Virus record (IMG/VR): IMGVR_UViG_3300046733_000629
Direction: 5' to 3' (one strand)
From: a virus
Lineage: Duplodnaviria; Caudoviricetes
DNA: 64,000 bases
Below, piece after piece: positions 1-64,000 of this stretch (its first letter is position 1; each line of letters opens with the position of its first letter). The position numbers were made by a program, and so were the translations under genes. The notes under the pieces are model-generated. The model did no database searches, was not told where the DNA came from, and worked only from the letters and a program-made list of their open reading frames with translations.

Positions 1-2
1 TA

Positions 3-203
3 AAAGAGCCTACTAGCATTTACGTTGATAGTGATGGACACAATAGAAGTATTCAAAAGTTTATTGAAGATAATATTGATCTAACACCAAAAGCGATCAT
101 TGACAGATTTGATTTATTCAAGTATACTAAGTATAGTGAAAATTGTATTTACGGACACTTTGGTAATAAAGATGTTCCGTGGGAACAGATTGGATGGAAA
201 TAG
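3..203 (+). CDS. metK: S-adenosylmethionine synthetase, 3' end (partial at window edge)
   Basis: Frame-3 translation KEPTSIYVDSDG...IDLTPKAIIDRFDL...IYGHFGNKDVPWEQIGWK* matches the MetK C-terminal EPxSIxV...DLxPxxII...YGHFG...PWE pattern. Not in the ORF track. Confidence 0.9.
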   Translation, partial: KEPTSIYVDSDGHNRSIQKFIEDNIDLTPKAIIDRFDLFKYTKYSENCIYGHFGNKDVPWEQIGWK

Positions 204-211
204 GAGGAAAT

Positions 212-481
212 ATGATGGGTTGGTGGAACAAACTAGTACAACGTAAAAAAGCCGAAGAAGTAAGTGCTAAAGATAAAGCTACTGCTAAAGGCGAACCTTA
301 TGTAAAAGTACTAGAAGTTAAGTTTGATAAAGACAAACCAGGTGATGGTTACTTTGAATTAGAATGGAATCAAATATTTGTAAAACAATTACTTGAAGCA
401 GGCTATTCAGGTGCCGATGAAAATGAAATAGTTGATGCATGGTTTACCGGACTTTGCAGAACAATTGCAGACGAACAGTAA
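212..481 (+). CDS. Conserved-looking hypothetical phage protein
   Basis: ORF 179..481; GGAGG at 203-207 favours ATG 212/215. Confidence 0.75.
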   Translation: MMGWWNKLVQRKKAEEVSAKDKATAKGEPYVKVLEVKFDKDKPGDGYFELEWNQIFVKQLLEAGYSGADENEIVDAWFTGLCRTIADEQ

Positions 482-484
482 TAC

Positions 485-513
485 TTGACATTCCATTCGT
501 GGTGTGTTACAAT
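485..513 (+). promoter_or_regulatory. sigma70-type (early) promoter
   Basis: TTGACA 485-490, 17 nt, TACAAT 508-513. Confidence 0.75.
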
Positions 514-539
514 ATAAACTTAATAATTACAGGATCTTT

Positions 540-1541
540 ATGATGAGTTATATACTAGTAGACGCGGCTAATATGTTTTTCCGTGCTAGGCATGTAGTAC
601 AACGTGGTGCAGATATGTACACAAAAATTGGTATGAGTTATCATATCATGTTTAACAGTATTAATAAAGTATGGCGAGAGCAAAATGGTACACATGTTGT
701 ACTATGCTTGGAAGGCCGTAGTTGGCGTAAAGACGCATATGAACCTTACAAACGTAATAGGTCTGTTGCACGTGAAGCACTTAATGATAAAGATGCAGAA
801 GAAGATCGTGCATTTTGGGAAGCCTTTGATGAGCTTAAAACATTCTTTGAGAAACGTACAAATGTAACTGTATTACAACATGGCGAATGTGAAGCAGATG
901 ACTTTATTGCACGTTGGATACAGAATCATCCCGATGACAAGCATTGCATTGTAAGCAGTGATAGTGACTTTTATCAGTTACTTGCTCCTAATGTTAATCA
1001 GTACAATGGTATTACAGGACAACTTATTACAACTGAAGGCATCTTTAATGATAAGGGTAAACCTGTTATTGATAAGAAAACTAAAGAGCCTAAAGAAATA
1101 GGTGACCCACAGTGGTTGTTGTTTGAGAAGTGTATACGAGGCGACACTAGTGACAATGTGTTTAGTGCATGTCCAGGTGCTCGTAAGAAAGGCACTAAGA
1201 ACAAAGTAGGTATGTTAGAAGCATTTGCAGATAAAGATACTAAAGGTTATAATTGGAATAACTTTATGCTACAACGTTGGGTAGATCATGAGAACGTTGA
1301 ACATCGTGTGTTAGAAGATTACGAACGTAATAGACAAATTATTGATCTCACTATGCAACCCGATCATATTAAAACAAAGCTAGATGAAGCTATTGTAGAA
1401 CAAGTACAAAAAGAACAGAAGTCACAAGTAGGTATACACTTTATGAAGTTCTGTGGTAAATGGGATATGCAAAAGATTGTAGACAAAGCACAAGATCATT
1501 CTAATTATCTCAATAGGAGTTATGCAAGTGCCAAGGCCTAG
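540..1541 (+). CDS. T4-like RNase H / 5'-3' (flap) exonuclease
   Basis: ILVDAAN, EADDFIA, SSDSDFYQL, GDTSDNV motifs of the FEN/RNase H-T4 family; start moved to ATG 540 downstream of the promoter. Confidence 0.88.
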   Translation: MMSYILVDAANMFFRARHVVQRGADMYTKIGMSYHIMFNSINKVWREQNGTHVVLCLEGRSWRKDAYEPYKRNRSVAREALNDKDAEEDRAFWEAFDELKTFFEKRTNVTVLQHGECEADDFIARWIQNHPDDKHCIVSSDSDFYQLLAPNVNQYNGITGQLITTEGIFNDKGKPVIDKKTKEPKEIGDPQWLLFEKCIRGDTSDNVFSACPGARKKGTKNKVGMLEAFADKDTKGYNWNNFMLQRWVDHENVEHRVLEDYERNRQIIDLTMQPDHIKTKLDEAIVEQVQKEQKSQVGIHFMKFCGKWDMQKIVDKAQDHSNYLNRSYASAKA

Positions 1542-2262
1542 AGCATACGTTTTTGATGTAGATGGTACACTTACTGTAAGTAGAACTCTAATGGATCCAG
1601 AATTCAAAGAGTTCTTTACAAAATTCATAGAATATAATAAAGTATATATTGTAACAGGTAGTGACTATTCTAAAACATTAGAACAACTAGGCGAAGATAC
1701 AATGCATGCAGTAGAACGTTCATATAATTGCAGTGGAAATAGTGTATGGGAAAATGGTATTAACGTACATAATAACGAATGGAAGTTAGATGAAAAGCCT
1801 TGGAAGTATTTAGAATCTAAATTAATCCATAGTCACTTTGAACCAAAGACAGGATGGCATTTTGATGAACGACCAGGACTATTGAATTTTAGTATACTAG
1901 GTAGAAATGCAAAACCTCATCAAAGAGCAATGTATGAAGAGTTTGATATGAAACATAAAGAACGTGAATACATTGCATCTGAATTTAATTACCACTTTCA
2001 AAAAGAATATAAAATTGTTGCACAAGTTGCAGGTGCAACAGGTTTAGATATTATGCCTATAGGAAAAGACAAAAGGCAAATCTTAAAAGACTTTGACGAT
2101 ATGCATGTTACCTTCTTTGGTGACATGATGCAACCCGGAGGCAATGACGCTCCACTTAAAAATGCAATCACATCTAGGAACAATACTTCAGATAAAGTTA
2201 TTCAAGTAACTGATTGGCAACACACATACAATGAACTAAAGGAGATTACAAATGGTAATTGA
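1522..2262 (+). CDS. HAD-superfamily phosphomannomutase-like enzyme (PMM/HAD-IIB)
   Basis: FDVDGTLT, ERPGLLNFSILGRNA, GLDIMPIGKDK, FFGD..PGGND motifs typical of PMM-type HADs. Confidence 0.8.
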   Translation: MQVPRPRAYVFDVDGTLTVSRTLMDPEFKEFFTKFIEYNKVYIVTGSDYSKTLEQLGEDTMHAVERSYNCSGNSVWENGINVHNNEWKLDEKPWKYLESKLIHSHFEPKTGWHFDERPGLLNFSILGRNAKPHQRAMYEEFDMKHKEREYIASEFNYHFQKEYKIVAQVAGATGLDIMPIGKDKRQILKDFDDMHVTFFGDMMQPGGNDAPLKNAITSRNNTSDKVIQVTDWQHTYNELKEITNGN

Positions 2263-2518
2263 ACGAGAAGAACTACAAGCACTACTTCAAGAAAAGGTTA
2301 TGGAAGTTACCTTTACTAAAATTAATGGCGATAAACGTATCATGGAATGTACATTGCAAGCATCAGTTTTGCCACCAGCAAAAAAAGATGAACCAATTAC
2401 ACAGAAGAAAGTACGTGCAATTAATCCAGAAGTTATGAGTGTATGGGATACAAATGCAAATGGCTTTAGAAGTTTCCGTATGGCAAATATTTTGGAAGTA
2501 AAAGAAGTAACTGCATAA
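2252..2518 (+). CDS. Small SH3-like/WYL_2 (DUF2693-like) phage protein
   Basis: VTFTKINGDKRIMECTL...VWD..ANGFRSFR pattern seen in T4-like phage proteins. Confidence 0.6.
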   Translation: MVIEREELQALLQEKVMEVTFTKINGDKRIMECTLQASVLPPAKKDEPITQKKVRAINPEVMSVWDTNANGFRSFRMANILEVKEVTA

Positions 2519-2964
2519 TGTCATTAAAGATTAAAGAAATTATAAAAGATAAGTTTTGGATTGTAGAAGGACAGTATGGAAAGGCTGGAACACTACGAAA
2601 ACTTGATGATGGCTATGAATTCTTTGATCAGAATAATAACACAAAACAGCTATTAGATAGCCTTAAGAGCTTCAAACAAGCTAATACAGCGCCTATTACT
2701 GGTTCAGTGCAAGTATACAAGGGTCTTCCTACAAACACCGTAGAATTATACCCTGTTGAGCACGACACAATGCCATTGTTTAAGAAATCACTAAATGCTA
2801 AAACTACGTTTGTAGCAGGTTACTATATTTTAAAATATGAAGGAATGGGGTGGCAACATGCGTTCTGTCCTAAACTAGAAACAGTTGAAAAATATGAGAC
2901 AAGAGGTCCATATTTTACAGAATGGGATATGAACATAAATTTAAAGAAGGCGAGGAAAGAATGA
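2518..2964 (+). CDS. Hypothetical protein
   Basis: 148 aa ORF, TAATG-coupled to the upstream gene. Confidence 0.7.
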   Translation: MSLKIKEIIKDKFWIVEGQYGKAGTLRKLDDGYEFFDQNNNTKQLLDSLKSFKQANTAPITGSVQVYKGLPTNTVELYPVEHDTMPLFKKSLNAKTTFVAGYYILKYEGMGWQHAFCPKLETVEKYETRGPYFTEWDMNINLKKARKE

Positions 2965-3383
2965 AAATATTACAATATATTTTAATTGGTACATGCTGTC
3001 TTGCGTGGGTAGCATATGCTAAAGCACAAACAATTAACCCAGATGATATGTTAAACAATGATAATGGTACTATAGAAGCTCCGGCACCCAAAGTACCTGA
3101 ATCACAGCCAAAACTATCAAAAGAATGGGTAACACTAAGTCGTGGAGTACTATGTAATTCAATTGGTATGGTACGTGAGATGTTAAAAACTATGCGAGGA
3201 CAGACTACATGGGCCGCGGCGGCAAATCAAATGCAACCAGGTGATCCTTTTAATGCATTAATTATTGTTAGAAATCCAGAAACAAGGTCGTATTCAGTAA
3301 TACTAATGAGTACAGACAACAACATAGCATGTATTGTTTCAACAGGTATAGGTTTAGAACTGTTAGATAACGATCAAAACTAA
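2961..3383 (+). CDS. Hypothetical secreted/membrane-anchored protein
   Basis: ORF 2922..3383; GAGG RBS before ATG 2961; N-terminal signal-like hydrophobic segment. Confidence 0.65.
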   Translation: MKILQYILIGTCCLAWVAYAKAQTINPDDMLNNDNGTIEAPAPKVPESQPKLSKEWVTLSRGVLCNSIGMVREMLKTMRGQTTWAAAANQMQPGDPFNALIIVRNPETRSYSVILMSTDNNIACIVSTGIGLELLDNDQN

Positions 3384-3423
3384 GTTTCTAAAAGCCATTA
3401 AGTATAGTTTTTTCTTCGATATG

Positions 3424-3431
3424 TATAAATA
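3424..3431 (+). promoter_or_regulatory. T4-like late promoter motif TATAAATA
   Basis: Exact TATAAATA in the intergenic gap, followed by a GGAG RBS and ATG 3455. Confidence 0.6.
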
Positions 3432-3454
3432 CACATATAGGAGAAACAATAATA

Positions 3455-3757
3455 ATGGCAAGACCAAAACCCAACATTATACTTGATCAAGTTGATAAGA
3501 GTTATAATAGTGAACAGATACTAGAAGCAGATGCAATATACGCAGTATATTACGAAAACAAACCAATAAACCTAAGGACAATGAATACACTAGTAAATTA
3601 TCCAGGTCCAAAGTATAAGAAGGTAAGTTTCTCAAATAGCGGGCATGCATTTAATTTATCGGATAGACTAAACAAAAAGTTTAATACAAATAAATTTAAT
3701 GTGGTAAAATTGATAGATGGTGAAACAGTCACAAGAGATTCAAAAAATTCAAACTAA
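3455..3757 (+). CDS. Hypothetical phage protein
   Basis: 100 aa ORF with strong RBS; YPGPKYKKVSFSNSGHA segment. Confidence 0.75.
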   Translation: MARPKPNIILDQVDKSYNSEQILEADAIYAVYYENKPINLRTMNTLVNYPGPKYKKVSFSNSGHAFNLSDRLNKKFNTNKFNVVKLIDGETVTRDSKNSN

Positions 3758-4034
3758 AATTATAGATTTGATTAAAATTGAGTTGACACCAAAAATAGTA
3801 TTTAAAAACTCACATACCTTACGGTTAACAAAAACAGGTGAACGTGTGTTAAGCAAGCTATACGACAGTTATTCATTTGACCCACCAAAGTTAAATGGAC
3901 ATAATTTAATTAATTTATTAAGAAAAATGAGATATCCGTATTACATTGATAAGAAGAAGCTAGTTCTATTTACTGAACAAGATTCGTTTCTTGCAAAATT
4001 AGCCGGAGCACAAGGATGGTTAGATGGCAAATAG
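3717..4034 (+). CDS. Hypothetical protein
   Basis: 105 aa ORF in the operon; start uncertain. Confidence 0.6.
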   Translation: MVKQSQEIQKIQTKIIDLIKIELTPKIVFKNSHTLRLTKTGERVLSKLYDSYSFDPPKLNGHNLINLLRKMRYPYYIDKKKLVLFTEQDSFLAKLAGAQGWLDGK

Positions 4035-4233
4035 AATAAATGACTTTGATATACCAGAGTTAATATCAGTACACTGTACTGACAATGATCAAGATGTAGA
4101 AGTACAATACCTTTCACATCATAACAATACAATTAAAACAAGTTTACAAGGTATGAGATTAAACTTTGTACATTTAAAAAGGAACATTTACGTTGCTAAT
4201 TACTTAGGCCGCGAATTTGTAATGAAACTATGA
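4024..4233 (+). CDS. Hypothetical protein
   Basis: 69 aa ORF overlapping both neighbours. Confidence 0.6.
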   Translation: MANRINDFDIPELISVHCTDNDQDVEVQYLSHHNNTIKTSLQGMRLNFVHLKRNIYVANYLGREFVMKL

Positions 4234-4532
4234 AATTAGATTTACACGGAAATACAGTACATGCAGGCTGGAAAGTATTTACAGAACATGTAGCAGAATG
4301 TTATTTTAACAATATAAAAACAACAGAAATTATTACAGGACATGGCAAGATTGCTAAAGAGATTGAGTCCTGGGTACATGGAAATAGACATTGTACTGAA
4401 ATTCAACCTCACCCACAAAACACAGGGTCTTACTATGTAAAAATACGTAAGAACAAATTAAAGCAGAAACCTCAAAAAGTCAATACAAGTGTAGATTTAT
4501 CTCCACTATTAAAGAAATTTAATTCCTATTGA
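4230..4532 (+). CDS. Stand-alone Smr (small MutS-related) domain protein
   Basis: LDLHG...EIITGHG...GSYYV Smr motifs. Confidence 0.75.
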   Translation: MKLDLHGNTVHAGWKVFTEHVAECYFNNIKTTEIITGHGKIAKEIESWVHGNRHCTEIQPHPQNTGSYYVKIRKNKLKQKPQKVNTSVDLSPLLKKFNSY

Positions 4533-4557
4533 CAGTATGTACAAACTCGTATATTAT
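4529..4557 (+). promoter_or_regulatory. sigma70-type promoter
   Basis: TTGACA 4529-4534, 17 nt, TATTAT 4552-4557. Confidence 0.7.
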
Positions 4558-4588
4558 AACTTAAATCAACCAAGAAGAGAATGTATAA

Positions 4589-5038
4589 ATGTCAAATAAT
4601 AGTTTCGCTCAATTTGTACAACAGATAAACACTATGAATAAAGAACAAACAGAAGGCCAGGTAAAAATAAATCCTAAGGAAAATGCCAAGTGGTGGTATA
4701 AACTTAGTTTAGAAGAAAAACAAAAAGCATTTTATGCAGTAATCAGCACAATGTATAAAGCTGAAGTAGAAGACAGGGGTAATTTTAGACATTCAATTTA
4801 TGATGTATTTAAATTTGGCCCTGATATGTATGAAGCTACAATTGCTTCAGGATATGAAAAGTTGCATGATTTATTAGAAGAAGATGATATGTTTAAAGAT
4901 ATAAACAATATTCAGTTAGCAGATGAGTCGGGATCAATAAGCCTTGATATTAACGTCAACGGATTTGAAATTGATACAGTAGATAACGGCTACGGAAGCA
5001 AAACACTTAGAATTAAATTTACGCCAGACCCAGAGTAG
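4589..5038 (+). CDS. Hypothetical protein
   Basis: 149 aa ORF downstream of the promoter. Confidence 0.65.
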   Translation: MSNNSFAQFVQQINTMNKEQTEGQVKINPKENAKWWYKLSLEEKQKAFYAVISTMYKAEVEDRGNFRHSIYDVFKFGPDMYEATIASGYEKLHDLLEEDDMFKDINNIQLADESGSISLDINVNGFEIDTVDNGYGSKTLRIKFTPDPE

Positions 5039-5053
5039 AAGAGGATTAACCAA

Positions 5054-5719
5054 ATGTCAGTAAAGCTAGTAAGCTACACAACTCCATCTAATGAGTTCCA
5101 CGATAAGGGATTAGAAAATGTGCAAGACTTAGTTGCATTCTGTGCAAAAGTATCAAACCCTGCATCACAAATTAATAAAGAAACAAGTGAGAAGCTTATT
5201 AAGTATTTAATTAAGCACCAACATTGGAGTCCACTTGAGATGGCAAACGCTGTTTTAGAAATTGAAACTACCAGAGACATTGCACATCAAATTGTAAGAC
5301 ATAGAAGTTTTGCATTCCAAGAATTTAGTCAACGTTATGCAAACCCAAATGAAATGGGTGACATGTTTGTAATACGTGAAGCACGATTGCAAGATACTAA
5401 GAACAGACAGAACAGTGTAGAAGTTGATAGCGAATCAGATATTCATTATGCTTGGGCTTCTAAACAACAAGAAGTAATTGACAAAGCAAAAGAAGCATAC
5501 GATTGGGCGATAAATAATGGTATAGCCAAAGAACAAGCTAGAGCAGTATTACCAGAAGGAAATACAAAGACACGATTGTACATGAATGGTACAATTCGTA
5601 GTTGGGTACATTACATTGAATTACGAAGTGCTAATGGTACGCAAAAAGAACATATGGAGATTGCGATTGCTTGTGCTAAAGTAATAGCACAAATATTTCC
5701 AATCGCCAAGGAGTTGTAA
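5054..5719 (+). CDS. thyX: FAD-dependent thymidylate synthase
   Basis: HWSPLEM, RHRSFAFQEFSQRY signature, EQARAVLP. Confidence 0.95.
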   Translation: MSVKLVSYTTPSNEFHDKGLENVQDLVAFCAKVSNPASQINKETSEKLIKYLIKHQHWSPLEMANAVLEIETTRDIAHQIVRHRSFAFQEFSQRYANPNEMGDMFVIREARLQDTKNRQNSVEVDSESDIHYAWASKQQEVIDKAKEAYDWAINNGIAKEQARAVLPEGNTKTRLYMNGTIRSWVHYIELRSANGTQKEHMEIAIACAKVIAQIFPIAKEL

Positions 5720-6462
5720 TGAGAGTAAACAAAAAGATTGTAGCTGATTTAGCAAACTTTATCAAAATGCGTTATAATATTAGTGTAACAGAATTTGAAG
5801 AAACATACCCAGAACTATTTAAAACATTTATGAGAATGCAATTTTGGTTAGATGAAGTAACATTATCTAGATACTTTGGACCTAATCCAAATGCAGAAGA
5901 AGAAGGTACCTATTGGGTACAGCAATTAAAATGGGATACACGTAGAACTGGAAAACAGTTACTTGAAAAGATTAGAGACTTGCAAGATAATTACGAAGAC
6001 CCAATGAAGATTATTGATGTTGGCTGTGGTGAGAACGAGTGGAAAACACATTTAGGTGCTAGAGTAACAGGAATAGATCCACACCATCCAAATGCAGATT
6101 TTAAAATAGGCATCAATGAATATGCACAAGATCATTCAGATGAGTTTGATGTTGTGTTAGCACTAGGAAGTATTAACTTTGGCGATCAAAAAGAAATAGA
6201 AAGACAAGTAGCGAATGTAGTTAAGTTATGCAAATCCGGCGGCAAGATATTTTGGCGTTGTAATCCAGGCATTACACACGATAATCCACAAGCAAAATGG
6301 GTAGACTTTTTTGCTTGGTCAGAAGAGTTTTTGCGTGACATGGCAGAAAAAACTGGATGTACTATAGACGATTTTGATTGGGATCATCAATCAGATGAAG
6401 ATCCACGTTGGGGTAATCGACTATATTCTGAATGGACAAAAAATCCATTTAACACACTATAA
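5719..6462 (+). CDS. Class I SAM-dependent methyltransferase
   Basis: IIDVGCG motif I, VTGID acidic strand, FDVVLALGSINF, LCKSGG. Confidence 0.8.
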   Translation: MRVNKKIVADLANFIKMRYNISVTEFEETYPELFKTFMRMQFWLDEVTLSRYFGPNPNAEEEGTYWVQQLKWDTRRTGKQLLEKIRDLQDNYEDPMKIIDVGCGENEWKTHLGARVTGIDPHHPNADFKIGINEYAQDHSDEFDVVLALGSINFGDQKEIERQVANVVKLCKSGGKIFWRCNPGITHDNPQAKWVDFFAWSEEFLRDMAEKTGCTIDDFDWDHQSDEDPRWGNRLYSEWTKNPFNTL

Positions 6463-6543
6463 CTACTAACCTTTCGTAGATAAATACTATAGTTAGAAAG
6501 CAGAAGTTATTACTTTTCTGACAAACTCAGAAAAGGTGACTAT

Positions 6544-7836
6544 ATGTCTATAGACAATGGAATATTCAAAAACACACTAAAAGCTATTATTAAAATAGCG
6601 AAATACATACATTTAAAAATTAAGAAGTACTCAATTACGAGTGCTATCATTCTAGCAGTACTACTCAGTACTGTAATAAATTCCCATTACAGACCAATAC
6701 AAGAAAAGTTACATAATGGAATCAATTGGGTTTATGATATTAATGAACCAATTGGCGAAGCTCTGTACGAAGTTAATGGATTTATTTTAAATGGTAAATT
6801 CTTTGACCAAGAAAGAAAAGCAAAAAATGCTATATATGAATCGTATGGAAGTGTAGTTAGTATTGCAGTATCTTCAGATGATGACATACTAAACAGAACA
6901 CAAGCTGGTCGAGGAACTGGATTTATAATCAAAGTAACAGACGAATATGCTCTTGTTGCTACCAATCACCATGTTATAAATGCCGCAATAGACAGTGAAG
7001 CATTTAAAGTTAATATATCAACAGCAATGGACATGTGGCAATACGAAGCAGAAATCATTGGATATGATGAGATACTTGATGTTGCAGTTGTAAAAATATA
7101 CAAACAAGATAACGAAGATTGGACAGCATTAGAATTTTCAAATGATACTGATCTAGGTATTGGTGATCCCGTAGTTGTAATCGGACACGGTATGAGTATG
7201 CCATGGACAAGCACACAAGGACATGTTGTATACAAAGATAGATATGGAACAAGACCTTATTCATTAATGCTACAAGTTGATGCAGTAATTAACCAAGGTA
7301 ACAGCGGCGGCCCTATTATAGATATGAACGGTAAAGTAATTGGAATTGCACAAAGTATATACAGTCCTGGCAGAACAATACCTGGTTGGGATGGAGTTGG
7401 AATGGCAGTATCATCTAAGCAAGCACAACGTTCAATTGATTATATTTTAAGTCCACAATACAGTGCCAAAGGTTATGTGCCTTATGCAGAGTTTCCATTC
7501 AATCTTGGAACATTTGAACTAGCACAAGTTTTAGATATTAAGAAAGAAGATAGACGTTATGCTTATATTGATTATTCAAGTCTAAAACCAGATGCAGAAA
7601 AAACAGTTGGGCATGCTAGTGGATTATTACAAGATGATGTAATCATATCAATAAATGATGAACAAATTTATAATAGTTTTTATGTATTAAAACAAACTAT
7701 ATATGCATTTCCAGGAGACGAGTGGGATGTTGTAGTTAGACGTAATGATGAGATTGTTACTGTAAAAATTGCATTGCGTGAAATGAGTAGAGAAAAACTA
7801 TTAAACTCTGTAAAAGTGAGAACTGGCGGAAGGTGA
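6544..7836 (+). CDS. Membrane-anchored HtrA/DegP-like serine protease with PDZ domain
   Basis: ATNHHV (His), DVAVVK (Asp), NQGNSGGP (Ser); C-terminal GLLQDDVIISIND PDZ-like segment; N-terminal TM. ATAAATA at 6480-6486 upstream. Confidence 0.9.
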   Translation: MSIDNGIFKNTLKAIIKIAKYIHLKIKKYSITSAIILAVLLSTVINSHYRPIQEKLHNGINWVYDINEPIGEALYEVNGFILNGKFFDQERKAKNAIYESYGSVVSIAVSSDDDILNRTQAGRGTGFIIKVTDEYALVATNHHVINAAIDSEAFKVNISTAMDMWQYEAEIIGYDEILDVAVVKIYKQDNEDWTALEFSNDTDLGIGDPVVVIGHGMSMPWTSTQGHVVYKDRYGTRPYSLMLQVDAVINQGNSGGPIIDMNGKVIGIAQSIYSPGRTIPGWDGVGMAVSSKQAQRSIDYILSPQYSAKGYVPYAEFPFNLGTFELAQVLDIKKEDRRYAYIDYSSLKPDAEKTVGHASGLLQDDVIISINDEQIYNSFYVLKQTIYAFPGDEWDVVVRRNDEIVTVKIALREMSREKLLNSVKVRTGGR

Positions 7837-8051
7837 AGAATATATCACACTACGACCTACTAACCAAATATAAAGATAAACCAATAAAGCAATTTGCATG
7901 GTTTCCAAAGCGTATGACTGACGGAACTATAGCATTATTTTGTCATTATTACATACAAGTTCATGTAAAAAGTGCAGATCCTAAGCATATGTGGATGGAT
8001 TTTACATATCTCTCTGAAAAAGACTACTTCTTAGAAAAACTCAAAGGTTGA
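7833..8051 (+). CDS. Hypothetical protein
   Basis: 72 aa, GTGA overlap with the upstream stop. Confidence 0.55.
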   Translation: MKNISHYDLLTKYKDKPIKQFAWFPKRMTDGTIALFCHYYIQVHVKSADPKHMWMDFTYLSEKDYFLEKLKG

Positions 8052-8076
8052 CATTCTAGCCAAGATATCTTATAAT
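8048..8076 (+). promoter_or_regulatory. Consensus sigma70 promoter with palindromic spacer element
   Basis: TTGACA 8048-8053, 17 nt, TATAAT 8071-8076; CAAGA-TA-TCTTA at 8061-8072. Confidence 0.85.
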
Positions 8077-8109
8077 ATTTACTAATAAGTAAAACTTTAG
8101 GAGATATAA

Positions 8110-9399
8110 ATGAAAACCTTGAATATACTAATAGCTCTGCTATTTTTGTCAGCATGTCAAACTACAACTGGCACAGTAAATATTGATAAACCAATTGGCT
8201 TACATCCAAACACATTAACACAAATTAAAGTTGTAGACAATTGGGAACCTGTTGCTGATATGGATATTCTAAAATCTTATATGGGTAAATCCTATAATAT
8301 GAAAACTTACTCAATTGAATACGTACAAAAGAAAAATATCAATTGTATTGACAAATTTCAAAATGTACCTGCATTAAAGAACACCAGAGATAATAGCTCA
8401 TCAAGAGAATGGTTTAAGTGTCATCAATGGTTTCATGCAAAGTCACCGGATAATCCACAGATGCTTGCTGACATGTTATTGCATTGGGCAAACAATCCAG
8501 AGCAAATGAATATTAGACGAGGTGACTTATTGATGCAAGGTTATCAACTTCCTAGCACTATGGGAACGTTTGCTACTTTATATTCTATATGGTATAATGA
8601 TATAACATTTACTACAGAACAAAGAAACAAGGTAGACACATACTTAACTAACTGGCTAATGAAATACAATAGACCTGTTATTGATCCAGGTGAACGTAAA
8701 TGCAATATAAAGAATTACAAGTCTGTATTAAATGATAATGTAGATTCTAATACCTGTGGTAATAAAACTATTAGGATGGCAGTTGGCTCTATTATGTTTG
8801 GATTAAGAACTGAGAATCAAAACCTACTTGACCATGGACATGATCATTTATATGTAGTTTGGTCGCAAATTGATCCAGACGGTGTTTGGGTAAACAATGC
8901 GGCTAGAGGTAATCAGTCCTTTAGTTACTTGTTAGATAACATTGGACACTTTAGTTTCTTAGCAGAAGTATATCATAACTTAGGATATGATTTATTTGAA
9001 CATACACTTCCACATGGAGCAAAAGTAAAAGATGTATTAGCATGGAACTATGAATTTCTATCTGATTTTAAATTAGCAGGAAAATATGCAAAGTATAATG
9101 TAGGCTCAATGTGGACTACATGGAGTAAAATTAAAAACTTGTCACAGGCTCAGTTTATACAGTTAGACAATGCTACAAATTCTTACAACTATTCAGGTGG
9201 GTATAAGCAATGGAATGCTACACATGCACGTTATATGGCTAGATATCAACCTGAAAAATATGTAGAAGTAAAGCATTACAAAAAGCATGCAATTATAATC
9301 AACTCAGCTAATCCTGTACCATACAATGGAATGTATTATGGAAATGGATCAGAAAACGTAGTAGTTTCTTCAATCACACAACAATTACAGAGTCAATAA
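8110..9399 (+). CDS. Lipoprotein with alginate-lyase-like alpha/alpha domain
   Basis: Lipobox LSAC; C-terminal half resembles its neighbour (DPDG..VNNAARG..SFSY vs DDG.IDNNSFRG..SQWY). Confidence 0.5.
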   Translation: MKTLNILIALLFLSACQTTTGTVNIDKPIGLHPNTLTQIKVVDNWEPVADMDILKSYMGKSYNMKTYSIEYVQKKNINCIDKFQNVPALKNTRDNSSSREWFKCHQWFHAKSPDNPQMLADMLLHWANNPEQMNIRRGDLLMQGYQLPSTMGTFATLYSIWYNDITFTTEQRNKVDTYLTNWLMKYNRPVIDPGERKCNIKNYKSVLNDNVDSNTCGNKTIRMAVGSIMFGLRTENQNLLDHGHDHLYVVWSQIDPDGVWVNNAARGNQSFSYLLDNIGHFSFLAEVYHNLGYDLFEHTLPHGAKVKDVLAWNYEFLSDFKLAGKYAKYNVGSMWTTWSKIKNLSQAQFIQLDNATNSYNYSGGYKQWNATHARYMARYQPEKYVEVKHYKKHAIIINSANPVPYNGMYYGNGSENVVVSSITQQLQSQ

Positions 9400-10550
9400 T
9401 GATGCGTTTATTAACAGTCGTATTTCTTGTATTAGCATATGCAGATATGTCAAATGCAAATGAGATAAAGTTTCCTGGTAAATTTTATACTACAGAACTT
9501 AATACTTGTTCTGCATTAAATAAAGATGATACATTTAGGAACATGTCAACAATTAAAACAGTAAAAGGATTAATAGGATATGATTGGTCAAAGTATCATA
9601 CAGAAACTGGCACTTCACTAACTGTCAATCATGCTGTCATTACTGTACCTATTAAGAAAATGCTGACTGCAACACATCATGCAATTTCTGATGATGATCA
9701 AATGGAAATTAAAATTGCTACAGAATTACTAGTAGAGATAGCAGAAGCCAATACACTATATAATAGTATAGGACCTGTTGAATTAAGAAGTAAGCCTAAG
9801 TGCTGGCAAAACAGTGATCCATCTGCACCATGTTGGTTTCATGAATATGAGTTTGCCGCTGGTGTATTTTCTAACTATATGATAAGTGCTATATGGTTAA
9901 AAGATGAATTATCAAAAGAACAACACAAGATTGTTGATAGGTACATTAAAAAAATGTATGATAAGTTTTTCAAACCATTTGAAATGAAACCACGTGGACC
10001 AGGAATATATCAAATGGCAAATGGTGGACTATCAACATTAATATATGCATCTTGGACAAATGATAAGAAACTTGCACTAAAGGAAATCAAATACAGACTA
10101 AAAGTATTTGATAAAAGAATATTTGATGATGGATACATTGACAATAATTCATTTAGAGGATACAGATCACAATGGTATCATTCTTATGGATTAAATATTA
10201 TTCTTGGATATGTATATATTGCTGATTTATGGGGTATAACAATATCAGACAAACTACAACAAAAGTTAGTTAAATCTTCTAACTTAGTAAACTTAGCAAT
10301 TACTGATAAAGTTAAGTTCAGATCACGTGCAAAAACATTTACTGGAAAAACTAGAAACGCAATCAAAGATAAAAATAAAGCTATTCCACATACACACCAA
10401 ATGGCTATAGCTATTGATACATTAATGTTAGAAGTAACAGATGTAGTAATGCTAGAAGATCCTCTATATTTGTCAAAAAGAAAGTGGCATACTGTAGATG
10501 GAATTGACGATTTGATAGGTTTTAACCCAAATTGTATCAAAAAAAATTAA
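9399..10550 (+). CDS. Secreted alginate-lyase-like protein
   Basis: Signal peptide; ANGGL and DDGYIDNNSFRGYRSQWYHSYGL resemble the N-[HN]-G and RG..xxxYHxYxL motifs of the PL5/PL17-type alginate lyase fold. Confidence 0.6.
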   Translation: MMRLLTVVFLVLAYADMSNANEIKFPGKFYTTELNTCSALNKDDTFRNMSTIKTVKGLIGYDWSKYHTETGTSLTVNHAVITVPIKKMLTATHHAISDDDQMEIKIATELLVEIAEANTLYNSIGPVELRSKPKCWQNSDPSAPCWFHEYEFAAGVFSNYMISAIWLKDELSKEQHKIVDRYIKKMYDKFFKPFEMKPRGPGIYQMANGGLSTLIYASWTNDKKLALKEIKYRLKVFDKRIFDDGYIDNNSFRGYRSQWYHSYGLNIILGYVYIADLWGITISDKLQQKLVKSSNLVNLAITDKVKFRSRAKTFTGKTRNAIKDKNKAIPHTHQMAIAIDTLMLEVTDVVMLEDPLYLSKRKWHTVDGIDDLIGFNPNCIKKN

Positions 10551-10558
10551 ATTAATTT

Positions 10559-10587
10559 AAAAACCCTTGTTTTATAAGGGTTTTTTT
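10559..10587 (+). terminator. Rho-independent terminator
   Basis: AAAAACCCTTGT-TTT-ATAAGGGTTTTT hairpin with U-tract after the 9399..10550 stop. Confidence 0.8.
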
Positions 10588-10610
10588 ATGACTTTTTTTA
10601 ACTTATCTGG

Positions 10611-10639
10611 TTGACAGGTAAGACGTCTTACTGTATACT
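10611..10639 (+). promoter_or_regulatory. sigma70 promoter containing perfect palindrome GTAAGACGTCTTAC
   Basis: TTGACA 10611-10616, 17 nt, TATACT 10634-10639; palindrome at 10618-10631. Confidence 0.8.
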
Positions 10640-10672
10640 GTAAGTATAGTTAATAAAAAAGGAGTTATAAAA

Positions 10673-10870
10673 ATGAATACACTTTTAAATACAATAGGCG
10701 GATTACTAATAGCAGTAGGATTAATGGCTATGGCTGGATCTGCAAATGATTGTGATGGTGCTTGTGTTGAAACTGCAAATTCAATAAGCGAAATGCTAAC
10801 AGTAATGATTATGGGTTTAACGTCAATGGGTATTGGCGGATATCTTTTGTTCATTACAAATAACAAATAG
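10673..10870 (+). CDS. Small two-TM membrane protein
   Basis: GGAG RBS; two hydrophobic helices flanking a CDGAC loop. Confidence 0.75.
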   Translation: MNTLLNTIGGLLIAVGLMAMAGSANDCDGACVETANSISEMLTVMIMGLTSMGIGGYLLFITNNK

Positions 10871-10873
10871 GGG

Positions 10874-10902
10874 TTGACAAACTAAGTAAGACGTATTACT
10901 AT
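10874..10902 (+). promoter_or_regulatory. sigma70 promoter with the same palindromic element
   Basis: TTGACA 10874-10879, 17 nt, TACTAT 10897-10902; GTAAGACGTATTAC at 10886-10899. Confidence 0.7.
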
Positions 10903-10958
10903 AGTATTATATGCCAAAAAAGAAACAAATTTTACCACTAGAAGAAGGAAACGAAAAT

Positions 10959-12083
10959 ATGCAAACTGCGATATCAGAAGCAAGAACTGTAAAAATTAGT
11001 GAAGCAACGACTCTCATTACACGAGCTTTTAAAAAGAAGCGTCCTGTGTTTTTATGGGGTCCTCCAGGAATTGGTAAGTCAGAGCTAGTACAAGGTATTG
11101 GCGATTCAGGTGCATTGGGTAAGACCCTTGTAATTGATATGCGTCTTGCATTATTTGAGCCAACTGATTTACGTGGCTACCCTGTACCAAATATGGAAAC
11201 AGGTGTTATGCAATGGTTACCACCAGCAGATTTGCCTAGTGCAGAAGTTGCCGCACAATACGATACAGTTATCGTATTCCTAGACGAGATGAACTCAGCG
11301 GCACCAAGTGTACAAGCCGCAGGTTACCAGTTAATTCTTAACAGACGTATTGGACAATATGTACTACCAGATAACGTTGTAATGATTGCCGCAGGTAATC
11401 GTGAGACAGATAAAGGTGTTACATACAGAATGCCTAAGCCACTTGAGAACAGGTTTGTTCATTTTGAACTACGTGTTGATTTCCAAGATTGGTTAAATTG
11501 GGCTGTTGAAAAACAAGTTAACCCAGATGTAGTTGGTTACTTGTCATTTGCTAAAGGCGATCTTTATAACTTTGATCCACAATCAAGTTCACGTGGATTT
11601 GCTACACCAAGGGCTTGGACATTTACTTCAGAACTACTTGAAGATGAAGAAGACTTGTCAGATAGCTTGCAGACTGATATGGTTGCAGGTTGTGTTGGTG
11701 AAGGTATTGCAGTTAAGTTTATGGCACACCGTAAGATTGCAGGCGACCTTCCTGTTCCAGAAGATGTACTAGATGCTAAAGTTAAAAAAGTTGCTAATAC
11801 TGAAGTATCAGCTATGTATGCACTAGCTACATCATTATGTTATGAACTACGTGATAGACATATTGCTGGTGAAAAAGCAGGTGCTGATTCTAAAGAAATG
11901 AAAAAGTACCACAAGAGCTTTAGTAACTTTATTGGGTTCATGATGGATAACATGGAAACTGAGATGGTTGTAATGGCATCACGTATTGCAATGCAACAGT
12001 ACAAGTTGGTACCTAAGCAAAAAGAAATTGAACGTTTTGATGAATACTTTGGTCGTTATGGTAGACTCGTACTTGACGCCTAA
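10959..12083 (+). CDS. MoxR-like AAA+ ATPase
   Basis: Walker A GPPGIGKS, Walker B VFLDEMN, AAGNR, NRFVH; ATG 10959 preferred over 10911. Confidence 0.88.
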   Translation: MQTAISEARTVKISEATTLITRAFKKKRPVFLWGPPGIGKSELVQGIGDSGALGKTLVIDMRLALFEPTDLRGYPVPNMETGVMQWLPPADLPSAEVAAQYDTVIVFLDEMNSAAPSVQAAGYQLILNRRIGQYVLPDNVVMIAAGNRETDKGVTYRMPKPLENRFVHFELRVDFQDWLNWAVEKQVNPDVVGYLSFAKGDLYNFDPQSSSRGFATPRAWTFTSELLEDEEDLSDSLQTDMVAGCVGEGIAVKFMAHRKIAGDLPVPEDVLDAKVKKVANTEVSAMYALATSLCYELRDRHIAGEKAGADSKEMKKYHKSFSNFIGFMMDNMETEMVVMASRIAMQQYKLVPKQKEIERFDEYFGRYGRLVLDA

Positions 12084-12393
12084 ATTAAAAGAGGGAGAGA
12101 CAGTAGACCTCTCCCTTTATTCACCCCGAGAACGTACTAACATTCGTTTATACGGATTAGACTTTAAAGATTTTACACCACAAATGTTACATGAATACAA
12201 ACGTAAATGGGCACCAAATTGTGAGACAGTTACTATTAGAGGACAGTATTCAAAAGCCCAGAAATGGTGTAGAACACACTGTTTCCACCAAGATTTTGAA
12301 ATACAAAAATATGCAAATCCAGACGATAGTCATAGTGTTCACTTTAAAAATGCTGAAGAAGCTATGCTTTTTAGACTGTCGTTTACAGGTTGA
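12073..12393 (+). CDS. Hypothetical protein (start uncertain)
   Basis: Non-overlapping part of ORF 11986..12393; TTG at 12073 is the first plausible start. Confidence 0.55.
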   Translation: MTPKLKEGETVDLSLYSPRERTNIRLYGLDFKDFTPQMLHEYKRKWAPNCETVTIRGQYSKAQKWCRTHCFHQDFEIQKYANPDDSHSVHFKNAEEAMLFRLSFTG

Positions 12394-12418
12394 CAGTTAT
12401 AGTGTTTTATAGTATTAT
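12390..12418 (+). promoter_or_regulatory. sigma70-type promoter
   Basis: TTGACA 12390-12395, 17 nt, TATTAT 12413-12418. Confidence 0.7.
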
Positions 12419-12448
12419 AGTAATATAGTTAGAAATAAGGACGGTATA

Positions 12449-13621
12449 ATGATAAAAACTGCGGAAGAAAGAATTACACAGTCTAGGGTTAGGTTGCTAT
12501 TAACTAAGCCTTTCTTTGGACAACTGGCTGTTCGTTTAAAAATAGAAGATGCTAGTTCATGGATACCTACTGCCGCTACATGCGGTCGTAAGTTTATGTT
12601 TAATAGAGAGTTTGTAGACAGTTTATCAGATGATATGTTAGACTTTCTTGTAGGACATGAAGTGTTGCATTGTGTATTTGATCATATGCAAGCACGTGGA
12701 GACCGTGAACCGCAATTGTATAATGCGGCGGCTGATTACAATATTAATATGACACTAGTTGAACAAAACATTGGTAAGCCAATTTCAGAAGATAAACTAG
12801 GTGGCGGTAAGATATGCTTAGATTGGAAATACCAAGGTTGGAACAGTTATGAGATTTATGACGATTTGTTTGAAAATCGTAAAGATGCTAAAGGCATGGA
12901 TGTACACTTAGAAGAAGGTACAGAAGCAGGTGAAGATAAAGATGGTAAATCTACACCAGTTATGACAGAAGCAGAAAAGAAAGAATTAGCAGACGAAATT
13001 AAACAAGCTACAATACAAGCGGCACAGAGTGCAGGACAAGGTGTACCAGAAGCTATTAAGCGAATGATTAATGAACTTGTTGCTCCTAAAATGGATTGGA
13101 GAGATGTACTAAGAACACAATTAGAAAGTTCTATTAAAAATGATTTTACTTTTATGCGTCCAAGTAAACGAAGTGGTGATGTTTTATTTCCAGGCATGAA
13201 CAAAGATGAGATGTTGAATATTGCAGTTGCACTTGATACATCAGGTAGTATTAGTCAAGATATGTTACGTGACTTTTTAAGTGAAGTACAAGGCATTATG
13301 GATCAATACCAAAGTTACAAAGTACACATCTTTCAATTTGATACAGGTGTATACGGTGTAGAAGAATTTACCAGCGATGATGGTAGAACAATGGCAGACT
13401 ATGAACTAAAAGGTGGTGGCGGAACTGACTTTGATGTAGTATTTAATTACATGGAACAATACAATATTGAACCAGATCAATTAGTTATGTTCACAGATGG
13501 TTACCCTTGGGGTTCATGGGGCAATGCAGATTACTGTGATACATTATTTTGTATACACGGTGACAAAGAAAGAAGAATTACTGCACCATTTGGTGTAACA
13601 GTACATTATGAGGCGGCATAA
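12449..13621 (+). CDS. DUF2201-type metallopeptidase + VWA domain protein (MoxR partner)
   Basis: HEVLH zinc motif; MIDAS DTSGSI; GGGGTDF; FTDGY. Confidence 0.88.
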   Translation: MIKTAEERITQSRVRLLLTKPFFGQLAVRLKIEDASSWIPTAATCGRKFMFNREFVDSLSDDMLDFLVGHEVLHCVFDHMQARGDREPQLYNAAADYNINMTLVEQNIGKPISEDKLGGGKICLDWKYQGWNSYEIYDDLFENRKDAKGMDVHLEEGTEAGEDKDGKSTPVMTEAEKKELADEIKQATIQAAQSAGQGVPEAIKRMINELVAPKMDWRDVLRTQLESSIKNDFTFMRPSKRSGDVLFPGMNKDEMLNIAVALDTSGSISQDMLRDFLSEVQGIMDQYQSYKVHIFQFDTGVYGVEEFTSDDGRTMADYELKGGGGTDFDVVFNYMEQYNIEPDQLVMFTDGYPWGSWGNADYCDTLFCIHGDKERRITAPFGVTVHYEAA

Positions 13622-13628
13622 AAATAAG

Positions 13629-13931
13629 ATGAAAAATCAAATTAAAATTGTAAACAATGGCGGAAGCCTAAGTGAGACAGACTTGCAATTAATGCAAGGC
13701 ACAGAATTAGTAGTACAGATGATGAGAAATAGAATCATTGTCGTTACTAATAACAATGATATAGCATGGCAAGATCTGATGACAGATGTTAACGGGTTGT
13801 ATCATATTAGACATTTAGATAAGTCTAAGCAAATTTATCAACTATGGTTTGAGCTTGAAGTAGATATTAAGCAATTTGAGCGAAACCTTTATGTAAGCAA
13901 ATTAAGTAATACCGCACACGAGCCGGCATAA
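13629..13931 (+). CDS. Hypothetical protein
   Basis: ORF 13608..13931; second ATG avoids overlap. Confidence 0.6.
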   Translation: MKNQIKIVNNGGSLSETDLQLMQGTELVVQMMRNRIIVVTNNNDIAWQDLMTDVNGLYHIRHLDKSKQIYQLWFELEVDIKQFERNLYVSKLSNTAHEPA

Positions 13932-13974
13932 ATAAACATAGTAGTTAATTAATAACTCAATAGGAGAATATAAC

Positions 13975-14205
13975 ATGGCTAAAGAAGAAGCTAAAAATAC
14001 TGAAGTTGCATTGTCAATTCAAGACATTGTTCTTTCAGCTAACATTATTGATCTCGCTACACAACGTGGAGCCTTTAAAGCGGCAGAAGCAGGTCAAGTT
14101 GGTGCATGTTTTGAAAAGCTAGTTGCTTTTATCAAAGCTAATACACCAGAATCAGAAGAAAATAAAGAGGCGACAGCAACTAAAGCTGAGTCTCCAAAGG
14201 AGTAA
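13975..14205 (+). CDS. Small hypothetical phage protein
   Basis: AGGAG RBS; ATAAATA at 13928-13934 upstream. Confidence 0.75.
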   Translation: MAKEEAKNTEVALSIQDIVLSANIIDLATQRGAFKAAEAGQVGACFEKLVAFIKANTPESEENKEATATKAESPKE

Positions 14206-14209
14206 ACTT

Positions 14210-14845
14210 ATGTCATCAATGAATACTAAACATGTTGGAAAACTATCCAACACAGGAAAAAAATGTGTAGTTGTCTTTAGAGAACTACCAGACGATCCTA
14301 GCAATTGTCTAGTTGTAGATACGGATGCACTTCCAGATTGGATGCATGATGATATCATTAATGCAGTAGAAGCACCAGGTGCTCAAGCATCACATAACTT
14401 CTACGAGTATGCAGAACGTACTGTTCTTTCAGATGGTACTAACATGCTACAATCTCTTCATTCAACAGGTAAGCTACAAAAACAGCCTACAAATAATGTT
14501 GTACTAACACCTAACAACGAAGTTGCAGTAGGTCTTGAAGAAATTAATAAACTTGTTAGAGAGCAAACTGATGGTAAAGACGTAGTAGCACCACCAGCAG
14601 ACGAACGTCCAATGGTAGGTAAAGATACTACATCAGCTGAAGCACCAGTTATTACTGAAGCATCAGCACCAACATCAACACCAGATACACTTGACCCAGA
14701 TACTATGGCCAAGAATCTATTAGCTCAAGCTAAAACGTTTGAACAAGAAGCGAAAAACCTAAAGTCGCAAGCATACGAAATGGCTCCAGGTTTAAAACCA
14801 GGACCAAAAAAAGCTAGTAAAAAAGAAGCTATAGCTTCAGAGTAA
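14210..14845 (+). CDS. Hypothetical protein with low-complexity C-terminal linker
   Basis: AGGAG RBS 14198-14202 before ATG 14210. Confidence 0.75.
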   Translation: MSSMNTKHVGKLSNTGKKCVVVFRELPDDPSNCLVVDTDALPDWMHDDIINAVEAPGAQASHNFYEYAERTVLSDGTNMLQSLHSTGKLQKQPTNNVVLTPNNEVAVGLEEINKLVREQTDGKDVVAPPADERPMVGKDTTSAEAPVITEASAPTSTPDTLDPDTMAKNLLAQAKTFEQEAKNLKSQAYEMAPGLKPGPKKASKKEAIASE

Positions 14846-14859
14846 AGTAAGGGGCTATA

Positions 14860-15153
14860 ATGCCAATTGAGAGAAAAGACAGGTCCTTCGATCTGATCTT
14901 TGATCAAGTATCAATGGACCATATTCCGGCTGAATACATAAAGGAGATTATGGTTGATTTAGGTACTGGAGAAAGGATCACGTTGACTAAAGATGATTTA
15001 TTAATGATTAAAAATAAGTCAGCAGATGATATCATTGCCGCACTAACGGTTGACTCAATGTCTAACATTAGTTTGAAGCTTGACTATAGTGCAATTAAAT
15101 CTGATGTACTACGTGGAGTGACAGGATTTTTAGGACAACATTTTGACAAATAG
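14860..15153 (+). CDS. Hypothetical protein
   Basis: 97 aa ORF with GGGG RBS. Confidence 0.65.
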   Translation: MPIERKDRSFDLIFDQVSMDHIPAEYIKEIMVDLGTGERITLTKDDLLMIKNKSADDIIAALTVDSMSNISLKLDYSAIKSDVLRGVTGFLGQHFDK

Positions 15154-15817
15154 TAATAGTAATATCTGGCTATGCGGTATACCAGGATCTAGATGGAGCG
15201 GAATTGATATACAATTGCGTTCTGTCTTACCTTCTGATCGTTCAGATGAAACACCAGATAGAACACAATACCACAGAGCGTTTGATCCAAATGACCCTAA
15301 CAATGGGCATCGTGGTAGCTATTGGGGCCCTGGTATGGGCTGTGGCGAAGACTGGGTAGACTTTAACTTTTTAACAAAACATAAATTACAAGACGATATC
15401 AACAATGTATTTTCTGGAGAAGGTTATCGTATTATTAAAAGTCATTTCTTTGCAAGGCATTTTAACTTAGATTTTATATGGAATAACTTTCCAGGTGATA
15501 AAATCATACTAGTTTATAGAGAACCACAAAAAAGTTTTGCTTGGTGGAGTGAAGTTATGTGCTTTGATGAAACACATTATCCAGATTACCGTCCAGGCTA
15601 TAAAAACTACGATAGAATGTGGGAAATACTATGGCAAGAAAGTTCTAAGATTACAGACTTTGCACTTAGAAAGAATTTAAATTTCCACACCTTTGATCTT
15701 AATCTATTTAACGAATGGGAAGGATTTGACTTTGACACCGCACAACATTTCAATGGGATAAATACTGATAAGCATAAAGATGTTTATATAGCATCTGCTA
15801 CAATCCCGGAGAAGTAA
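15143..15817 (+). CDS. Sulfotransferase-fold (P-loop-like) protein
   Basis: N-terminal CGIPGSRWS loop, IIKSH and KIILVYREP resemble the 5'-PSB, KxH and 3'-PB motifs of sulfotransferases. Confidence 0.5.
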   Translation: MTNSNSNIWLCGIPGSRWSGIDIQLRSVLPSDRSDETPDRTQYHRAFDPNDPNNGHRGSYWGPGMGCGEDWVDFNFLTKHKLQDDINNVFSGEGYRIIKSHFFARHFNLDFIWNNFPGDKIILVYREPQKSFAWWSEVMCFDETHYPDYRPGYKNYDRMWEILWQESSKITDFALRKNLNFHTFDLNLFNEWEGFDFDTAQHFNGINTDKHKDVYIASATIPEK

Positions 15818-16522
15818 ATGACATCACCCTTTAAAACGCCTTGGCACTTTGACAAATTTAGAAAAGATGAAGAAGGCGAATACGTAAAGATTGTAGGAAT
15901 CTTAGATGTAGATACAGTTTCAGACATTGTTAAGGCTCGTAGCAAGACTATGCAAAATCAACCTTACAATGAACAAAGATATGAACATGCCGCTAATAAG
16001 AAAAGCGATAATCATATTGAAGAAGATAAAGAAAACCCAGATGGCAAACCAGATGCTACAATGTTTAGAAAAATAAACTTTGATAAGTATCCAGGAGAGT
16101 TTCCACAATTCACAAAAATAGTAGACTTTTTAGCATTTGATACAAGTGAAAAATTAACTTGTAAATTTAATGATCAATATCCTAATGACCAGCTGATGTG
16201 GCATATTGATAATTTACCAGGTAACCCACGTATGGATCGTGTTATTGGCAATCCAGAATTTAAGAAAGCAAGTGGGAATAAAATTAGATTTTTAATTACA
16301 TTAGAAGATTGGGAACCTGGACAGGTATTTCAGTTTGGTAATAGAGTATACACACAATGGAAAGCTGGTACAATATTTACATGGGAATGGAGTACACTAC
16401 CTCACCTAACATGGAATGGTAGTTGGACTAAAAGACCATGCTTACAATTAACAGGAACTGCAACAGACAAGACTTGGGAAATAGTAAGAAACGGATCAGC
16501 TGATCACACATACAAATTTTAA
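15818..16522 (+). CDS. Fe(II)/2OG oxygenase-like (cupin) protein
   Basis: MWHIDN (HxD), LPHLTWN (distal H), RPCLQLTG. Confidence 0.65.
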   Translation: MTSPFKTPWHFDKFRKDEEGEYVKIVGILDVDTVSDIVKARSKTMQNQPYNEQRYEHAANKKSDNHIEEDKENPDGKPDATMFRKINFDKYPGEFPQFTKIVDFLAFDTSEKLTCKFNDQYPNDQLMWHIDNLPGNPRMDRVIGNPEFKKASGNKIRFLITLEDWEPGQVFQFGNRVYTQWKAGTIFTWEWSTLPHLTWNGSWTKRPCLQLTGTATDKTWEIVRNGSADHTYKF

Positions 16523-16552
16523 TGCAGATAAATAACATTATAAGGAATAAAC

Positions 16553-17977
16553 ATGGCAGATAATAAACTACCAAGCGATACTTTTTGTATCCTACCTTGG
16601 ATTCACCTTTCAACAAGACCAGACGGCAGTATGCGTGTATGTTGTACGGCTAACGCATCAAGTGTTGGAGCAACCAACGACAAAGAACATGGCGGCAGAG
16701 TTGGTATTGTTAGAACAGAAGATGGAAGACCAGCAAACTTAAATAACAGCGATCTAAATAGTTCGTGGAATAATAGCTATATGAGAAGTGTCAGACAAAT
16801 GATGCTTAAAGGCGATAAGCCTGCTAGTTGTTTAAAATGTTATAAAGAAGAAGATGCAGGACACAGATCAAAAAGACAATGGGAAACAGATTACTGGATT
16901 AAAGACGGTATTGATGTAGAACAATTAGTAAAGGAAACTTACGAAGATGGAAGTACTGATAGTAAATTACGGTATATTGATATCCGTATGGGGACGAAAT
17001 GTCAGTTGGGGTGCGTTATGTGTTCTCCACATGATAGTTCCGGCTGGGTAAAAGATTGGAATAAATTATATCCACAAATTACAAACGAGTCATTAAAAGA
17101 AACTATGACTTGGGAAAACAAAGGTAAAGAATTTGGTGCTAGTTATAATTGGCACAAAGACAATCCTGTATTTTGGGAACAATTTTATGCACAGATTCCA
17201 TATATTAGACAATTATATTTTGCTGGTGGTGAATCAACTGTTATTGAAGAACATTACGATATCTTAGATAAAGTTATTGAAATGGGATATGCACATCAAA
17301 TCGAAGTGCGTTATAATAGTAATGGTATTGAAATTCCAGATAGACTATTAGAGCAGTGGAAACATTTTCAAAAAGTAAGATTCCATTATAGTGTAGATAG
17401 CATTGAAGGTATGAATGATTATATTAGATACCCAAGTGAATGGGAACATAATCTAAAACAGTTTGAACTACTAGATACTAGAACAAGTAATAATGTAGAA
17501 ATTACTATTGCTTGTGCAGTTAATGCATTAAACATTCATTATATTCCAGACTTCCTTAAATGGAAACTACAACATGGATTTAAGAAAACAAACATGTGGC
17601 CTTTTGGTGCAGGTGGTATTAACTATCATTTTGTATATTGGCCAGGACACTTAAATGTTAAAGTGCTACCAGATGAATTCCTAGATAAGACTGAAGCTAA
17701 GTACGAAGAATTTATTGAATGGTGGAAAGAAAATTGGGAACTAGGTGTTCCTAGTTGGCACAAAGGCAAAGTATCATACGAGAAATGGCTAGATGCTAGT
17801 TACGGAATTAAACGACTCAGAGGCATGATTAGTTTTGCCCGTAGTGAAGATTGGAGCAGAAGACTTCCTGAATTCAGAGAATACATTAATAAATTAGATG
17901 AATTAAGAGGCACAGACTTCCGTGCTACCTTCCCTGAAATGGCATATCTTCTCGATGAGCCAGATGAAAAGCTATAG
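16553..17977 (+). CDS. Radical SAM protein with N-terminal twitch-type domain
   Basis: FCILPW..MRVCC..CLKC at N-terminus; CQLGCVMC; FAGGE. ATAAATA at 16528-16534 upstream. Confidence 0.92.
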   Translation: MADNKLPSDTFCILPWIHLSTRPDGSMRVCCTANASSVGATNDKEHGGRVGIVRTEDGRPANLNNSDLNSSWNNSYMRSVRQMMLKGDKPASCLKCYKEEDAGHRSKRQWETDYWIKDGIDVEQLVKETYEDGSTDSKLRYIDIRMGTKCQLGCVMCSPHDSSGWVKDWNKLYPQITNESLKETMTWENKGKEFGASYNWHKDNPVFWEQFYAQIPYIRQLYFAGGESTVIEEHYDILDKVIEMGYAHQIEVRYNSNGIEIPDRLLEQWKHFQKVRFHYSVDSIEGMNDYIRYPSEWEHNLKQFELLDTRTSNNVEITIACAVNALNIHYIPDFLKWKLQHGFKKTNMWPFGAGGINYHFVYWPGHLNVKVLPDEFLDKTEAKYEEFIEWWKENWELGVPSWHKGKVSYEKWLDASYGIKRLRGMISFARSEDWSRRLPEFREYINKLDELRGTDFRATFPEMAYLLDEPDEKL

Positions 17978-18176
17978 CAATATAATACCAAACGTATCCT
18001 GGAAAGAAGTAAACTTTTTGTTCTTTTGTGTTAAAGGACATTTAATTCCAACAGAATATACAAACGAAGATATTAGAAGTATGTACGATAGTTACTTTAA
18101 AAGACTATGGGGCAACAACGAAAGAATGATTTATTGCAGAGATGAGTTTGAAGAATTATGGGGTATGAAAAACTAA
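17964..18176 (+). CDS. Small hypothetical protein
   Basis: Part of ORF 17922..18176; fills the gap between two rSAM genes. Confidence 0.55.
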   Translation: MKSYSNIIPNVSWKEVNFLFFCVKGHLIPTEYTNEDIRSMYDSYFKRLWGNNERMIYCRDEFEELWGMKN

Positions 18177-18180
18177 ACAT

Positions 18181-19431
18181 ATGGAACTTAGACCCAAAAC
18201 TGTTAGAGAAAAAATAGAAGAACTTCCAACAAAAAGTTATTGTGCATATGCATGGTCAGGTGCAGCAATAGGACCAACCGGTGATGTATTTCCATGTTGT
18301 AGATGGCAAGGACCTCACACTCAAGGTGACCCTAACGTTCCAAACATTAAAGATGGGTTAGTAGCAGCCAGAGAAGGAAAATATTTTTCTAGAATAAGAG
18401 AGCAAATGATCAATGGAGAATATCCTTCTGGTTGTGCTAAATGCTGGAGAATAGAAAAGAAAAGATTAGAAGAAGAAGATGCAGGAATTCCTAGCCCACA
18501 GGATAGTGTACCTAGAGTACAAATTGGTCACAGAATAAAAGTAACATCAACTAAACCTCAAACTGAAAAGATTAGATACTTAGAAACAGGTGTTAGTAAC
18601 TTGTGTAATATGGCATGTGTAATGTGTGGACCATTAGCAAGTAGTACAATATTTTCAATAAAAAATCCAGGTGTAAAAGTTCCCAAAGGCTTTCACCAAG
18701 ATAATACTAACATTGATGATGACTTATCAGAATTACGTTATTTAAAATTTGTAGGTGGTGAGCCTATGTTAGAAAAGAAACATGATGACTTACTAGAAAT
18801 GGTTATTAACCAAAACGCTGATCCTTCTCAACTAGAAATGGAATACCATACTAATGCAAGTGTATTTCCTAGTGAACGTGTTATAGCATGTTGGAAGAAA
18901 ATAAAACTAGTAAGAATTATTTTTAGTTTAGATGGAGTAGGTGACAAAGTTAAACTTCAAAGGCCAGGAAAATATGTTTGGCAAGATTTAGAAGATACTG
19001 TAGATAAGTATGTAGCTATAACTAATGAAGTCAATATAGAATTTTCATCCAATACAGTATTAACTTCATTGAATATAGGACAAGGAATTGATACAGTAAA
19101 ATGGCTTTATAAAAAAGTAGGTAAATGTACGTTAGGTTGGTTTAATGTTAACCCAGAAGTTATGCCAAAGGTATCATCAAAGTATTTAAATCATAGAAAC
19201 CTAAGTAAAGAAACTAAAGAAAGAATTAAAAAAGAAATAGCTGATTTTAAACAATCAGAACACCCGGCATTAAAGACACCAATTGCTAAAATTTTAGATA
19301 TTATTCTACATCACATAGATGAGCATGGTGACTTAGACGAAGACTTGACCAGAGAATTGATTTTAGAAAAACATACTAATAAAGATAGATGGAAACACTT
19401 TGGTGAAGAATTAAAAAATTTAGATATATAG
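18181..19431 (+). CDS. Radical SAM protein with N-terminal twitch-type domain
   Basis: YCAYAW..VFPCC..CAKC; CNMACVMC; FVGGEP. Confidence 0.92.
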   Translation: MELRPKTVREKIEELPTKSYCAYAWSGAAIGPTGDVFPCCRWQGPHTQGDPNVPNIKDGLVAAREGKYFSRIREQMINGEYPSGCAKCWRIEKKRLEEEDAGIPSPQDSVPRVQIGHRIKVTSTKPQTEKIRYLETGVSNLCNMACVMCGPLASSTIFSIKNPGVKVPKGFHQDNTNIDDDLSELRYLKFVGGEPMLEKKHDDLLEMVINQNADPSQLEMEYHTNASVFPSERVIACWKKIKLVRIIFSLDGVGDKVKLQRPGKYVWQDLEDTVDKYVAITNEVNIEFSSNTVLTSLNIGQGIDTVKWLYKKVGKCTLGWFNVNPEVMPKVSSKYLNHRNLSKETKERIKKEIADFKQSEHPALKTPIAKILDIILHHIDEHGDLDEDLTRELILEKHTNKDRWKHFGEELKNLDI

Positions 19432-19439
19432 GAAAGAAC

Positions 19440-19976
19440 ATGAAATACATTTTAGTTGCTCTCAAAGAAGAGCTACCAGACCATGATTTACCTTCATCAG
19501 AATTCCAAGTATGGTATACTGGTGTTGGAAAAGTAAACGCATCTATATTTGCTACGTTAGCATGTATACAAAAAGACTGTGAAGCTGTTATTAATTACGG
19601 AACAGCAGGTACATTAAAACCTGAACTAGCCGGACAGTTACTACAAATAGGTACAGTTAGACAACGTGATATGGATGCAAGACCACAAGCAGAATTAGGT
19701 GTTACACCTTTTGATAATTCAGGATTTGATGGTGATATAGAACTTAGTAACAGTGCATACATATTAAGCACAGGTGATAACTTTGTAACGTCAGCACCAG
19801 AACTTGAAAGTGATTGTGTTGATATGGAAGCATATGCAATTGCCAAAGTATGTAAACACTTTCAAAAGCCATTTATATGTTATAAATATATTAGTGATTT
19901 AGCTGATGAGAATGCAGCAAAGACTTGGGTCGAAAATCAATCTAAAGGAGCTGATGCTTTTATAGCAATGACATAA
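19440..19976 (+). CDS. mtnN: 5'-methylthioadenosine/S-adenosylhomocysteine nucleosidase (PNP_UDP_1 family)
   Basis: TGVGKVNA, INYGTAG, STGDNFV, VDMEAYAIA, KYISDLAD motifs. Confidence 0.85.
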   Translation: MKYILVALKEELPDHDLPSSEFQVWYTGVGKVNASIFATLACIQKDCEAVINYGTAGTLKPELAGQLLQIGTVRQRDMDARPQAELGVTPFDNSGFDGDIELSNSAYILSTGDNFVTSAPELESDCVDMEAYAIAKVCKHFQKPFICYKYISDLADENAAKTWVENQSKGADAFIAMT

Positions 19977-19977
19977 T

Positions 19978-21231
19978 ATGAGTGGATTCTGTGCATTACC
20001 ATTTGTTCAATATAGTACATACAACGGAGGTCGTTTTAGATTATGTTGTATGGCTAAAGAACCTACTGAACTTGTTAATCAAGAGAAGCTAGGTATTGAT
20101 GGTACATGGAATCACAAATATATAAAAGAAGTAAGACGTAAAATGACTGCTGGTGAGAAACTACCAGAGTGTATTGAATGTCATCATTTAGAGCGTAATG
20201 GAATAATGAGTTCACGCCAATGGGAAAACAAAGTATGGGCAGATGTTATTGATGATATAGTAGCAGATGCATCAGCTAATGATTGGAAAGTTGATCAGCC
20301 ATTACAATTTGATTTTAGACTTGGTAACTTATGCAATTTGCAATGCCAGATGTGCAACAAAGAAGCATCTCATTTAGTGAGTGTGGAACGTGCGGCAATG
20401 GTACAAAGCGGACTCGGAGCGAACCATCCTGATTGGGACGGCAATATTGCAAATAAAAAAGAAGCATTACTTCAACCAGGGATTGAATGGGAAAGTTTTG
20501 AAAGAATGTTACCTTATGCTCGTAAGATAAAACTGATAGGTGGCGAACCAACAGTAGCACAAGATATGTTTAAGTTGTTAGATATTGCAACAGAAAGTGG
20601 ACATGCTGAACATATTGAATTAAGTTTTTACACAAACATAACTAACATGCAAGACAAATGGCTTAATCAACTAGCTAAGTTTGAGAAAGTAATTGTTAAC
20701 TGTTCGTTAGAAGGAATGGGAGATATGAATGATTATTTACGTCCTCCATCTAAATGGGCAAGTGTTTGGAAGAATTTTGATAAATTAGTACAGTTTGCTG
20801 ATACTAAAGCAGGTAAGCGTATTAAGGTACGTGTTACTACAGTAAACCAAATGACCAACGCATTGCATATAACTAAGTTTTGGAAGTATATGCATGATTA
20901 CCAGATGACTAGTAATAGAGGCATTGGCATGAGTACCAATCAGTTAGTAGAGCCGGCATACTATAGCATGGCAAATGCTCCTGAATGGTTAAAGAAAGAA
21001 CAACGTGAACAGATTTTGGAATTTCTCAAAAGCATTGGCAATAGTCCGCATTTTGAGCAATATGAAGAACCTCTTATGGAGGTTGTTAATTTTAGTTTGG
21101 ATACTGAGCATAAGTATGATGCTGACATCATGCAACAGTATGTTCAAATCACAGAAAACTACGACAGATTCAGACAACACGATATTACCAAAGTGTCGCC
21201 CGAATTTGAAAGAATTAAAAGAGACCTCTGA
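19978..21231 (+). CDS. Radical SAM protein with N-terminal twitch-type domain
   Basis: FCALPF..FRLCC..CIEC; CNLQCQMC; LIGGEP. Confidence 0.92.
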   Translation: MSGFCALPFVQYSTYNGGRFRLCCMAKEPTELVNQEKLGIDGTWNHKYIKEVRRKMTAGEKLPECIECHHLERNGIMSSRQWENKVWADVIDDIVADASANDWKVDQPLQFDFRLGNLCNLQCQMCNKEASHLVSVERAAMVQSGLGANHPDWDGNIANKKEALLQPGIEWESFERMLPYARKIKLIGGEPTVAQDMFKLLDIATESGHAEHIELSFYTNITNMQDKWLNQLAKFEKVIVNCSLEGMGDMNDYLRPPSKWASVWKNFDKLVQFADTKAGKRIKVRVTTVNQMTNALHITKFWKYMHDYQMTSNRGIGMSTNQLVEPAYYSMANAPEWLKKEQREQILEFLKSIGNSPHFEQYEEPLMEVVNFSLDTEHKYDADIMQQYVQITENYDRFRQHDITKVSPEFERIKRDL

Positions 21232-21288
21232 TATAACTGAAGCAGAAACTTATCGTCAGTGGGATTGTAAATGGAGTATTGATTTTTA

Positions 21289-22434
21289 ATGAAGTATGGA
21301 TTTAACAGTTGGAATAGTTGGGATAGACTAAAAGAATGCATGGTTGGCAATGTATATCCTACAGATTTCTTTTCAGTATATAAAGATAAAAGAATAGGTG
21401 ATGCATTAGAAAAAGTAAATGAAGATTCTAGACAAGATATTGCCAACCTTATTAATATTTTAAAAAGTGCAAGTGTCAAAGTAATACAAACGCCTAGTAA
21501 GTTTATAGACAAACGAGGCAATACAATTGATGATGTAAATAAAAACATTGAATATAGTAATACAATTCAAAAACCAATGCTTAGTCCTAGAGATGATTTT
21601 ATTGTAATGGGTGATACACTAGTTAATACAAGTGCTAATCATGCATATAACACATGGGGACCGTGGCAAGGTTGTGATGACTATATTAATCTTACTCGTG
21701 ATTTTGATGAAAAGTGGAATGATCCAGAAATGACTAAGTTCAAGGAAACATTAATGACGGATGAGTTTGATGTAGATGCACCTTGTATTATGCGAGCAGG
21801 TAAAGATATACAAGTTGATATAAGCCATCATAACAAAGGAACTATGGAATTTGCTAATACTTGGTTACCTAAACATATGCCTAATTTTAGAGTAAACACA
21901 ATAGAAATGGGTGGACACAGTGATGCAGTTATTTGTTTAGTTAAGCCAGGATTAATTATAAGTCATAGAAAAGTTAATAATTATGATGAACTATATCCTG
22001 GATGGGAAGTAATATATGTAGACAGACCAATGGACGAATATATAGATGCATATTGGGAACAAAAGAATAATATACCTAGTGTAATTAATTACTGGATAGA
22101 TGGTCAAGAAAGTAATAATGTATTACATGAATTTATAGGCAAGTGGATGCAAGTAGGACATGTTTACGAAACACATTTTAATGTTAATTGTTTAAGCATA
22201 GACGAAAGTACACTTGTATGTAATTATTATGATAAAGAACTAGCACAGAAATTAAAAAAACATAATGTTGAATTAGTAGAAGCACCAATGAGACACAGAC
22301 ATTTTTGGGATTGTGGAGTACATTGTGCAACAGTTGATTTGATAAGAGAAGGTGAATGTAAGGATTATTTTCCAACTAGAAAACAAGGACAATTTTTTGG
22401 AAAGCCGTGGGGAAATAATGAGACAAGAAGATAA
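21289..22434 (+). CDS. Amidinotransferase (pentein; GATM/StrB1-like)
   Basis: NSWNSWDRLKE, SPRDD, GHSD, CGVHCAT with the catalytic Cys. Confidence 0.88.
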   Translation: MKYGFNSWNSWDRLKECMVGNVYPTDFFSVYKDKRIGDALEKVNEDSRQDIANLINILKSASVKVIQTPSKFIDKRGNTIDDVNKNIEYSNTIQKPMLSPRDDFIVMGDTLVNTSANHAYNTWGPWQGCDDYINLTRDFDEKWNDPEMTKFKETLMTDEFDVDAPCIMRAGKDIQVDISHHNKGTMEFANTWLPKHMPNFRVNTIEMGGHSDAVICLVKPGLIISHRKVNNYDELYPGWEVIYVDRPMDEYIDAYWEQKNNIPSVINYWIDGQESNNVLHEFIGKWMQVGHVYETHFNVNCLSIDESTLVCNYYDKELAQKLKKHNVELVEAPMRHRHFWDCGVHCATVDLIREGECKDYFPTRKQGQFFGKPWGNNETRR

Positions 22435-23641
22435 ATTTGGATTTAAAAGTTACAACAGTTGGGATCCATTAAAAAAAGTATTAATAGGAAGTACATTACC
22501 TAAAGACTTTTTTGCAGATTTTCCAGATAAAAAAGTAGCAGATGCTATGACCAAAGTAAATGAAGAAACACGTGAAGACTTGGATTACTTTGCAAAAGTT
22601 TTAGAAGAATCGTATGGTGTGCAAGTTTACAGAATGCCTGAAGCTTGTGTACTAAAAGACAGAAGATATAACAGTGTAGCAGAATTTATAGACTCTAATG
22701 GATATATTCCTAAACCATTTAATGCACCTAGAGACGATCAAATTATATTTGGTGAACATATGATTACAGGAACTACAAATCCTGTACATAGAATATTTCA
22801 CGGAACAAAAGAAGATACACATAATATATTCGACAACTATGCACCTTGGGCTGGCTGTAGTGATTTAATTGATATTGCTGATCCTCAACAAGAATTAAAC
22901 ATATTTGATGCAGTAGGTAAACCAGGCTTTACAATGAGTTGGCCTAGTATTATGAGAGCTGGCAAAGACATTATAATTGACATACACGACTTCAACGGTC
23001 CTACAAGACATTTAGCAGAAGCATGGGTAGATAAATTTAATGAGAAGTTTGGATATGATTTTAGAATAAACACAACAACAATGGGTGGTCATACTGATGC
23101 AGTTATGGCACTTGTAAAACCTGGACTTATAATAAGTCATACTAACGTAAACAAATATGAACAAACATTTCCTGGGTGGGATGTTATTAAAATACAACGA
23201 GCTCACAATGATCATACAACAGCATGGAATGACTTTCGTATATCTGAAAAAGATAAATGGAGAGGATCTAAAAAAAGACCTGTAGCAGATTATTGGATTG
23301 CTGGAGAAGAACATAATGTTGCATTAAATAAGTTTATTGATTTATATATGCATCCAAGCGTAGGTAGTTGCTTTGAAACTAACTTTGATGTTAATTGTTT
23401 AAGCATAGATGAGAATACAGTAGTTGCTAGTGGTCCTAGTAAAGTATTAGAGGACAAACTTGGCGAGCATAAGGTAGATGTAATTACTTGCAATATGCGT
23501 CATAGATTTTTCTGGGATGGCGGATTACATTGTGCAACTGTAGACTTATATCGCGAAGGCGATTGTGAAGATTATTTTCCAGAACGTACTACTGGTATTG
23601 ATTTTGGAAAACTATGGGGCAATAACGAACTACGCAGGTAA
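22418..23641 (+). CDS. Amidinotransferase (pentein), tandem paralog
   Basis: SYNSWDPLKK, APRDD, GHTD, GGLHCAT; ATG 22418 within ORF 22352..23641. Confidence 0.88.
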   Translation: MRQEDKFGFKSYNSWDPLKKVLIGSTLPKDFFADFPDKKVADAMTKVNEETREDLDYFAKVLEESYGVQVYRMPEACVLKDRRYNSVAEFIDSNGYIPKPFNAPRDDQIIFGEHMITGTTNPVHRIFHGTKEDTHNIFDNYAPWAGCSDLIDIADPQQELNIFDAVGKPGFTMSWPSIMRAGKDIIIDIHDFNGPTRHLAEAWVDKFNEKFGYDFRINTTTMGGHTDAVMALVKPGLIISHTNVNKYEQTFPGWDVIKIQRAHNDHTTAWNDFRISEKDKWRGSKKRPVADYWIAGEEHNVALNKFIDLYMHPSVGSCFETNFDVNCLSIDENTVVASGPSKVLEDKLGEHKVDVITCNMRHRFFWDGGLHCATVDLYREGDCEDYFPERTTGIDFGKLWGNNELRR

Positions 23642-23709
23642 AACTAATAGTTAATCATTACATTCTCTGAAATAAATATAATAAAGACAAATTCTATAGG
23701 AGATTAATT

Positions 23710-25122
23710 ATGGCACAAAAAGCGTTTATGGCAGATGCTGGAGTTCGTTTAAACGATTGGACTATCGTAGAATTAGCAAATGGCGATCTGCAAGTTTCAA
23801 ATATGCATACAATATCAGGCTCACAACGAATGTTTAGAGTTGATAAAGGATTACGTATTGGTGATTGGAGAATGACTATTGACGGTAACGGAGATATGTT
23901 ATTATCAGAGACTGCAATAACAGGATCGCAAAGACCTTTTATAGCAGATGGCGGAGTTAAGATTGGTGATTGGACATTACATCAAACACCAGACGGTGAT
24001 CTACATGCAGAAAAAGATGCAGTATCAATAAACTATAGCTTATCGTGCGATTATTCAACAGTTAATGAAGGTGGTACAGTTACCATAACGTTAACAACAA
24101 CAGGCGTAGCCAATGGAACTACCTTGCCATATACAATTACAGGAGTTGCTAGTGCAGATATTGATAATGCTAGCCTTACAGGAAACTTTGTAACTGGAAC
24201 AACTGATTCCATAACTTTAAACATTACAGCTGATACTACTACAGAAGGAACAGAAACTTTACAAATAGCATTAGATAATGGCAACGCAAGTAAGAGTGTT
24301 ACAATTAATGATACATCAACAACACCAGCTACTCAAGACGCTTCTGATTTTAATTGGAGCGTAACAACAACAATTGATCATTCTACTAATGGTGCTAATA
24401 CTATCAGCAGTAGTAATTATGACGATGCAAATTATCAGGCGCAATTAGCAGAAGGTGATACTATGACATGGACAGCAACAACAAATGCACCAAATGGAAC
24501 TACAGTATATTTCACTACTGTTTCAACATATTATGGTAGCTATGATTCAGCTGGTGATCCAAATTGGAATGACATATCAGGTAATCCTGGAACAAGTGGA
24601 ACTCTAACAGTTTCAAACGGACAAGTTAGTGCTACTATAACTGCGATAAGTGATAACACCGCAGAAGATGGCGAACTGAGACAAGTTTGGTTAATGAAAC
24701 AAGCAGGTGATTATAGTAATGTTCTTTCTAAATCACAATGGTTCCATATTGCTGATCCATCACAAAACTGGACTGCTCCATCGTCAGGTGAAACATTTAC
24801 AGGTGGTGAATACTACATGGACTCAGGCTCATCACAAGCACAATGGTATACAGCAGCTGACGGTTCAAATGGAAACGCACAAGTCCGTATTAGAATAGAT
24901 GAAGGACACGATCATGACTTACGCCGTGATATTAACTATGTTCTAGATAACTTATCAACAGGTGATACATTCTATGTTGGTACAACATCAGGAACTTCAA
25001 TGACAGTAACAGGTAATATTACTAAGACTCAAATCAGTGGCGATTATTATGATTATTACTTTGATGTAAGTGTAGCACCATCAAGTACAACATACTTTTA
25101 CGAATATACAGTAGTAGCATAA
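23710..25122 (+). CDS. Putative virion structural/fibre protein with N-terminal repeats and Calx-beta/Ig-like Thr-rich domains
   Basis: Three ~33-aa repeats (DxGvrigDWt...GDl); VNEGGTVTITLTTTGVANGTTLPYTITG...ADTTTEGTETL domain; ATAAATA 23672-23678 plus GGAG RBS. Confidence 0.6.
   Translation: MAQKAFMADAGVRLNDWTIVELANGDLQVSNMHTISGSQRMFRVDKGLRIGDWRMTIDGNGDMLLSETAITGSQRPFIADGGVKIGDWTLHQTPDGDLHAEKDAVSINYSLSCDYSTVNEGGTVTITLTTTGVANGTTLPYTITGVASADIDNASLTGNFVTGTTDSITLNITADTTTEGTETLQIALDNGNASKSVTINDTSTTPATQDASDFNWSVTTTIDHSTNGANTISSSNYDDANYQAQLAEGDTMTWTATTNAPNGTTVYFTTVSTYYGSYDSAGDPNWNDISGNPGTSGTLTVSNGQVSATITAISDNTAEDGELRQVWLMKQAGDYSNVLSKSQWFHIADPSQNWTAPSSGETFTGGEYYMDSGSSQAQWYTAADGSNGNAQVRIRIDEGHDHDLRRDINYVLDNLSTGDTFYVGTTSGTSMTVTGNITKTQISGDYYDYYFDVSVAPSSTTYFYEYTVVA
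23722..24010 (+). repeat. Three degenerate ~99-bp coding tandem repeats
   Basis: Units AFMADAGVRLNDWT / GSQRMFRVDKGLRIGDWR / GSQRPFIADGGVKIGDWT. Confidence 0.75.
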
Positions 25123-25130
25123 TAAATAGA

Positions 25131-25961
25131 TTATAGATTTATAATTCTTTTAGCCATGCATAGGTCAGGCTTAACCAAGCTCTCATTTAATATATCAGCT
25201 TCAAAACATTGTAGCTTTGTACCAAACACAATTTGATGTGTTATCCATTGTGCATTAAAGAACCAAATGTCACCTGGATTAAAAGTAATATAATGTAATG
25301 GGTGGTGAAATTGATCCCATTGTTGTTCATTCCAAACACATCTATTACGCATTTCAGTAATAAATGTATGTATATCGTTTTTGTTTAACTCACCTAAATT
25401 AAATTCATCTTTATAATCATAGTACATTTTTTCTAAGTCAGGTCCAAAAGATAACACTCTAGGACGTTTCTTATCTAGTTGTACAAACATACGTATCTGT
25501 TGTTCATTGCCTGTATGTTGTTCATCTAGTTCGTCTAGGTGTAGTTTATTTTCTACTAATGTATTGTATCTGTGACTGAGCATACGTTCGGTTGTTTTGT
25601 AATGTGGGAATAGCATATCAAATACTTCGTTCCAACCTTGTTGTGATTGTTTATGCTTCTTATGAAACAAGTCTATTTGTTCCTCAGACCAATTACGTTC
25701 ATCTCTTAATCTATTACGTTTTTTGATATGGCTGTTATACCATGGCATAATCCATTTATTATCGGGGATAGTCCAATCTGGTAAGTCGTTATAATAATCA
25801 TAATCAAGTTGTGGAATAGTTAAGTTCTTAATAACCACTGGCCATCCGCTCTCAAATGCTTCGTATACCTTATAATTATCTGTTAAATCTTCTTTCTTTG
25901 CGTCAAACACATTGACAACAAAGTCGTCTCCTGCTATAATATCTTTAGCGATTCGGGTCAT
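25131..25961 (-). CDS. Kdo-hydroxylase (KdoO)-like Fe(II) oxygenase
   Basis: KLHLDE...IRMFVQLDKKRPRV and FNPGDIWFFNAQWITHQIVFG resemble KdoO LHVD...LRVFTNINP..PRVW and FPPG..W...HA..SG (recalled alignment); GGAG RBS before ATG 25961. Confidence 0.55.
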   Translation of the reverse strand: MTRIAKDIIAGDDFVVNVFDAKKEDLTDNYKVYEAFESGWPVVIKNLTIPQLDYDYYNDLPDWTIPDNKWIMPWYNSHIKKRNRLRDERNWSEEQIDLFHKKHKQSQQGWNEVFDMLFPHYKTTERMLSHRYNTLVENKLHLDELDEQHTGNEQQIRMFVQLDKKRPRVLSFGPDLEKMYYDYKDEFNLGELNKNDIHTFITEMRNRCVWNEQQWDQFHHPLHYITFNPGDIWFFNAQWITHQIVFGTKLQCFEADILNESLVKPDLCMAKRIINL

Positions 25962-25983
25962 ATGTACTCCATTATATATGTAG

Positions 25984-25997
25984 ATAAATATATTTAT
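25984..25997. promoter_or_regulatory. Palindrome ATAAATATATTTAT (late-promoter-like motif on both strands)
   Basis: Perfect 14-bp inverted repeat in the only divergent junction inside the cluster. Confidence 0.5.
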
Positions 25998-26676
25998 GAC
26001 AGTTGATAATGGTACATATGCTGGTTTAAATATAAATTTTATGCGAGTTGGCAGAAGATTTAATGTTGATGCTAGTACCAGATGTAATTTATTATGCCCA
26101 GGTTGTACAAGAACACAAGACATGGCGGCTGGAAATCGTAATTGGGATATAACAGATTTAAAACTTGAATACTTACAAGCATTGTTACATCCTAGAAATA
26201 GAATTAGTTGTGTTACTTATAATGGTGCTCTTAGCGATCCAATATACAGTGGTACAATGACAGAACAATTGGAATATATTAATACTTTAGAATTTAGACC
26301 CAGAGTAATTATTTCAACTAATGGCAGTGGACGTAATGAAAAGTGGTGGAAACATTTTTCTAGTTTATTAAGAAAACAAGATTGGCTACAATTTAGCATT
26401 GACGGATTAGAAGATACTAATCACATATATAGAGTCAATGCAAGATGGAATAGTATTATGGCAGGAGTAAAAACTGTCAGAGAAAATTGGAATGGAAGTC
26501 TATGGTGGAGATACGTAGTGTTTGAACACAATTATCATCAAGTAGGTAAAGCTAAACAATTAGCTGAGGAGTTGGGATTTGATAAATTTCAACCAATGGT
26601 TGGTGATAGAAGAACTCCGGCACATATGTTATTAAAAAGTGCAACATGGCAAGAGATATTAAATGATATATCCTAG
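25996..26676 (+). CDS. Radical SAM core domain (no C-terminal SPASM)
   Basis: CNLLCPGC; STNGS; FSIDG; VFEHNYHQ. Confidence 0.88.
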   Translation: MTVDNGTYAGLNINFMRVGRRFNVDASTRCNLLCPGCTRTQDMAAGNRNWDITDLKLEYLQALLHPRNRISCVTYNGALSDPIYSGTMTEQLEYINTLEFRPRVIISTNGSGRNEKWWKHFSSLLRKQDWLQFSIDGLEDTNHIYRVNARWNSIMAGVKTVRENWNGSLWWRYVVFEHNYHQVGKAKQLAEELGFDKFQPMVGDRRTPAHMLLKSATWQEILNDIS

Positions 26677-27016
26677 ATGCAAAGTAGTAGGACCAAACGC
26701 TAACTCAGAAGCAATGTCAATGAGATTTGACGGCTATGTTGTTCCATGTTGTCATATGAATAGTCAACATGCAATGGATAAGTTATCATTGTTCTTGGGT
26801 AAAGATGTAAAAAATATACACATTACAAGTGGACATAGTATAGATGAAATAAATACTAGCAAAGAATATAAACGTATTGAAGATAGTTGGAACACACCTA
26901 CACCTTTTTCAATTTGTAAAAGTGCATGTGGTAGACCAGGTGAAATAGGTCCAGACATACATCGCACAGGAACACAATTCGTTCAAAAGACTTTAAACAA
27001 GGATACACATGAATAA
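26663..27016 (+). CDS. Stand-alone SPASM/twitch-type Fe-S domain
   Basis: YPRC...GYVVPCCH...ICKSACG. Confidence 0.75.
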   Translation: MIYPRCKVVGPNANSEAMSMRFDGYVVPCCHMNSQHAMDKLSLFLGKDVKNIHITSGHSIDEINTSKEYKRIEDSWNTPTPFSICKSACGRPGEIGPDIHRTGTQFVQKTLNKDTHE

Positions 27017-28076
27017 ATCAGTAAATGCATGGAGCGAGTTTCAACCGCTAAAAAAAGTAGTGCTTGGCGCTCCGTTTCCACCTGAAACATTTGATTGGCA
27101 TAAGGACAAAGAGACTCGTGATGTTATGCGTCAGATCTTTACAGAAACAGCAGAGGACTTACAAGTGCTGGAGGGGATATTAAAGGGCAAAGGTATTGAA
27201 GTAATACGTCCAAAGAATATATTTACAATCACAGGTGAAGAACAGATTCAATTACCATGGATGCATTGTGGTTTTCCAAACCACCCATTAATGCCACGTG
27301 ATACATTAATGCCATATGGTAATAGTATTTTTGAACTGTTTACAGGTAGCGATAATCGCTACTTTGAAAATCTCGCATATTACGATCATTGTAGTAAATG
27401 GTTTCGTGAAGGTGCAGATTGGGTTAGTATGCCAGGAGTACTAGTAGAGAGTGGTAAAAAATACGACCACTTTGTAAAAAACGATCGACTGCTTTATCAT
27501 GCGGCTAATATGATAAAGTGTGGACGCCACGTTTTGTTTAGCCAACCTTACGAGGGAGACAATAAACGAGGCAGAGGAACGGCACTGGGCCGCGAATGGA
27601 TTCAACGTGAAATAAAGTTGCGATATCCAGACACCCAATTTTTGGACATACCAGTAGGAGGACACATCGACGGAAAAATAGCTCTACTAAAACCTGGCGT
27701 ACTGATGACCTGGAATAAAAACTGGGTACCAGAAGAAATGAAAAACTGGACTATTATTGAAGTAGATGATGACTTTGATATGCCCGAAGACTTTCAACAA
27801 ACTCGTAAGCGTAGATTTCATAAAGAATATGTAAGCAAGTGGTTAGAGCATTGGGTAGGTTGTCCAGATGAAAGTGTGTTTGATGTTAATGTATTATCAT
27901 TAGATGAAAGCACAGTTATTTGTACAGGAAAAAACGAACAAGCATTTGCTGAAATGGAAGCACACGGCATTGAACCAATTTACTGGAATTTTAGACATCA
28001 GTATTTTTGGGATGGTGGCATTCACTGTTTAACAAGTGATATAGTTAGAGAAGGAGATTGTGAGAGTTATGTATAA
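27009..28076 (+). CDS. Amidinotransferase (pentein), third paralog
   Basis: NAWSEFQPLKK, MPRDT, GHIDG, GGIHCLT. Confidence 0.9.
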   Translation: MNKSVNAWSEFQPLKKVVLGAPFPPETFDWHKDKETRDVMRQIFTETAEDLQVLEGILKGKGIEVIRPKNIFTITGEEQIQLPWMHCGFPNHPLMPRDTLMPYGNSIFELFTGSDNRYFENLAYYDHCSKWFREGADWVSMPGVLVESGKKYDHFVKNDRLLYHAANMIKCGRHVLFSQPYEGDNKRGRGTALGREWIQREIKLRYPDTQFLDIPVGGHIDGKIALLKPGVLMTWNKNWVPEEMKNWTIIEVDDDFDMPEDFQQTRKRRFHKEYVSKWLEHWVGCPDESVFDVNVLSLDESTVICTGKNEQAFAEMEAHGIEPIYWNFRHQYFWDGGIHCLTSDIVREGDCESYV

Positions 28077-28413
28077 TCATTTAAAAAATTACATTGGAAT
28101 ATATCTATTAGCAATGGTATGTTTTCTAATATATGCATCTGAACCAACAGATGAAATACCAGTTTGGATATGGTATCTTTTCATTCCAGTAGTTTTATGG
28201 AAAACGCCACCGTTTAATATTGGTGATTGGTTTTGGGGTAAAGTAGCAAGTTTTTGGATGTGGATATTGAAACCATTTACAAGATGGCAAAACACTTGGC
28301 CTACATGGGTAAAGTATGTGTTTGGTATTGTACTTATTATATTGTTTGAAGAATATATTTTAAAGCCAGCAGGCTACACAATGTATCCTTGGAGAATAGA
28401 TTTTAATGGCTGA
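28060..28413 (+). CDS. Small membrane protein
   Basis: Several Trp-rich hydrophobic segments. Confidence 0.6.
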   Translation: MRVMYNHLKNYIGIYLLAMVCFLIYASEPTDEIPVWIWYLFIPVVLWKTPPFNIGDWFWGKVASFWMWILKPFTRWQNTWPTWVKYVFGIVLIILFEEYILKPAGYTMYPWRIDFNG

Positions 28414-29467
28414 TATAATGGAATGGCATAAAAATGTTACTTCATTGCAGTTTGACATTAGTAGTCATTGCAATGCACGTTGCGGTGCATGTGTAAGAAA
28501 CAAAGATGGCGGGGAAACTGAATCAAATTTAGAACTAGCACATTTTGATTTTGACTTATGGAAACGTATAGCATATGAAGATACTAAACGTTGGTATATA
28601 CATAGACTAAATCTAAATGGAAATTGGGGCGATCCAATGATGCATCCAAAATTAGTAGAAATGATGGAAGTATGGTTAGATGCACACCCAAGAAGTACAC
28701 CATCAATTGCAACAAATGGAAGTATGAGAGGACCAAAGTTTTGGCATGACTTAGCTAGTGTAATGCATCACTTTCCAAATCATAAAGTAGACTTCTCAAT
28801 TGATGGAATGGGAGACACACATAGCATATATCGTAGACGTACAGACTTTAATAAAATTTGTGAAAATGTAAAATCGTTTTCCGAAGCAGGCGGGCATGCT
28901 ACAATACAATTTACAATGTTTGAACATAACGAACATCAGCATAAAGAAGTTGAAGATTTAGCAAGGTCGTTAGGAGCAATGCAACTTGTTAAACGTAGAA
29001 GTCATTCTTCAAATATGGTTATAAAAGATAAAGATGAAGAATATAAAATAACAGCAACTGAAGGTATTCCAGAAGAAAGAATAAAATTAAAAGATGATAG
29101 AATTGAAAGTACAAATCCACACAAAGTACATATATTAGAAGCAAGTGATATGTATGATACTTATTTGAACACTTCAGAAAAACAAAAAACAAAATGTCCT
29201 TGGTACAATGCACAAGAGATTCAAATTGATCCTTGGGGTACAGTTTGGCCATGTTGTCATGTTAGTCTATTTGGAGTTCATTTAGAAAAGCATAATATTG
29301 CTAATGAAGTAGATGAAACATTTGTACAGGCTAGAAAAGATAATAATTTAAAAGATAGTTCTTTGTATGATATATTAAAGTCTGATTGGTATAACGAACA
29401 TGTTAAGTTAAGCGTCAAAGGCGCAAAATGGAAAACATGTCAACGAACATGTGGAGTTGAAGCATAA
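28406..29467 (+). CDS. Radical SAM protein with C-terminal SPASM/twitch domain
   Basis: CNARCGAC; NWGDP; C-terminal KCPW..GTVWPCCH..CQRTCG. Confidence 0.92.
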   Translation: MADIMEWHKNVTSLQFDISSHCNARCGACVRNKDGGETESNLELAHFDFDLWKRIAYEDTKRWYIHRLNLNGNWGDPMMHPKLVEMMEVWLDAHPRSTPSIATNGSMRGPKFWHDLASVMHHFPNHKVDFSIDGMGDTHSIYRRRTDFNKICENVKSFSEAGGHATIQFTMFEHNEHQHKEVEDLARSLGAMQLVKRRSHSSNMVIKDKDEEYKITATEGIPEERIKLKDDRIESTNPHKVHILEASDMYDTYLNTSEKQKTKCPWYNAQEIQIDPWGTVWPCCHVSLFGVHLEKHNIANEVDETFVQARKDNNLKDSSLYDILKSDWYNEHVKLSVKGAKWKTCQRTCGVEA

Positions 29468-30717
29468 TGTATAAAAATCCTATGTTAGATGATCATAGAT
29501 TCCCTACATGTTTAGCACCATGGAACGCATTAACTATTAAGTGGGGCGGTGCAGTATTGCCTGACATTATTTACAATGGCAAGTTTGGAAACATTACAAG
29601 ACAAACATTACCAGAGATATTAAACAGTGAAGAAGCAGTAGCATTGCGTAAGTCGCATGCAAGTAGAATAGTTCCAGAAGCATGTTTAGCATGTACCAAA
29701 AAAGAACAAAGCGGTAAAAGTCGTAGAATGTATTTTTGGGATAAACTTGATGTCGATGTTAAAAAAGGAAGTATTAAGAACACAGCAAACAGTAAGCCTG
29801 ACATACGTTATTTAGATTTTACAATCAGTAATAAATGTAATTTAGCATGCATACATTGTAATCCTTTTGTAAGTACAGGGTGGACCAAAGATGGAAAGAA
29901 ACTAAACAAAGAAAAGCCAGACTATTGGAAACAAGCACAAATAGGATATCACGGTGTAGAAGATATGACATTCCTTGATAACTTGTTTGCTGATCCAGAC
30001 TATTTTCGTAACCTACAGTGGGTAGCATTAAGAGGCGGAGAGCCATTGTATGATGAGAGTTGTAAAGCAATATTACAGTGGTTTATTGATCAAGGACTAG
30101 CAAAGAATATTATGCTAGACATTAGTACAAATGCTACAGTTTTCGATGATGACTTTCAGGAGATATTTAAACACTTTAAGCATATTGAATTGCTTATCAG
30201 TATTGAAGCAGTAGATGAATTATACAGTGTAGTACGAGGAGGATCGTATACATTTAAAGAATTAGAAGAAAACATAGAAAAGTTTTATACATATCCTAAC
30301 ATTGAAGTTGTGTTTGCAGTAACAGTTATGTTAACAAACGTATTTGGGTTAGACAAAGTATGGGACTGGTTTAAAGAAAAACACATGCATAGAGCAAGTA
30401 TAAGCATGAGTAATGTTGTAGTTAATCCTACATATTTAAATATTGCATACATGCCAGATGTGTTAAAATATATTATGTATGATAAGCTATTGTCTATTCC
30501 AGATCAAAGCATTTGGCCTAAAGGCAGTTATCATGTAGACGAAATACATTACCAAACTGGAATACATGCTATCAGAGATGGATTACAAGTTGAGGTAAAC
30601 GAAAAAGAACAAGAAAAGCAATGGGATTGGTTTGTCAAGTATACAAAAGACTTAGACAGATTACGTGGAACAAACACGTTTGAATTAATAAAGGAGTTAA
30701 AATTATATGAACAGTAA
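29467..30717 (+). CDS. Radical SAM protein with N-terminal twitch-type domain
   Basis: TCLAPW..CLAC (the CC pair is replaced by PD); CNLACIHC; LRGGEP. Confidence 0.9.
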   Translation: MYKNPMLDDHRFPTCLAPWNALTIKWGGAVLPDIIYNGKFGNITRQTLPEILNSEEAVALRKSHASRIVPEACLACTKKEQSGKSRRMYFWDKLDVDVKKGSIKNTANSKPDIRYLDFTISNKCNLACIHCNPFVSTGWTKDGKKLNKEKPDYWKQAQIGYHGVEDMTFLDNLFADPDYFRNLQWVALRGGEPLYDESCKAILQWFIDQGLAKNIMLDISTNATVFDDDFQEIFKHFKHIELLISIEAVDELYSVVRGGSYTFKELEENIEKFYTYPNIEVVFAVTVMLTNVFGLDKVWDWFKEKHMHRASISMSNVVVNPTYLNIAYMPDVLKYIMYDKLLSIPDQSIWPKGSYHVDEIHYQTGIHAIRDGLQVEVNEKEQEKQWDWFVKYTKDLDRLRGTNTFELIKELKLYEQ

Positions 30718-31645
30718 CCCAGATTTTGGTACCAGTGGCAACAGCGTCTGGAATCAACAATATTTTGATTTTTTAAATGAAACATTCTTTCCTAAAATTG
30801 ATATCACTACAATTGCTGATGAATCAAATATTATGCTTGATAGATATCAAGGATGGATAGAAAGTAGTACATTAAATAAATTTAAAGGACTAGACGCATT
30901 TCCAATGCGTTATGCAAGCGTTGGTACTACGCAAGCGTTAGATTGGTGGCATTATTATTGTGCAGTTAACAACATGGATCTAAAAATGTTTAGAGGAGAG
31001 TACCCATATCATAGAGATGCATACTTACAAACTCATTTGGGTTGGGATGATTGTATTGAAGATTGTGGATTAATTGCAGGTGATGCAGTTGTAGTAAGTG
31101 TTCCATTTAGTGCAACAGGCAGACTTCCAATACAATGGGAAGACTTAATGAAAACATGTAACAGACTAAAGATTCCAGTGTTTGTTGATTGTGCATGGTT
31201 TGGAACTTGCTTTGGTATTACTGTTAACTTAGATGAACCATGTATTAAAATGGTTGCATTTAGTACAACAAAAGGACTTAGTTGTGGTAACTGGCGTGCA
31301 GGTATTGTGTTTAGTAAAGTAAACGAAAAAGACTTTAAACGTGCTACTGATGGTAGCTTAGAAACACAAACAGATTGGAATCATGGTAATCATCTTAATA
31401 CTGCTATTGCTAACAGATTAATGGCAGAGTTTTCACCAGATACTATTCCTAAAAAATATATGGCATCGCACATGGCAGTATGTAAACATTATGGATTAAT
31501 TCCTACACAAACTGTACATATTGCAGAAGGTGCTCGTGGAACTGAATGGGACGTATTTCATAGAGATGAAACATACAATAGAATTAATATTTCAAAAGCA
31601 TTGAAGCGACACAAGAACAAGGGAAACTTTTATGACAACATATGA
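30707..31645 (+). CDS. PLP-dependent (fold type I, class I/II aminotransferase-like) enzyme
   Basis: VFVDCAW (DxA) and FSTTKGLSCGNWRAG (S-x-x-K...R-x-G Schiff-base motif). Confidence 0.75.
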   Translation: MNSNPDFGTSGNSVWNQQYFDFLNETFFPKIDITTIADESNIMLDRYQGWIESSTLNKFKGLDAFPMRYASVGTTQALDWWHYYCAVNNMDLKMFRGEYPYHRDAYLQTHLGWDDCIEDCGLIAGDAVVVSVPFSATGRLPIQWEDLMKTCNRLKIPVFVDCAWFGTCFGITVNLDEPCIKMVAFSTTKGLSCGNWRAGIVFSKVNEKDFKRATDGSLETQTDWNHGNHLNTAIANRLMAEFSPDTIPKKYMASHMAVCKHYGLIPTQTVHIAEGARGTEWDVFHRDETYNRINISKALKRHKNKGNFYDNI

Positions 31646-32084
31646 TGATCCTATTAACATAACAACTAAAGGACAATATCCAATTAGAGCCCATATGGTA
31701 TTTAATAACATGGGTCCAGAAAACTGTGAAGATATCCTTTGGCAGAATGTAATAGATTCAACAAGTAATCTTGAAGGAAACGAAATAGGTGTAAGTGTAA
31801 CACAGAGTTATCAATATACAAAGTTAAATGACGATCCAACTATTATGGTTAGATGGCAAGGTATTAAGACTACAAATGGTAATGAATTTAGAATTGGTCT
31901 AGGAAAAGGAATACCAGCAGATAAAAGAACACCACCTATAATGTCTGGCAATATGAAAACCGGAGTGCAAGTCAATAGTACACTATCTATACAATCAGTA
32001 AAACTAGGTTGTGTAAATGGAGAGTTTGCAATTGAAAAAGATGGCAAATGGTATGCTATTCAAATAGGAGAAGCGATTGAATAA
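31632..32084 (+). CDS. Hypothetical protein (beta-rich)
   Basis: 150 aa ORF coupled to both neighbours. Confidence 0.6.
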   Translation: MTTYDDPINITTKGQYPIRAHMVFNNMGPENCEDILWQNVIDSTSNLEGNEIGVSVTQSYQYTKLNDDPTIMVRWQGIKTTNGNEFRIGLGKGIPADKRTPPIMSGNMKTGVQVNSTLSIQSVKLGCVNGEFAIEKDGKWYAIQIGEAIE

Positions 32085-33213
32085 ACTTCCTAGTAATGCT
32101 TGTGTGTATCCATTCAAAGCTGAAATGCTTATGCATGGACAACCTGCGACTCCTTGTTGTAGGTTTCATACTAGATTTTTAAAAGGAAAAGGTTTTAACG
32201 AAATACGTGAAACTATGATGCGTAATGAATGGCACCCAGGTTGTTATAAATGTAAATCAGATGAAGAAGTTAAAGGTAGCAGTATGAGAACTGAGGCTGA
32301 CGAATTCTTTGATGACTTTACAGACACTGTACGTTTAGAGTACTTAGAAATAACAGTGGGTAGACTTTGCAATTTAGCATGTTTAAGTTGTGGAAGTGAA
32401 TTCAGTCATACATGGGACAAAGACGAAATAGCATTGGGAATAAGTAGCGAAGACAAAATTAAAAAATTAAAAGAAGTACAAGAATATGATTTAGATAATT
32501 TAGATTTAAATAATTTAAAGCATGTTAAATTTATTAAAGTAACAGGTGGTGAACCATTTTTACACAAACAGTTTTTAAATCTTATAGTTAGGTTAGCGGA
32601 CAGTGAACTAGCAGGACAAATTAGCTTAGAGATATTTACAAATTGTACATGGTATCCAGCCAAACTTGAACTAGATGCATTAATGAAATTTAAACATATA
32701 CAACTAAGTCCTAGCATAGATGGTGTAGGTAGTACAAATGACTTACTACGTTACCCATCTAAGTGGGAAAAAATAGAAGCTACACTTGACAAGTGGATTG
32801 AACTTAGAGACGCTACAGGACGCTTAAATATAGCTACAGCCACCACTGTAAGCGTTATTAACGCTCCACAGCTACATGAGTTTATACATTGGGCAAGAGT
32901 GCATAAAGGAATAGGAGTTATACTACAGACGGTATATGAGCCACACTATATGAGTGTAGAGCATTGGCCAGATTGGTATAAACAAACATTAGATATGATT
33001 GTTGAACAGCAATTTTCAGGGTTCAACAAAAATGCAGGTAAATTTAAGACTGCATATAAACTTTTAAAGAAGCTATGCAAATCGCATAGTAAAAAAGACA
33101 ATAGTATTATGTATAAGACAGAACTAAAACATATACTGAAACACCGAGGCCAAGACATTAGTATGGCACCAAAATTTAAGAATATATTAGAGTATCATGA
33201 TAAACAAGGATAA
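32077..33213 (+). CDS. Radical SAM protein with N-terminal twitch-type domain
   Basis: ACVYPF..TPCC..CYKC; CNLACLSC; VTGGEP. Confidence 0.92.
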   Translation: MNKLPSNACVYPFKAEMLMHGQPATPCCRFHTRFLKGKGFNEIRETMMRNEWHPGCYKCKSDEEVKGSSMRTEADEFFDDFTDTVRLEYLEITVGRLCNLACLSCGSEFSHTWDKDEIALGISSEDKIKKLKEVQEYDLDNLDLNNLKHVKFIKVTGGEPFLHKQFLNLIVRLADSELAGQISLEIFTNCTWYPAKLELDALMKFKHIQLSPSIDGVGSTNDLLRYPSKWEKIEATLDKWIELRDATGRLNIATATTVSVINAPQLHEFIHWARVHKGIGVILQTVYEPHYMSVEHWPDWYKQTLDMIVEQQFSGFNKNAGKFKTAYKLLKKLCKSHSKKDNSIMYKTELKHILKHRGQDISMAPKFKNILEYHDKQG

Positions 33214-34456
33214 ACTAAAGAAAAGCAAAACATTCTGCATGCTACCGTTTATGCATATTTACGGAACAGCAGGCGGAGACATTGTGCCGTGTTGTGAGGC
33301 ACAAGAAATCCCATTGAATAAACCAGGGGAGACAGCTCTTGAAAGCTGGAATAACGAAAACTATAAAGAGCTAAGACGGGCTTTGGCAGAGGACGAAAGA
33401 CCAGAACGTTGTAATGTGTGCTGGCACTTAGAGGATAGCGGCATTGTAAGCAACCGTCAACAATGGGAAAAAGACAACTGGAAAGACTTCAGTGACAAAG
33501 TTAAAGTCAATGATGATTTCAGTGTTGATAATAAACCTATGTGGGTAGAACTTAAAGTAAGTAACTTTTGCAATTTAAAATGTATTATGTGCAGTACACA
33601 TAGTAGTTATAAACGTGTAAAAGACTTAGATATTATTAAGAAGTATACAAAAGATGGCTACGAAACTAGACTTTTACGACCTACGGATTTATTCGCAAGT
33701 TTAAATGAATGGCCTGATCTATGGGATAATGTTCACACACTACAATTTACAGGGGGTGAACCAATCATTAATCAAGAGCATTATGACTTACTAGAAGGAA
33801 TACCCACAGAAGTTAAATCAAAAATTAAATTACGTTATGCAACAAATATAAGTCATATTAAATTTAAAAAATACGACTTAGTTGAAATGTGGAGACAATT
33901 TAAACATGTTAACATTAAAGTAAGCATGGATGGCGTTGAAGAAGTATACAATTATATTAGACAAGATGGTGATTGGGATACAGTATATAACAATATGCTT
34001 GTTCTTAATGCAGAACCAACAATAGATCTTGCTGTTGGTATAACAGTGCAATCTCATAACATTTATCATATGCCAGAGTTTTATCAATTTTGGAAAGAAA
34101 GTCCAATTGAATTAAAGTTTATTACAGCCAACGTATTACAAACGCCAAAGTATCTAAGACCAAACTTATGGCCTCAACCATATAGAACTAAAATAATTGA
34201 TAGACTAAGAGAAGCATATGAATGGTATCCAGAAATGGAAAGGTTTATAACGTACATGGAAAATAATCCACCAGATGAATTAAACTATACCAAGATGAGA
34301 AAATATACTAGAGATCTTGAAAACAGGTATCCCAAAGATACTACACTAAAGTCAATGATAAAAGATCATTTAGGAATAAAACTGGAAGGAATGGACGAGG
34401 TCGATCAGCGAGTGAAAGATCAAGAAGCAGCATTTTTTAAAGGATTCAAACGATGA
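33197..34456 (+). CDS. Radical SAM protein with N-terminal twitch-type domain
   Basis: FCMLPF..IVPCC..CNVC; CNLKCIMC; FTGGEP. Confidence 0.92.
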   Translation: MINKDKLKKSKTFCMLPFMHIYGTAGGDIVPCCEAQEIPLNKPGETALESWNNENYKELRRALAEDERPERCNVCWHLEDSGIVSNRQQWEKDNWKDFSDKVKVNDDFSVDNKPMWVELKVSNFCNLKCIMCSTHSSYKRVKDLDIIKKYTKDGYETRLLRPTDLFASLNEWPDLWDNVHTLQFTGGEPIINQEHYDLLEGIPTEVKSKIKLRYATNISHIKFKKYDLVEMWRQFKHVNIKVSMDGVEEVYNYIRQDGDWDTVYNNMLVLNAEPTIDLAVGITVQSHNIYHMPEFYQFWKESPIELKFITANVLQTPKYLRPNLWPQPYRTKIIDRLREAYEWYPEMERFITYMENNPPDELNYTKMRKYTRDLENRYPKDTTLKSMIKDHLGIKLEGMDEVDQRVKDQEAAFFKGFKR

Positions 34457-34593
34457 AAAATAAATTGCTAACAGAAATTAAAAATTTGGAACAAGTAATA
34501 TATATTTCAGAACTAGAAAAAGTTTCAGATAAAACTATGACTAACCTTAGAAATAAATTAACAAAATTACAAAAACAGGCAGAGAATGATTAA
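34453..34593 (+). CDS. 46-aa helical small ORF
   Basis: MKNKLLTEIKNLEQVIYISELEKVSDKTMTNLRNKLTKLQKQAEND; ATGA overlap upstream and 8-nt overlap downstream; below the ORF-track cutoff. Confidence 0.55.
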   Translation: MKNKLLTEIKNLEQVIYISELEKVSDKTMTNLRNKLTKLQKQAEND

Positions 34594-35863
34594 AGGCCAA
34601 AAAGATTGGGATTATCAATTTGTAAGTGACTGTGAAATAGTAAATGTGTTTATACCAAAAAACACACATCTCAGCGAACACGAAGAATTGAAACAAAAGC
34701 TACTGTTATTGCAACAAGTAGAATGTGATAATCACTTGACATCAAGCATAGTTAACTTGTATAATACTAGTAGTATTGACTGGATTAACCATGTTAGAAA
34801 AATGGGACACAAATATGTTGCATTTTGGTTTGATGGCTGTTGGCCTAAAACAGAAGGTATTGAGAAAAAGATACTAACCTATATAACTAGATTAGAAAAG
34901 AAAGATTGGATAACCGCAGTACATCCAAAATACTTAGATAGTTTAATGTTACTGAATATAGACGAATTTATTGCATGGCCTGCTAAAGCACCTAACTTTG
35001 GAAACTATAAGTTTTGGGCAGAGAATTGGATAAGTGACTGTACAGTAGAATTAAGTAAAACCATAGAAAGAAACATAGTAGTGGGTGCACCACAAACAGA
35101 TCCAGAGAACTTTTTAAATGGACTAATGAATGAGAAATATACAGATCATACTATTTCAAGAGGTGCAAGAGTAATTATAAAACGTAAAAATATACCAAGT
35201 AGTCCTGTATATTTTGTTAATACAGAGCCACTAGATGTTGACATTATTGAGCAAAATAAGGGTAAAATATACCAACAATATGTGGGTACAACTGCAGGTT
35301 TTAAACTGCTATATAACGCATATAACTACGGTTTTGATTTACACAGTACAAAGTTCGTCTGGTACGATTTCGACGCACACAGCCTCAAATTTAAGCGTCT
35401 AATGGTGGAAAATTGGGACGGAATTGACTATCCAGCGTTTGTTGAACAGTTTTGTAGCAAGTATCCAGAAGCAAACTCATTATTGCTAAAAGATGCTAAA
35501 AAGCAATGGGCAAGTATTCTTGAACACTTTGGCGGAGAAAACAATTGGCTAGATTTTTGGTGTCAAGTTGGATGTATGGAACACGAATTTATTGAAGTAG
35601 ATTTAATCAGCGGACACAAGCAAATAACAGACAAATTAGATAACGTTAGTACATTCTTTTGGACAAGCAACATATACAGTTATGTATTGCTAAAAGTAAT
35701 GAGCGAACCATTTAAGTTAGAACGTAGTTTTGCTGACTTAGTAACAAGATTACAAGAGATTGATAACTGTTGGTTCTTTGGAACAGATCCAAATGATAAT
35801 AACTTAAATTGCAATGTAAAATCTATATTAGGTTATAGTACAAACGAAAGTATAGGAACGTAA
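34586..35863 (+). CDS. Unknown two-domain protein, paralog of the next gene
   Basis: YVAFWFDGCWP, YFVNTEP, WYDFD, FIEVDLI, WTSNIYSY; similar motifs in 35863..37263. Confidence 0.7.
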   Translation: MIKGQKDWDYQFVSDCEIVNVFIPKNTHLSEHEELKQKLLLLQQVECDNHLTSSIVNLYNTSSIDWINHVRKMGHKYVAFWFDGCWPKTEGIEKKILTYITRLEKKDWITAVHPKYLDSLMLLNIDEFIAWPAKAPNFGNYKFWAENWISDCTVELSKTIERNIVVGAPQTDPENFLNGLMNEKYTDHTISRGARVIIKRKNIPSSPVYFVNTEPLDVDIIEQNKGKIYQQYVGTTAGFKLLYNAYNYGFDLHSTKFVWYDFDAHSLKFKRLMVENWDGIDYPAFVEQFCSKYPEANSLLLKDAKKQWASILEHFGGENNWLDFWCQVGCMEHEFIEVDLISGHKQITDKLDNVSTFFWTSNIYSYVLLKVMSEPFKLERSFADLVTRLQEIDNCWFFGTDPNDNNLNCNVKSILGYSTNESIGT

Positions 35864-37263
35864 TGAAAATATTTATAAGAAGAAAAGAAATATGTCATAT
35901 ATCAGTCAGTGGTGTATTATGTAAAGAGTTAGAAGAAAAAGCATCTGACGATTATATTTCTATCTTAAAAACAGCAACTAATATAAATCTAAACCTTAGT
36001 ACTGAATCGTCTTATATACATGATATTGAAGTGGACGCAGTATGGGATGCGTTTGAAAATTTAAGAGATCTTGGATTTAAAGTAGCAGTGTTATGGGCTG
36101 AAGGTAGTTGGCCTTGTGATCCTGATATAGATGATCAAATATTAGAATCAGTTGAGGAATGGGACAAAGAAGAATGGGGTTGTGCAGGACATATTTTAGA
36201 TAGACCTGGAAAACGCAAGCCTACATTCCATCATCAGTGTGTTATTGTTAATTTACAAAAACAAACAGAAAGTATTCAATGTAGGATTCGTGAGTATGAA
36301 GCAAGTACAGAACACTTTCACGATGACTACACACCTAAATGGATTAAACCAACAGGAGCTTCTAACTTATATGAATATGTTCCTTCTAGTAGTTGGAGTT
36401 ACGAAGAAGCAAAGAAACCATATAACTTGTTTAATTGTATATTGAGAACATCTCTAAAAAAAGGTTTAAAAGTTTTTAATATAGGATATAATATACGTAA
36501 TTGTAAAGTATGTACATACCCTGAAGATGATATTAAATGGACAGAAGAACAATTATTTAAAGAATACAGTGATCCAAAGATTATATATGATATAAAAGAA
36601 AACTATCCAGACAAGTTTTGTTTACTTGAAGCTAAGGTAATGTCTGAAACTTCTTTATATATTCTCAACACAGAATCAGTACCACATGTAATACAAGATG
36701 ATATACAAGTAATGGTATGTCCGTGTAGTGGGTTACATCAATTTAAATTTATAGAAAATAGTTTAGAGGTAATGGAAAAAGTTATTTGGGCAGACTATAG
36801 TTCTTATGCAGTTAAGTGGATGGAAATACTAATCAACGAATGGAATGGGAAAGACTTTCATGACTTCTTTGAAACTAACAAACATAGACTTGATTATGAT
36901 GGAATGTATGTATATGGACATGGTACATGGGAAAAGTTTTTAGATAGTTTTGATAGCAAAGAACAGTGGTTAAGTGTGTGGAATAAGATAAGAAATTTAG
37001 AGCATGATTTTAATGTAATAAATATTGTTAATGAAAGTAATAAAATAATAGAACTAATCCCACATGATAAGAATGTGTTATTACAATGTAGTAATATCTT
37101 CATGTATGAATCAAATTATTTTAACAAAGGATTAGATACAACATTTAATTCTATATCATATGTAAGAAGTGTACAAAACATTTCAAACAAAGTTTACTTG
37201 AATGGTGATTTTAATGGAAATTTTTATGATATGGTAAACATAGGTAGGAGAAAATTTATATGA
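35863..37263 (+). CDS. Unknown two-domain protein, paralog of the previous gene
   Basis: VAVLWAEGSWP, YILNTES, IWADYS, FNVINIV, QCSNIFMY. Confidence 0.7.
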   Translation: MKIFIRRKEICHISVSGVLCKELEEKASDDYISILKTATNINLNLSTESSYIHDIEVDAVWDAFENLRDLGFKVAVLWAEGSWPCDPDIDDQILESVEEWDKEEWGCAGHILDRPGKRKPTFHHQCVIVNLQKQTESIQCRIREYEASTEHFHDDYTPKWIKPTGASNLYEYVPSSSWSYEEAKKPYNLFNCILRTSLKKGLKVFNIGYNIRNCKVCTYPEDDIKWTEEQLFKEYSDPKIIYDIKENYPDKFCLLEAKVMSETSLYILNTESVPHVIQDDIQVMVCPCSGLHQFKFIENSLEVMEKVIWADYSSYAVKWMEILINEWNGKDFHDFFETNKHRLDYDGMYVYGHGTWEKFLDSFDSKEQWLSVWNKIRNLEHDFNVINIVNESNKIIELIPHDKNVLLQCSNIFMYESNYFNKGLDTTFNSISYVRSVQNISNKVYLNGDFNGNFYDMVNIGRRKFI

Positions 37264-38033
37264 CAATGGTAGATATACGAGAGTATAGAAAATTACATAT
37301 GTTTAAGCCAGTTGATGAAAGAACACAAGAACATTTCTCAGCATGGGAAGATGTTAAAAAGAATCCAGCATTGGCTGACGAAATACAATTACAACCAAAA
37401 GAAGACGATGCAGATTTTATTAGAGATAATACTAAAGTGCCTTGGGTTGAAATTAAATCAAAAGTATTTTTTCCAGCACCTAGTATAAAAGCTGAAGCAC
37501 AACAACTATTACGTACAGAATGTTTTACATCTCATAGAGCAGATAATTCAGGAGGCTGGATGAGCTTGTGTGTTTATGGAATGAGTAGTGTACATACAAA
37601 TAGTACACACGATTATCAACTGCCAGAGTTTGCAGAAAGAGATCTAAGTGACTGGACAGACATTGCAAAGTTTTGCCCTATTACAAAAGACTGGCTAGAA
37701 AATAATGGACTGTATGATAGATATACACGTGTTCGTTTTGTAGTAGTATTGCCCGGCGGCTGGATAAGTCCACATGCAGATGTAGATAGTAAAGTAGGAC
37801 TTGGTGCTACTAATGTATCATTAAACAATCCAGACGGATGTGGATTAGTAATGGAAGAATACGGAAAAATGCCATTTGAAGATGGTAACATATTTAAGAT
37901 TAATACTGGATACGAACATGCAGTATACAATAACTCAGGGATGCCTAGATTTCATATGATATTAGATGGCGATGTGAGTGATTATCAAAGAAATGAAATA
38001 GACAAGAATTATGCCAAAATGTTTGATGTTTAA
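37260..38033 (+). CDS. Aspartyl/asparaginyl beta-hydroxylase-like Fe(II)/2OG oxygenase
   Basis: RVRFVVVLPGGWISPHAD (HxD), NTGYEHAVYNNSGMPRFHMI. Confidence 0.8.
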   Translation: MTMVDIREYRKLHMFKPVDERTQEHFSAWEDVKKNPALADEIQLQPKEDDADFIRDNTKVPWVEIKSKVFFPAPSIKAEAQQLLRTECFTSHRADNSGGWMSLCVYGMSSVHTNSTHDYQLPEFAERDLSDWTDIAKFCPITKDWLENNGLYDRYTRVRFVVVLPGGWISPHADVDSKVGLGATNVSLNNPDGCGLVMEEYGKMPFEDGNIFKINTGYEHAVYNNSGMPRFHMILDGDVSDYQRNEIDKNYAKMFDV

Positions 38034-39063
38034 ACACGGAGTAACAATAGGTCCTGTCGGAAACGTCAGACCTTGTTGTATGTACATGAATCAAGATTTA
38101 GACAAGCGTTATAATGACGAAGGCTGGCGAGAAGAGTTTGACCAACTATATGAAGAAAGTCTTACTAAATGGTTGCCCAATTGTTACGAGTGTAAAGCAG
38201 AAGAAGACAGAGGCGAAAATAGTTTACGTATGGATGCTAACAGATGGTTTGAAGGCACAGAAGGAATTCAGTATTGGGATTTAAAATTGCATAACACATG
38301 CAATTTAACTTGTGTTATGTGCAATCCTGTTAGCAGTAGTAAGTGGCAAACACTAGTAAACAATAACCCTGAAGAAGAATGGCTTGGTGTTGTTAAAAAA
38401 GAAGCACAAATGAAAACTGGTTGGCATAAAGATATATTGCCACTAATGATGGAACAACTTTATGATACAAAATATTTAAAATTTACAGGTGGCGAACCAT
38501 TAATGATTCCACATGTAAGAAAGATTATTAAAAAATTATATGACGAGGAAGTATCACCAGCGGTGCGTCTAAGTATTATTACTAATGGAACAATTCCATT
38601 AGATGCTGAAATGCTTAAAATGCTATTAACATTTAAGCGTGTACTGTTTATTGTAAGTGTTGACGGACTAGGCGAGAGATTTGAATATATCAGACAAGGA
38701 TCAAATTGGCAAGAAGTTGAAAAGAATCTTCAACAGTTTAAAAAAATTGAAACAATGCACAACAACTTTGGATTGAAAATTAACTTCCTTCCAATGGCAG
38801 TTAATGCTGCTCAGCATGATGAGGCAGAACAATGGGCTAAGAAGAATAAATATGAATTTAGTCATAGTGTTGAAATATATAGACCAAAGTATTTGACATA
38901 TGCTAGTTTAAATGCTAAACTAAGAGATAGATATAATATAACTTCGCATTACGAATATGACGAAGAACAATACCAACAGCTATTAAAACATATGGCTATA
39001 AAAGATAAGTTATCAGGCACTAACTTTAAGAGTGCTTGTCCGGAGTTTTTTGAAGATGAGTAA
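38011..39063 (+). CDS. Radical SAM protein with N-terminal twitch-type domain
   Basis: KCLM..VRPCC..CYEC; CNLTCVMC; FTGGEP. Confidence 0.92.
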   Translation: MPKCLMFKHGVTIGPVGNVRPCCMYMNQDLDKRYNDEGWREEFDQLYEESLTKWLPNCYECKAEEDRGENSLRMDANRWFEGTEGIQYWDLKLHNTCNLTCVMCNPVSSSKWQTLVNNNPEEEWLGVVKKEAQMKTGWHKDILPLMMEQLYDTKYLKFTGGEPLMIPHVRKIIKKLYDEEVSPAVRLSIITNGTIPLDAEMLKMLLTFKRVLFIVSVDGLGERFEYIRQGSNWQEVEKNLQQFKKIETMHNNFGLKINFLPMAVNAAQHDEAEQWAKKNKYEFSHSVEIYRPKYLTYASLNAKLRDRYNITSHYEYDEEQYQQLLKHMAIKDKLSGTNFKSACPEFFEDE

Positions 39064-40273
39064 AAAATTACCAAGTGATACATTTTGTGTATTACCATTC
39101 ATGCATGCCGCGGTTAATCCTGGCGGCGGGTTTCGTGTTTGTTGTAACAGTAATCCTGCTAACAATAAAGTACTAAAGGATGATGGAAGTGGCAAAGCGT
39201 ATAGAATATTTAAAGATGATATCAACGATGCATGGAATAGTAAATGGTATAAAAATATTCGTAAGCAGTTTATTAACGGAGAACGTCCTGAAACATGTCA
39301 AAGATGTTTCCGTGAAGAAGATGCAGGCATAAGAAGTCCACGTACAGGATATAATGAAAAATGGTATAAAGATGATGTTAATGTAGCTGAAGAAATACCA
39401 TTGGATATACGTTATGTAGATTTGCGTTTAGGTAATTTATGTAATTTAAAATGTAGAATGTGTAATCCATGGAGTAGTAGTATGTGGGTTAAAGACTGGA
39501 ACAAAGTAACAGGACTTGCAGAACTTACACCAAACGATCCATTAAGTGATGAAGAACTAGATTATATGGAAGTTATGAAAGTATGGCCTGATCGTAAACA
39601 AACAGGATTAAACTTTGTAGAGATTGCAGGAACTATTGAAGAAATTTATTTAACAGGCGGTGAACCTACGTTAGCAACAAGTCAATATGCATTATTTGAT
39701 TATTGTATTGAAAACGATTTAGCAAGTGGTATTAAATTAAAGTATAACACAAACTTAACAAATATACCACAAAAGATGATTGACTATTGGAGTCACTTCA
39801 AAGGTGTACAACTTAATACAAGTATTGACGCAACAGGTGACAGAGATAGATATGTTAGATATCCAAGTAGTTGGCCAAAAATAGAACAAACATTTGACAA
39901 GCTGTTAGCATTACCAAATGTAGCAATTCAGGTACATTGTACAGTACAAGTATTAAATATGTGTGCTATGAGTGAATTGTTTGATTGGACTAGAAGTAAA
40001 GGCATACCTGACAAAGACATATATTTAAATATTCTTAATCATCCAGAAATGTACAACATTCGTACATTACCTAAAGAATTAAAACAACTAGCAGAACAGC
40101 GTTTACAACCATATTTAGACATACCAAAAGTAGCAGATACAATTAAGTATATGTGGGCTGAGGATTGGCACGAAAAACGTTGGAAGGAATTTGTTGATTT
40201 TAATATGAAAACAGATGAATTACAAAAAGGTGACTTACTAACAGTAGCCCCAGAATTTAAGAATTTTGTTTAG
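39056..40273 (+). CDS. Radical SAM protein with N-terminal twitch-type domain
   Basis: FCVLPF..FRVCC..CQRC; CNLKCRMC; LTGGEP; close paralog of 16553..17977 (KLPSDTFC). Confidence 0.92.
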   Translation: MSKKLPSDTFCVLPFMHAAVNPGGGFRVCCNSNPANNKVLKDDGSGKAYRIFKDDINDAWNSKWYKNIRKQFINGERPETCQRCFREEDAGIRSPRTGYNEKWYKDDVNVAEEIPLDIRYVDLRLGNLCNLKCRMCNPWSSSMWVKDWNKVTGLAELTPNDPLSDEELDYMEVMKVWPDRKQTGLNFVEIAGTIEEIYLTGGEPTLATSQYALFDYCIENDLASGIKLKYNTNLTNIPQKMIDYWSHFKGVQLNTSIDATGDRDRYVRYPSSWPKIEQTFDKLLALPNVAIQVHCTVQVLNMCAMSELFDWTRSKGIPDKDIYLNILNHPEMYNIRTLPKELKQLAEQRLQPYLDIPKVADTIKYMWAEDWHEKRWKEFVDFNMKTDELQKGDLLTVAPEFKNFV

Positions 40274-40306
40274 CCATAAATAGTGCTATAACAAGGAGAC
40301 AATACA

Positions 40307-40972
40307 ATGGATAAATGGAGTGATATAATTTCTGCGAGAAGTACAACCTTTAGTTGGACTGATGAATTAATACCAAAAGAAGTAATACAAGAAGTATGTG
40401 AGGAAGTACATTTATTTTGCCCTAGTAAAAATAGAAAGATACCTTACATTGTAAACGTAATTAGAAATACAGATTACGATCAGCGTAAAGCCCTACACAC
40501 AGGCTGTCATAGAAATACTGATCGTACTATAGAAGAAGACGGTGGTAACCCACAAGTGCTTGCTCCAACATTATTGGTGTTTAGTAAGCGTGACGTAACT
40601 GAAGCTGAAACAAAGTTTCAAACTATAGAAAAAAGAGTTGAAGATGGCATTGCTAATACAGATAACATTGAAATTGGTATGGCAGCATTATCATTCTTAT
40701 ACGGCTTAACATCAAGAGGATGGGATACAGGTTTGTGTCAGTGTGTTAGAAGTCGTAGTGGAACAGCAAGATTACTTGGAACCAACGGCTCTACTGATTT
40801 AATTATTGGTGTAGGTAAACGTAACACAGTAGATTCAGAAACAGGTGAAACAACAACTTGGCCTAAGTATATGGATCCACGTAACGATAAGCATCGTAAA
40901 ATTCCATACCCATATGGAATTAGTCCTTATCCTAAACCAAACTTTGACGATATATATAAAATAGAATTTTAA
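40307..40972 (+). CDS. Nitroreductase-family flavoprotein
   Basis: IISARSTTFSW..E.IPKE, CPSKN, GWDTGLCQC, IIGVG; ATAAATA 40276-40282 and GGAG RBS. Confidence 0.7.
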   Translation: MDKWSDIISARSTTFSWTDELIPKEVIQEVCEEVHLFCPSKNRKIPYIVNVIRNTDYDQRKALHTGCHRNTDRTIEEDGGNPQVLAPTLLVFSKRDVTEAETKFQTIEKRVEDGIANTDNIEIGMAALSFLYGLTSRGWDTGLCQCVRSRSGTARLLGTNGSTDLIIGVGKRNTVDSETGETTTWPKYMDPRNDKHRKIPYPYGISPYPKPNFDDIYKIEF

Positions 40973-40985
40973 GTAAGTGAGATAA

Positions 40986-41549
40986 ATGAAAATAATCGCA
41001 ACCGGTAATCCAGAATTTGGTGTTGCAAAAGCAATTGCTGAACGGTTTCCTGAAACAACCTTTGTCAATAGAACTGACTGGGGATATGATTTATGTCAAG
41101 ATTCATATAAAAAGAAACTAGCAGAAAAGGCTCTTAATTATGACGTCTTTATTAACTGTTCCGCACTATGGCAGTATCATCAAACTATGCTACTAGATGT
41201 AGTCTACAAAAATGCTTTAAAGAACCTTAAACGACTACATATCGTGTCTTTGGGTAGTACAACTGACAGAGCCACCAAAGGTAGCGACTGGCATTATCAA
41301 CAAGAAAAGAAGGCATTGCGTAGTACAAGCAATGCATTGGGCTTAAAAAGCATATGGGCTGGTGGACCAAAAGTAAGTTATGTTACATTTGGAACACTGG
41401 AAAATAATGCACATAAGCATCCAGGAAGAACAGTAATGAAACTAAACGAAGCCGTAGATATGATAGAATATGTAATTAATATGCCTTATCATTTAAACGT
41501 TAACGAACTAAGCATTGACCCAATGCAAACGGATTGGCCAAATGAATAA
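40986..41549 (+). CDS. Short-chain dehydrogenase/reductase-like protein
   Basis: IIATGNPEFGVAKA, DVFINCS, YQQEK (YxxxK), KVSYVTFG. Confidence 0.7.
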   Translation: MKIIATGNPEFGVAKAIAERFPETTFVNRTDWGYDLCQDSYKKKLAEKALNYDVFINCSALWQYHQTMLLDVVYKNALKNLKRLHIVSLGSTTDRATKGSDWHYQQEKKALRSTSNALGLKSIWAGGPKVSYVTFGTLENNAHKHPGRTVMKLNEAVDMIEYVINMPYHLNVNELSIDPMQTDWPNE

Positions 41550-42717
41550 ATTTTGCTACATGCCTTGGCATGCAATCACGTTGAGTGCAAATGGTGATAT
41601 TAAGCCATGCTGTCAATTTAGTAATAAAGGTCGTTTACCTAATACACAACATGAAACTATTATGGAAAACTTTAATAGTGAACGTATGCAAGAACTACGT
41701 AAAGACTTTCTAAAAGGTGTACAACCTAGTGCTTGCAATAGTTGTTGGGAGAGAGAAGATTTAGTAGGACAAAGTAGACGCCTGTGGTTTAATAAAAAGT
41801 TTATGAAGTTTGATGCTGATTTTATAAATGGCAATACACCTGATACATATGATGTACCAAATCCAAAGTTCTATCAAGCAGATATTAACTTATCAAATGT
41901 GTGTAATTTAAAATGCCGTATGTGTGGAAGTTGGGCAAGTAACAGTTGGTTCGAAGAAGAAATAGCGTTAGCTAAAATAGACAAGCGTTATGAAAAGAAT
42001 GAAAGAGCAGTTCCATTACAACAATATGGATTAGAAGACTTACGCAATATGCTACCTCATTTAAAAGATGTAAAGCGTATAGACTTTAAAGGCGGAGAGC
42101 CTATGATGGCTAAACATCATAATCAATTCTTACAATGGTTGATTGATGAAGATATGACTAACATTGAATTATTTTACACAACAAACGGAACAGTACAAAA
42201 TCCTAAAATACTGAACTTGTTAAAACAGTTTAAACGTGTTAGTATATGTTTTAGTATAGAAGGTACTGGAGAACTATATAGATATATTAGAGGTGGCAAA
42301 TACGAACTAGAAGATTTTGAATTCACACTATCAGAATATGATAAGTTACCAAATGTACAAATTATGTTTAATGTAACATTACAAAATTATAATGTATTTA
42401 ACTTACCAGACTTGCATTTTTTCTTGCATGAAATGGAAGATAAATACGAGAGAGTAAGTGCTAACAGTAGTTTCACTACTATCTGTAACAAACCAGCATA
42501 TTTAAGTCCAATGAACTTGCCAGATGATTTACGAGATAAAGCAATTAAAAACTTATCCTTGTTTGAAGATTTTGACAAGTTAGTTGAGAGTATGAAAGCT
42601 AGAACATTTAATCCTGAACTATGGGATACATTTATTAACTTTACAAACGACTTAGATAAAATGCGAGGAGATAGTGTAGTTAAAGCTGTACCTCAACTAA
42701 AGGAATATTTTAAATGA
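41542..42717 (+). CDS. Radical SAM protein with N-terminal twitch-type domain
   Basis: FCYMPW..IKPCC..CNSC; CNLKCRMC; FKGGEP. Confidence 0.92.
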   Translation: MNKFCYMPWHAITLSANGDIKPCCQFSNKGRLPNTQHETIMENFNSERMQELRKDFLKGVQPSACNSCWEREDLVGQSRRLWFNKKFMKFDADFINGNTPDTYDVPNPKFYQADINLSNVCNLKCRMCGSWASNSWFEEEIALAKIDKRYEKNERAVPLQQYGLEDLRNMLPHLKDVKRIDFKGGEPMMAKHHNQFLQWLIDEDMTNIELFYTTNGTVQNPKILNLLKQFKRVSICFSIEGTGELYRYIRGGKYELEDFEFTLSEYDKLPNVQIMFNVTLQNYNVFNLPDLHFFLHEMEDKYERVSANSSFTTICNKPAYLSPMNLPDDLRDKAIKNLSLFEDFDKLVESMKARTFNPELWDTFINFTNDLDKMRGDSVVKAVPQLKEYFK

Positions 42718-43436
42718 GAAAACTTGTAGGTATTGAAGATAATCATGCACCTAAGGATGAGTTACTACGAGTAGAATGGAATTTAGGAAAACGTTGTAAT
42801 TACAATTGTAGTTACTGTGGTAACGAACTACATAATAAAACAAGCGAGCATATGCCTTGGGAAGTTTATACTAATACAATAGATAAAATTGTAGAAGCAG
42901 CAATGGGCAAAAAGATTAAAATTAGTTTTACAGGCGGTGAGCCATTTGTACATCCAAAGTTTATTGATATGTTAAAGTATGCTAAAGAAAATGGTGTATA
43001 TAGATGTAGTGTTACAACAAACGGAAGTCCACCACCTAAGATATATAAGAAAGCATTGCCATATTTACATTATGTTGTAATCAGTTATCATTTTGAATTT
43101 GCATATCATGAGAAAGTTATTAATAACATTACAGGTATGTGGAAAGAGATACAAGAATATAGAGCTAAAGATGATTACAAAGGCATGCATGTTCATATTA
43201 TGGCTTTACCAGGACACTTGCCACAATGGAAAGAAATCATAGACGAATTAAAAGAATGTGGAGTTGAGTATACTATAAGAAAAATTAGACCACGTGTTAA
43301 CATGGATCGTACAGGTTGGAATAAACCATATGCTGACGGTATGTTAGGGCAACATCCTAAACACGAAGAAACAGAAAAGTTTGCAGGACAATATTATAGT
43401 AATGAAGAAGAGGAGTGGTTAAAAGTAAATGCCTGA
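42714..43436 (+). CDS. Radical SAM core domain (N-half of a split rSAM-SPASM)
   Basis: WNLGKRCNYNCSYC; SFTGGEP; paralog of the N-terminal part of 48391..49566. Confidence 0.9.
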   Translation: MRKLVGIEDNHAPKDELLRVEWNLGKRCNYNCSYCGNELHNKTSEHMPWEVYTNTIDKIVEAAMGKKIKISFTGGEPFVHPKFIDMLKYAKENGVYRCSVTTNGSPPPKIYKKALPYLHYVVISYHFEFAYHEKVINNITGMWKEIQEYRAKDDYKGMHVHIMALPGHLPQWKEIIDELKECGVEYTIRKIRPRVNMDRTGWNKPYADGMLGQHPKHEETEKFAGQYYSNEEEEWLKVNA

Positions 43437-44736
43437 TACTAATTATCATAGAGACATATACACCAGAAAACGAAAAGTTAAAGAATGGATGGCTGAACCT
43501 GGAAATAATTTTTGTGCATTGCCGTTTATTCATATGGCAATTGAAGCAGATGGGCAGGTAAGACCTTGTTGTATGGGAGATCCTTTTGACAATATTAATG
43601 TTTCAGGCGGTACAATAGAGAGTGCATATAATCACCCTGAAAGACAAGAATTTGTACAAGCATTTAAAGACAACAAACAACATCCAAAGTGTAATGTATG
43701 TTGGAATGCATCATATAGTATACGTAGTAGATATTCATCAAATGACATGTCTATAAAATTTACTGAATCAGTAATGGAAGGCAATACCCCAGAAGCATCA
43801 TTAAAATGGTTAGAAATTAAACCCGGAAACAGATGTAATTTAAAATGTAGAATATGTGGGATACACAATAGCAGTACATGGACAAAAGATCATCATATTC
43901 TAAAAGAACACAAGAGCGTAAAATTTAAAGATTCATTTGCATTTAAATATACACAAAAATGTAATTGGGTCGATGATCCTAACTTCTGGAATGATATAAA
44001 TCAGTTAGATGAAATACAAGATTTACACTTTATGGGTGGTGAACCTTTTATGGTATTAGAGCATTTTCAGTTACTTGAGAAATTAGTAGCTAGTCGAGAT
44101 TGTAGTGATATCACTATTAGATATAATACAAATGGTACTTATTATCCAACAGCAGAACAATGGAAATTGTATGAGAATTTTAGACAAGTAAAATTTCAAG
44201 TAAGTATTGATGATGTTGGTCCAAGATTTGAGTACGCTCGTAAAGAAGCAAAGTGGGATCTAGTAAAAGAAAATCTAAGAAAGTTTAGAGAAGCAAAACT
44301 ATTATGCGAAGTTAAAGCAAAAAATGATCCCATCAATTATCCAGTAACAAAAGTTAGAGCAAATTTAGACCCAACAGTAAGTATGTTTAATATATTTTAC
44401 TTAGATGTTATTGAAGAAGAATTTAATAACATGGGTTGGCCTTTGGGAAGTCATGCAGATCATTATGTCTATAATGGACCAAATAATATAAGAAACTTGC
44501 CAGATGAATATAAACATATAATAACTGAAAAATATAAAGACACTAAAAGTACTTGGATACCAATGGCAGTAGATTATATGTGGACAGCCAAAAGTGATTA
44601 TGAACAGTGGATGATGTTTGTAAAACAGACTAAAGAAACAGACACAGTAAGAAATGAAAGTTTTAGTGATGTATATCCTGAATTTTATAATCTTATAAAA
44701 AGTGAATATGATAGGTATGAACCAATAGATGAATAA
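43429..44736 (+). CDS. Radical SAM protein with N-terminal twitch-type domain
   Basis: FCALPF..VRPCC..CNVC; CNLKCRIC; FMGGEP. Confidence 0.92.
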   Translation: MPDTNYHRDIYTRKRKVKEWMAEPGNNFCALPFIHMAIEADGQVRPCCMGDPFDNINVSGGTIESAYNHPERQEFVQAFKDNKQHPKCNVCWNASYSIRSRYSSNDMSIKFTESVMEGNTPEASLKWLEIKPGNRCNLKCRICGIHNSSTWTKDHHILKEHKSVKFKDSFAFKYTQKCNWVDDPNFWNDINQLDEIQDLHFMGGEPFMVLEHFQLLEKLVASRDCSDITIRYNTNGTYYPTAEQWKLYENFRQVKFQVSIDDVGPRFEYARKEAKWDLVKENLRKFREAKLLCEVKAKNDPINYPVTKVRANLDPTVSMFNIFYLDVIEEEFNNMGWPLGSHADHYVYNGPNNIRNLPDEYKHIITEKYKDTKSTWIPMAVDYMWTAKSDYEQWMMFVKQTKETDTVRNESFSDVYPEFYNLIKSEYDRYEPIDE

Positions 44737-45094
44737 TTTTAAAAATATAATAACACATTACAGTGATGGTACAAGTGAAGAAGATAATGTAAATAATGTA
44801 ATGGCACGAGATGAAAATGATTTCCGTGGTTGGGAATGTTGGGCTGGTGTACAAAATATTACAATAAGCAATACAGGTGATGTGTATAGAGCAATATGCA
44901 AAGTAGGAGGCAAACTAGGAAACATATATGATGGATTTGAAATGCCACTTGAAACAATTATTTGTAACAAGCCTAGATGTATATGTGCCGCTGATGTACA
45001 ACTATCAAAAGCACAACCAGAGCATGTTACAAAATTAAGAGTAGGAAAAGATTGGATGGACGATGTTTATAGTTCGGGTATAAAAGATGAGTAA
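44729..45094 (+). CDS. Stand-alone SPASM-type domain (C-half of the split rSAM)
   Basis: FRGWECWAG..GDVYRAIC..LGNI..CNKPRCICAAD matches the C-terminus of 48391..49566. Confidence 0.82.
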   Translation: MNNFKNIITHYSDGTSEEDNVNNVMARDENDFRGWECWAGVQNITISNTGDVYRAICKVGGKLGNIYDGFEMPLETIICNKPRCICAADVQLSKAQPEHVTKLRVGKDWMDDVYSSGIKDE

Positions 45095-46394
45095 ACAAAG
45101 CAATTATGAAAAGTTCTACGAGAACGCTATAGGAAAAATTGGCAAACTGCCAGTGGATAAAGAATCATTTTGTCCATTGCCATTTGTACATGTAAGCACT
45201 ATGCCGCATGGAGAAGTTAAACTATGTTGTAGAGCACAACCACCAAAGAATGGAAAAAATCCAAATGTTAAAGATGAAGATTTTAATCTAAAAGATTATT
45301 GGCACAGTGAGTATATGAATGAGATACGAGATTCCTTAATCACAGGTGAGAAACATCATCAGTGTAAAAATTGTTGGAAGATGGAAGATAATAACATTGT
45401 TAGTTTACGTATGAATAGATTAACAGATTTAATGGAAACTCCATCAACCAGAAATGCAGTTGAAAAATATTTAGTAGATAGAGAAGTAGATTTTAAAATT
45501 CCACTGATAGAACTTAAACTAAGCAACGTATGTAATTTTAAATGTCGTATGTGTTGGCCAAAAGACAGTTCAAAGTGGATGCAAGATTGGGATAAAGTAA
45601 AACAATTCTATAATAAAAATGACAGAGAATATGTAGATGAAATTGTAGACAGTAATGATTTACGTAAATCTAGAGTAATGAACTTGTATGAAAAAGATGA
45701 ACATTTTGTTCCACAATTATTAGAAGTAATGGAAACTGTAGAAGAGATTGAATTTGCAGGCGGTGAGCCACTTATGGATCCTATTCATTATCGTGTATTA
45801 GACAGTATTCCACATCCAGAAAACGTTACATTAAAATACAGTACAAACCTAAGTATTATGAAAATGGGTAAACATAGTGTTATTGACTTATGGAAAAAAT
45901 TTAAAAGCATTAAACTAACAATCAGTATTGATGGACACAAAGAGCTTAATGCTAAAATAAGAAGAGGGTCTGATTGGGAACTATTAAAAAGTAACATTAA
46001 CTTAGTTAAGAAAGAATTAACTAATATTGATGTTATCAAAGGAACTACATGTATTAGCGGAATGAATGCAAAAGAACTAGGCGAAACAGCTGAAGCTATT
46101 GTATTCGAATTAGGTATACACTGGCATACAAGCCGTGTACAATGGCCTGATTTCTTACATGCTAACGTATTACGCCCAACGGAGCTTCAAGGTGGAATAG
46201 ACGGCTTAAAACGGGTATTTGATAGCTTAAACCTACCAGAAAGACGTATGGTAGGTAGACGCTTTATGTTTGAAACACATTTAAATGGTGCTATGCATTG
46301 GCTACAATCTTGTATTGACAATAACAAGCACGAAGAAAAATACGAAGCATTTTGTAAGTTTAATCAGACAATTACGGACATTGATGATGACTAA
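45087..46394 (+). CDS. Radical SAM protein with N-terminal twitch-type domain
   Basis: FCPLPF..VKLCC..CKNC; CNFKCRMC; FAGGEP. Confidence 0.92.
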   Translation: MSKQSNYEKFYENAIGKIGKLPVDKESFCPLPFVHVSTMPHGEVKLCCRAQPPKNGKNPNVKDEDFNLKDYWHSEYMNEIRDSLITGEKHHQCKNCWKMEDNNIVSLRMNRLTDLMETPSTRNAVEKYLVDREVDFKIPLIELKLSNVCNFKCRMCWPKDSSKWMQDWDKVKQFYNKNDREYVDEIVDSNDLRKSRVMNLYEKDEHFVPQLLEVMETVEEIEFAGGEPLMDPIHYRVLDSIPHPENVTLKYSTNLSIMKMGKHSVIDLWKKFKSIKLTISIDGHKELNAKIRRGSDWELLKSNINLVKKELTNIDVIKGTTCISGMNAKELGETAEAIVFELGIHWHTSRVQWPDFLHANVLRPTELQGGIDGLKRVFDSLNLPERRMVGRRFMFETHLNGAMHWLQSCIDNNKHEEKYEAFCKFNQTITDIDDD

Positions 46395-47433
46395 GAAGTT
46401 AGCAATATTTGGTAATAGCTTTGGAACGCAACTCGCAGACCCTGCAAAAAGAGTATGGGAGTTAATGCCAAGCAAAGAGAGAAAAATAGAATTTAGAAAA
46501 GCATGGTATAATGAAATGCCTAGCTGGATTAGAATGCTTAAAAATGAATATGATGTAGTGCATACATTTGCTGTTGGCAATACAGGTATAGATTATAGTT
46601 ACTTACAATTTTTAAGATATCACAATGAGTATGATACTGTAATATTCATAACAACACGAGCATGGACTCATTCACATATACAATATGGTAATCAAGTAGA
46701 GGAATGGCGAGGCGAAGCTTCTATACATGATATTGATTTTATAAGACCCGAATGGATGTTAGATGAAAGACCAATTAATTGTTACAAAAAGTTCGCTGAA
46801 AAAATACTTAAATCAAATAATAAACCAACTGGTCCTGAAATGCCTATATATGATGAAGATGCAATAAACTTAATGAAAGTATATGTTGACTACGGTACAC
46901 ATGTTGTTCCCAAATTTCCATTTAGAGATCTGTTACAATGGGCATCAATGATTGATAATATAATTAGAACTAGACCAGATGTTAAAATGATAAACACTAG
47001 TCCAGAAGAGTTTAATGATCTTGGAATTAAAATACCAATTGGAAAAATACAAACTTTACATAGAATGGAAAATGATATTTTACTAGGCAAACATGCAGAG
47101 TATGAATTTAGAAAAGCTCAGGGTTTACCGTTAGATGAAGATGGGAAACTTGTTGCTGGATTAGATGATGCATTGCAACAGATGCCTGTTTTAAAATTGT
47201 ACAGTGATGCTAGAGTAGGACACTTATCAACAGAAGCACATAGGTTAATATATGCTGAAGTAAAAGATTTATTAGCATCCAACAATACTTGGTTAGATTT
47301 TGATTTAGATGCTATGGTTAAAAAACTTATGGAAATGAATTTAGATAAAAAGAGATATTTTGTTGCAGAACACAAAGACATTAAATCATGGGCTAAATAT
47401 AATAACTTATGGATTGATGAGGAAGTAAAATGA
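46387..47433 (+). CDS. SGNH/GDSL-like hydrolase or acyltransferase
   Basis: Block I IFGNSF; AVGNTG; C-terminal DARVGHLSTEAH (DxxxxH variant). Confidence 0.6.
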   Translation: MTKKLAIFGNSFGTQLADPAKRVWELMPSKERKIEFRKAWYNEMPSWIRMLKNEYDVVHTFAVGNTGIDYSYLQFLRYHNEYDTVIFITTRAWTHSHIQYGNQVEEWRGEASIHDIDFIRPEWMLDERPINCYKKFAEKILKSNNKPTGPEMPIYDEDAINLMKVYVDYGTHVVPKFPFRDLLQWASMIDNIIRTRPDVKMINTSPEEFNDLGIKIPIGKIQTLHRMENDILLGKHAEYEFRKAQGLPLDEDGKLVAGLDDALQQMPVLKLYSDARVGHLSTEAHRLIYAEVKDLLASNNTWLDFDLDAMVKKLMEMNLDKKRYFVAEHKDIKSWAKYNNLWIDEEVK

Positions 47434-48401
47434 GTATAGGAATTTTTGGCGATAGTTTTGCAAGGTGTAAAGTTCCATTAATGCATCCTTTAGACCCAAG
47501 TAATATTAAAACAGTAATACATACAAATGATGAATATATTAACTTCCAACAAAAAGTAGAAGCACTGATGCCAACTTGGGCTAAGTTATTACCAGATACT
47601 ACAAATTTTGCAGCAGGCGGTACAGATTTATCTTGGAGTTTTTTAAAGTTTTTAGAACACCATGAAAAGTATGATAACATTATTTTTGTAGTTACATCGC
47701 CAAAAAGAATAACACTAAATGCTCCTCATATGTATGTGCCAAGTGACAGAGGAAGTAAATTTGGAGTAAATTTGATAACATCAGTAAGTGCTAATCAATC
47801 ACTTCTTAAAAAAGAAAAGTTTTGTAATTCTGTAAATGAAGAACATCTATATGTACGTGATGCTTACGATGCAATTAACAAATGGCAGACTCATATTCAA
47901 CCAGAGTTTCCTGAAAGAGATTTCTTACATTACGGAATATTAATTAATGAGTTGCAACGTATAAGACCAGATATTAAATTAATAAAAGCATTTTGTCACC
48001 CTACAGCAGATGATGAATGGAAGATGAAAGATTTTGGCAAAAAAAATTACTATCCATACAAGCATTTTGATAATATTCCACTTGACAATAAAGCTGAATA
48101 CCTGCATAATATAGTAAAAGTTGAAGATTCTAATTATTTTGAAGAACAAATAGCACAACCTAATAAATGGCATGATTGCAGATCAGGACATATAAGTATT
48201 ACTTCGCATGTAATATTATATAAAATAATAACAAAGTGGTTAAAAACTAATGATACATGGCTTAACTTTGATATAGAAGAATTTAAAAATAATAAAGTAG
48301 ATGCAAATGATAGCTTTATGGATAAAAGTAAATCGTTACCAGAATGGCAAGATGCATTCCTACAAAGACGTATTAATGATGGAAAAATAAATGGAAGATA
48401 A
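47430..48401 (+). CDS. SGNH/GDSL-like hydrolase or acyltransferase
   Basis: IFGDSF; AAGGTDL; DCRSGHISITSH; paralog of the previous gene. Confidence 0.65.
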   Translation: MSIGIFGDSFARCKVPLMHPLDPSNIKTVIHTNDEYINFQQKVEALMPTWAKLLPDTTNFAAGGTDLSWSFLKFLEHHEKYDNIIFVVTSPKRITLNAPHMYVPSDRGSKFGVNLITSVSANQSLLKKEKFCNSVNEEHLYVRDAYDAINKWQTHIQPEFPERDFLHYGILINELQRIRPDIKLIKAFCHPTADDEWKMKDFGKKNYYPYKHFDNIPLDNKAEYLHNIVKVEDSNYFEEQIAQPNKWHDCRSGHISITSHVILYKIITKWLKTNDTWLNFDIEEFKNNKVDANDSFMDKSKSLPEWQDAFLQRRINDGKINGR

Positions 48402-49566
48402 AGATTTAAAATGGAGTGAATATGATTTCACTAAAACACCGTACGATAAACTAGTACGTGTTGGACAACGAAATATGTTGTATAGAGACATGTTTACTGT
48501 TAGCTGGTTAATAGGAAGATTTTGTAATTACAATTGTAGTTATTGTTGGCCTTATGCTAGAAGTAGTAGAAAAGATCATAGACCAACTGAACTTAATTTA
48601 AAAACAATTGATGAGATTAAGCGTCAAGCACGTGAAAGAGGATTCAATAGTTTTCACTTTAGTTTAAGTGGGGGTGAGCCTACATTCCATCCTGGCTATT
48701 TAGATATGTTAAAACATTTAAGTGATGATGCACATAATACAAATTATACAAGTGTGCATATGACTTCAAACTGTAGTCGTAATATGAAATGGTTTCAAAC
48801 ATATTGTGATTATGCTAGTAAGTTTCACAGAGCAAGTATAACAGCAAGTTTACATGTTGAACACGTAAACACACCTGAAAAAATGCAAGACCTTGCAGAC
48901 AAATTAATACTATGTCAAGAGCATGATGTACAAGTAACAATTAATATGGTTATGGTACCTGCATTATTTGATGAATATTATGACAACGCATTATTCTTCC
49001 ATAATCAAGGAATCAATGTTACACTAAAACCTCAATCAGATCCAACAGCAAGTAGAATTGTTGATGGTTATACAGATGAAATGAAAAGAAAATTACACAA
49101 TGGTATGCCACAACGTAGTTACACTGAAGCTAAAGCACAACAAAAGCAATTAGTAACTAGACCTAAGCCTACATTTAAAATTGACCCTGATGATCATTTC
49201 CGTAAACAGACAGCATCAGTTCCGTGGAACATGCAGGTGGAATTTAGAGATGATAAAGGTGATCCGTGGTATATGGATCAAGCTGAAAGATTTAATGCAT
49301 TTAATTTTAATCAATTTGAAGGTTGGGAATGTAGTAGTGGATATCGTAGTATAATTATACGTGAACCAGATGGATCAGTTAAAAGGTCTTACTCATGTCA
49401 TGATCAACCTTTAGGTAATATTGAAACTGGATTTAAATTGTTTGATGGTCCAAAAGTATGTACTACAAAATCTTGTGTATCAAGTGCTGATAGTAAAATA
49501 CCAAAACGAGCACCAGGAACAGCTATGCCCCTTTGGCCCGGTGATGATACTTTCTTTGAAGATTAA
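48391..49566 (+). CDS. Radical SAM protein with C-terminal SPASM-type domain
   Basis: CNYNCSYC; SLSGGEP; FEGWECSSG..KRSYSC..LGNI..CTTKSCVSSAD. Confidence 0.92.
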   Translation: MEDKDLKWSEYDFTKTPYDKLVRVGQRNMLYRDMFTVSWLIGRFCNYNCSYCWPYARSSRKDHRPTELNLKTIDEIKRQARERGFNSFHFSLSGGEPTFHPGYLDMLKHLSDDAHNTNYTSVHMTSNCSRNMKWFQTYCDYASKFHRASITASLHVEHVNTPEKMQDLADKLILCQEHDVQVTINMVMVPALFDEYYDNALFFHNQGINVTLKPQSDPTASRIVDGYTDEMKRKLHNGMPQRSYTEAKAQQKQLVTRPKPTFKIDPDDHFRKQTASVPWNMQVEFRDDKGDPWYMDQAERFNAFNFNQFEGWECSSGYRSIIIREPDGSVKRSYSCHDQPLGNIETGFKLFDGPKVCTTKSCVSSADSKIPKRAPGTAMPLWPGDDTFFED

Positions 49567-50019
49567 TTATTTGATATTAGCCCAATGCTTTTTAGCATTT
49601 CCTGTATGATGAGCCCAACGTATAAACAGTCCTACTTCGCGACCGTTAGCCTCAATTTCCCAAGGTAGATCCCAATAGTCTGTTGTTTCTGGAACAAGTG
49701 TATCTTTCCATTTATAAAACTTTTTTTGTATTGCCGTATCACTCATTTCGTTACGAGCGTATTGCTTAACATGTACCATTTCGTGTGCAACAGTTTCAAG
49801 CATTCTACGCAACCCAACAGTATGATCAATTTCTAATTCATACTCGCGAGCAGATTCACGTAGACAATAACCGTCGGCATCTGATCCTAATTTTTTGAGT
49901 TTAACTACTATGTCAAGAGTTTGCATTCGCGGCATTAATTTCTTTATGCAGAATTCAACCATAGAACGTGCATATTCTTGTTTGGCTTTCGTGCCGCCTG
50001 TAATTTCAATGTCGTTCAT
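49567..50019 (-). CDS. Putative zinc metallopeptidase (SprT-like, HExxH)
   Basis: TVAHEMVHVKQ and PWEIEAN. Confidence 0.7.
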   Translation of the reverse strand: MNDIEITGGTKAKQEYARSMVEFCIKKLMPRMQTLDIVVKLKKLGSDADGYCLRESAREYELEIDHTVGLRRMLETVAHEMVHVKQYARNEMSDTAIQKKFYKWKDTLVPETTDYWDLPWEIEANGREVGLFIRWAHHTGNAKKHWANIK

Positions 50020-50030
50020 GTTACTAACCT

Positions 50031-50324
50031 TTACTGGCCCAAATAATCTTTTTTCAGTACTTCTAACTGTTCTTCTGCATTTGGGTATTTTTGTAACAAA
50101 TCAAGTTCTAACTGTTCTTTACTTTCAACTGCATTTTCAGATTCAATCTTATCAGCAATATCATTAAACGCTTCGTAAAAATCGTTGTTGCTACGATATA
50201 AATTGTGAACATCCATATATGCATCAGCATCAACAAAATTCCAGTTTATTGAACCGTCTTCGTTTTTGTTCTCATCTAACTCAATTGCTGATCTCATTGT
50301 TGACTCTAATATTGCATTAATCAT
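50031..50324 (-). CDS. Hypothetical protein
   Basis: 97 aa acidic ORF directly downstream of a consensus promoter. Confidence 0.7.
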   Translation of the reverse strand: MINAILESTMRSAIELDENKNEDGSINWNFVDADAYMDVHNLYRSNNDFYEAFNDIADKIESENAVESKEQLELDLLQKYPNAEEQLEVLKKDYLGQ

Positions 50325-50355
50325 AGTGTATACCTTTTTGTTAACTTATACATAC

Positions 50356-50384
50356 ATTATAGCAAGAACTCTTGGTAATGTCAA
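50356..50384 (-). promoter_or_regulatory. Consensus sigma70 promoter with palindromic spacer element
   Basis: Minus strand TTGACA (50384-50379), 17 nt, TATAAT (50361-50356); CAAGA-AC-TCTTG at 50363-50374. Confidence 0.85.
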
Positions 50385-50398
50385 CCTTTTTGTTCAAC

Positions 50399-50424
50399 AA
50401 AAAACCCTTGTATTACAAGGGTTT
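50399..50424 (-). terminator. Rho-independent terminator
   Basis: AAACCCTTGT-3nt-ACAAGGGTTT perfect stem with a U-tract on the minus strand. Confidence 0.8.
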
Positions 50425-50457
50425 ATAAATTAAATGCATATTTATTTAGCTGATTAT

Positions 50458-50556
50458 TTAAATTAAGTCGTTTTTAAGACAGTATATCCATGCCCTAGCT
50501 TGTTGTTTTGTGTATCCTTCTTTACGCATTAGTCTGTAAATACTTGGATAACACAT
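50458..50556 (-). CDS. Possible 32-aa small ORF
   Basis: MCYPSIYRLMRKEGYTKQQARAWIYCLKNDLI, starting 3 nt after the upstream stop. Confidence 0.35.
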   Translation of the reverse strand: MCYPSIYRLMRKEGYTKQQARAWIYCLKNDLI

Positions 50557-50559
50557 TTT

Positions 50560-51084
50560 CTACTGAGGATTGTCTGGATCTGAGTGTATTTCGTTAATAA
50601 TACGTTGATCAACCCCTTGCAATTTAAGTGCTTTTCGTTTGGGAGGTAAGCTATCTCGTCTAATATTATCAAATGTAAATTCTTGTATATTAGTTAATAA
50701 CCCATTTTTTTGCTCTGTTTCTTTAAATACTCCAGTGGCTGGTTTTCCATTTTCTGCTTGTTCACCCATAGTTTGCATCTTACGTGCATTGCTCTTTGAA
50801 TAAGGCATTGTATAGTACTGTGGTTGAGGCTCACCAACATGTCTAACTAGATAGTAAATGTGAGGCTTTTGAACTTCTGCCCATAGTACTTCTACTTCTC
50901 CTTTTGGTAAACTATTAACTGGAGTTCCTTGTAATGCATATATTGAATAACCTGTATATAAGCTACTTACTAGTACCAAAGGAATTAATAAAAATACAAG
51001 AATTCTGTTTTTGTTAGTTTGTATAATAGCATACGTTGTTAGTACTGCTAAACAAAAAAGTAAAATTGTGGCTATATAAATCAT
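50560..51084 (-). CDS. Membrane protein (two N-terminal TMs plus soluble domain)
   Basis: Two hydrophobic helices; coupled to the ExbD/MotB-like gene. Confidence 0.7.
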   Translation of the reverse strand: MIYIATILLFCLAVLTTYAIIQTNKNRILVFLLIPLVLVSSLYTGYSIYALQGTPVNSLPKGEVEVLWAEVQKPHIYYLVRHVGEPQPQYYTMPYSKSNARKMQTMGEQAENGKPATGVFKETEQKNGLLTNIQEFTFDNIRRDSLPPKRKALKLQGVDQRIINEIHSDPDNPQ

Positions 51085-51683
51085 TATTGAACTGCTCCAT
51101 TTGATGGCACTATATCTCTGAAGTGCTGAAATATTTCTGTAACTTTACCATCTTTATCTACATTGAAAGCTGGCAATCTTTGTACTTCTCTGAAACGAAG
51201 TAAGTTTCCAGTTATACTATAAACTTGTCTAAATGGGTTTACTTTCATTACAGTAACAGTATAATCAATTACATCTTCTTTCTTTGAATAAGCATGCACC
51301 GATACATAATAATCGCCCGGAACAATACCTCTTATTGTAGTCATTTCTCTGTTTGATTTTAAAGTACGTGTTACACCATCAATAAGAACTACATCATTTG
51401 TTGTACCTAAATCATCTCTGTCTAAGTGTAATGGCGTTAATTCTCTGTTTGCAAAACCTACAGGTTTGTTGCTATCGTGTTGTACCCATAAATCAACATC
51501 ATCTACTGATTCTTGTTCCCATTCGAGTATAATAATAAACTCTGCTTTAACAGGTATATCTGCTTTTTTAGTAATAGGATTAATCAATAGAAAAGCAATA
51601 ACGAATAGCATTACAAATCCAATAAGGACATTGAAAAGCAAGTCGTTGAATGCTAGGTTGGAAGTGGTTCTTCTGTTAGGCAT
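51084..51683 (-). CDS. MotB/ExbD-like single-TM protein with extracytoplasmic domain
   Basis: LAFNDLLFNVLIGFVMLF helix with the conserved Asp; DVDLWV, RDDLG, PGDYYVSVHAY domain. Confidence 0.6.
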   Translation of the reverse strand: MPNRRTTSNLAFNDLLFNVLIGFVMLFVIAFLLINPITKKADIPVKAEFIIILEWEQESVDDVDLWVQHDSNKPVGFANRELTPLHLDRDDLGTTNDVVLIDGVTRTLKSNREMTTIRGIVPGDYYVSVHAYSKKEDVIDYTVTVMKVNPFRQVYSITGNLLRFREVQRLPAFNVDKDGKVTEIFQHFRDIVPSNGAVQ

Positions 51684-52119
51684 TAGACTTTTGTTCTTGT
51701 ACCATTACTTGAACTTTTACAAATAAACTTGCAACCAATCCACATAATGTTGTTAGTAGAGCGGTGCTCATGCCCGCCGCCATGTCAATAATGACTTGCC
51801 TCATACTTTCAATATCGCCTGGATCAATTTGTGAGAAGCTACTGCCTAGCATAAGCATGAAACCTATGACGGTTCCAACCATACCAACAGTCATGCACGA
51901 CTCACCAATAAACCATGCCATATCGTTATCGTCTATTTGTTTGTAACTTCTATAACCAACTAAACCTGAGGCAATTGTAAACATACCTAGGATAGCAAAG
52001 CTAAGTTTTGTAGAATCATTTTCTATAAGAAATTGGATCGCTCCGAAGTAAAAAGCAATGCCGAGTGCGATAGTTTGCATCACTGCAACTAGCCACCAAA
52101 TTAAGAATTTTTTATTCAT
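51676..52119 (-). CDS. MotA/TolQ/ExbB proton-channel family protein
   Basis: GMVGTVIGFM...GMSTALLTTLCGL hairpin; ATAAATA (minus) at 52150-52144 upstream. Confidence 0.8.
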   Translation of the reverse strand: MNKKFLIWWLVAVMQTIALGIAFYFGAIQFLIENDSTKLSFAILGMFTIASGLVGYRSYKQIDDNDMAWFIGESCMTVGMVGTVIGFMLMLGSSFSQIDPGDIESMRQVIIDMAAGMSTALLTTLCGLVASLFVKVQVMVQEQKSNA

Positions 52120-52139
52120 GGAATACTTCCCTTTATATT

Positions 52140-52385
52140 TTAGTATTTATCTATATTAGAAGATAAACGTAGAAGCATTGCCTGTTTTGGTTCAAACAGT
52201 AAATATACCTCAACGAACGTAGAATCACATTCTTCTAATTTAGTTGCTTTGCTATTGTTAACAAAGATAGTTCTTTTTGGTTGATATTTCATTACTATTT
52301 GCTTTACGTCTTCAAGGGTTCCTGAGACTTTGAAAGATATTAATTCACCTATATACTCTAGGCCATGTTTAAATTTTGATTTCAT
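52140..52385 (-). CDS. Hypothetical protein
   Basis: 81 aa ORF in the operon. Confidence 0.55.
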   Translation of the reverse strand: MKSKFKHGLEYIGELISFKVSGTLEDVKQIVMKYQPKRTIFVNNSKATKLEECDSTFVEVYLLFEPKQAMLLRLSSNIDKY

Positions 52386-53295
52386 TACATAATATCTCTG
52401 TTAAAAAGTCGCTTTTAGTAAGTGTCTTTAGTCTTACGTAATCGTCTTTGATTAACAAGTTATTATATAATTGCTCGTATAGTACATCATTACTTGTAAT
52501 GTGTAACGAATTACACATGTATTTATAGTAATCAGTACTGGTCGTTTTATTAGTAGAAAATAAAGTTTTTAAATCAAACACAATATTTTCAATTGGTAAT
52601 AATTCATCTTCTTGTAGATCTACAACATTAAGAAATTGTTCTGTAAACTTGTGTGTTCCTTCTTCTATTGCATATTCTAGCCCTTGTTCTCTTGCCATAG
52701 TTATTAGTGCCGCTGGTTTATCTTTCATCCATTCTATTACTGTAGATACATTTTTTGGATCAATTTCTTCTGCAAGTATATTAGTTAAATGTTCTATAGA
52801 ACTAGCTTCTGGTAAGTTGAACCAATTTTTAAATCTCCCAATTTTCTTACCATCCATAACAGCAATGTTTCCATGTTGATATCGATGATTAGTATCAAAT
52901 ATTCTATATGCTTTTGGTTGATTAACAAAGTATATTTTTTGTTCAGTGTCTAATAAATTACCTATTGATATACTAGAAGGTAAACACCATTTAAAATCAG
53001 ATTCTAATATTGGTTCGTTTTCAATATCTCTAAAATCTTGTAATGAGTTTTTTATATGATCTAAGTAGTTTGGAGATTTATGAAAGTTTCTAAAATCATC
53101 ACTTATCTCAGGTAATCCACCAACTTCTCTTGTATAGTCAGCACCCTGTCTAATATAATAATTATTATAAGTTAGTTCATCAATTGGTTTAGGAAATATA
53201 CCAGTGTCTGGTGAGTATGTTAGTATATGTTGAAATATACTTGACTGTCCAACATGGTCTTCAAAGTTGACGTTAAGTAATAAATTATTTAGCAT
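52369..53295 (-). CDS. Hypothetical protein
   Basis: ORF 52369..53310; ATG 53295 minimises overlap. Confidence 0.6.
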   Translation of the reverse strand: MLNNLLLNVNFEDHVGQSSIFQHILTYSPDTGIFPKPIDELTYNNYYIRQGADYTREVGGLPEISDDFRNFHKSPNYLDHIKNSLQDFRDIENEPILESDFKWCLPSSISIGNLLDTEQKIYFVNQPKAYRIFDTNHRYQHGNIAVMDGKKIGRFKNWFNLPEASSIEHLTNILAEEIDPKNVSTVIEWMKDKPAALITMAREQGLEYAIEEGTHKFTEQFLNVVDLQEDELLPIENIVFDLKTLFSTNKTTSTDYYKYMCNSLHITSNDVLYEQLYNNLLIKDDYVRLKTLTKSDFLTEILCNEIKI

Positions 53296-54214
53296 TAAGT
53301 GTTCTTGCAATTTCTATCATTGTAGCACTTAGATTAATTTCTGGATCTGCTACCTGAGTATGTTTAATCATACCCTCTCTTATTGCTAGTACACAACTAT
53401 CGTATGTAAAATCGTCGTTTGTATATAAATCTAAATTCTTGTATAACCAAGTAAAAATTTCATTGTATTCATCAGCTCTTGCACTCTTAACAATTAGTTT
53501 ACGTGCATCTTGAATCTTGCCAGCCTTAAACAGTTCTACCATATTAATACGCCATTCGCTTGTACTACCGCCATCTTCTGGTAGTAACAATTTGTTATCT
53601 ACAATAGTCATTTGTACTGTATTAATAGTCTTACGTAAATCAGGATAATTAGCACGAACCATTGCATCTAATGTATCAATGTCAAACTCTACTGCATTGT
53701 CTGCAAGTATTTCGCCTACTCTTACTGTAAAATCTGTTTGATCTAATTGTTCAATATGAAAACCTTGACATCTACTATGCAATGCAGGAATAATCATGTT
53801 AGGATAATTGCAAGTTAAAATAAATCTTACACTTGCATGATACTGTTCCATTACTCCACGTAATGCCGCTTGTCCTTCAGGACTAATATGATCTGCCTCA
53901 TCAAGTAGAATAACTTTAAATTCACCCCAAGGCATAGTTTCACTAAACGCACTAATACGTTTGCGAATCATTTCAACGCCATTATCTCTTGATGCGTTAA
54001 TGTATAAAACATCAGCATTCTCAACATTAAGTTCTTTGATTAATACTTTTGCTAGTGTAGTTTTACCTGTGCCAGGACTACCGCTGAATAACAAATGTGG
54101 AATACCACCATCGTCAATCCAGTTCTGCACTTGTTTACGTTGTGCATCATCTCTAAACACATAAGTACCAACCGTTTCAGGACGATACTTTTCTACCCAT
54201 AATTCTTTAGCCAT
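53285..54214 (-). CDS. Clamp loader, RFC small subunit / T4 gp44-like
   Basis: WVEKYRP, GSPGTGKTT, INASRDNG, ILLDEAD, SRC motif. Confidence 0.93.
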   Translation of the reverse strand: MAKELWVEKYRPETVGTYVFRDDAQRKQVQNWIDDGGIPHLLFSGSPGTGKTTLAKVLIKELNVENADVLYINASRDNGVEMIRKRISAFSETMPWGEFKVILLDEADHISPEGQAALRGVMEQYHASVRFILTCNYPNMIIPALHSRCQGFHIEQLDQTDFTVRVGEILADNAVEFDIDTLDAMVRANYPDLRKTINTVQMTIVDNKLLLPEDGGSTSEWRINMVELFKAGKIQDARKLIVKSARADEYNEIFTWLYKNLDLYTNDDFTYDSCVLAIREGMIKHTQVADPEINLSATMIEIARTLNAK

Positions 54215-54236
54215 TAGTCTTCCTTATTAAAGTTAT

Positions 54237-54265
54237 ATTATACTTGGTTTTCATTAAAAAGTCAA
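54237..54265 (-). promoter_or_regulatory. sigma70-type promoter
   Basis: Minus strand TTGACT (54265-54260), 17 nt, TATAAT (54242-54237). Confidence 0.7.
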
Positions 54266-54269
54266 CTTG

Positions 54270-54503
54270 TTACTTGATAATGCCATTTTCCCAATTCTCT
54301 GCACAATCTTCTGCATAACGTTTACTGTGTCCAACAATTGGTCTCTCTTCAACCAATGTGTTGTCTTGATACATCTTAACAACGTAATGTGTCTCTTCAA
54401 CAATCTCTGCATGTCTATTATTTGTTGTTTTTGAAAAACCTATTGTACTATCAGCCACTGCTTGTAGCTTACTAGCTCTTTTTCCTTTTCTTCCGGTTGC
54501 CAC
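54270..54503 (-). CDS. Hypothetical protein
   Basis: 77 aa ORF ending HSKRYAEDCAENWENG. Confidence 0.6.
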   Translation of the reverse strand: MATGRKGKRASKLQAVADSTIGFSKTTNNRHAEIVEETHYVVKMYQDNTLVEERPIVGHSKRYAEDCAENWENGIIK

Positions 54504-54756
54504 TTTGTTCTCCTTTTATTTCTTTTGGATTTAATAGATTAACTGCGTTTGGGAATATTTTATCCGTGAGGTCTAAAACTAATATTAGCATTAATACTCC
54601 CCAACCTAACGGACCTGCGAAAAACAGCCAGCATATAATATGCCAATCTTTAGCTTCCTTGCCAACTGTATATTTTGCTAATGCCATAACTGCTATAAAC
54701 CATAGTAGCATTACTACTATAGAAACTGCGACATCAATAAAAAACATGTAATTCAT
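54472..54756 (-). CDS. Small membrane protein
   Basis: Two hydrophobic helices. Confidence 0.6.
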   Translation of the reverse strand: MNYMFFIDVAVSIVVMLLWFIAVMALAKYTVGKEAKDWHIICWLFFAGPLGWGVLMLILVLDLTDKIFPNAVNLLNPKEIKGEQSGNRKKRKKS

Positions 54757-54759
54757 ATT

Positions 54760-54972
54760 TTACCACCATCCTAATGTTCTGCCATTTCCTGCAATAATTA
54801 GACAACATGTTAATACATGCAATACTATCCAGAACGTTCTGAAAGCTAGTGCCTTCACTACATCTGATTGTGTAATTGGCAAAAATTCAGGCTTATCATC
54901 ATCATTGAGACCAATTGGCATTCCAACTGTTCTCGCCCAAACTTTTAAAAATCTTCTTTGTCCACTCATCAA
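54760..54972 (-). CDS. Small membrane-associated hypothetical protein
   Basis: 70 aa, ATGA-coupled to prs; C-terminal hydrophobic helix. Confidence 0.6.
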
Positions 54973-55916
54973 ATTTTATGTGTAAACAAACTGCTTACAC
55001 TTTCTTCATTACTGACACGTCTAATAGCTTCACCAAACATAGTTGATACACTTACTACTCGTGTCTTTTTACAATCATCTGGACAAGAAAATTTAATGCT
55101 ATCTGTAATAACAAGTTCTTCCAATACACTATTCTCAACTTTATGACATGCTTCGCCAGTTAGTACTCCATGTGTAATATATGCTCGTACACTTAATGCA
55201 CCAGCGTCCATGATTGCTTTTGCGGCGTTACATAGTGTTCCACCACTGTCAATAATATCGTCAACTAGAATTGCATGACAACCTTTAACATCACCAATAA
55301 GTCCCATTACTTCACTTTCGCCTGCTTTGGGTCTACGTTTGTCCACAATAGCAATATCGCCTCCAAACATATCAGCAAATTTTCTAGCACGTACTGTACC
55401 ACCTGCGTCTGGTGAAACAAATACTGTACCTTTTTCTATTTCTACATTATACTTAATATCTTTTGCAAACGCAATACGACTTGTTAAGTCATCAACAGGA
55501 ATATCAAAAAAGCCTTGTATCTGTCCTGCATGTAAATCCATTGTAAGGATTCTATCTGCACCTGCTTGTGTAATAAGATTTGCAACTAGTTTTGCAGTAA
55601 TTGGTGTACGGCTAGCACTCTTACGATCTTGTCGTGCATAACCAAAGTATGGAATAACTGCCGTAATACGACTGGCACTGCTACGCTTAGCCGCATCAAT
55701 CATAATCATTAATTCCATTAAATTGTCGTTCACAGGTGTGCTTGTGCTTTGTATAATAAAAACATCTTCGCCACGTATATTTTCTAAAAATTCTACACTA
55801 CATTCGCCATCAGCAAAAGTTTTAATTTCAGCAGGTACAATTGTAGCAAAACAATGAGAAGCAATTTTCTCTGCCATTTCAGTATTACTATTTCCTGCAA
55901 TAATCTTCATCTTCAT
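54969..55916 (-). CDS. prs: Ribose-phosphate pyrophosphokinase (PRPP synthetase)
   Basis: [46 protein letters not shown]. Confidence 0.97.
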
Positions 55917-55984
55917 CTAGTCTCCAACTCTTGATTAATAATTATATATACTTAATATATATTAGAATTCATAAAAAGTCAACA

Positions 55985-56368
55985 TTAAATTTTAAGCATT
56001 AATGCCATTATGTCAATAACATCGCTTGGTCTCGCATAGTACTCTTTTTCTATCCATCCTTGTTTAACACTTATTTCAGGACAGTCAAATGAGTGATCAC
56101 CATTTCCGTTATTAAAAGTACAGTAATTCCATACTCTGCATACAACTGGTAAGTGTGTCATTCCCATTCGAGGTAAGAGATATATTCTATGATTGCCCGT
56201 GTCTAGTCTAACTTTACGACTGTAAACTCCTACGCCTAATATTATGGGTTCTAAAATTCCATTTTTCGAAATGTCTTCCATTAAAGCAAGATCATCATTT
56301 GGGCTAGGCGTAGGGTTTTTCCATTGTGTTAAGAGTTGTACAGGCATTTGCTGTATGAACTCTTTCAT
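55985..56368 (-). CDS. ParB/Sulfiredoxin-like domain protein
   Basis: LMEDISKNGILEPII...LDTGNHR...THLPV. Confidence 0.6.
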   Translation of the reverse strand: MKEFIQQMPVQLLTQWKNPTPSPNDDLALMEDISKNGILEPIILGVGVYSRKVRLDTGNHRIYLLPRMGMTHLPVVCRVWNYCTFNNGNGDHSFDCPEISVKQGWIEKEYYARPSDVIDIMALMLKI

Positions 56369-56369
56369 C

Positions 56370-57008
56370 TTAATATGTGTCTACGATTTGATCTGCAATG
56401 CCGTGCTTCACTGCTTCTTCGGCTGTTAACCAAACATCTTGTGCTGGTAACAATATTTCACGGATTTTCTTTTCTGTTAAACCAGTACATCTTTTATAAT
56501 GTTCTAGCATACGTTCACTTGAAAGTTCAAACTCTTTAATACGAGCAAATAGTTCGTGTTCTTTACCACCTGATCCCCAACTGTATTGATGTGATAAGAT
56601 ACTTGTGTTTCTAGTTAGTACACGTTTACCTTTTTCACCTGCCATAAATGCAAGTACACCACATGAAGCAATCATACCAAGTCCTACTGTTCTAACTGGA
56701 ATAGCAGAACCTTTCATAGTATCAATTAAACCAAATGCGGCATGTACACTTCCACCTGGACTGTTGATAATAAGTGTAAGTTCCTTTGGTCTTTCACTGT
56801 CTGGTAATAAATTCTTTTCAATAATCCAGTTGACAATTGGTTTTGTTGTTTCGTATGTAAAAGCTTCAGCAAAGTAATGTACACCTGCATCCCACATCAT
56901 TTGTCCTGGTTGTTTTGGTGGGCCCATTGGTGGTCCCTTTGGTGATGCATTTTCTTCTAATGCGGCACCCATTTCTCCTATCGCCTTTTGTAATTTATCG
57001 ATATTCAT
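56370..57008 (-). CDS. ClpP-like serine protease subunit
   Basis: LIINSPGGSV, GMIASCG (Ser), ILSHQ (His), DVWLTAEEAVKHGIAD. Confidence 0.88.
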   Translation of the reverse strand: MNIDKLQKAIGEMGAALEENASPKGPPMGPPKQPGQMMWDAGVHYFAEAFTYETTKPIVNWIIEKNLLPDSERPKELTLIINSPGGSVHAAFGLIDTMKGSAIPVRTVGLGMIASCGVLAFMAGEKGKRVLTRNTSILSHQYSWGSGGKEHELFARIKEFELSSERMLEHYKRCTGLTEKKIREILLPAQDVWLTAEEAVKHGIADQIVDTY

Positions 57009-57033
57009 TTTAATTTATTTCCTTAATATTTAA

Positions 57034-57411
57034 TTATAGTTTGTGTCTAGTCGTGTCATTGGATGGACGTTTTGGAATTGATTTAGCATATACTTCAAGA
57101 CTTTTATCGTCTCTTGGATCAGTATCTGATAATGCTAAACAATCTTTATTGTCAAGTAGGTAAATTTTTTCTTCATTGCCTACATCCATACCATTGCTCC
57201 ATCGTCCGTGATCAACAAGGACGAAATTGTCTTTTTGTATCCAATCGATTCCTTCACCAACACTGTACACTTTAAACCAACGTGGTCTAACTGCGGCTTC
57301 TGTTGCATCTTTTTCAGTAATAATAATTCCACCTGCTGTAGTTTTTTCAGTGCCAGGCTTATCAATCATTTCTGCCAGAATCTTATTTTTCATTGCTCTA
57401 ATAGTTCTCAT
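57034..57411 (-). CDS. GroES-like co-chaperonin
   Basis: EKTTAGGIII, VYSVGEG, YLLDNKDCLA. Confidence 0.75.
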   Translation of the reverse strand: MRTIRAMKNKILAEMIDKPGTEKTTAGGIIITEKDATEAAVRPRWFKVYSVGEGIDWIQKDNFVLVDHGRWSNGMDVGNEEKIYLLDNKDCLALSDTDPRDDKSLEVYAKSIPKRPSNDTTRHKL

Positions 57412-57419
57412 TATATTTC

Positions 57420-57812
57420 CTATTTTGCTTCGATGTCTTCCATACTTCCGTCACTATACTCAACTTCAAAATATTGAGTGCCGTCTTCTCTAGTACGAGC
57501 TTTACGACCAACTTCAGTTACTTTAGGCTTCTTGGGTTTTTCCTGTTTGTCAACAGGCTCTTTAGTTTCAATGTTGACATGTTGTTTCTCATCTTCTTTG
57601 ATACTAATATTTTTGCTGTCTGCACCTGGTACATTATCTTTGTAGAATTCTTTTGCAATTTTTTCTCGAGGAATTGTTACTTGGTTTCTATTGTCAATAA
57701 TATCACCACGAGCATTCAAGTTCATATTACTTACTGCTCTTGTTTTTTCGTGTTTTGCCGCAAGTGCCGCCATATCTAATGTACGCCCTTTGGCTGTTTT
57801 TACTGTTTTCAT
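57420..57812 (-). CDS. Hypothetical phage protein
   Basis: 130 aa; AVSNMNLNARGDII segment. Confidence 0.7.
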   Translation of the reverse strand: MKTVKTAKGRTLDMAALAAKHEKTRAVSNMNLNARGDIIDNRNQVTIPREKIAKEFYKDNVPGADSKNISIKEDEKQHVNIETKEPVDKQEKPKKPKVTEVGRKARTREDGTQYFEVEYSDGSMEDIEAK

Positions 57813-58315
57813 TTTAAAAACTCCTTGATATCAAGTTCATATTTAATGCTATCTATACGATGTATACCTAGCAAGTATAGACAGTAGCTAGCTACACTAC
57901 TACCTCTTCCTACTCCTAGTACAATGTTATGTTGTTCACATATGTTTGCTAAGTAAAGCAAGAATTTCAGCACTATTATCATACCTCGCTTATCGTATTC
58001 AATAAGCTCTTTATATACCCTGTCACGTTGTTGTGCTGAACTACAACGTTCCATTAACCATTCATGGATATTTATGTCGTAATATTCTGACGGCATATTC
58101 CATTTATTTAGGCAATCTTCTACATATGTATCACTGTTACTTTCGTAACTAGCTTTGATTATTCTATCTAAATCGAATGTTTGACACCATTCGTTATATG
58201 TATTTATGGGCTCTATATCGTCCATTATTACATTATCAAATTGTTTGCCAGTTAATACCCCATGCACTAAGTCTTCTTCAGTCATAACGTATTGTTTATT
58301 TTTATTCATATGCAT
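57809..58315 (-). CDS. DNA polymerase III alpha (DnaE)-like fragment
   Basis: RVYKEL...LGVGRGSSVASYCLYLLGIHRIDSIKY..EFL matches DnaE GPGRGS..GSL..Y.LGIT.IDP....FERFL; the ORF is only 168 aa. Confidence 0.75.
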   Translation of the reverse strand: MHMNKNKQYVMTEEDLVHGVLTGKQFDNVIMDDIEPINTYNEWCQTFDLDRIIKASYESNSDTYVEDCLNKWNMPSEYYDINIHEWLMERCSSAQQRDRVYKELIEYDKRGMIIVLKFLLYLANICEQHNIVLGVGRGSSVASYCLYLLGIHRIDSIKYELDIKEFLK

Positions 58316-58321
58316 CCTACT

Positions 58322-58350
58322 ATTATATTACTTTTTCTTGTAAAAGTCAA
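58322..58350 (-). promoter_or_regulatory. sigma70-type promoter
   Basis: Minus strand TTGACT (58350-58345), 17 nt, TATAAT (58327-58322). Confidence 0.7.
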
Positions 58351-58636
58351 GCATTTCATCTATTGATTCCGTCGGAGGTGGTAAGTCTAAATCACCTATT
58401 TCTAATGATGTTCCATCTTCCTCCATTTTACCATCTTTTGATTTTAGTAATGCTGTCTGTGATAACTGCATTTTATGATCTCTAATCAAATCAATAAACA
58501 AATTAATCTGATCAAGTATTCCACCACTCATTTGAGCTTTACTAGCCGCTAGTACTTTTTTAAGCATTTGTTTTTCAAACTCAATAGTTTCTTCTAACGT
58601 AAGCTGTTCTAATGGTTTACCTTGATAGTCAATCAT
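58328..58636 (-). CDS. Hypothetical protein
   Basis: 102 aa ORF. Confidence 0.65.
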   Translation of the reverse strand: MIDYQGKPLEQLTLEETIEFEKQMLKKVLAASKAQMSGGILDQINLFIDLIRDHKMQLSQTALLKSKDGKMEEDGTSLEIGDLDLPPPTESIDEMLDFYKKK

Positions 58637-59082
58637 CTCAACATATCCACACGTTCTTGATGTCTACCACCTTCAAATTTAGTGGTAAAAAATTTAGTAA
58701 TAATTTTTTTAGCTTTAGGCAAACTAGTGAAGTCTGCACCTAAACAAAGTATATTTGCATCGTTGTGTAGTCTAGACATTTCAGCTTCTTTTTCTGTTCT
58801 ACATACAACAGCTCTACAACGTGGTACTCGGTTGGCTGCGATTGATACACCATAACCTGATCCACAAATTATTATTCCAGTATTCATCAATTTACTAGAA
58901 ATATCTCTGGCTACAATTGATGCTATTTTTGGATAGTCAACTTTTTTATTTTCATATGGACCGCTATCAGCAAATACTGATATATCAAATCTTGGGTCCT
59001 TGTCAATTGGTGTTAACCATTTAGATATTTCATTTTTTAATTCATATCCTCTATGGTCTGATCCAATTACTAGATCGATCAT
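58633..59082 (-). CDS. rpiB: Ribose-5-phosphate isomerase B
   Basis: IGSDHRG, DYP, ICGSGYGVSIAANRV, HNDANILCLG, FEGGRHQERV. Confidence 0.93.
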   Translation of the reverse strand: MIDLVIGSDHRGYELKNEISKWLTPIDKDPRFDISVFADSGPYENKKVDYPKIASIVARDISSKLMNTGIIICGSGYGVSIAANRVPRCRAVVCRTEKEAEMSRLHNDANILCLGADFTSLPKAKKIITKFFTTKFEGGRHQERVDMLR

Positions 59083-59501
59083 ATATCACCGTCTTTTCTA
59101 TTCTCACTATAATGAGCATCAAATGATCCACCTGGGTAACGTTTTTCAAGTTTTTTAACATTTTCTGCAATAACTTCATTAGGGTCAATTCCTAATGCAC
59201 TACAACTGTTCATCCAATACCACATAATATCGCCAAGCTCTCGCATAGCGTGATACTGTGTGTCTTCATCCATAGGCTTACCTTGGAATACACACTTCTT
59301 TACAATTTCCATAAACTCGCCACCTTCAGCACTGATGCCAATAGCACCTGTCATAAGTTGTGCCATGTTTACTTTCATTTTGCTTTCAGTTGTTTCAATC
59401 TCAACAATACGATTATACATCTGCATACTTGAGAGTGATTCATTGCTTGTTACTTCTCGTACAAAATCTTTGTACTTGTTTAGATCAATCTGCTTGGTCA
59501 T
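59079..59501 (-). CDS. MazG-like nucleotide pyrophosphohydrolase
   Basis: EGGEFMEIVKK, ELGDIMWY, NVKKLEKRYP. Confidence 0.88.
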   Translation of the reverse strand: MTKQIDLNKYKDFVREVTSNESLSSMQMYNRIVEIETTESKMKVNMAQLMTGAIGISAEGGEFMEIVKKCVFQGKPMDEDTQYHAMRELGDIMWYWMNSCSALGIDPNEVIAENVKKLEKRYPGGSFDAHYSENRKDGDI

Positions 59502-59510
59502 TTTACTTCC

Positions 59511-59909
59511 TTAATTTTTTGTTGCGTCAGTTACTTCTGGTAATTTAAATGCGTTTGCATTTTCTTCTACTTTTTCCATGTCAAAGTTAATGCTTTCTCC
59601 ACAACCACAACTACTTGCCGCTGATGGATTAACAATTTCTAACATAGTACCCATAAGGTCTTGTTTAAGTTCAAGTGTTGTGCCTACTAAAAACATAATA
59701 CTTGAGCTGTCAACTGCCATCTTTTTTCCGTTATCCATAATTATAACATGATCTGCTTTCGTGTCAAGTTCTGATTCTTCTTTTAGTTTCCATTCGTAAC
59801 TAAAACCTGCACACCCACCTCCACGTAAACCTAATACTGGAATCTTATTATCATTTGATTCACTTATACCTGTTAAGTGATTCATAGCTTTTTCTGTAAT
59901 TTTAATCAT
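59511..59909 (-). CDS. A-type Fe-S carrier (IscA/SufA/ErpA, HesB family)
   Basis: GGGCAGFSY and NPSAASSCGCGES. Confidence 0.92.
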   Translation of the reverse strand: MIKITEKAMNHLTGISESNDNKIPVLGLRGGGCAGFSYEWKLKEESELDTKADHVIIMDNGKKMAVDSSSIMFLVGTTLELKQDLMGTMLEIVNPSAASSCGCGESINFDMEKVEENANAFKLPEVTDATKN

Positions 59910-60433
59910 TCTTTTGCTCCGTACAATTGGACCACGGGTAAATTATCGAGGCCCTTGTTGAGATATTCCAAGTTAACAAGTGTTACTGCCCCAATAACTT
60001 GGGCACCTGTTTGCTCAACCAATCTCTTAGTAGCTAACATGCTACCTCCGGTTGCTATTAGGTCATCTGCAATTAATACTCTGCTAGTATGACCAAGTAT
60101 ACCTTCTTGTAATGTTAGTGTATCACTTCCATATTCAAGTTCGTATGTTTCTTCTAATAGTACTCCTGGGTATTTAGCACCTTTTTTACGAACCATTGTA
60201 AAAGGTAATAACATTTCTTGAGCAAGTGCTGAACCTATTACAAATCCTCTACTCTCAATACCCACAATATGAGTAATGTACGACCCATCAAAATCTTCTT
60301 CGCATTGTGTTGCTAGAGATCTTACACAATCTCCCCATACGTTACTACTAAACAAACTATTTAAGTCGTAAAAGTTTATACCTTCGACAGGATAATCTGG
60401 TACTGTTCTTATAAAATTTTTAATCTGTTTCAT
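59906..60433 (-). CDS. apt: Adenine phosphoribosyltransferase
   Basis: IRTVPDYP..GINFYD, GIESRGF, VRKKG, LEYGSD, IADDLIATGGS. Confidence 0.93.
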   Translation of the reverse strand: MKQIKNFIRTVPDYPVEGINFYDLNSLFSSNVWGDCVRSLATQCEEDFDGSYITHIVGIESRGFVIGSALAQEMLLPFTMVRKKGAKYPGVLLEETYELEYGSDTLTLQEGILGHTSRVLIADDLIATGGSMLATKRLVEQTGAQVIGAVTLVNLEYLNKGLDNLPVVQLYGAKE

Positions 60434-60704
60434 CTATTGTATCCACATGTATTCCTTTTACCCAATGATACCACTCACGCCATTTACGTTTTGCACTTAC
60501 ATGGGTTGGGTCTTTTGCCCAGTCTGCGACATCTTCTCTACTCTTCCAAGTCGTAATTGTAATTTCAATGTCGCCAATTTCTTCACTTGTTAAACTAATA
60601 AAACCAGGATGCTTTTCACCCAAGTCTCTAACTCTAGTTACGTAGTCTTTATATTCGTCATTAAAGTTTTTAATTTTTGCTATAAAGAATACTTTTACTG
60701 CCAT
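60420..60704 (-). CDS. ABM (antibiotic biosynthesis monooxygenase)-domain protein
   Basis: HPGFIS...ITTWKS.EDV..W..DPTH..AK..W..WY pattern. Confidence 0.7.
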   Translation of the reverse strand: MAVKVFFIAKIKNFNDEYKDYVTRVRDLGEKHPGFISLTSEEIGDIEITITTWKSREDVADWAKDPTHVSAKRKWREWYHWVKGIHVDTIDETD

Positions 60705-60889
60705 TACATTACATGCTTTTTAAGTTTATCCATAATAGCACTGAACTCAGAAATCTCTTCGTTTAGTTCAGCAATTTCTTCATTAAGATCAGCAATACGA
60801 ATTTCGCTGTCTTCAATTTTACGCTGTCTATCACGTACCTTACGTTCTCTATCACGAATCTTTTTCTTATATGTATTTAACTCTGCCAT
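60704..60889 (-). CDS. Small coiled-coil protein
   Basis: Heptad-rich charged 61 aa ORF. Confidence 0.55.
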   Translation of the reverse strand: MAELNTYKKKIRDRERKVRDRQRKIEDSEIRIADLNEEIAELNEEISEFSAIMDKLKKHVM

Positions 60890-60891
60890 AA

Positions 60892-61236
60892 TTACTCCTG
60901 TTCCGGTGGATGAAAATCGTCTTCATTTGGAAAATCATAATACCCACTAGGGTCTGAAGTGTAGTATGGATCGTTATACATAGGATCGTCTTCACTTGTA
61001 ACACCTTTAATTTCAGGAATGAAATGCATTAGTGTTGACTCAACACCTTGTTTAAGTGTTTCAGTACTACTAGCACAACCACTACAACTTCCACTCATCT
61101 GAGTGTGAAGAATTCCTGTTTCTTCATTAAAGTTAATTATATTAATTTGCCCACCATGTTGTGCTACATTTGGATTAATATATTCTTCCATAACTTTATC
61201 AATTTGTTCAAGCAACTCTTCTTTAGACTTACTCAT
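60892..61236 (-). CDS. NifU C-terminal (Nfu) domain Fe-S carrier
   Basis: INPNVAQHGG...MSGSCSGCASSTETLKQGVE. Confidence 0.9.
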   Translation of the reverse strand: MSKSKEELLEQIDKVMEEYINPNVAQHGGQINIINFNEETGILHTQMSGSCSGCASSTETLKQGVESTLMHFIPEIKGVTSEDDPMYNDPYYTSDPSGYYDFPNEDDFHPPEQE

Positions 61237-61381
61237 ATTTGTACCTCGTTTTTCTAATATCCATCATATGGATACTACGTTCAATTTTATCTTCTTTACG
61301 TCTAGCAAATTTGTAACCAGCAAAAAAAGATAGTGCCATTACTGCTCCAATAGCTAGCAAGTGCCATACTAAAAATGTCAT
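61229..61381 (-). CDS. 50-aa single-TM small protein
   Basis: MTFLVWHLLAIGAVMALSFFAGYKFARRKED...; ATGA overlap upstream; below the ORF-track cutoff. Confidence 0.6.
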   Translation of the reverse strand: MTFLVWHLLAIGAVMALSFFAGYKFARRKEDKIERSIHMMDIRKTRYKYE

Positions 61382-61545
61382 ACTGTTTCTCCTTTGGTTA
61401 TCACCTCTTCAATTCGGTGATGTGGATATGCCTTCGGGCGTATCTCTTTAATCTTTTCTAAATATTTCTGTGCTTCTGTTTCTGAATGAAATCGTGCAAC
61501 AGAAATTTCGTCGTGTATTCTAGGTGTATAAATTATATCGTACAT
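61378..61545 (-). CDS. Small hypothetical protein
   Basis: AAGGA RBS before ATG 61545. Confidence 0.55.
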   Translation of the reverse strand: MYDIIYTPRIHDEISVARFHSETEAQKYLEKIKEIRPKAYPHHRIEEVITKGETV

Positions 61546-61555
61546 ATTATTTCCT

Positions 61556-62119
61556 TTATAAAACGTGTTCATGTTCAATGATATGCCAATACATTAATGC
61601 TTCATAGCCAAACCATAATCCAAATACTAAAAATGCAAAACGTGTAACTTTAAATAACACATGAGCTGATACTTTATTTTTAATTAATGGAAACATTCCA
61701 ACGACTATTGCAATTGCAACTGATGCAGACATCCAACTGTATAGTGTATTGTTACTTGCCATAAACATAAACATAAATATCTCAGAACTTTCTCTAGCAA
61801 AAATAACAAAGATTGTAACTAATGCGGCGATACTAGTACCTGATCCCATTTTTTGAATACTATCAACAATTTGCTGTCCCATTGTGTGTGAAGTAAAATA
61901 TAAGTAAATCATCATTGCTGATAAAAACCCATACATTAACCATTCATAAGGTTCTAGCAAGTTTCCTAGTTGCCAACCTAATACAAATCCTACAATAATT
62001 CCAGCAATAGCAGATGCATACATGCTCCAATTTAATTTGATGAATGTTGTAATCATCAATGTTATAAACATTATCTCTAATGCTTCTCTTCCTACTAATA
62101 TAAACGGTGCAATAAGCAT
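61556..62119 (-). CDS. FTR1/EfeU-family iron permease
   Basis: Two RExxE motifs (GREALE, ARESSE) in a polytopic membrane protein; GGAGA RBS before ATG 62119. Confidence 0.85.
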   Translation of the reverse strand: MLIAPFILVGREALEIMFITLMITTFIKLNWSMYASAIAGIIVGFVLGWQLGNLLEPYEWLMYGFLSAMMIYLYFTSHTMGQQIVDSIQKMGSGTSIAALVTIFVIFARESSEIFMFMFMASNNTLYSWMSASVAIAIVVGMFPLIKNKVSAHVLFKVTRFAFLVFGLWFGYEALMYWHIIEHEHVL

Positions 62120-62120
62120 G

Positions 62121-62465
62121 TTAATCTCCTTCTCCTGGTTTTTCAGATAGTAATTCACGTTTGTTTGGTTTATCTTTCCATTCTGCAGCATCTGCAGGTG
62201 GATCTTTCATTGTAGTTATGTTTGGCCATTTTTCAGACATATCGGTATTGACTTTCATCCAATAGGCTAGTTCTGTGCCTTCGATAGCACCATCAGCAAC
62301 AATTGCATCTACTGGACATTCGGGTTCACATACACCACAGTCAATACATTCATCTGGATTTATTACTAGAAAGTTTTCACCTTCATAGAAACAATCAACA
62401 GGACAAACTTCAACGCAGTCAGTATGTTTACATTTAATACAATTTTCTGTTACTAAATATGTCAT
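62121..62465 (-). CDS. fdxA: 7Fe/8Fe ferredoxin, FdxA type
   Basis: [23 protein letters not shown]...[12 protein letters not shown]. Confidence 0.93.
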
Positions 62466-62762
62466 TTATACTCCTAAAATTAATCTTGTATCTTCGCTCA
62501 TTTTATCTGGTCCAAAAGGCGGATCAAATGTTATTTTAACATCGCATGTTTCGACGTTATCTACTTTTGTTACTGCTTCGTGGACTTCCGCTATGATCTC
62601 GTCTGCGGCAGGACAGAACGCACTAGTTAATGTCATAACAATATCAACGTGTGCTTTATTAATATTTATTTCATAAATTAAACCCAAATCATATACGTTT
62701 ATACTGATCTCTGGGTCATATACTACTTTTAAATTTTCAATAATCTTTTCTTTATCTATCAT
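62466..62762 (-). CDS. DUF59 / SufT-like Fe-S assembly protein
   Basis: VYDPEISINVYDLGLIY, MTLTSAFCP, TFDPPF. Confidence 0.9.
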   Translation of the reverse strand: MIDKEKIIENLKVVYDPEISINVYDLGLIYEININKAHVDIVMTLTSAFCPAADEIIAEVHEAVTKVDNVETCDVKITFDPPFGPDKMSEDTRLILGV

Positions 62763-63739
62763 ATATTTTCTATTAGTGGTTTTATTCTTTTCTTTAATTG
62801 TTTCGCCCATAACACATGGCCTTTTTCATTAAGGTGATTACATTTACATTGATGCGACATAGATATTGGTCCATCAACTTGTAGCCATCCTCCTTCATCG
62901 GATGTTCCATCAAGACAATTAAGTCGTTCTCTTATTGATTGATCAAAGTTAATAAGGTGATCAAATAATGTACTAGTATCACCTAGCATCATTTTTCCAA
63001 TCTTGTACCAAATACTTCTAGCATCAAGTGATTCCCATAAAAATTCTACACCAGAACTGACAGCTATGTTTTTAATAGCTTCTATCTTTATCAGATCATC
63101 TAAACAAGCCGCTGGCCCCATTCCATCAAGTATGTGTACTTGTTTATAAGTGTCTAATATTTTTTTAGCATATGCTATCTCACTAGGAGTTAATGGATGC
63201 TCTAAAGGTTGCCAAAACTTCTTTGTTACACCTCTTCTCCAATCCTGCATACTAGCAGATTGATATAATGCATTGCATATATCATTATCACCCCAATGAT
63301 CAACTAGACCTCTGCCCCAACGTTCATTTAGTTGTAAATAAGATTCCAATGAAGCTCTACCAAATTGATTATTACTACCTGTTTTTGGGTCAGTAAATAC
63401 ATAAGGTCTATTAGCAACAGAATTATAAGGTACTGCACTTTGTCCATTAAGAAGTCTAGCTTCTAATACCATTAATTTACAGTTTGGATCTTTAAGTACA
63501 CCTCTAGTAACCAACTCGTTTGTTGCTTGTAATAGTTCTGAGTTATTACACCCAGGTAAACCTATCTTAATACATTCTAATCCTAGTTGTTGAGCTACCT
63601 GTTCGTGAGCAGTTTTTCCACTTATTACGCCGTCCTCATAATCGTCACAACATCCAAAAGTGTGACTAGTACCTAATGCTACCATAAACGGCTTATTAGG
63701 TACTACCAAAGGTGGTTTATTGTCTAGCTTTCTACTCAT
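62759..63739 (-). CDS. SGNH/GDSL-like protein
   Basis: ALGTSHTFG, IGLPGCNN, CNHLNEKGHVLWA. Confidence 0.6.
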   Translation of the reverse strand: MSRKLDNKPPLVVPNKPFMVALGTSHTFGCCDDYEDGVISGKTAHEQVAQQLGLECIKIGLPGCNNSELLQATNELVTRGVLKDPNCKLMVLEARLLNGQSAVPYNSVANRPYVFTDPKTGSNNQFGRASLESYLQLNERWGRGLVDHWGDNDICNALYQSASMQDWRRGVTKKFWQPLEHPLTPSEIAYAKKILDTYKQVHILDGMGPAACLDDLIKIEAIKNIAVSSGVEFLWESLDARSIWYKIGKMMLGDTSTLFDHLINFDQSIRERLNCLDGTSDEGGWLQVDGPISMSHQCKCNHLNEKGHVLWAKQLKKRIKPLIENI

Positions 63740-63999
63740 TATTGAGAACTTGGTGAGTAGATAGCACTGTTTGCACCATGCTCACTACACTCTGCTGATT
63801 CACACCAGCAACGATCATCACTCATTTCTCGTATAAGTTTATCTGCAAATGCCCATGCATGTTCTGCAAACTTTTCTGCACCAACTCCGTCAAACAATCT
63901 AATTTCTGCTAAGTTCATAGCATCAAGTTCTTTGAACTTCTCAAGATGGGGATCGTTTTTGTCTAAGCATAATTTATGATCAAAATGATCTTCAAGCCA
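63739..63999 (-). CDS. 6-pyruvoyl-tetrahydropterin synthase / QueD-like protein, 3' end (partial)
   Basis: Minus-strand translation WLEDHFDHKLCLDKNDPH...VGAEKFAEHAW...ECSEHGANSAIY*; not in the ORF track. Confidence 0.75.
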   Translation of the reverse strand, partial: WLEDHFDHKLCLDKNDPHLEKFKELDAMNLAEIRLFDGVGAEKFAEHAWAFADKLIREMSDDRCWCESAECSEHGANSAIYSPSSQ

Positions 64000-64000
64000 T

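Follow-up and report, generated by a model that had tools for sequence, protein, structure and literature searches.

The run of small genes towards the end of this viral sequence raises the question of why a phage should carry Fe-S trafficking proteins, a ferredoxin and a candidate iron permease side by side, and which enzymes they would serve. A 258.6-kb JGI contig matches the window (the whole 64,000-nt stretch analysed) without any difference. The source clade is a group of uncultured marine T4-like jumbo phages, and this phage probably has a genome of more than 350 kb. The block consists of ten consecutive genes on the minus strand (59511-62810; all gene coordinates of the block below refer to this strand), with intergenic gaps of -14 to +10 nt. 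The seven genes named by an earlier note are all confirmed in place, and family scores, intact Cys motifs and coordinates agree on their identities. The presumed clients are 15 radical-SAM ORFs on the plus strand of the window (16553-49566), counted by the CxxxCxxC motif. The block is probably a set of auxiliary genes which raise the capacity of the host to provide the phage radical-SAM enzymes with [4Fe-4S] clusters; the phage also acts on upstream steps, and its FTR1-like protein (mini-FTR1) would provide an extra route for iron.

The ligand Cys motifs are intact in all Fe-S proteins of the block. The DUF59/SufT-like Fe-S assembly protein (62466-62810, 114 aa) has a PF01883 score of 62.1 bits (cut-off 23.5) and carries Cys66 within a TSAFCPA motif. 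An alternative start at Met17 (62762, where the earlier note ended the module) would give a protein of 98 aa. The Nfu protein (60892-61236, 114 aa) is a stand-alone NifU C-terminal domain, with a PF01106 score of 76.9 bits (cut-off 27) and a CxxC motif formed by C51-S-G-C54. The A-type Fe-S carrier (59511-59909, 132 aa) scores 71.3 bits against TIGR00049 (cut-off 58.8) and 42.7 bits against PF01521 (cut-off 26.3). Its cysteines follow the C-X(n)-C-G-C pattern, with Cys33 in GCAG and the pair Cys101-Gly-Cys103.

These proteins have the domain families and ligand residues (CX(n)CGC, CxxC and the DUF59 Cys) of the bacterial late-acting carriers ErpA/IscA/SufA, NfuA and SufT (PMC2682760; PMC4982691), and they share with them a predicted role in the delivery of [4Fe-4S] clusters to clients under high demand. 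They differ in detail. The carrier is under the cut-off of every named subtype tried (ErpA 68.1 bits, cut-off 117; SufA 66.2, cut-off 136.2; IscA 48.1, cut-off 150.6) and has an extra tail of about 25 aa C-terminal to the TIGR00049 match. Bacterial NfuA has an N-terminal A-type domain, whereas the match of the 114-aa phage Nfu to the NfuA profile (TIGR03341, 67 bits, cut-off 269) covers only positions 104-181 of 190 and has no such domain. The DUF59 protein falls below the SUF-associated equivalog (TIGR02945, 112.6 bits, cut-off 143.4) and lacks the sufBC linkage of SufT; the annotated genes of the surrounding 20-kb locus include neither sufB nor sufC.

The gene fdxA (62121-62465, 114 aa) encodes a 7Fe ([3Fe-4S][4Fe-4S]) ferredoxin which is over the equivalog cut-off of NF045490 (FdxA_Protbact, 160.7 bits, cut-off 135). 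Both motifs, CxxCxxxxCxxxCP and CxxCxxCxxxCP, are present, and Cys 9, 12, 17 and 21 together with 40, 43, 46 and 50 give the 7Fe pattern. The C-terminal tail matches PF11953 (DUF3470, 61.8 bits). The protein is therefore like the Azotobacter/Pseudomonas-type FdxA in its Cys motifs, its DUF3470 extension and its score, but is encoded by a phage.

The remaining genes of the block are more varied. The adenine phosphoribosyltransferase Apt (59906-60433, 175 aa) is over its equivalog cut-off (NF002636, 161.2 bits, cut-off 125). The ABM-like dimeric alpha/beta barrel protein (60420-60704, 94 aa) is a borderline match to PF11695 (DUF3291, 24.5 bits, cut-off 23.5), and its gene is missing from L001, the closest related contig. 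A 61-aa protein (60704-60889) has generic coiled-coil matches, all below cut-off. The two other small ORFs are conserved in relatives. The 55-aa ORF (61378-61545) is 79-87% conserved in L001, L011, L013 and L014 and 36% in L146, and is found in several contigs that do not have mini-FTR1. The 50-aa ORF (61229-61381), which has a hydrophobic N-terminal stretch and is a probable single-pass membrane protein as judged from its sequence, is 53-98% conserved and does not co-vary with mini-FTR1.

The gene directly after fdxA encodes mini-FTR1 (61556-62119, 187 aa), a six-helix FTR1/ILT-type permease core. Two RExxE motifs are the signature of the FTR1/EfeU-type iron permeases, and mini-FTR1 has REALE at residue 11 in helix 1 and RESSE at residue 109 in helix 4. 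The 187-aa product has a PF03239 score of 24.3 bits, just under the cut-off of 25.3. A 211-aa ORF with a score of 32.9 bits overlaps fdxA and was rejected as the product; since the JGI gene calls have the shorter length and all close homologues are 180-190 aa long, the true product is taken to be 187 aa. PF03239 is matched by 16 of the 21 members of the mini-FTR1 family, with a best E-value of 2.5e-18. Across the 21 sequences, which diverge to 15% identity, the only invariant residues are E12, E15, R109, E110 and E113, with R11 nearly so.

The AlphaFold2 model of mini-FTR1 (mean pLDDT 70.6) places six helices in 187 aa, and the seventh helix of FTR1 is missing. Over residues 2-187 the fold gives TM-scores of 0.76 and 0.74 (by query) to bacterial FTR1 models from ESM Atlas clusters whose members all (100%) carry PF03239. 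The top AlphaFold DB cluster matches are FTR1/EfeU entries, and the searches of solved structures returned no match to the fold. The two halves of the protein are homologous (alignment score of 61.5 vs 34 +/- 6.5 for shuffles). A positive-inside analysis predicts an N-out/C-out topology, in which the His-rich C-terminus would face outward. As in FTR1/EfeU/FtrC, each three-helix repeat of mini-FTR1 begins with a helix that bears an RExxE motif, the topology is N-terminus-out, and the whole protein superposes on their core. Unlike these proteins, which have seven helices in PF03239 (a 284-position profile; the fold matches are 420 and 517 aa long), it has no cytoplasmic tail and ends in the His-rich segment instead.

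Relative to published work, mini-FTR1 is the new element; it belongs to a tiny, mostly viral family. Only 32 cluster representatives were found among 1.84 billion proteins, the closest clusters being mostly viral, and the nearest cellular look-alikes, about 195 aa long, come from archaea (OFeT_1 family, Nitrososphaerota). Other phage-like contigs have divergent homologues (18-32% identity), which adjoin genes for a fatty-acid desaturase, TauD, a 2OG-Fe(II) oxygenase and radical-SAM proteins. The earlier note proposed that the phage imports iron. The FTR1-like identity, the RExxE motifs and the fold speak for this proposal, whereas the family match is below the cut-off and no ferroxidase and no Fet3, EfeO, EfeB, P19 or FtrABD-type partner is among the annotated genes of the 20-kb locus around mini-FTR1. 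Iron uptake is therefore suggested by a below-threshold family match taken together with motifs and fold, and import of iron by this protein is plausible.

A wider proposal is tentative. The mini-FTR1 might be the founder of a virus-borne, minimal six-helix family of FTR1 type, which phages would insert into the host inner membrane to import iron for their own iron enzymes. The enzymes fed in this way could include the radical-SAM proteins, fatty-acid-desaturase-like proteins and TauD/2OG oxygenases. The literature search found no paper in which an iron importer of this family is encoded by a phage. It is less likely, though by no means improbable, that mini-FTR1 does not import iron, but handles a different divalent metal (Mn, Zn, Pb or Cd), exports metal, or perturbs the membrane, as might be of use for superinfection exclusion or for the timing of lysis. 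Such a function would fit the sub-threshold PF03239 score, the six helices in place of seven, the lack of partner genes among the annotated neighbours and the restriction of mini-FTR1 to 5 of the 18 related contigs, and the fold search also returned the related metal families of GDT1, MntP and CadD-type proteins. However, the residues kept by the family are those of the RExxE motifs, the best fold matches are FTR1 proteins, most family members match PF03239, and the divergent homologues lie beside genes for iron enzymes.

The gene order of the block is shared with 17 other viral contigs (18 in total), with protein identities of 40-99%. All 18 syntenic contigs encode FdxA and the A-type carrier, and 15 of them encode Apt. 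The optional parts are DUF59 (12 contigs), Nfu (11), the ABM-like protein (8) and mini-FTR1, and more distant phages have only Nfu-DUF59-ATC or Nfu-DUF59-ClpP trios. The block is thus conserved but modular, and is not a fixed unit. The earlier description of one minus-strand operon or module holds for the genes, the strand and the tight packing, but not for a constant composition. The unrelated genes Apt, the coiled-coil protein and the small ORFs are interleaved in the block, and the run extends beyond it into MazG, RpiB, GroES, ClpP and Prs; therefore, the word operon may stand for nothing beyond dense packing in the style of T4. A promoter scan of the sequence gave a chance-level result, and only 4 TATAAATA sites were found, with 0 inside the block; neither a start of transcription nor a terminator was assigned. 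Metatranscriptome assemblies from three studies contain near-identical block fragments, which is compatible with expression of the block but is not proof of it.

The earlier note suggested a comparison of module presence with radical-SAM count across phages, and the block does track the radical-SAM expansion. Twelve block-bearing related viral contigs have 167 PF04055 (radical-SAM) matches in 1.37 Mb. The comparison set is five block-free sister records that share the MazG-p168-p130-GroES-clamp-loader backbone (one of them 318 kb long and 85% complete), and these have a single match in 0.59 Mb (589 kb). The densities are 12.2 and 0.17 matches per 100 kb, respectively. Each block-bearing contig carries 6-25 matches, except for one 42-kb fragment with 1, and neither PF01521 nor PF01883 was found anywhere in the five block-free records. 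This co-occurrence is confounded by descent, since the block-bearing records form one lineage and the block-free records another; the clamp loader is 68-99% identical to that of the window in the former and 57-71% in the latter. The block and the radical-SAM genes may therefore have been gained together in a single event. Among members of the block-bearing lineage, radical-SAM counts show no difference between contigs with and without mini-FTR1 or Nfu, and these two parts are therefore dispensable.

The variable composition of the block, the continuation of the run into unrelated genes and the bare trios of distant phages would also be expected of a loose pile-up of optional helper genes in a variable region. 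Each gene would then bring a small general benefit, for instance by salvaging nucleotides or by repairing Fe-S clusters when infection causes oxidative stress, with no dedicated coupling to the radical-SAM enzymes. This explanation is unlikely, as FdxA and the carrier occur in every syntenic contig and Apt in most, and the sister lineage without the block is almost without radical-SAM genes. It is highly improbable that the clients of the block are just one or two housekeeping Fe-S enzymes of the phage, such as the anaerobic ribonucleotide reductase activase or QueE of the 7-deazaguanine pathway: a PTPS/QueD gene does lie two genes upstream of DUF59, and IscU and SufE come after a likely queE gene in the relative G005, but the block-free sisters keep the backbone with nearly no radical-SAM genes while the block-bearing contigs have many, and a carrier, Nfu, DUF59 and a ferredoxin would be disproportionate for one small enzyme.

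The phage also has a gene for an earlier step of Fe-S assembly. The gene for SufE (PF02657, 94.3 bits) is located about 1 kb before the window, just upstream of metK, on the identical JGI contig. Relatives encode IscS (TIGR02006, 733 bits) and IscU (TIGR01999, 214 bits), as well as a SufS-type second desulfurase, a flavodoxin and an Fpr-like reductase, the last two away from the block. The earlier claim that the window has no cysteine desulfurase or scaffold agrees with a tblastn search, in which the IscS and IscU sequences of the relatives had no match in the window, but SufE is only just outside. The further claim that the phage supplies the late, client-facing steps is too narrow in view of SufE in the same genome and of IscS, IscU and the SufS-type desulfurase in relatives. 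Together with the flavodoxin and the reductase, these genes show that the part played by the phage reaches beyond late steps.

In the favoured reading, in which the block supports the phage radical-SAM enzymes, the 15 enzymes encoded in the window would be foreign to the maturation and electron-transfer network of the host. The SufT-like DUF59 protein, the stand-alone Nfu and the A-type carrier would supply accessory Fe-S trafficking, and FdxA, a low-potential 7Fe ferredoxin, would be the putative reductant of the radical-SAM enzymes. Apt may salvage the adenine released by radical-SAM turnover. The most likely outcome would be that the infected cell is better able to load, repair and reduce the [4Fe-4S] clusters of these enzymes. 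SufE beside metK, and in relatives IscS, IscU, the second desulfurase, the flavodoxin and the Fpr-like reductase, would extend this action further upstream. The mini-FTR1, in view of its two membrane-embedded RExxE motifs, N-out/C-out topology and His-rich outward tail, would most likely open an extra inner-membrane route for periplasmic iron. SufT is required under high Fe-S demand (PMC4982691). Fe-S and radical-SAM enzymes of foreign origin often depend on cognate carriers, and the radical-SAM enzyme TsrM is enhanced in E. coli by a specific two-cluster ferredoxin (PMC8896826).

The central idea, that phage Fe-S genes serve phage Fe-S proteins, is already published. In viral genomes of marine T4-like type, Nishimura et al. 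2017 (mSphere, PMC5332604) reported an A-type carrier, DUF59/PaaD and 12 radical-SAM genes, and they read the Fe-S assembly genes as serving phage-encoded Fe-S proteins. Those viruses are, like this phage, uncultured, marine and T4-like, with an A-type carrier, DUF59 (PaaD) and at least 12 radical-SAM genes. In the genome used for comparison (TARA_ERS478052_N000010, Table S1E) the carrier (gene 112) and DUF59 (gene 162) are about 50 genes apart, whereas here they are nine apart in one run. Nfu (PF01106), ferredoxin, FTR1 and iron permease are not listed in the text or tables of that paper, and no comparison with radical-SAM-free sister phages is reported in it.

Phage Fe-S genes are usually catalogued singly as auxiliary genes, while here a carrier-plus-ferredoxin block is lineage-wide in abundant marine jumbo phages. 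The comparison with the sister lineage, which has nearly no radical-SAM genes and also no block, supports the view that phages equip their own foreign Fe-S enzymes with factors for maturation and electron supply. Combined with SufE, IscS and IscU from relatives, the block could be a ready helper set for laboratory expression of uncharacterised phage radical-SAM enzymes. The minimal FTR1 core could also be a compact model for FTR1-type iron permeation. If mini-FTR1 does import iron, virus-driven iron uptake would join marine iron cycling.

Among GenBank records labelled as phage, FdxA has more than 50% identity only to proteins of the Acinetobacter phage MD-2021a contigs and Ralstonia phage YO103_6.

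The block comprises ten consecutive minus-strand ORFs (59511-62810) with intergenic gaps of -14 to +10 nt, and the 326-aa gene upstream of DUF59 overlaps it by 52 nt. All of the motifs quoted in the earlier note were found, and the gene block is confirmed as an observation. The DUF59/SufT-like gene (62466-62810) has a PF01883 score of 62.1 bits (cut-off 23.5), and its TIGR02945 score of 112.6 bits is below the cut-off of 143.4. FdxA (62121-62465) scores 160.7 bits with NF045490 (cut-off 135) and has a DUF3470 tail; its motifs, CxxCxxxxCxxxCP and CxxCxxCxxxCP, are those of a 7Fe ferredoxin. The FTR1-like membrane protein, mini-FTR1 (61556-62119), contains the RExxE motifs REALE (residue 11) and RESSE (residue 109). 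It is followed by two small ORFs of 55 and 50 aa that match no family (61229-61545), a stand-alone Nfu with a C51xxC54 motif (60892-61236; PF01106, 76.9 bits) and a 61-aa coiled-coil protein, also without a family (60704-60889). The run ends with an ABM-like protein (60420-60704; DUF3291, 24.5 bits, cut-off 23.5), Apt (59906-60433; NF002636, 161.2 bits, cut-off 125) and the A-type carrier (59511-59909; TIGR00049, 71.3 bits, cut-off 58.8), which has the motifs GC33AG and C101-G-C103. The ABM-like protein was considered as an IsdG-type haem oxygenase and rejected; an IsdG-like N-terminal Asn was not seen by eye, and the gene is missing from the closest relative. A motif count in the window places CxxxCxxC in 15 plus-strand ORFs (16553-49566).

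Window proteins were compared by tblastn with loci fetched using Nfu, DUF59, mini-FTR1 and the clamp loader. One syntenic backbone was found in 18 distinct IMG/VR contigs, in the order DUF59, FdxA, mini-FTR1, the 55- and 50-aa ORFs, Nfu, ABM, Apt, A-type carrier, MazG and, further on, GroES, ClpP, Prs and the clamp loader, with everything between FdxA and Apt optional. FdxA and the A-type carrier are present in all 18 contigs, Apt in 15, DUF59 in 12, Nfu in 11, ABM in 8 and mini-FTR1 in 5, each time directly after fdxA. Therefore, the block consists of a fixed core plus optional genes.

The presence of the block correlates with the number of radical-SAM genes, counted as PF04055 matches in whole viral records. 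The 12 records with the syntenic block have 25, 18, 13, 8, 18, 11, 18, 15, 21, 13, 6 and 1 matches, which is 12.2 per 100 kb over a total of 1,370 kb. Five block-free records share the MazG-p168-p130-GroES-clamp-loader backbone, with clamp loaders that are 57-71% identical, and one of them is 318 kb long and 85% complete. They have 0, 0, 0, 1 and 0 matches in 589 kb, and neither PF01521 nor PF01883 was found anywhere in them. Among these records, the block is not equally common in related phages that lack an expansion of Fe-S enzymes. The two sets of records are two lineages, so one evolutionary event may account for the association. In the lineage that carries the block, the radical-SAM count tracks neither mini-FTR1 nor Nfu.

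The earlier note had proposed that the phage supplies the late, client-facing steps of Fe-S maturation, together with iron import, for about 17 Fe-S proteins. The part of this reading that ties the block to the radical-SAM expansion is supported by the comparison of 12 and 5 records, and the restriction to late steps does not hold. A SufE gene (PF02657, 94.3 bits) is located directly before metK, about 1.3-0.9 kb before window position 1, on the identical JGI contig (loci L054:1122-1514 and L055:6893-7285). Related phages encode earlier steps. In the viral record G001, a full-length IscS (TIGR02006, 733 bits; L051:6201-8373) has a radical-SAM gene and an Fpr-like ferredoxin-NADP reductase as neighbours, with IscU elsewhere, while iscS (full length, L052:7713-9368) and iscU are adjacent in G004. 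The complete 328-kb genome G006 has a class-V desulfurase (PF00266, 439.5 bits) and SufE, and G007 also has a class-V desulfurase (433.7 bits). The gene order in G005 is a likely queE, a 103-aa ORF, IscU (TIGR01999, 214 bits), SufE, MetK and flavodoxin. The genome of the window has only 67-aa and 36-aa ORFs at the IscU position and a 95-aa ORF in place of flavodoxin, which suggests gene loss or replacement. A tblastn search of the window and its surroundings (about -9.7 kb to +10 kb) gave no IscS, IscU, flavodoxin or Fpr, and the contig of the window was not among the matches listed in a metagenome scan with the IscU of a relative. Since SufE is present here and the early-step genes occur in relatives, the late-steps-only interpretation is an artefact of the window; at the level of the clade, the gene set also covers the scaffold and sulfur mobilisation.

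A-type carriers, Nfu and SufT take part in the late delivery of [4Fe-4S] clusters, and SufT is important at high demand (PMC2682760; PMC4982691). Without co-expressed matching biogenesis factors or ferredoxins, a foreign host is often unable to support Fe-S and radical-SAM enzymes, and the radical-SAM methyltransferase TsrM is enhanced by a specific two-cluster ferredoxin (PMC8896826). The analysis directly shows the gene identities, intact ligands, tight packing, synteny and radical-SAM co-occurrence. In the proposed mechanism, the carriers would load the phage's radical-SAM enzymes with clusters and repair these, and FdxA could be the source of the low-potential electron, possibly via a host or phage Fpr. 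Apt would recycle the adenine made from 5'-deoxyadenosine, SufE may stimulate a host desulfurase, and mini-FTR1 would add iron influx.

A-type carrier genes, IscU genes or both have been described in 16 marine viral genomes, and the assembly proteins were proposed to serve Fe-S proteins that the viruses themselves encode (Nishimura et al. 2017, PMC5332604). One of these genomes, T4-like and 183 kb long, has an A-type carrier and a 'paaD' (DUF59) gene together with cas4, grx and 12 radical-SAM genes (PMC5332604). The concept is therefore already known. However, the carrier and DUF59 are about 50 genes apart in that genome (Table S1E, PMC5332604), whereas both are in one block in the window, and the same table has no Nfu C-terminal domain, ferredoxin or FTR1, all three of which are in the block. 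The genome with 12 radical-SAM genes is called TARA_ERS488813_N000010 in the text of PMC5332604 and TARA_ERS478052_N000010 in the heading of Table S1E; a misprint in one of these names seems likely. In soils, nifU was reported in 2026 to be an auxiliary gene of viruses (PMC13149639). No literature was found on phage FTR1 or iron permease genes, including the mini-FTR1 family. What is new is that the block is compact and includes a 7Fe ferredoxin and Nfu, that it contrasts with a sister lineage free of both the block and radical-SAM genes, that the gene set of the clade extends back to IscS, IscU and SufE, and that there is a mini-FTR1 family.

The longest mini-FTR1 ORF is 211 aa and shares 71 nt with fdxA; an internal Met is the start in the JGI gene calls and in all close homologues (180-190 aa), which results in a protein of 187 aa. 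This form scores 24.3 bits with PF03239 (cut-off 25.3), and 16 of 21 family members match the profile with a best E-value of 2.5e-18. A word-indexed search found 19 homologues, all metagenomic and none with a precomputed Pfam domain, and a profile search of 1.84 billion cluster representatives gave only 32 matches at E <= 0.001. Across 21 sequences (down to 15% identity), only E12/E15 and R109/E110/E113 are invariant, and R11 is nearly so. Six helices are predicted (AlphaFold2, pLDDT 70.6) and the two halves are homologous (alignment score of 61.5 vs 34 +/- 6.5 for shuffles). Lys and Arg are concentrated in loops 1-2, 3-4 and 5-6; therefore, an N-out/C-out topology is predicted, with the His-rich C-terminal tail (average of 2.65 His) outside.

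Fold searches return FTR1/EfeU first, with TM scores of 0.60-0.68 for AlphaFold DB clusters and 0.76 and 0.74, over residues 2-187, for ESM Atlas clusters with 100% PF03239. In the ESM Atlas, the nearest clusters are 92-100% viral and the next-nearest are Nitrososphaerota proteins of about 195 aa with OFeT_1; an archaeal-type PTH2 gene adjoins one distant homologue. Foldseek against the PDB gave only generic six-helix MFS halves, none at E <= 0.001, and there was no significant match in BFVD and no tblastn match in GenBank phages. Mini-FTR1 is best read as a bare FTR1-superfamily permease core that lacks helix 7. The 50-aa membrane protein was rejected as the missing seventh helix; the 50-aa and 55-aa ORFs occur without mini-FTR1, and mini-FTR1 occurs without them. 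No ferroxidase, EfeO or P19-type partner was found near the gene. Iron import would be the most economical function for this protein.

Divergent mini-FTR1 homologues (18-32% identity) on other phage-like contigs adjoin fatty-acid-desaturase, TauD, 2OG-Fe(II)-oxygenase and radical-SAM genes. In the genome of the window, the gene run that contains mini-FTR1 also includes, 3-6 kb upstream, two TauD genes and one desaturase-like gene. The minus-strand run upstream of DUF59 (contig locus L058:6337-10001, about 64740-68400 in window numbering) encodes a fatty-acid-desaturase-like protein, TauD, a 187-aa unknown, a second TauD, a cold-shock protein, PTPS/QueD and the Cys-rich 326-aa unknown; therefore, non-haem iron enzymes share a run with the Fe-S block. 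A constant link to desaturase or TauD genes fails at four loci (L012, L025, L028 and L169). The link holds in two lineages, that of the window and one with 32% identity, and a third lineage has 2OG oxygenases; the association of mini-FTR1 with iron-enzyme genes is recurrent and not universal.

JGI contig 3300047357 Ga0494568_000001 (258,609 bp) matches the window at 100% identity over stretches of 12.3 kb and 11.2 kb. The genome is probably larger than 350 kb, and relatives of 184-192 kb were rated about half complete by CheckV. Near-verbatim copies of the stretch occur in seawater, marine and viral metagenomes from several studies. There is no close copy among cultured GenBank phages, and an exact 39-mer from the window start was not found in IMG/VR. 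In a blastn of the block against GenBank phages, the sole match is the ferredoxin of Acinetobacter phage MD-2021a. The records concerned (CAKLQF02/CAKLQH02; best GenBank match to FdxA, 61.7%) also match Nfu (gntY) and the A-type carrier (ErpA), on separate large contigs, and look like pieces of a bacterial chromosome and not phage DNA.

No promoter or terminator could be assigned to the block from sequence scans of the window. Sigma-70-like sites are at chance level (43 found vs 43.5 expected), the block contains a single, weak minus-strand terminator, and TATAAATA occurs four times in the window with no occurrence in the block. A perfect minus-strand sigma-70 consensus (59767-59740; TTGACA, 16 nt, TATAAT, extended -10 TG; 12/12) falls within the A-type carrier gene. 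The MazG start is about 240 nt downstream of this site, which could act as an internal promoter for the genes that follow, in a scan that is at chance level overall. Block fragments with at least 99% identity occur in metatranscriptome assemblies from three studies, including contigs of 2.4 kb across fdxA, DUF59 and the upstream gene and of 627 nt across the carrier and apt. These fragments are compatible with transcription but are no proof of it, since DNA can be present in libraries of this kind, and stretches without RNA-contig cover (e.g. 60340-60890) are uninformative.

The window also has a three-gene minus-strand membrane module (50560-52119). The first protein (51676-52119) matches MotA/TolQ/ExbB (PF01618, 30.3 bits, cut-off 22.9); no family was found for the two proteins encoded downstream of it. 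At a distance of about 8 kb from the Fe-S block, an ExbB-like energiser might conceivably be relevant to TonB-type uptake. Precomputed annotation gives a DNA polymerase III alpha match (PF07733) for another minus-strand ORF (57809-58315), which at 166-168 aa is much too small to be a polymerase and is kept in all relatives, including the block-free ones.
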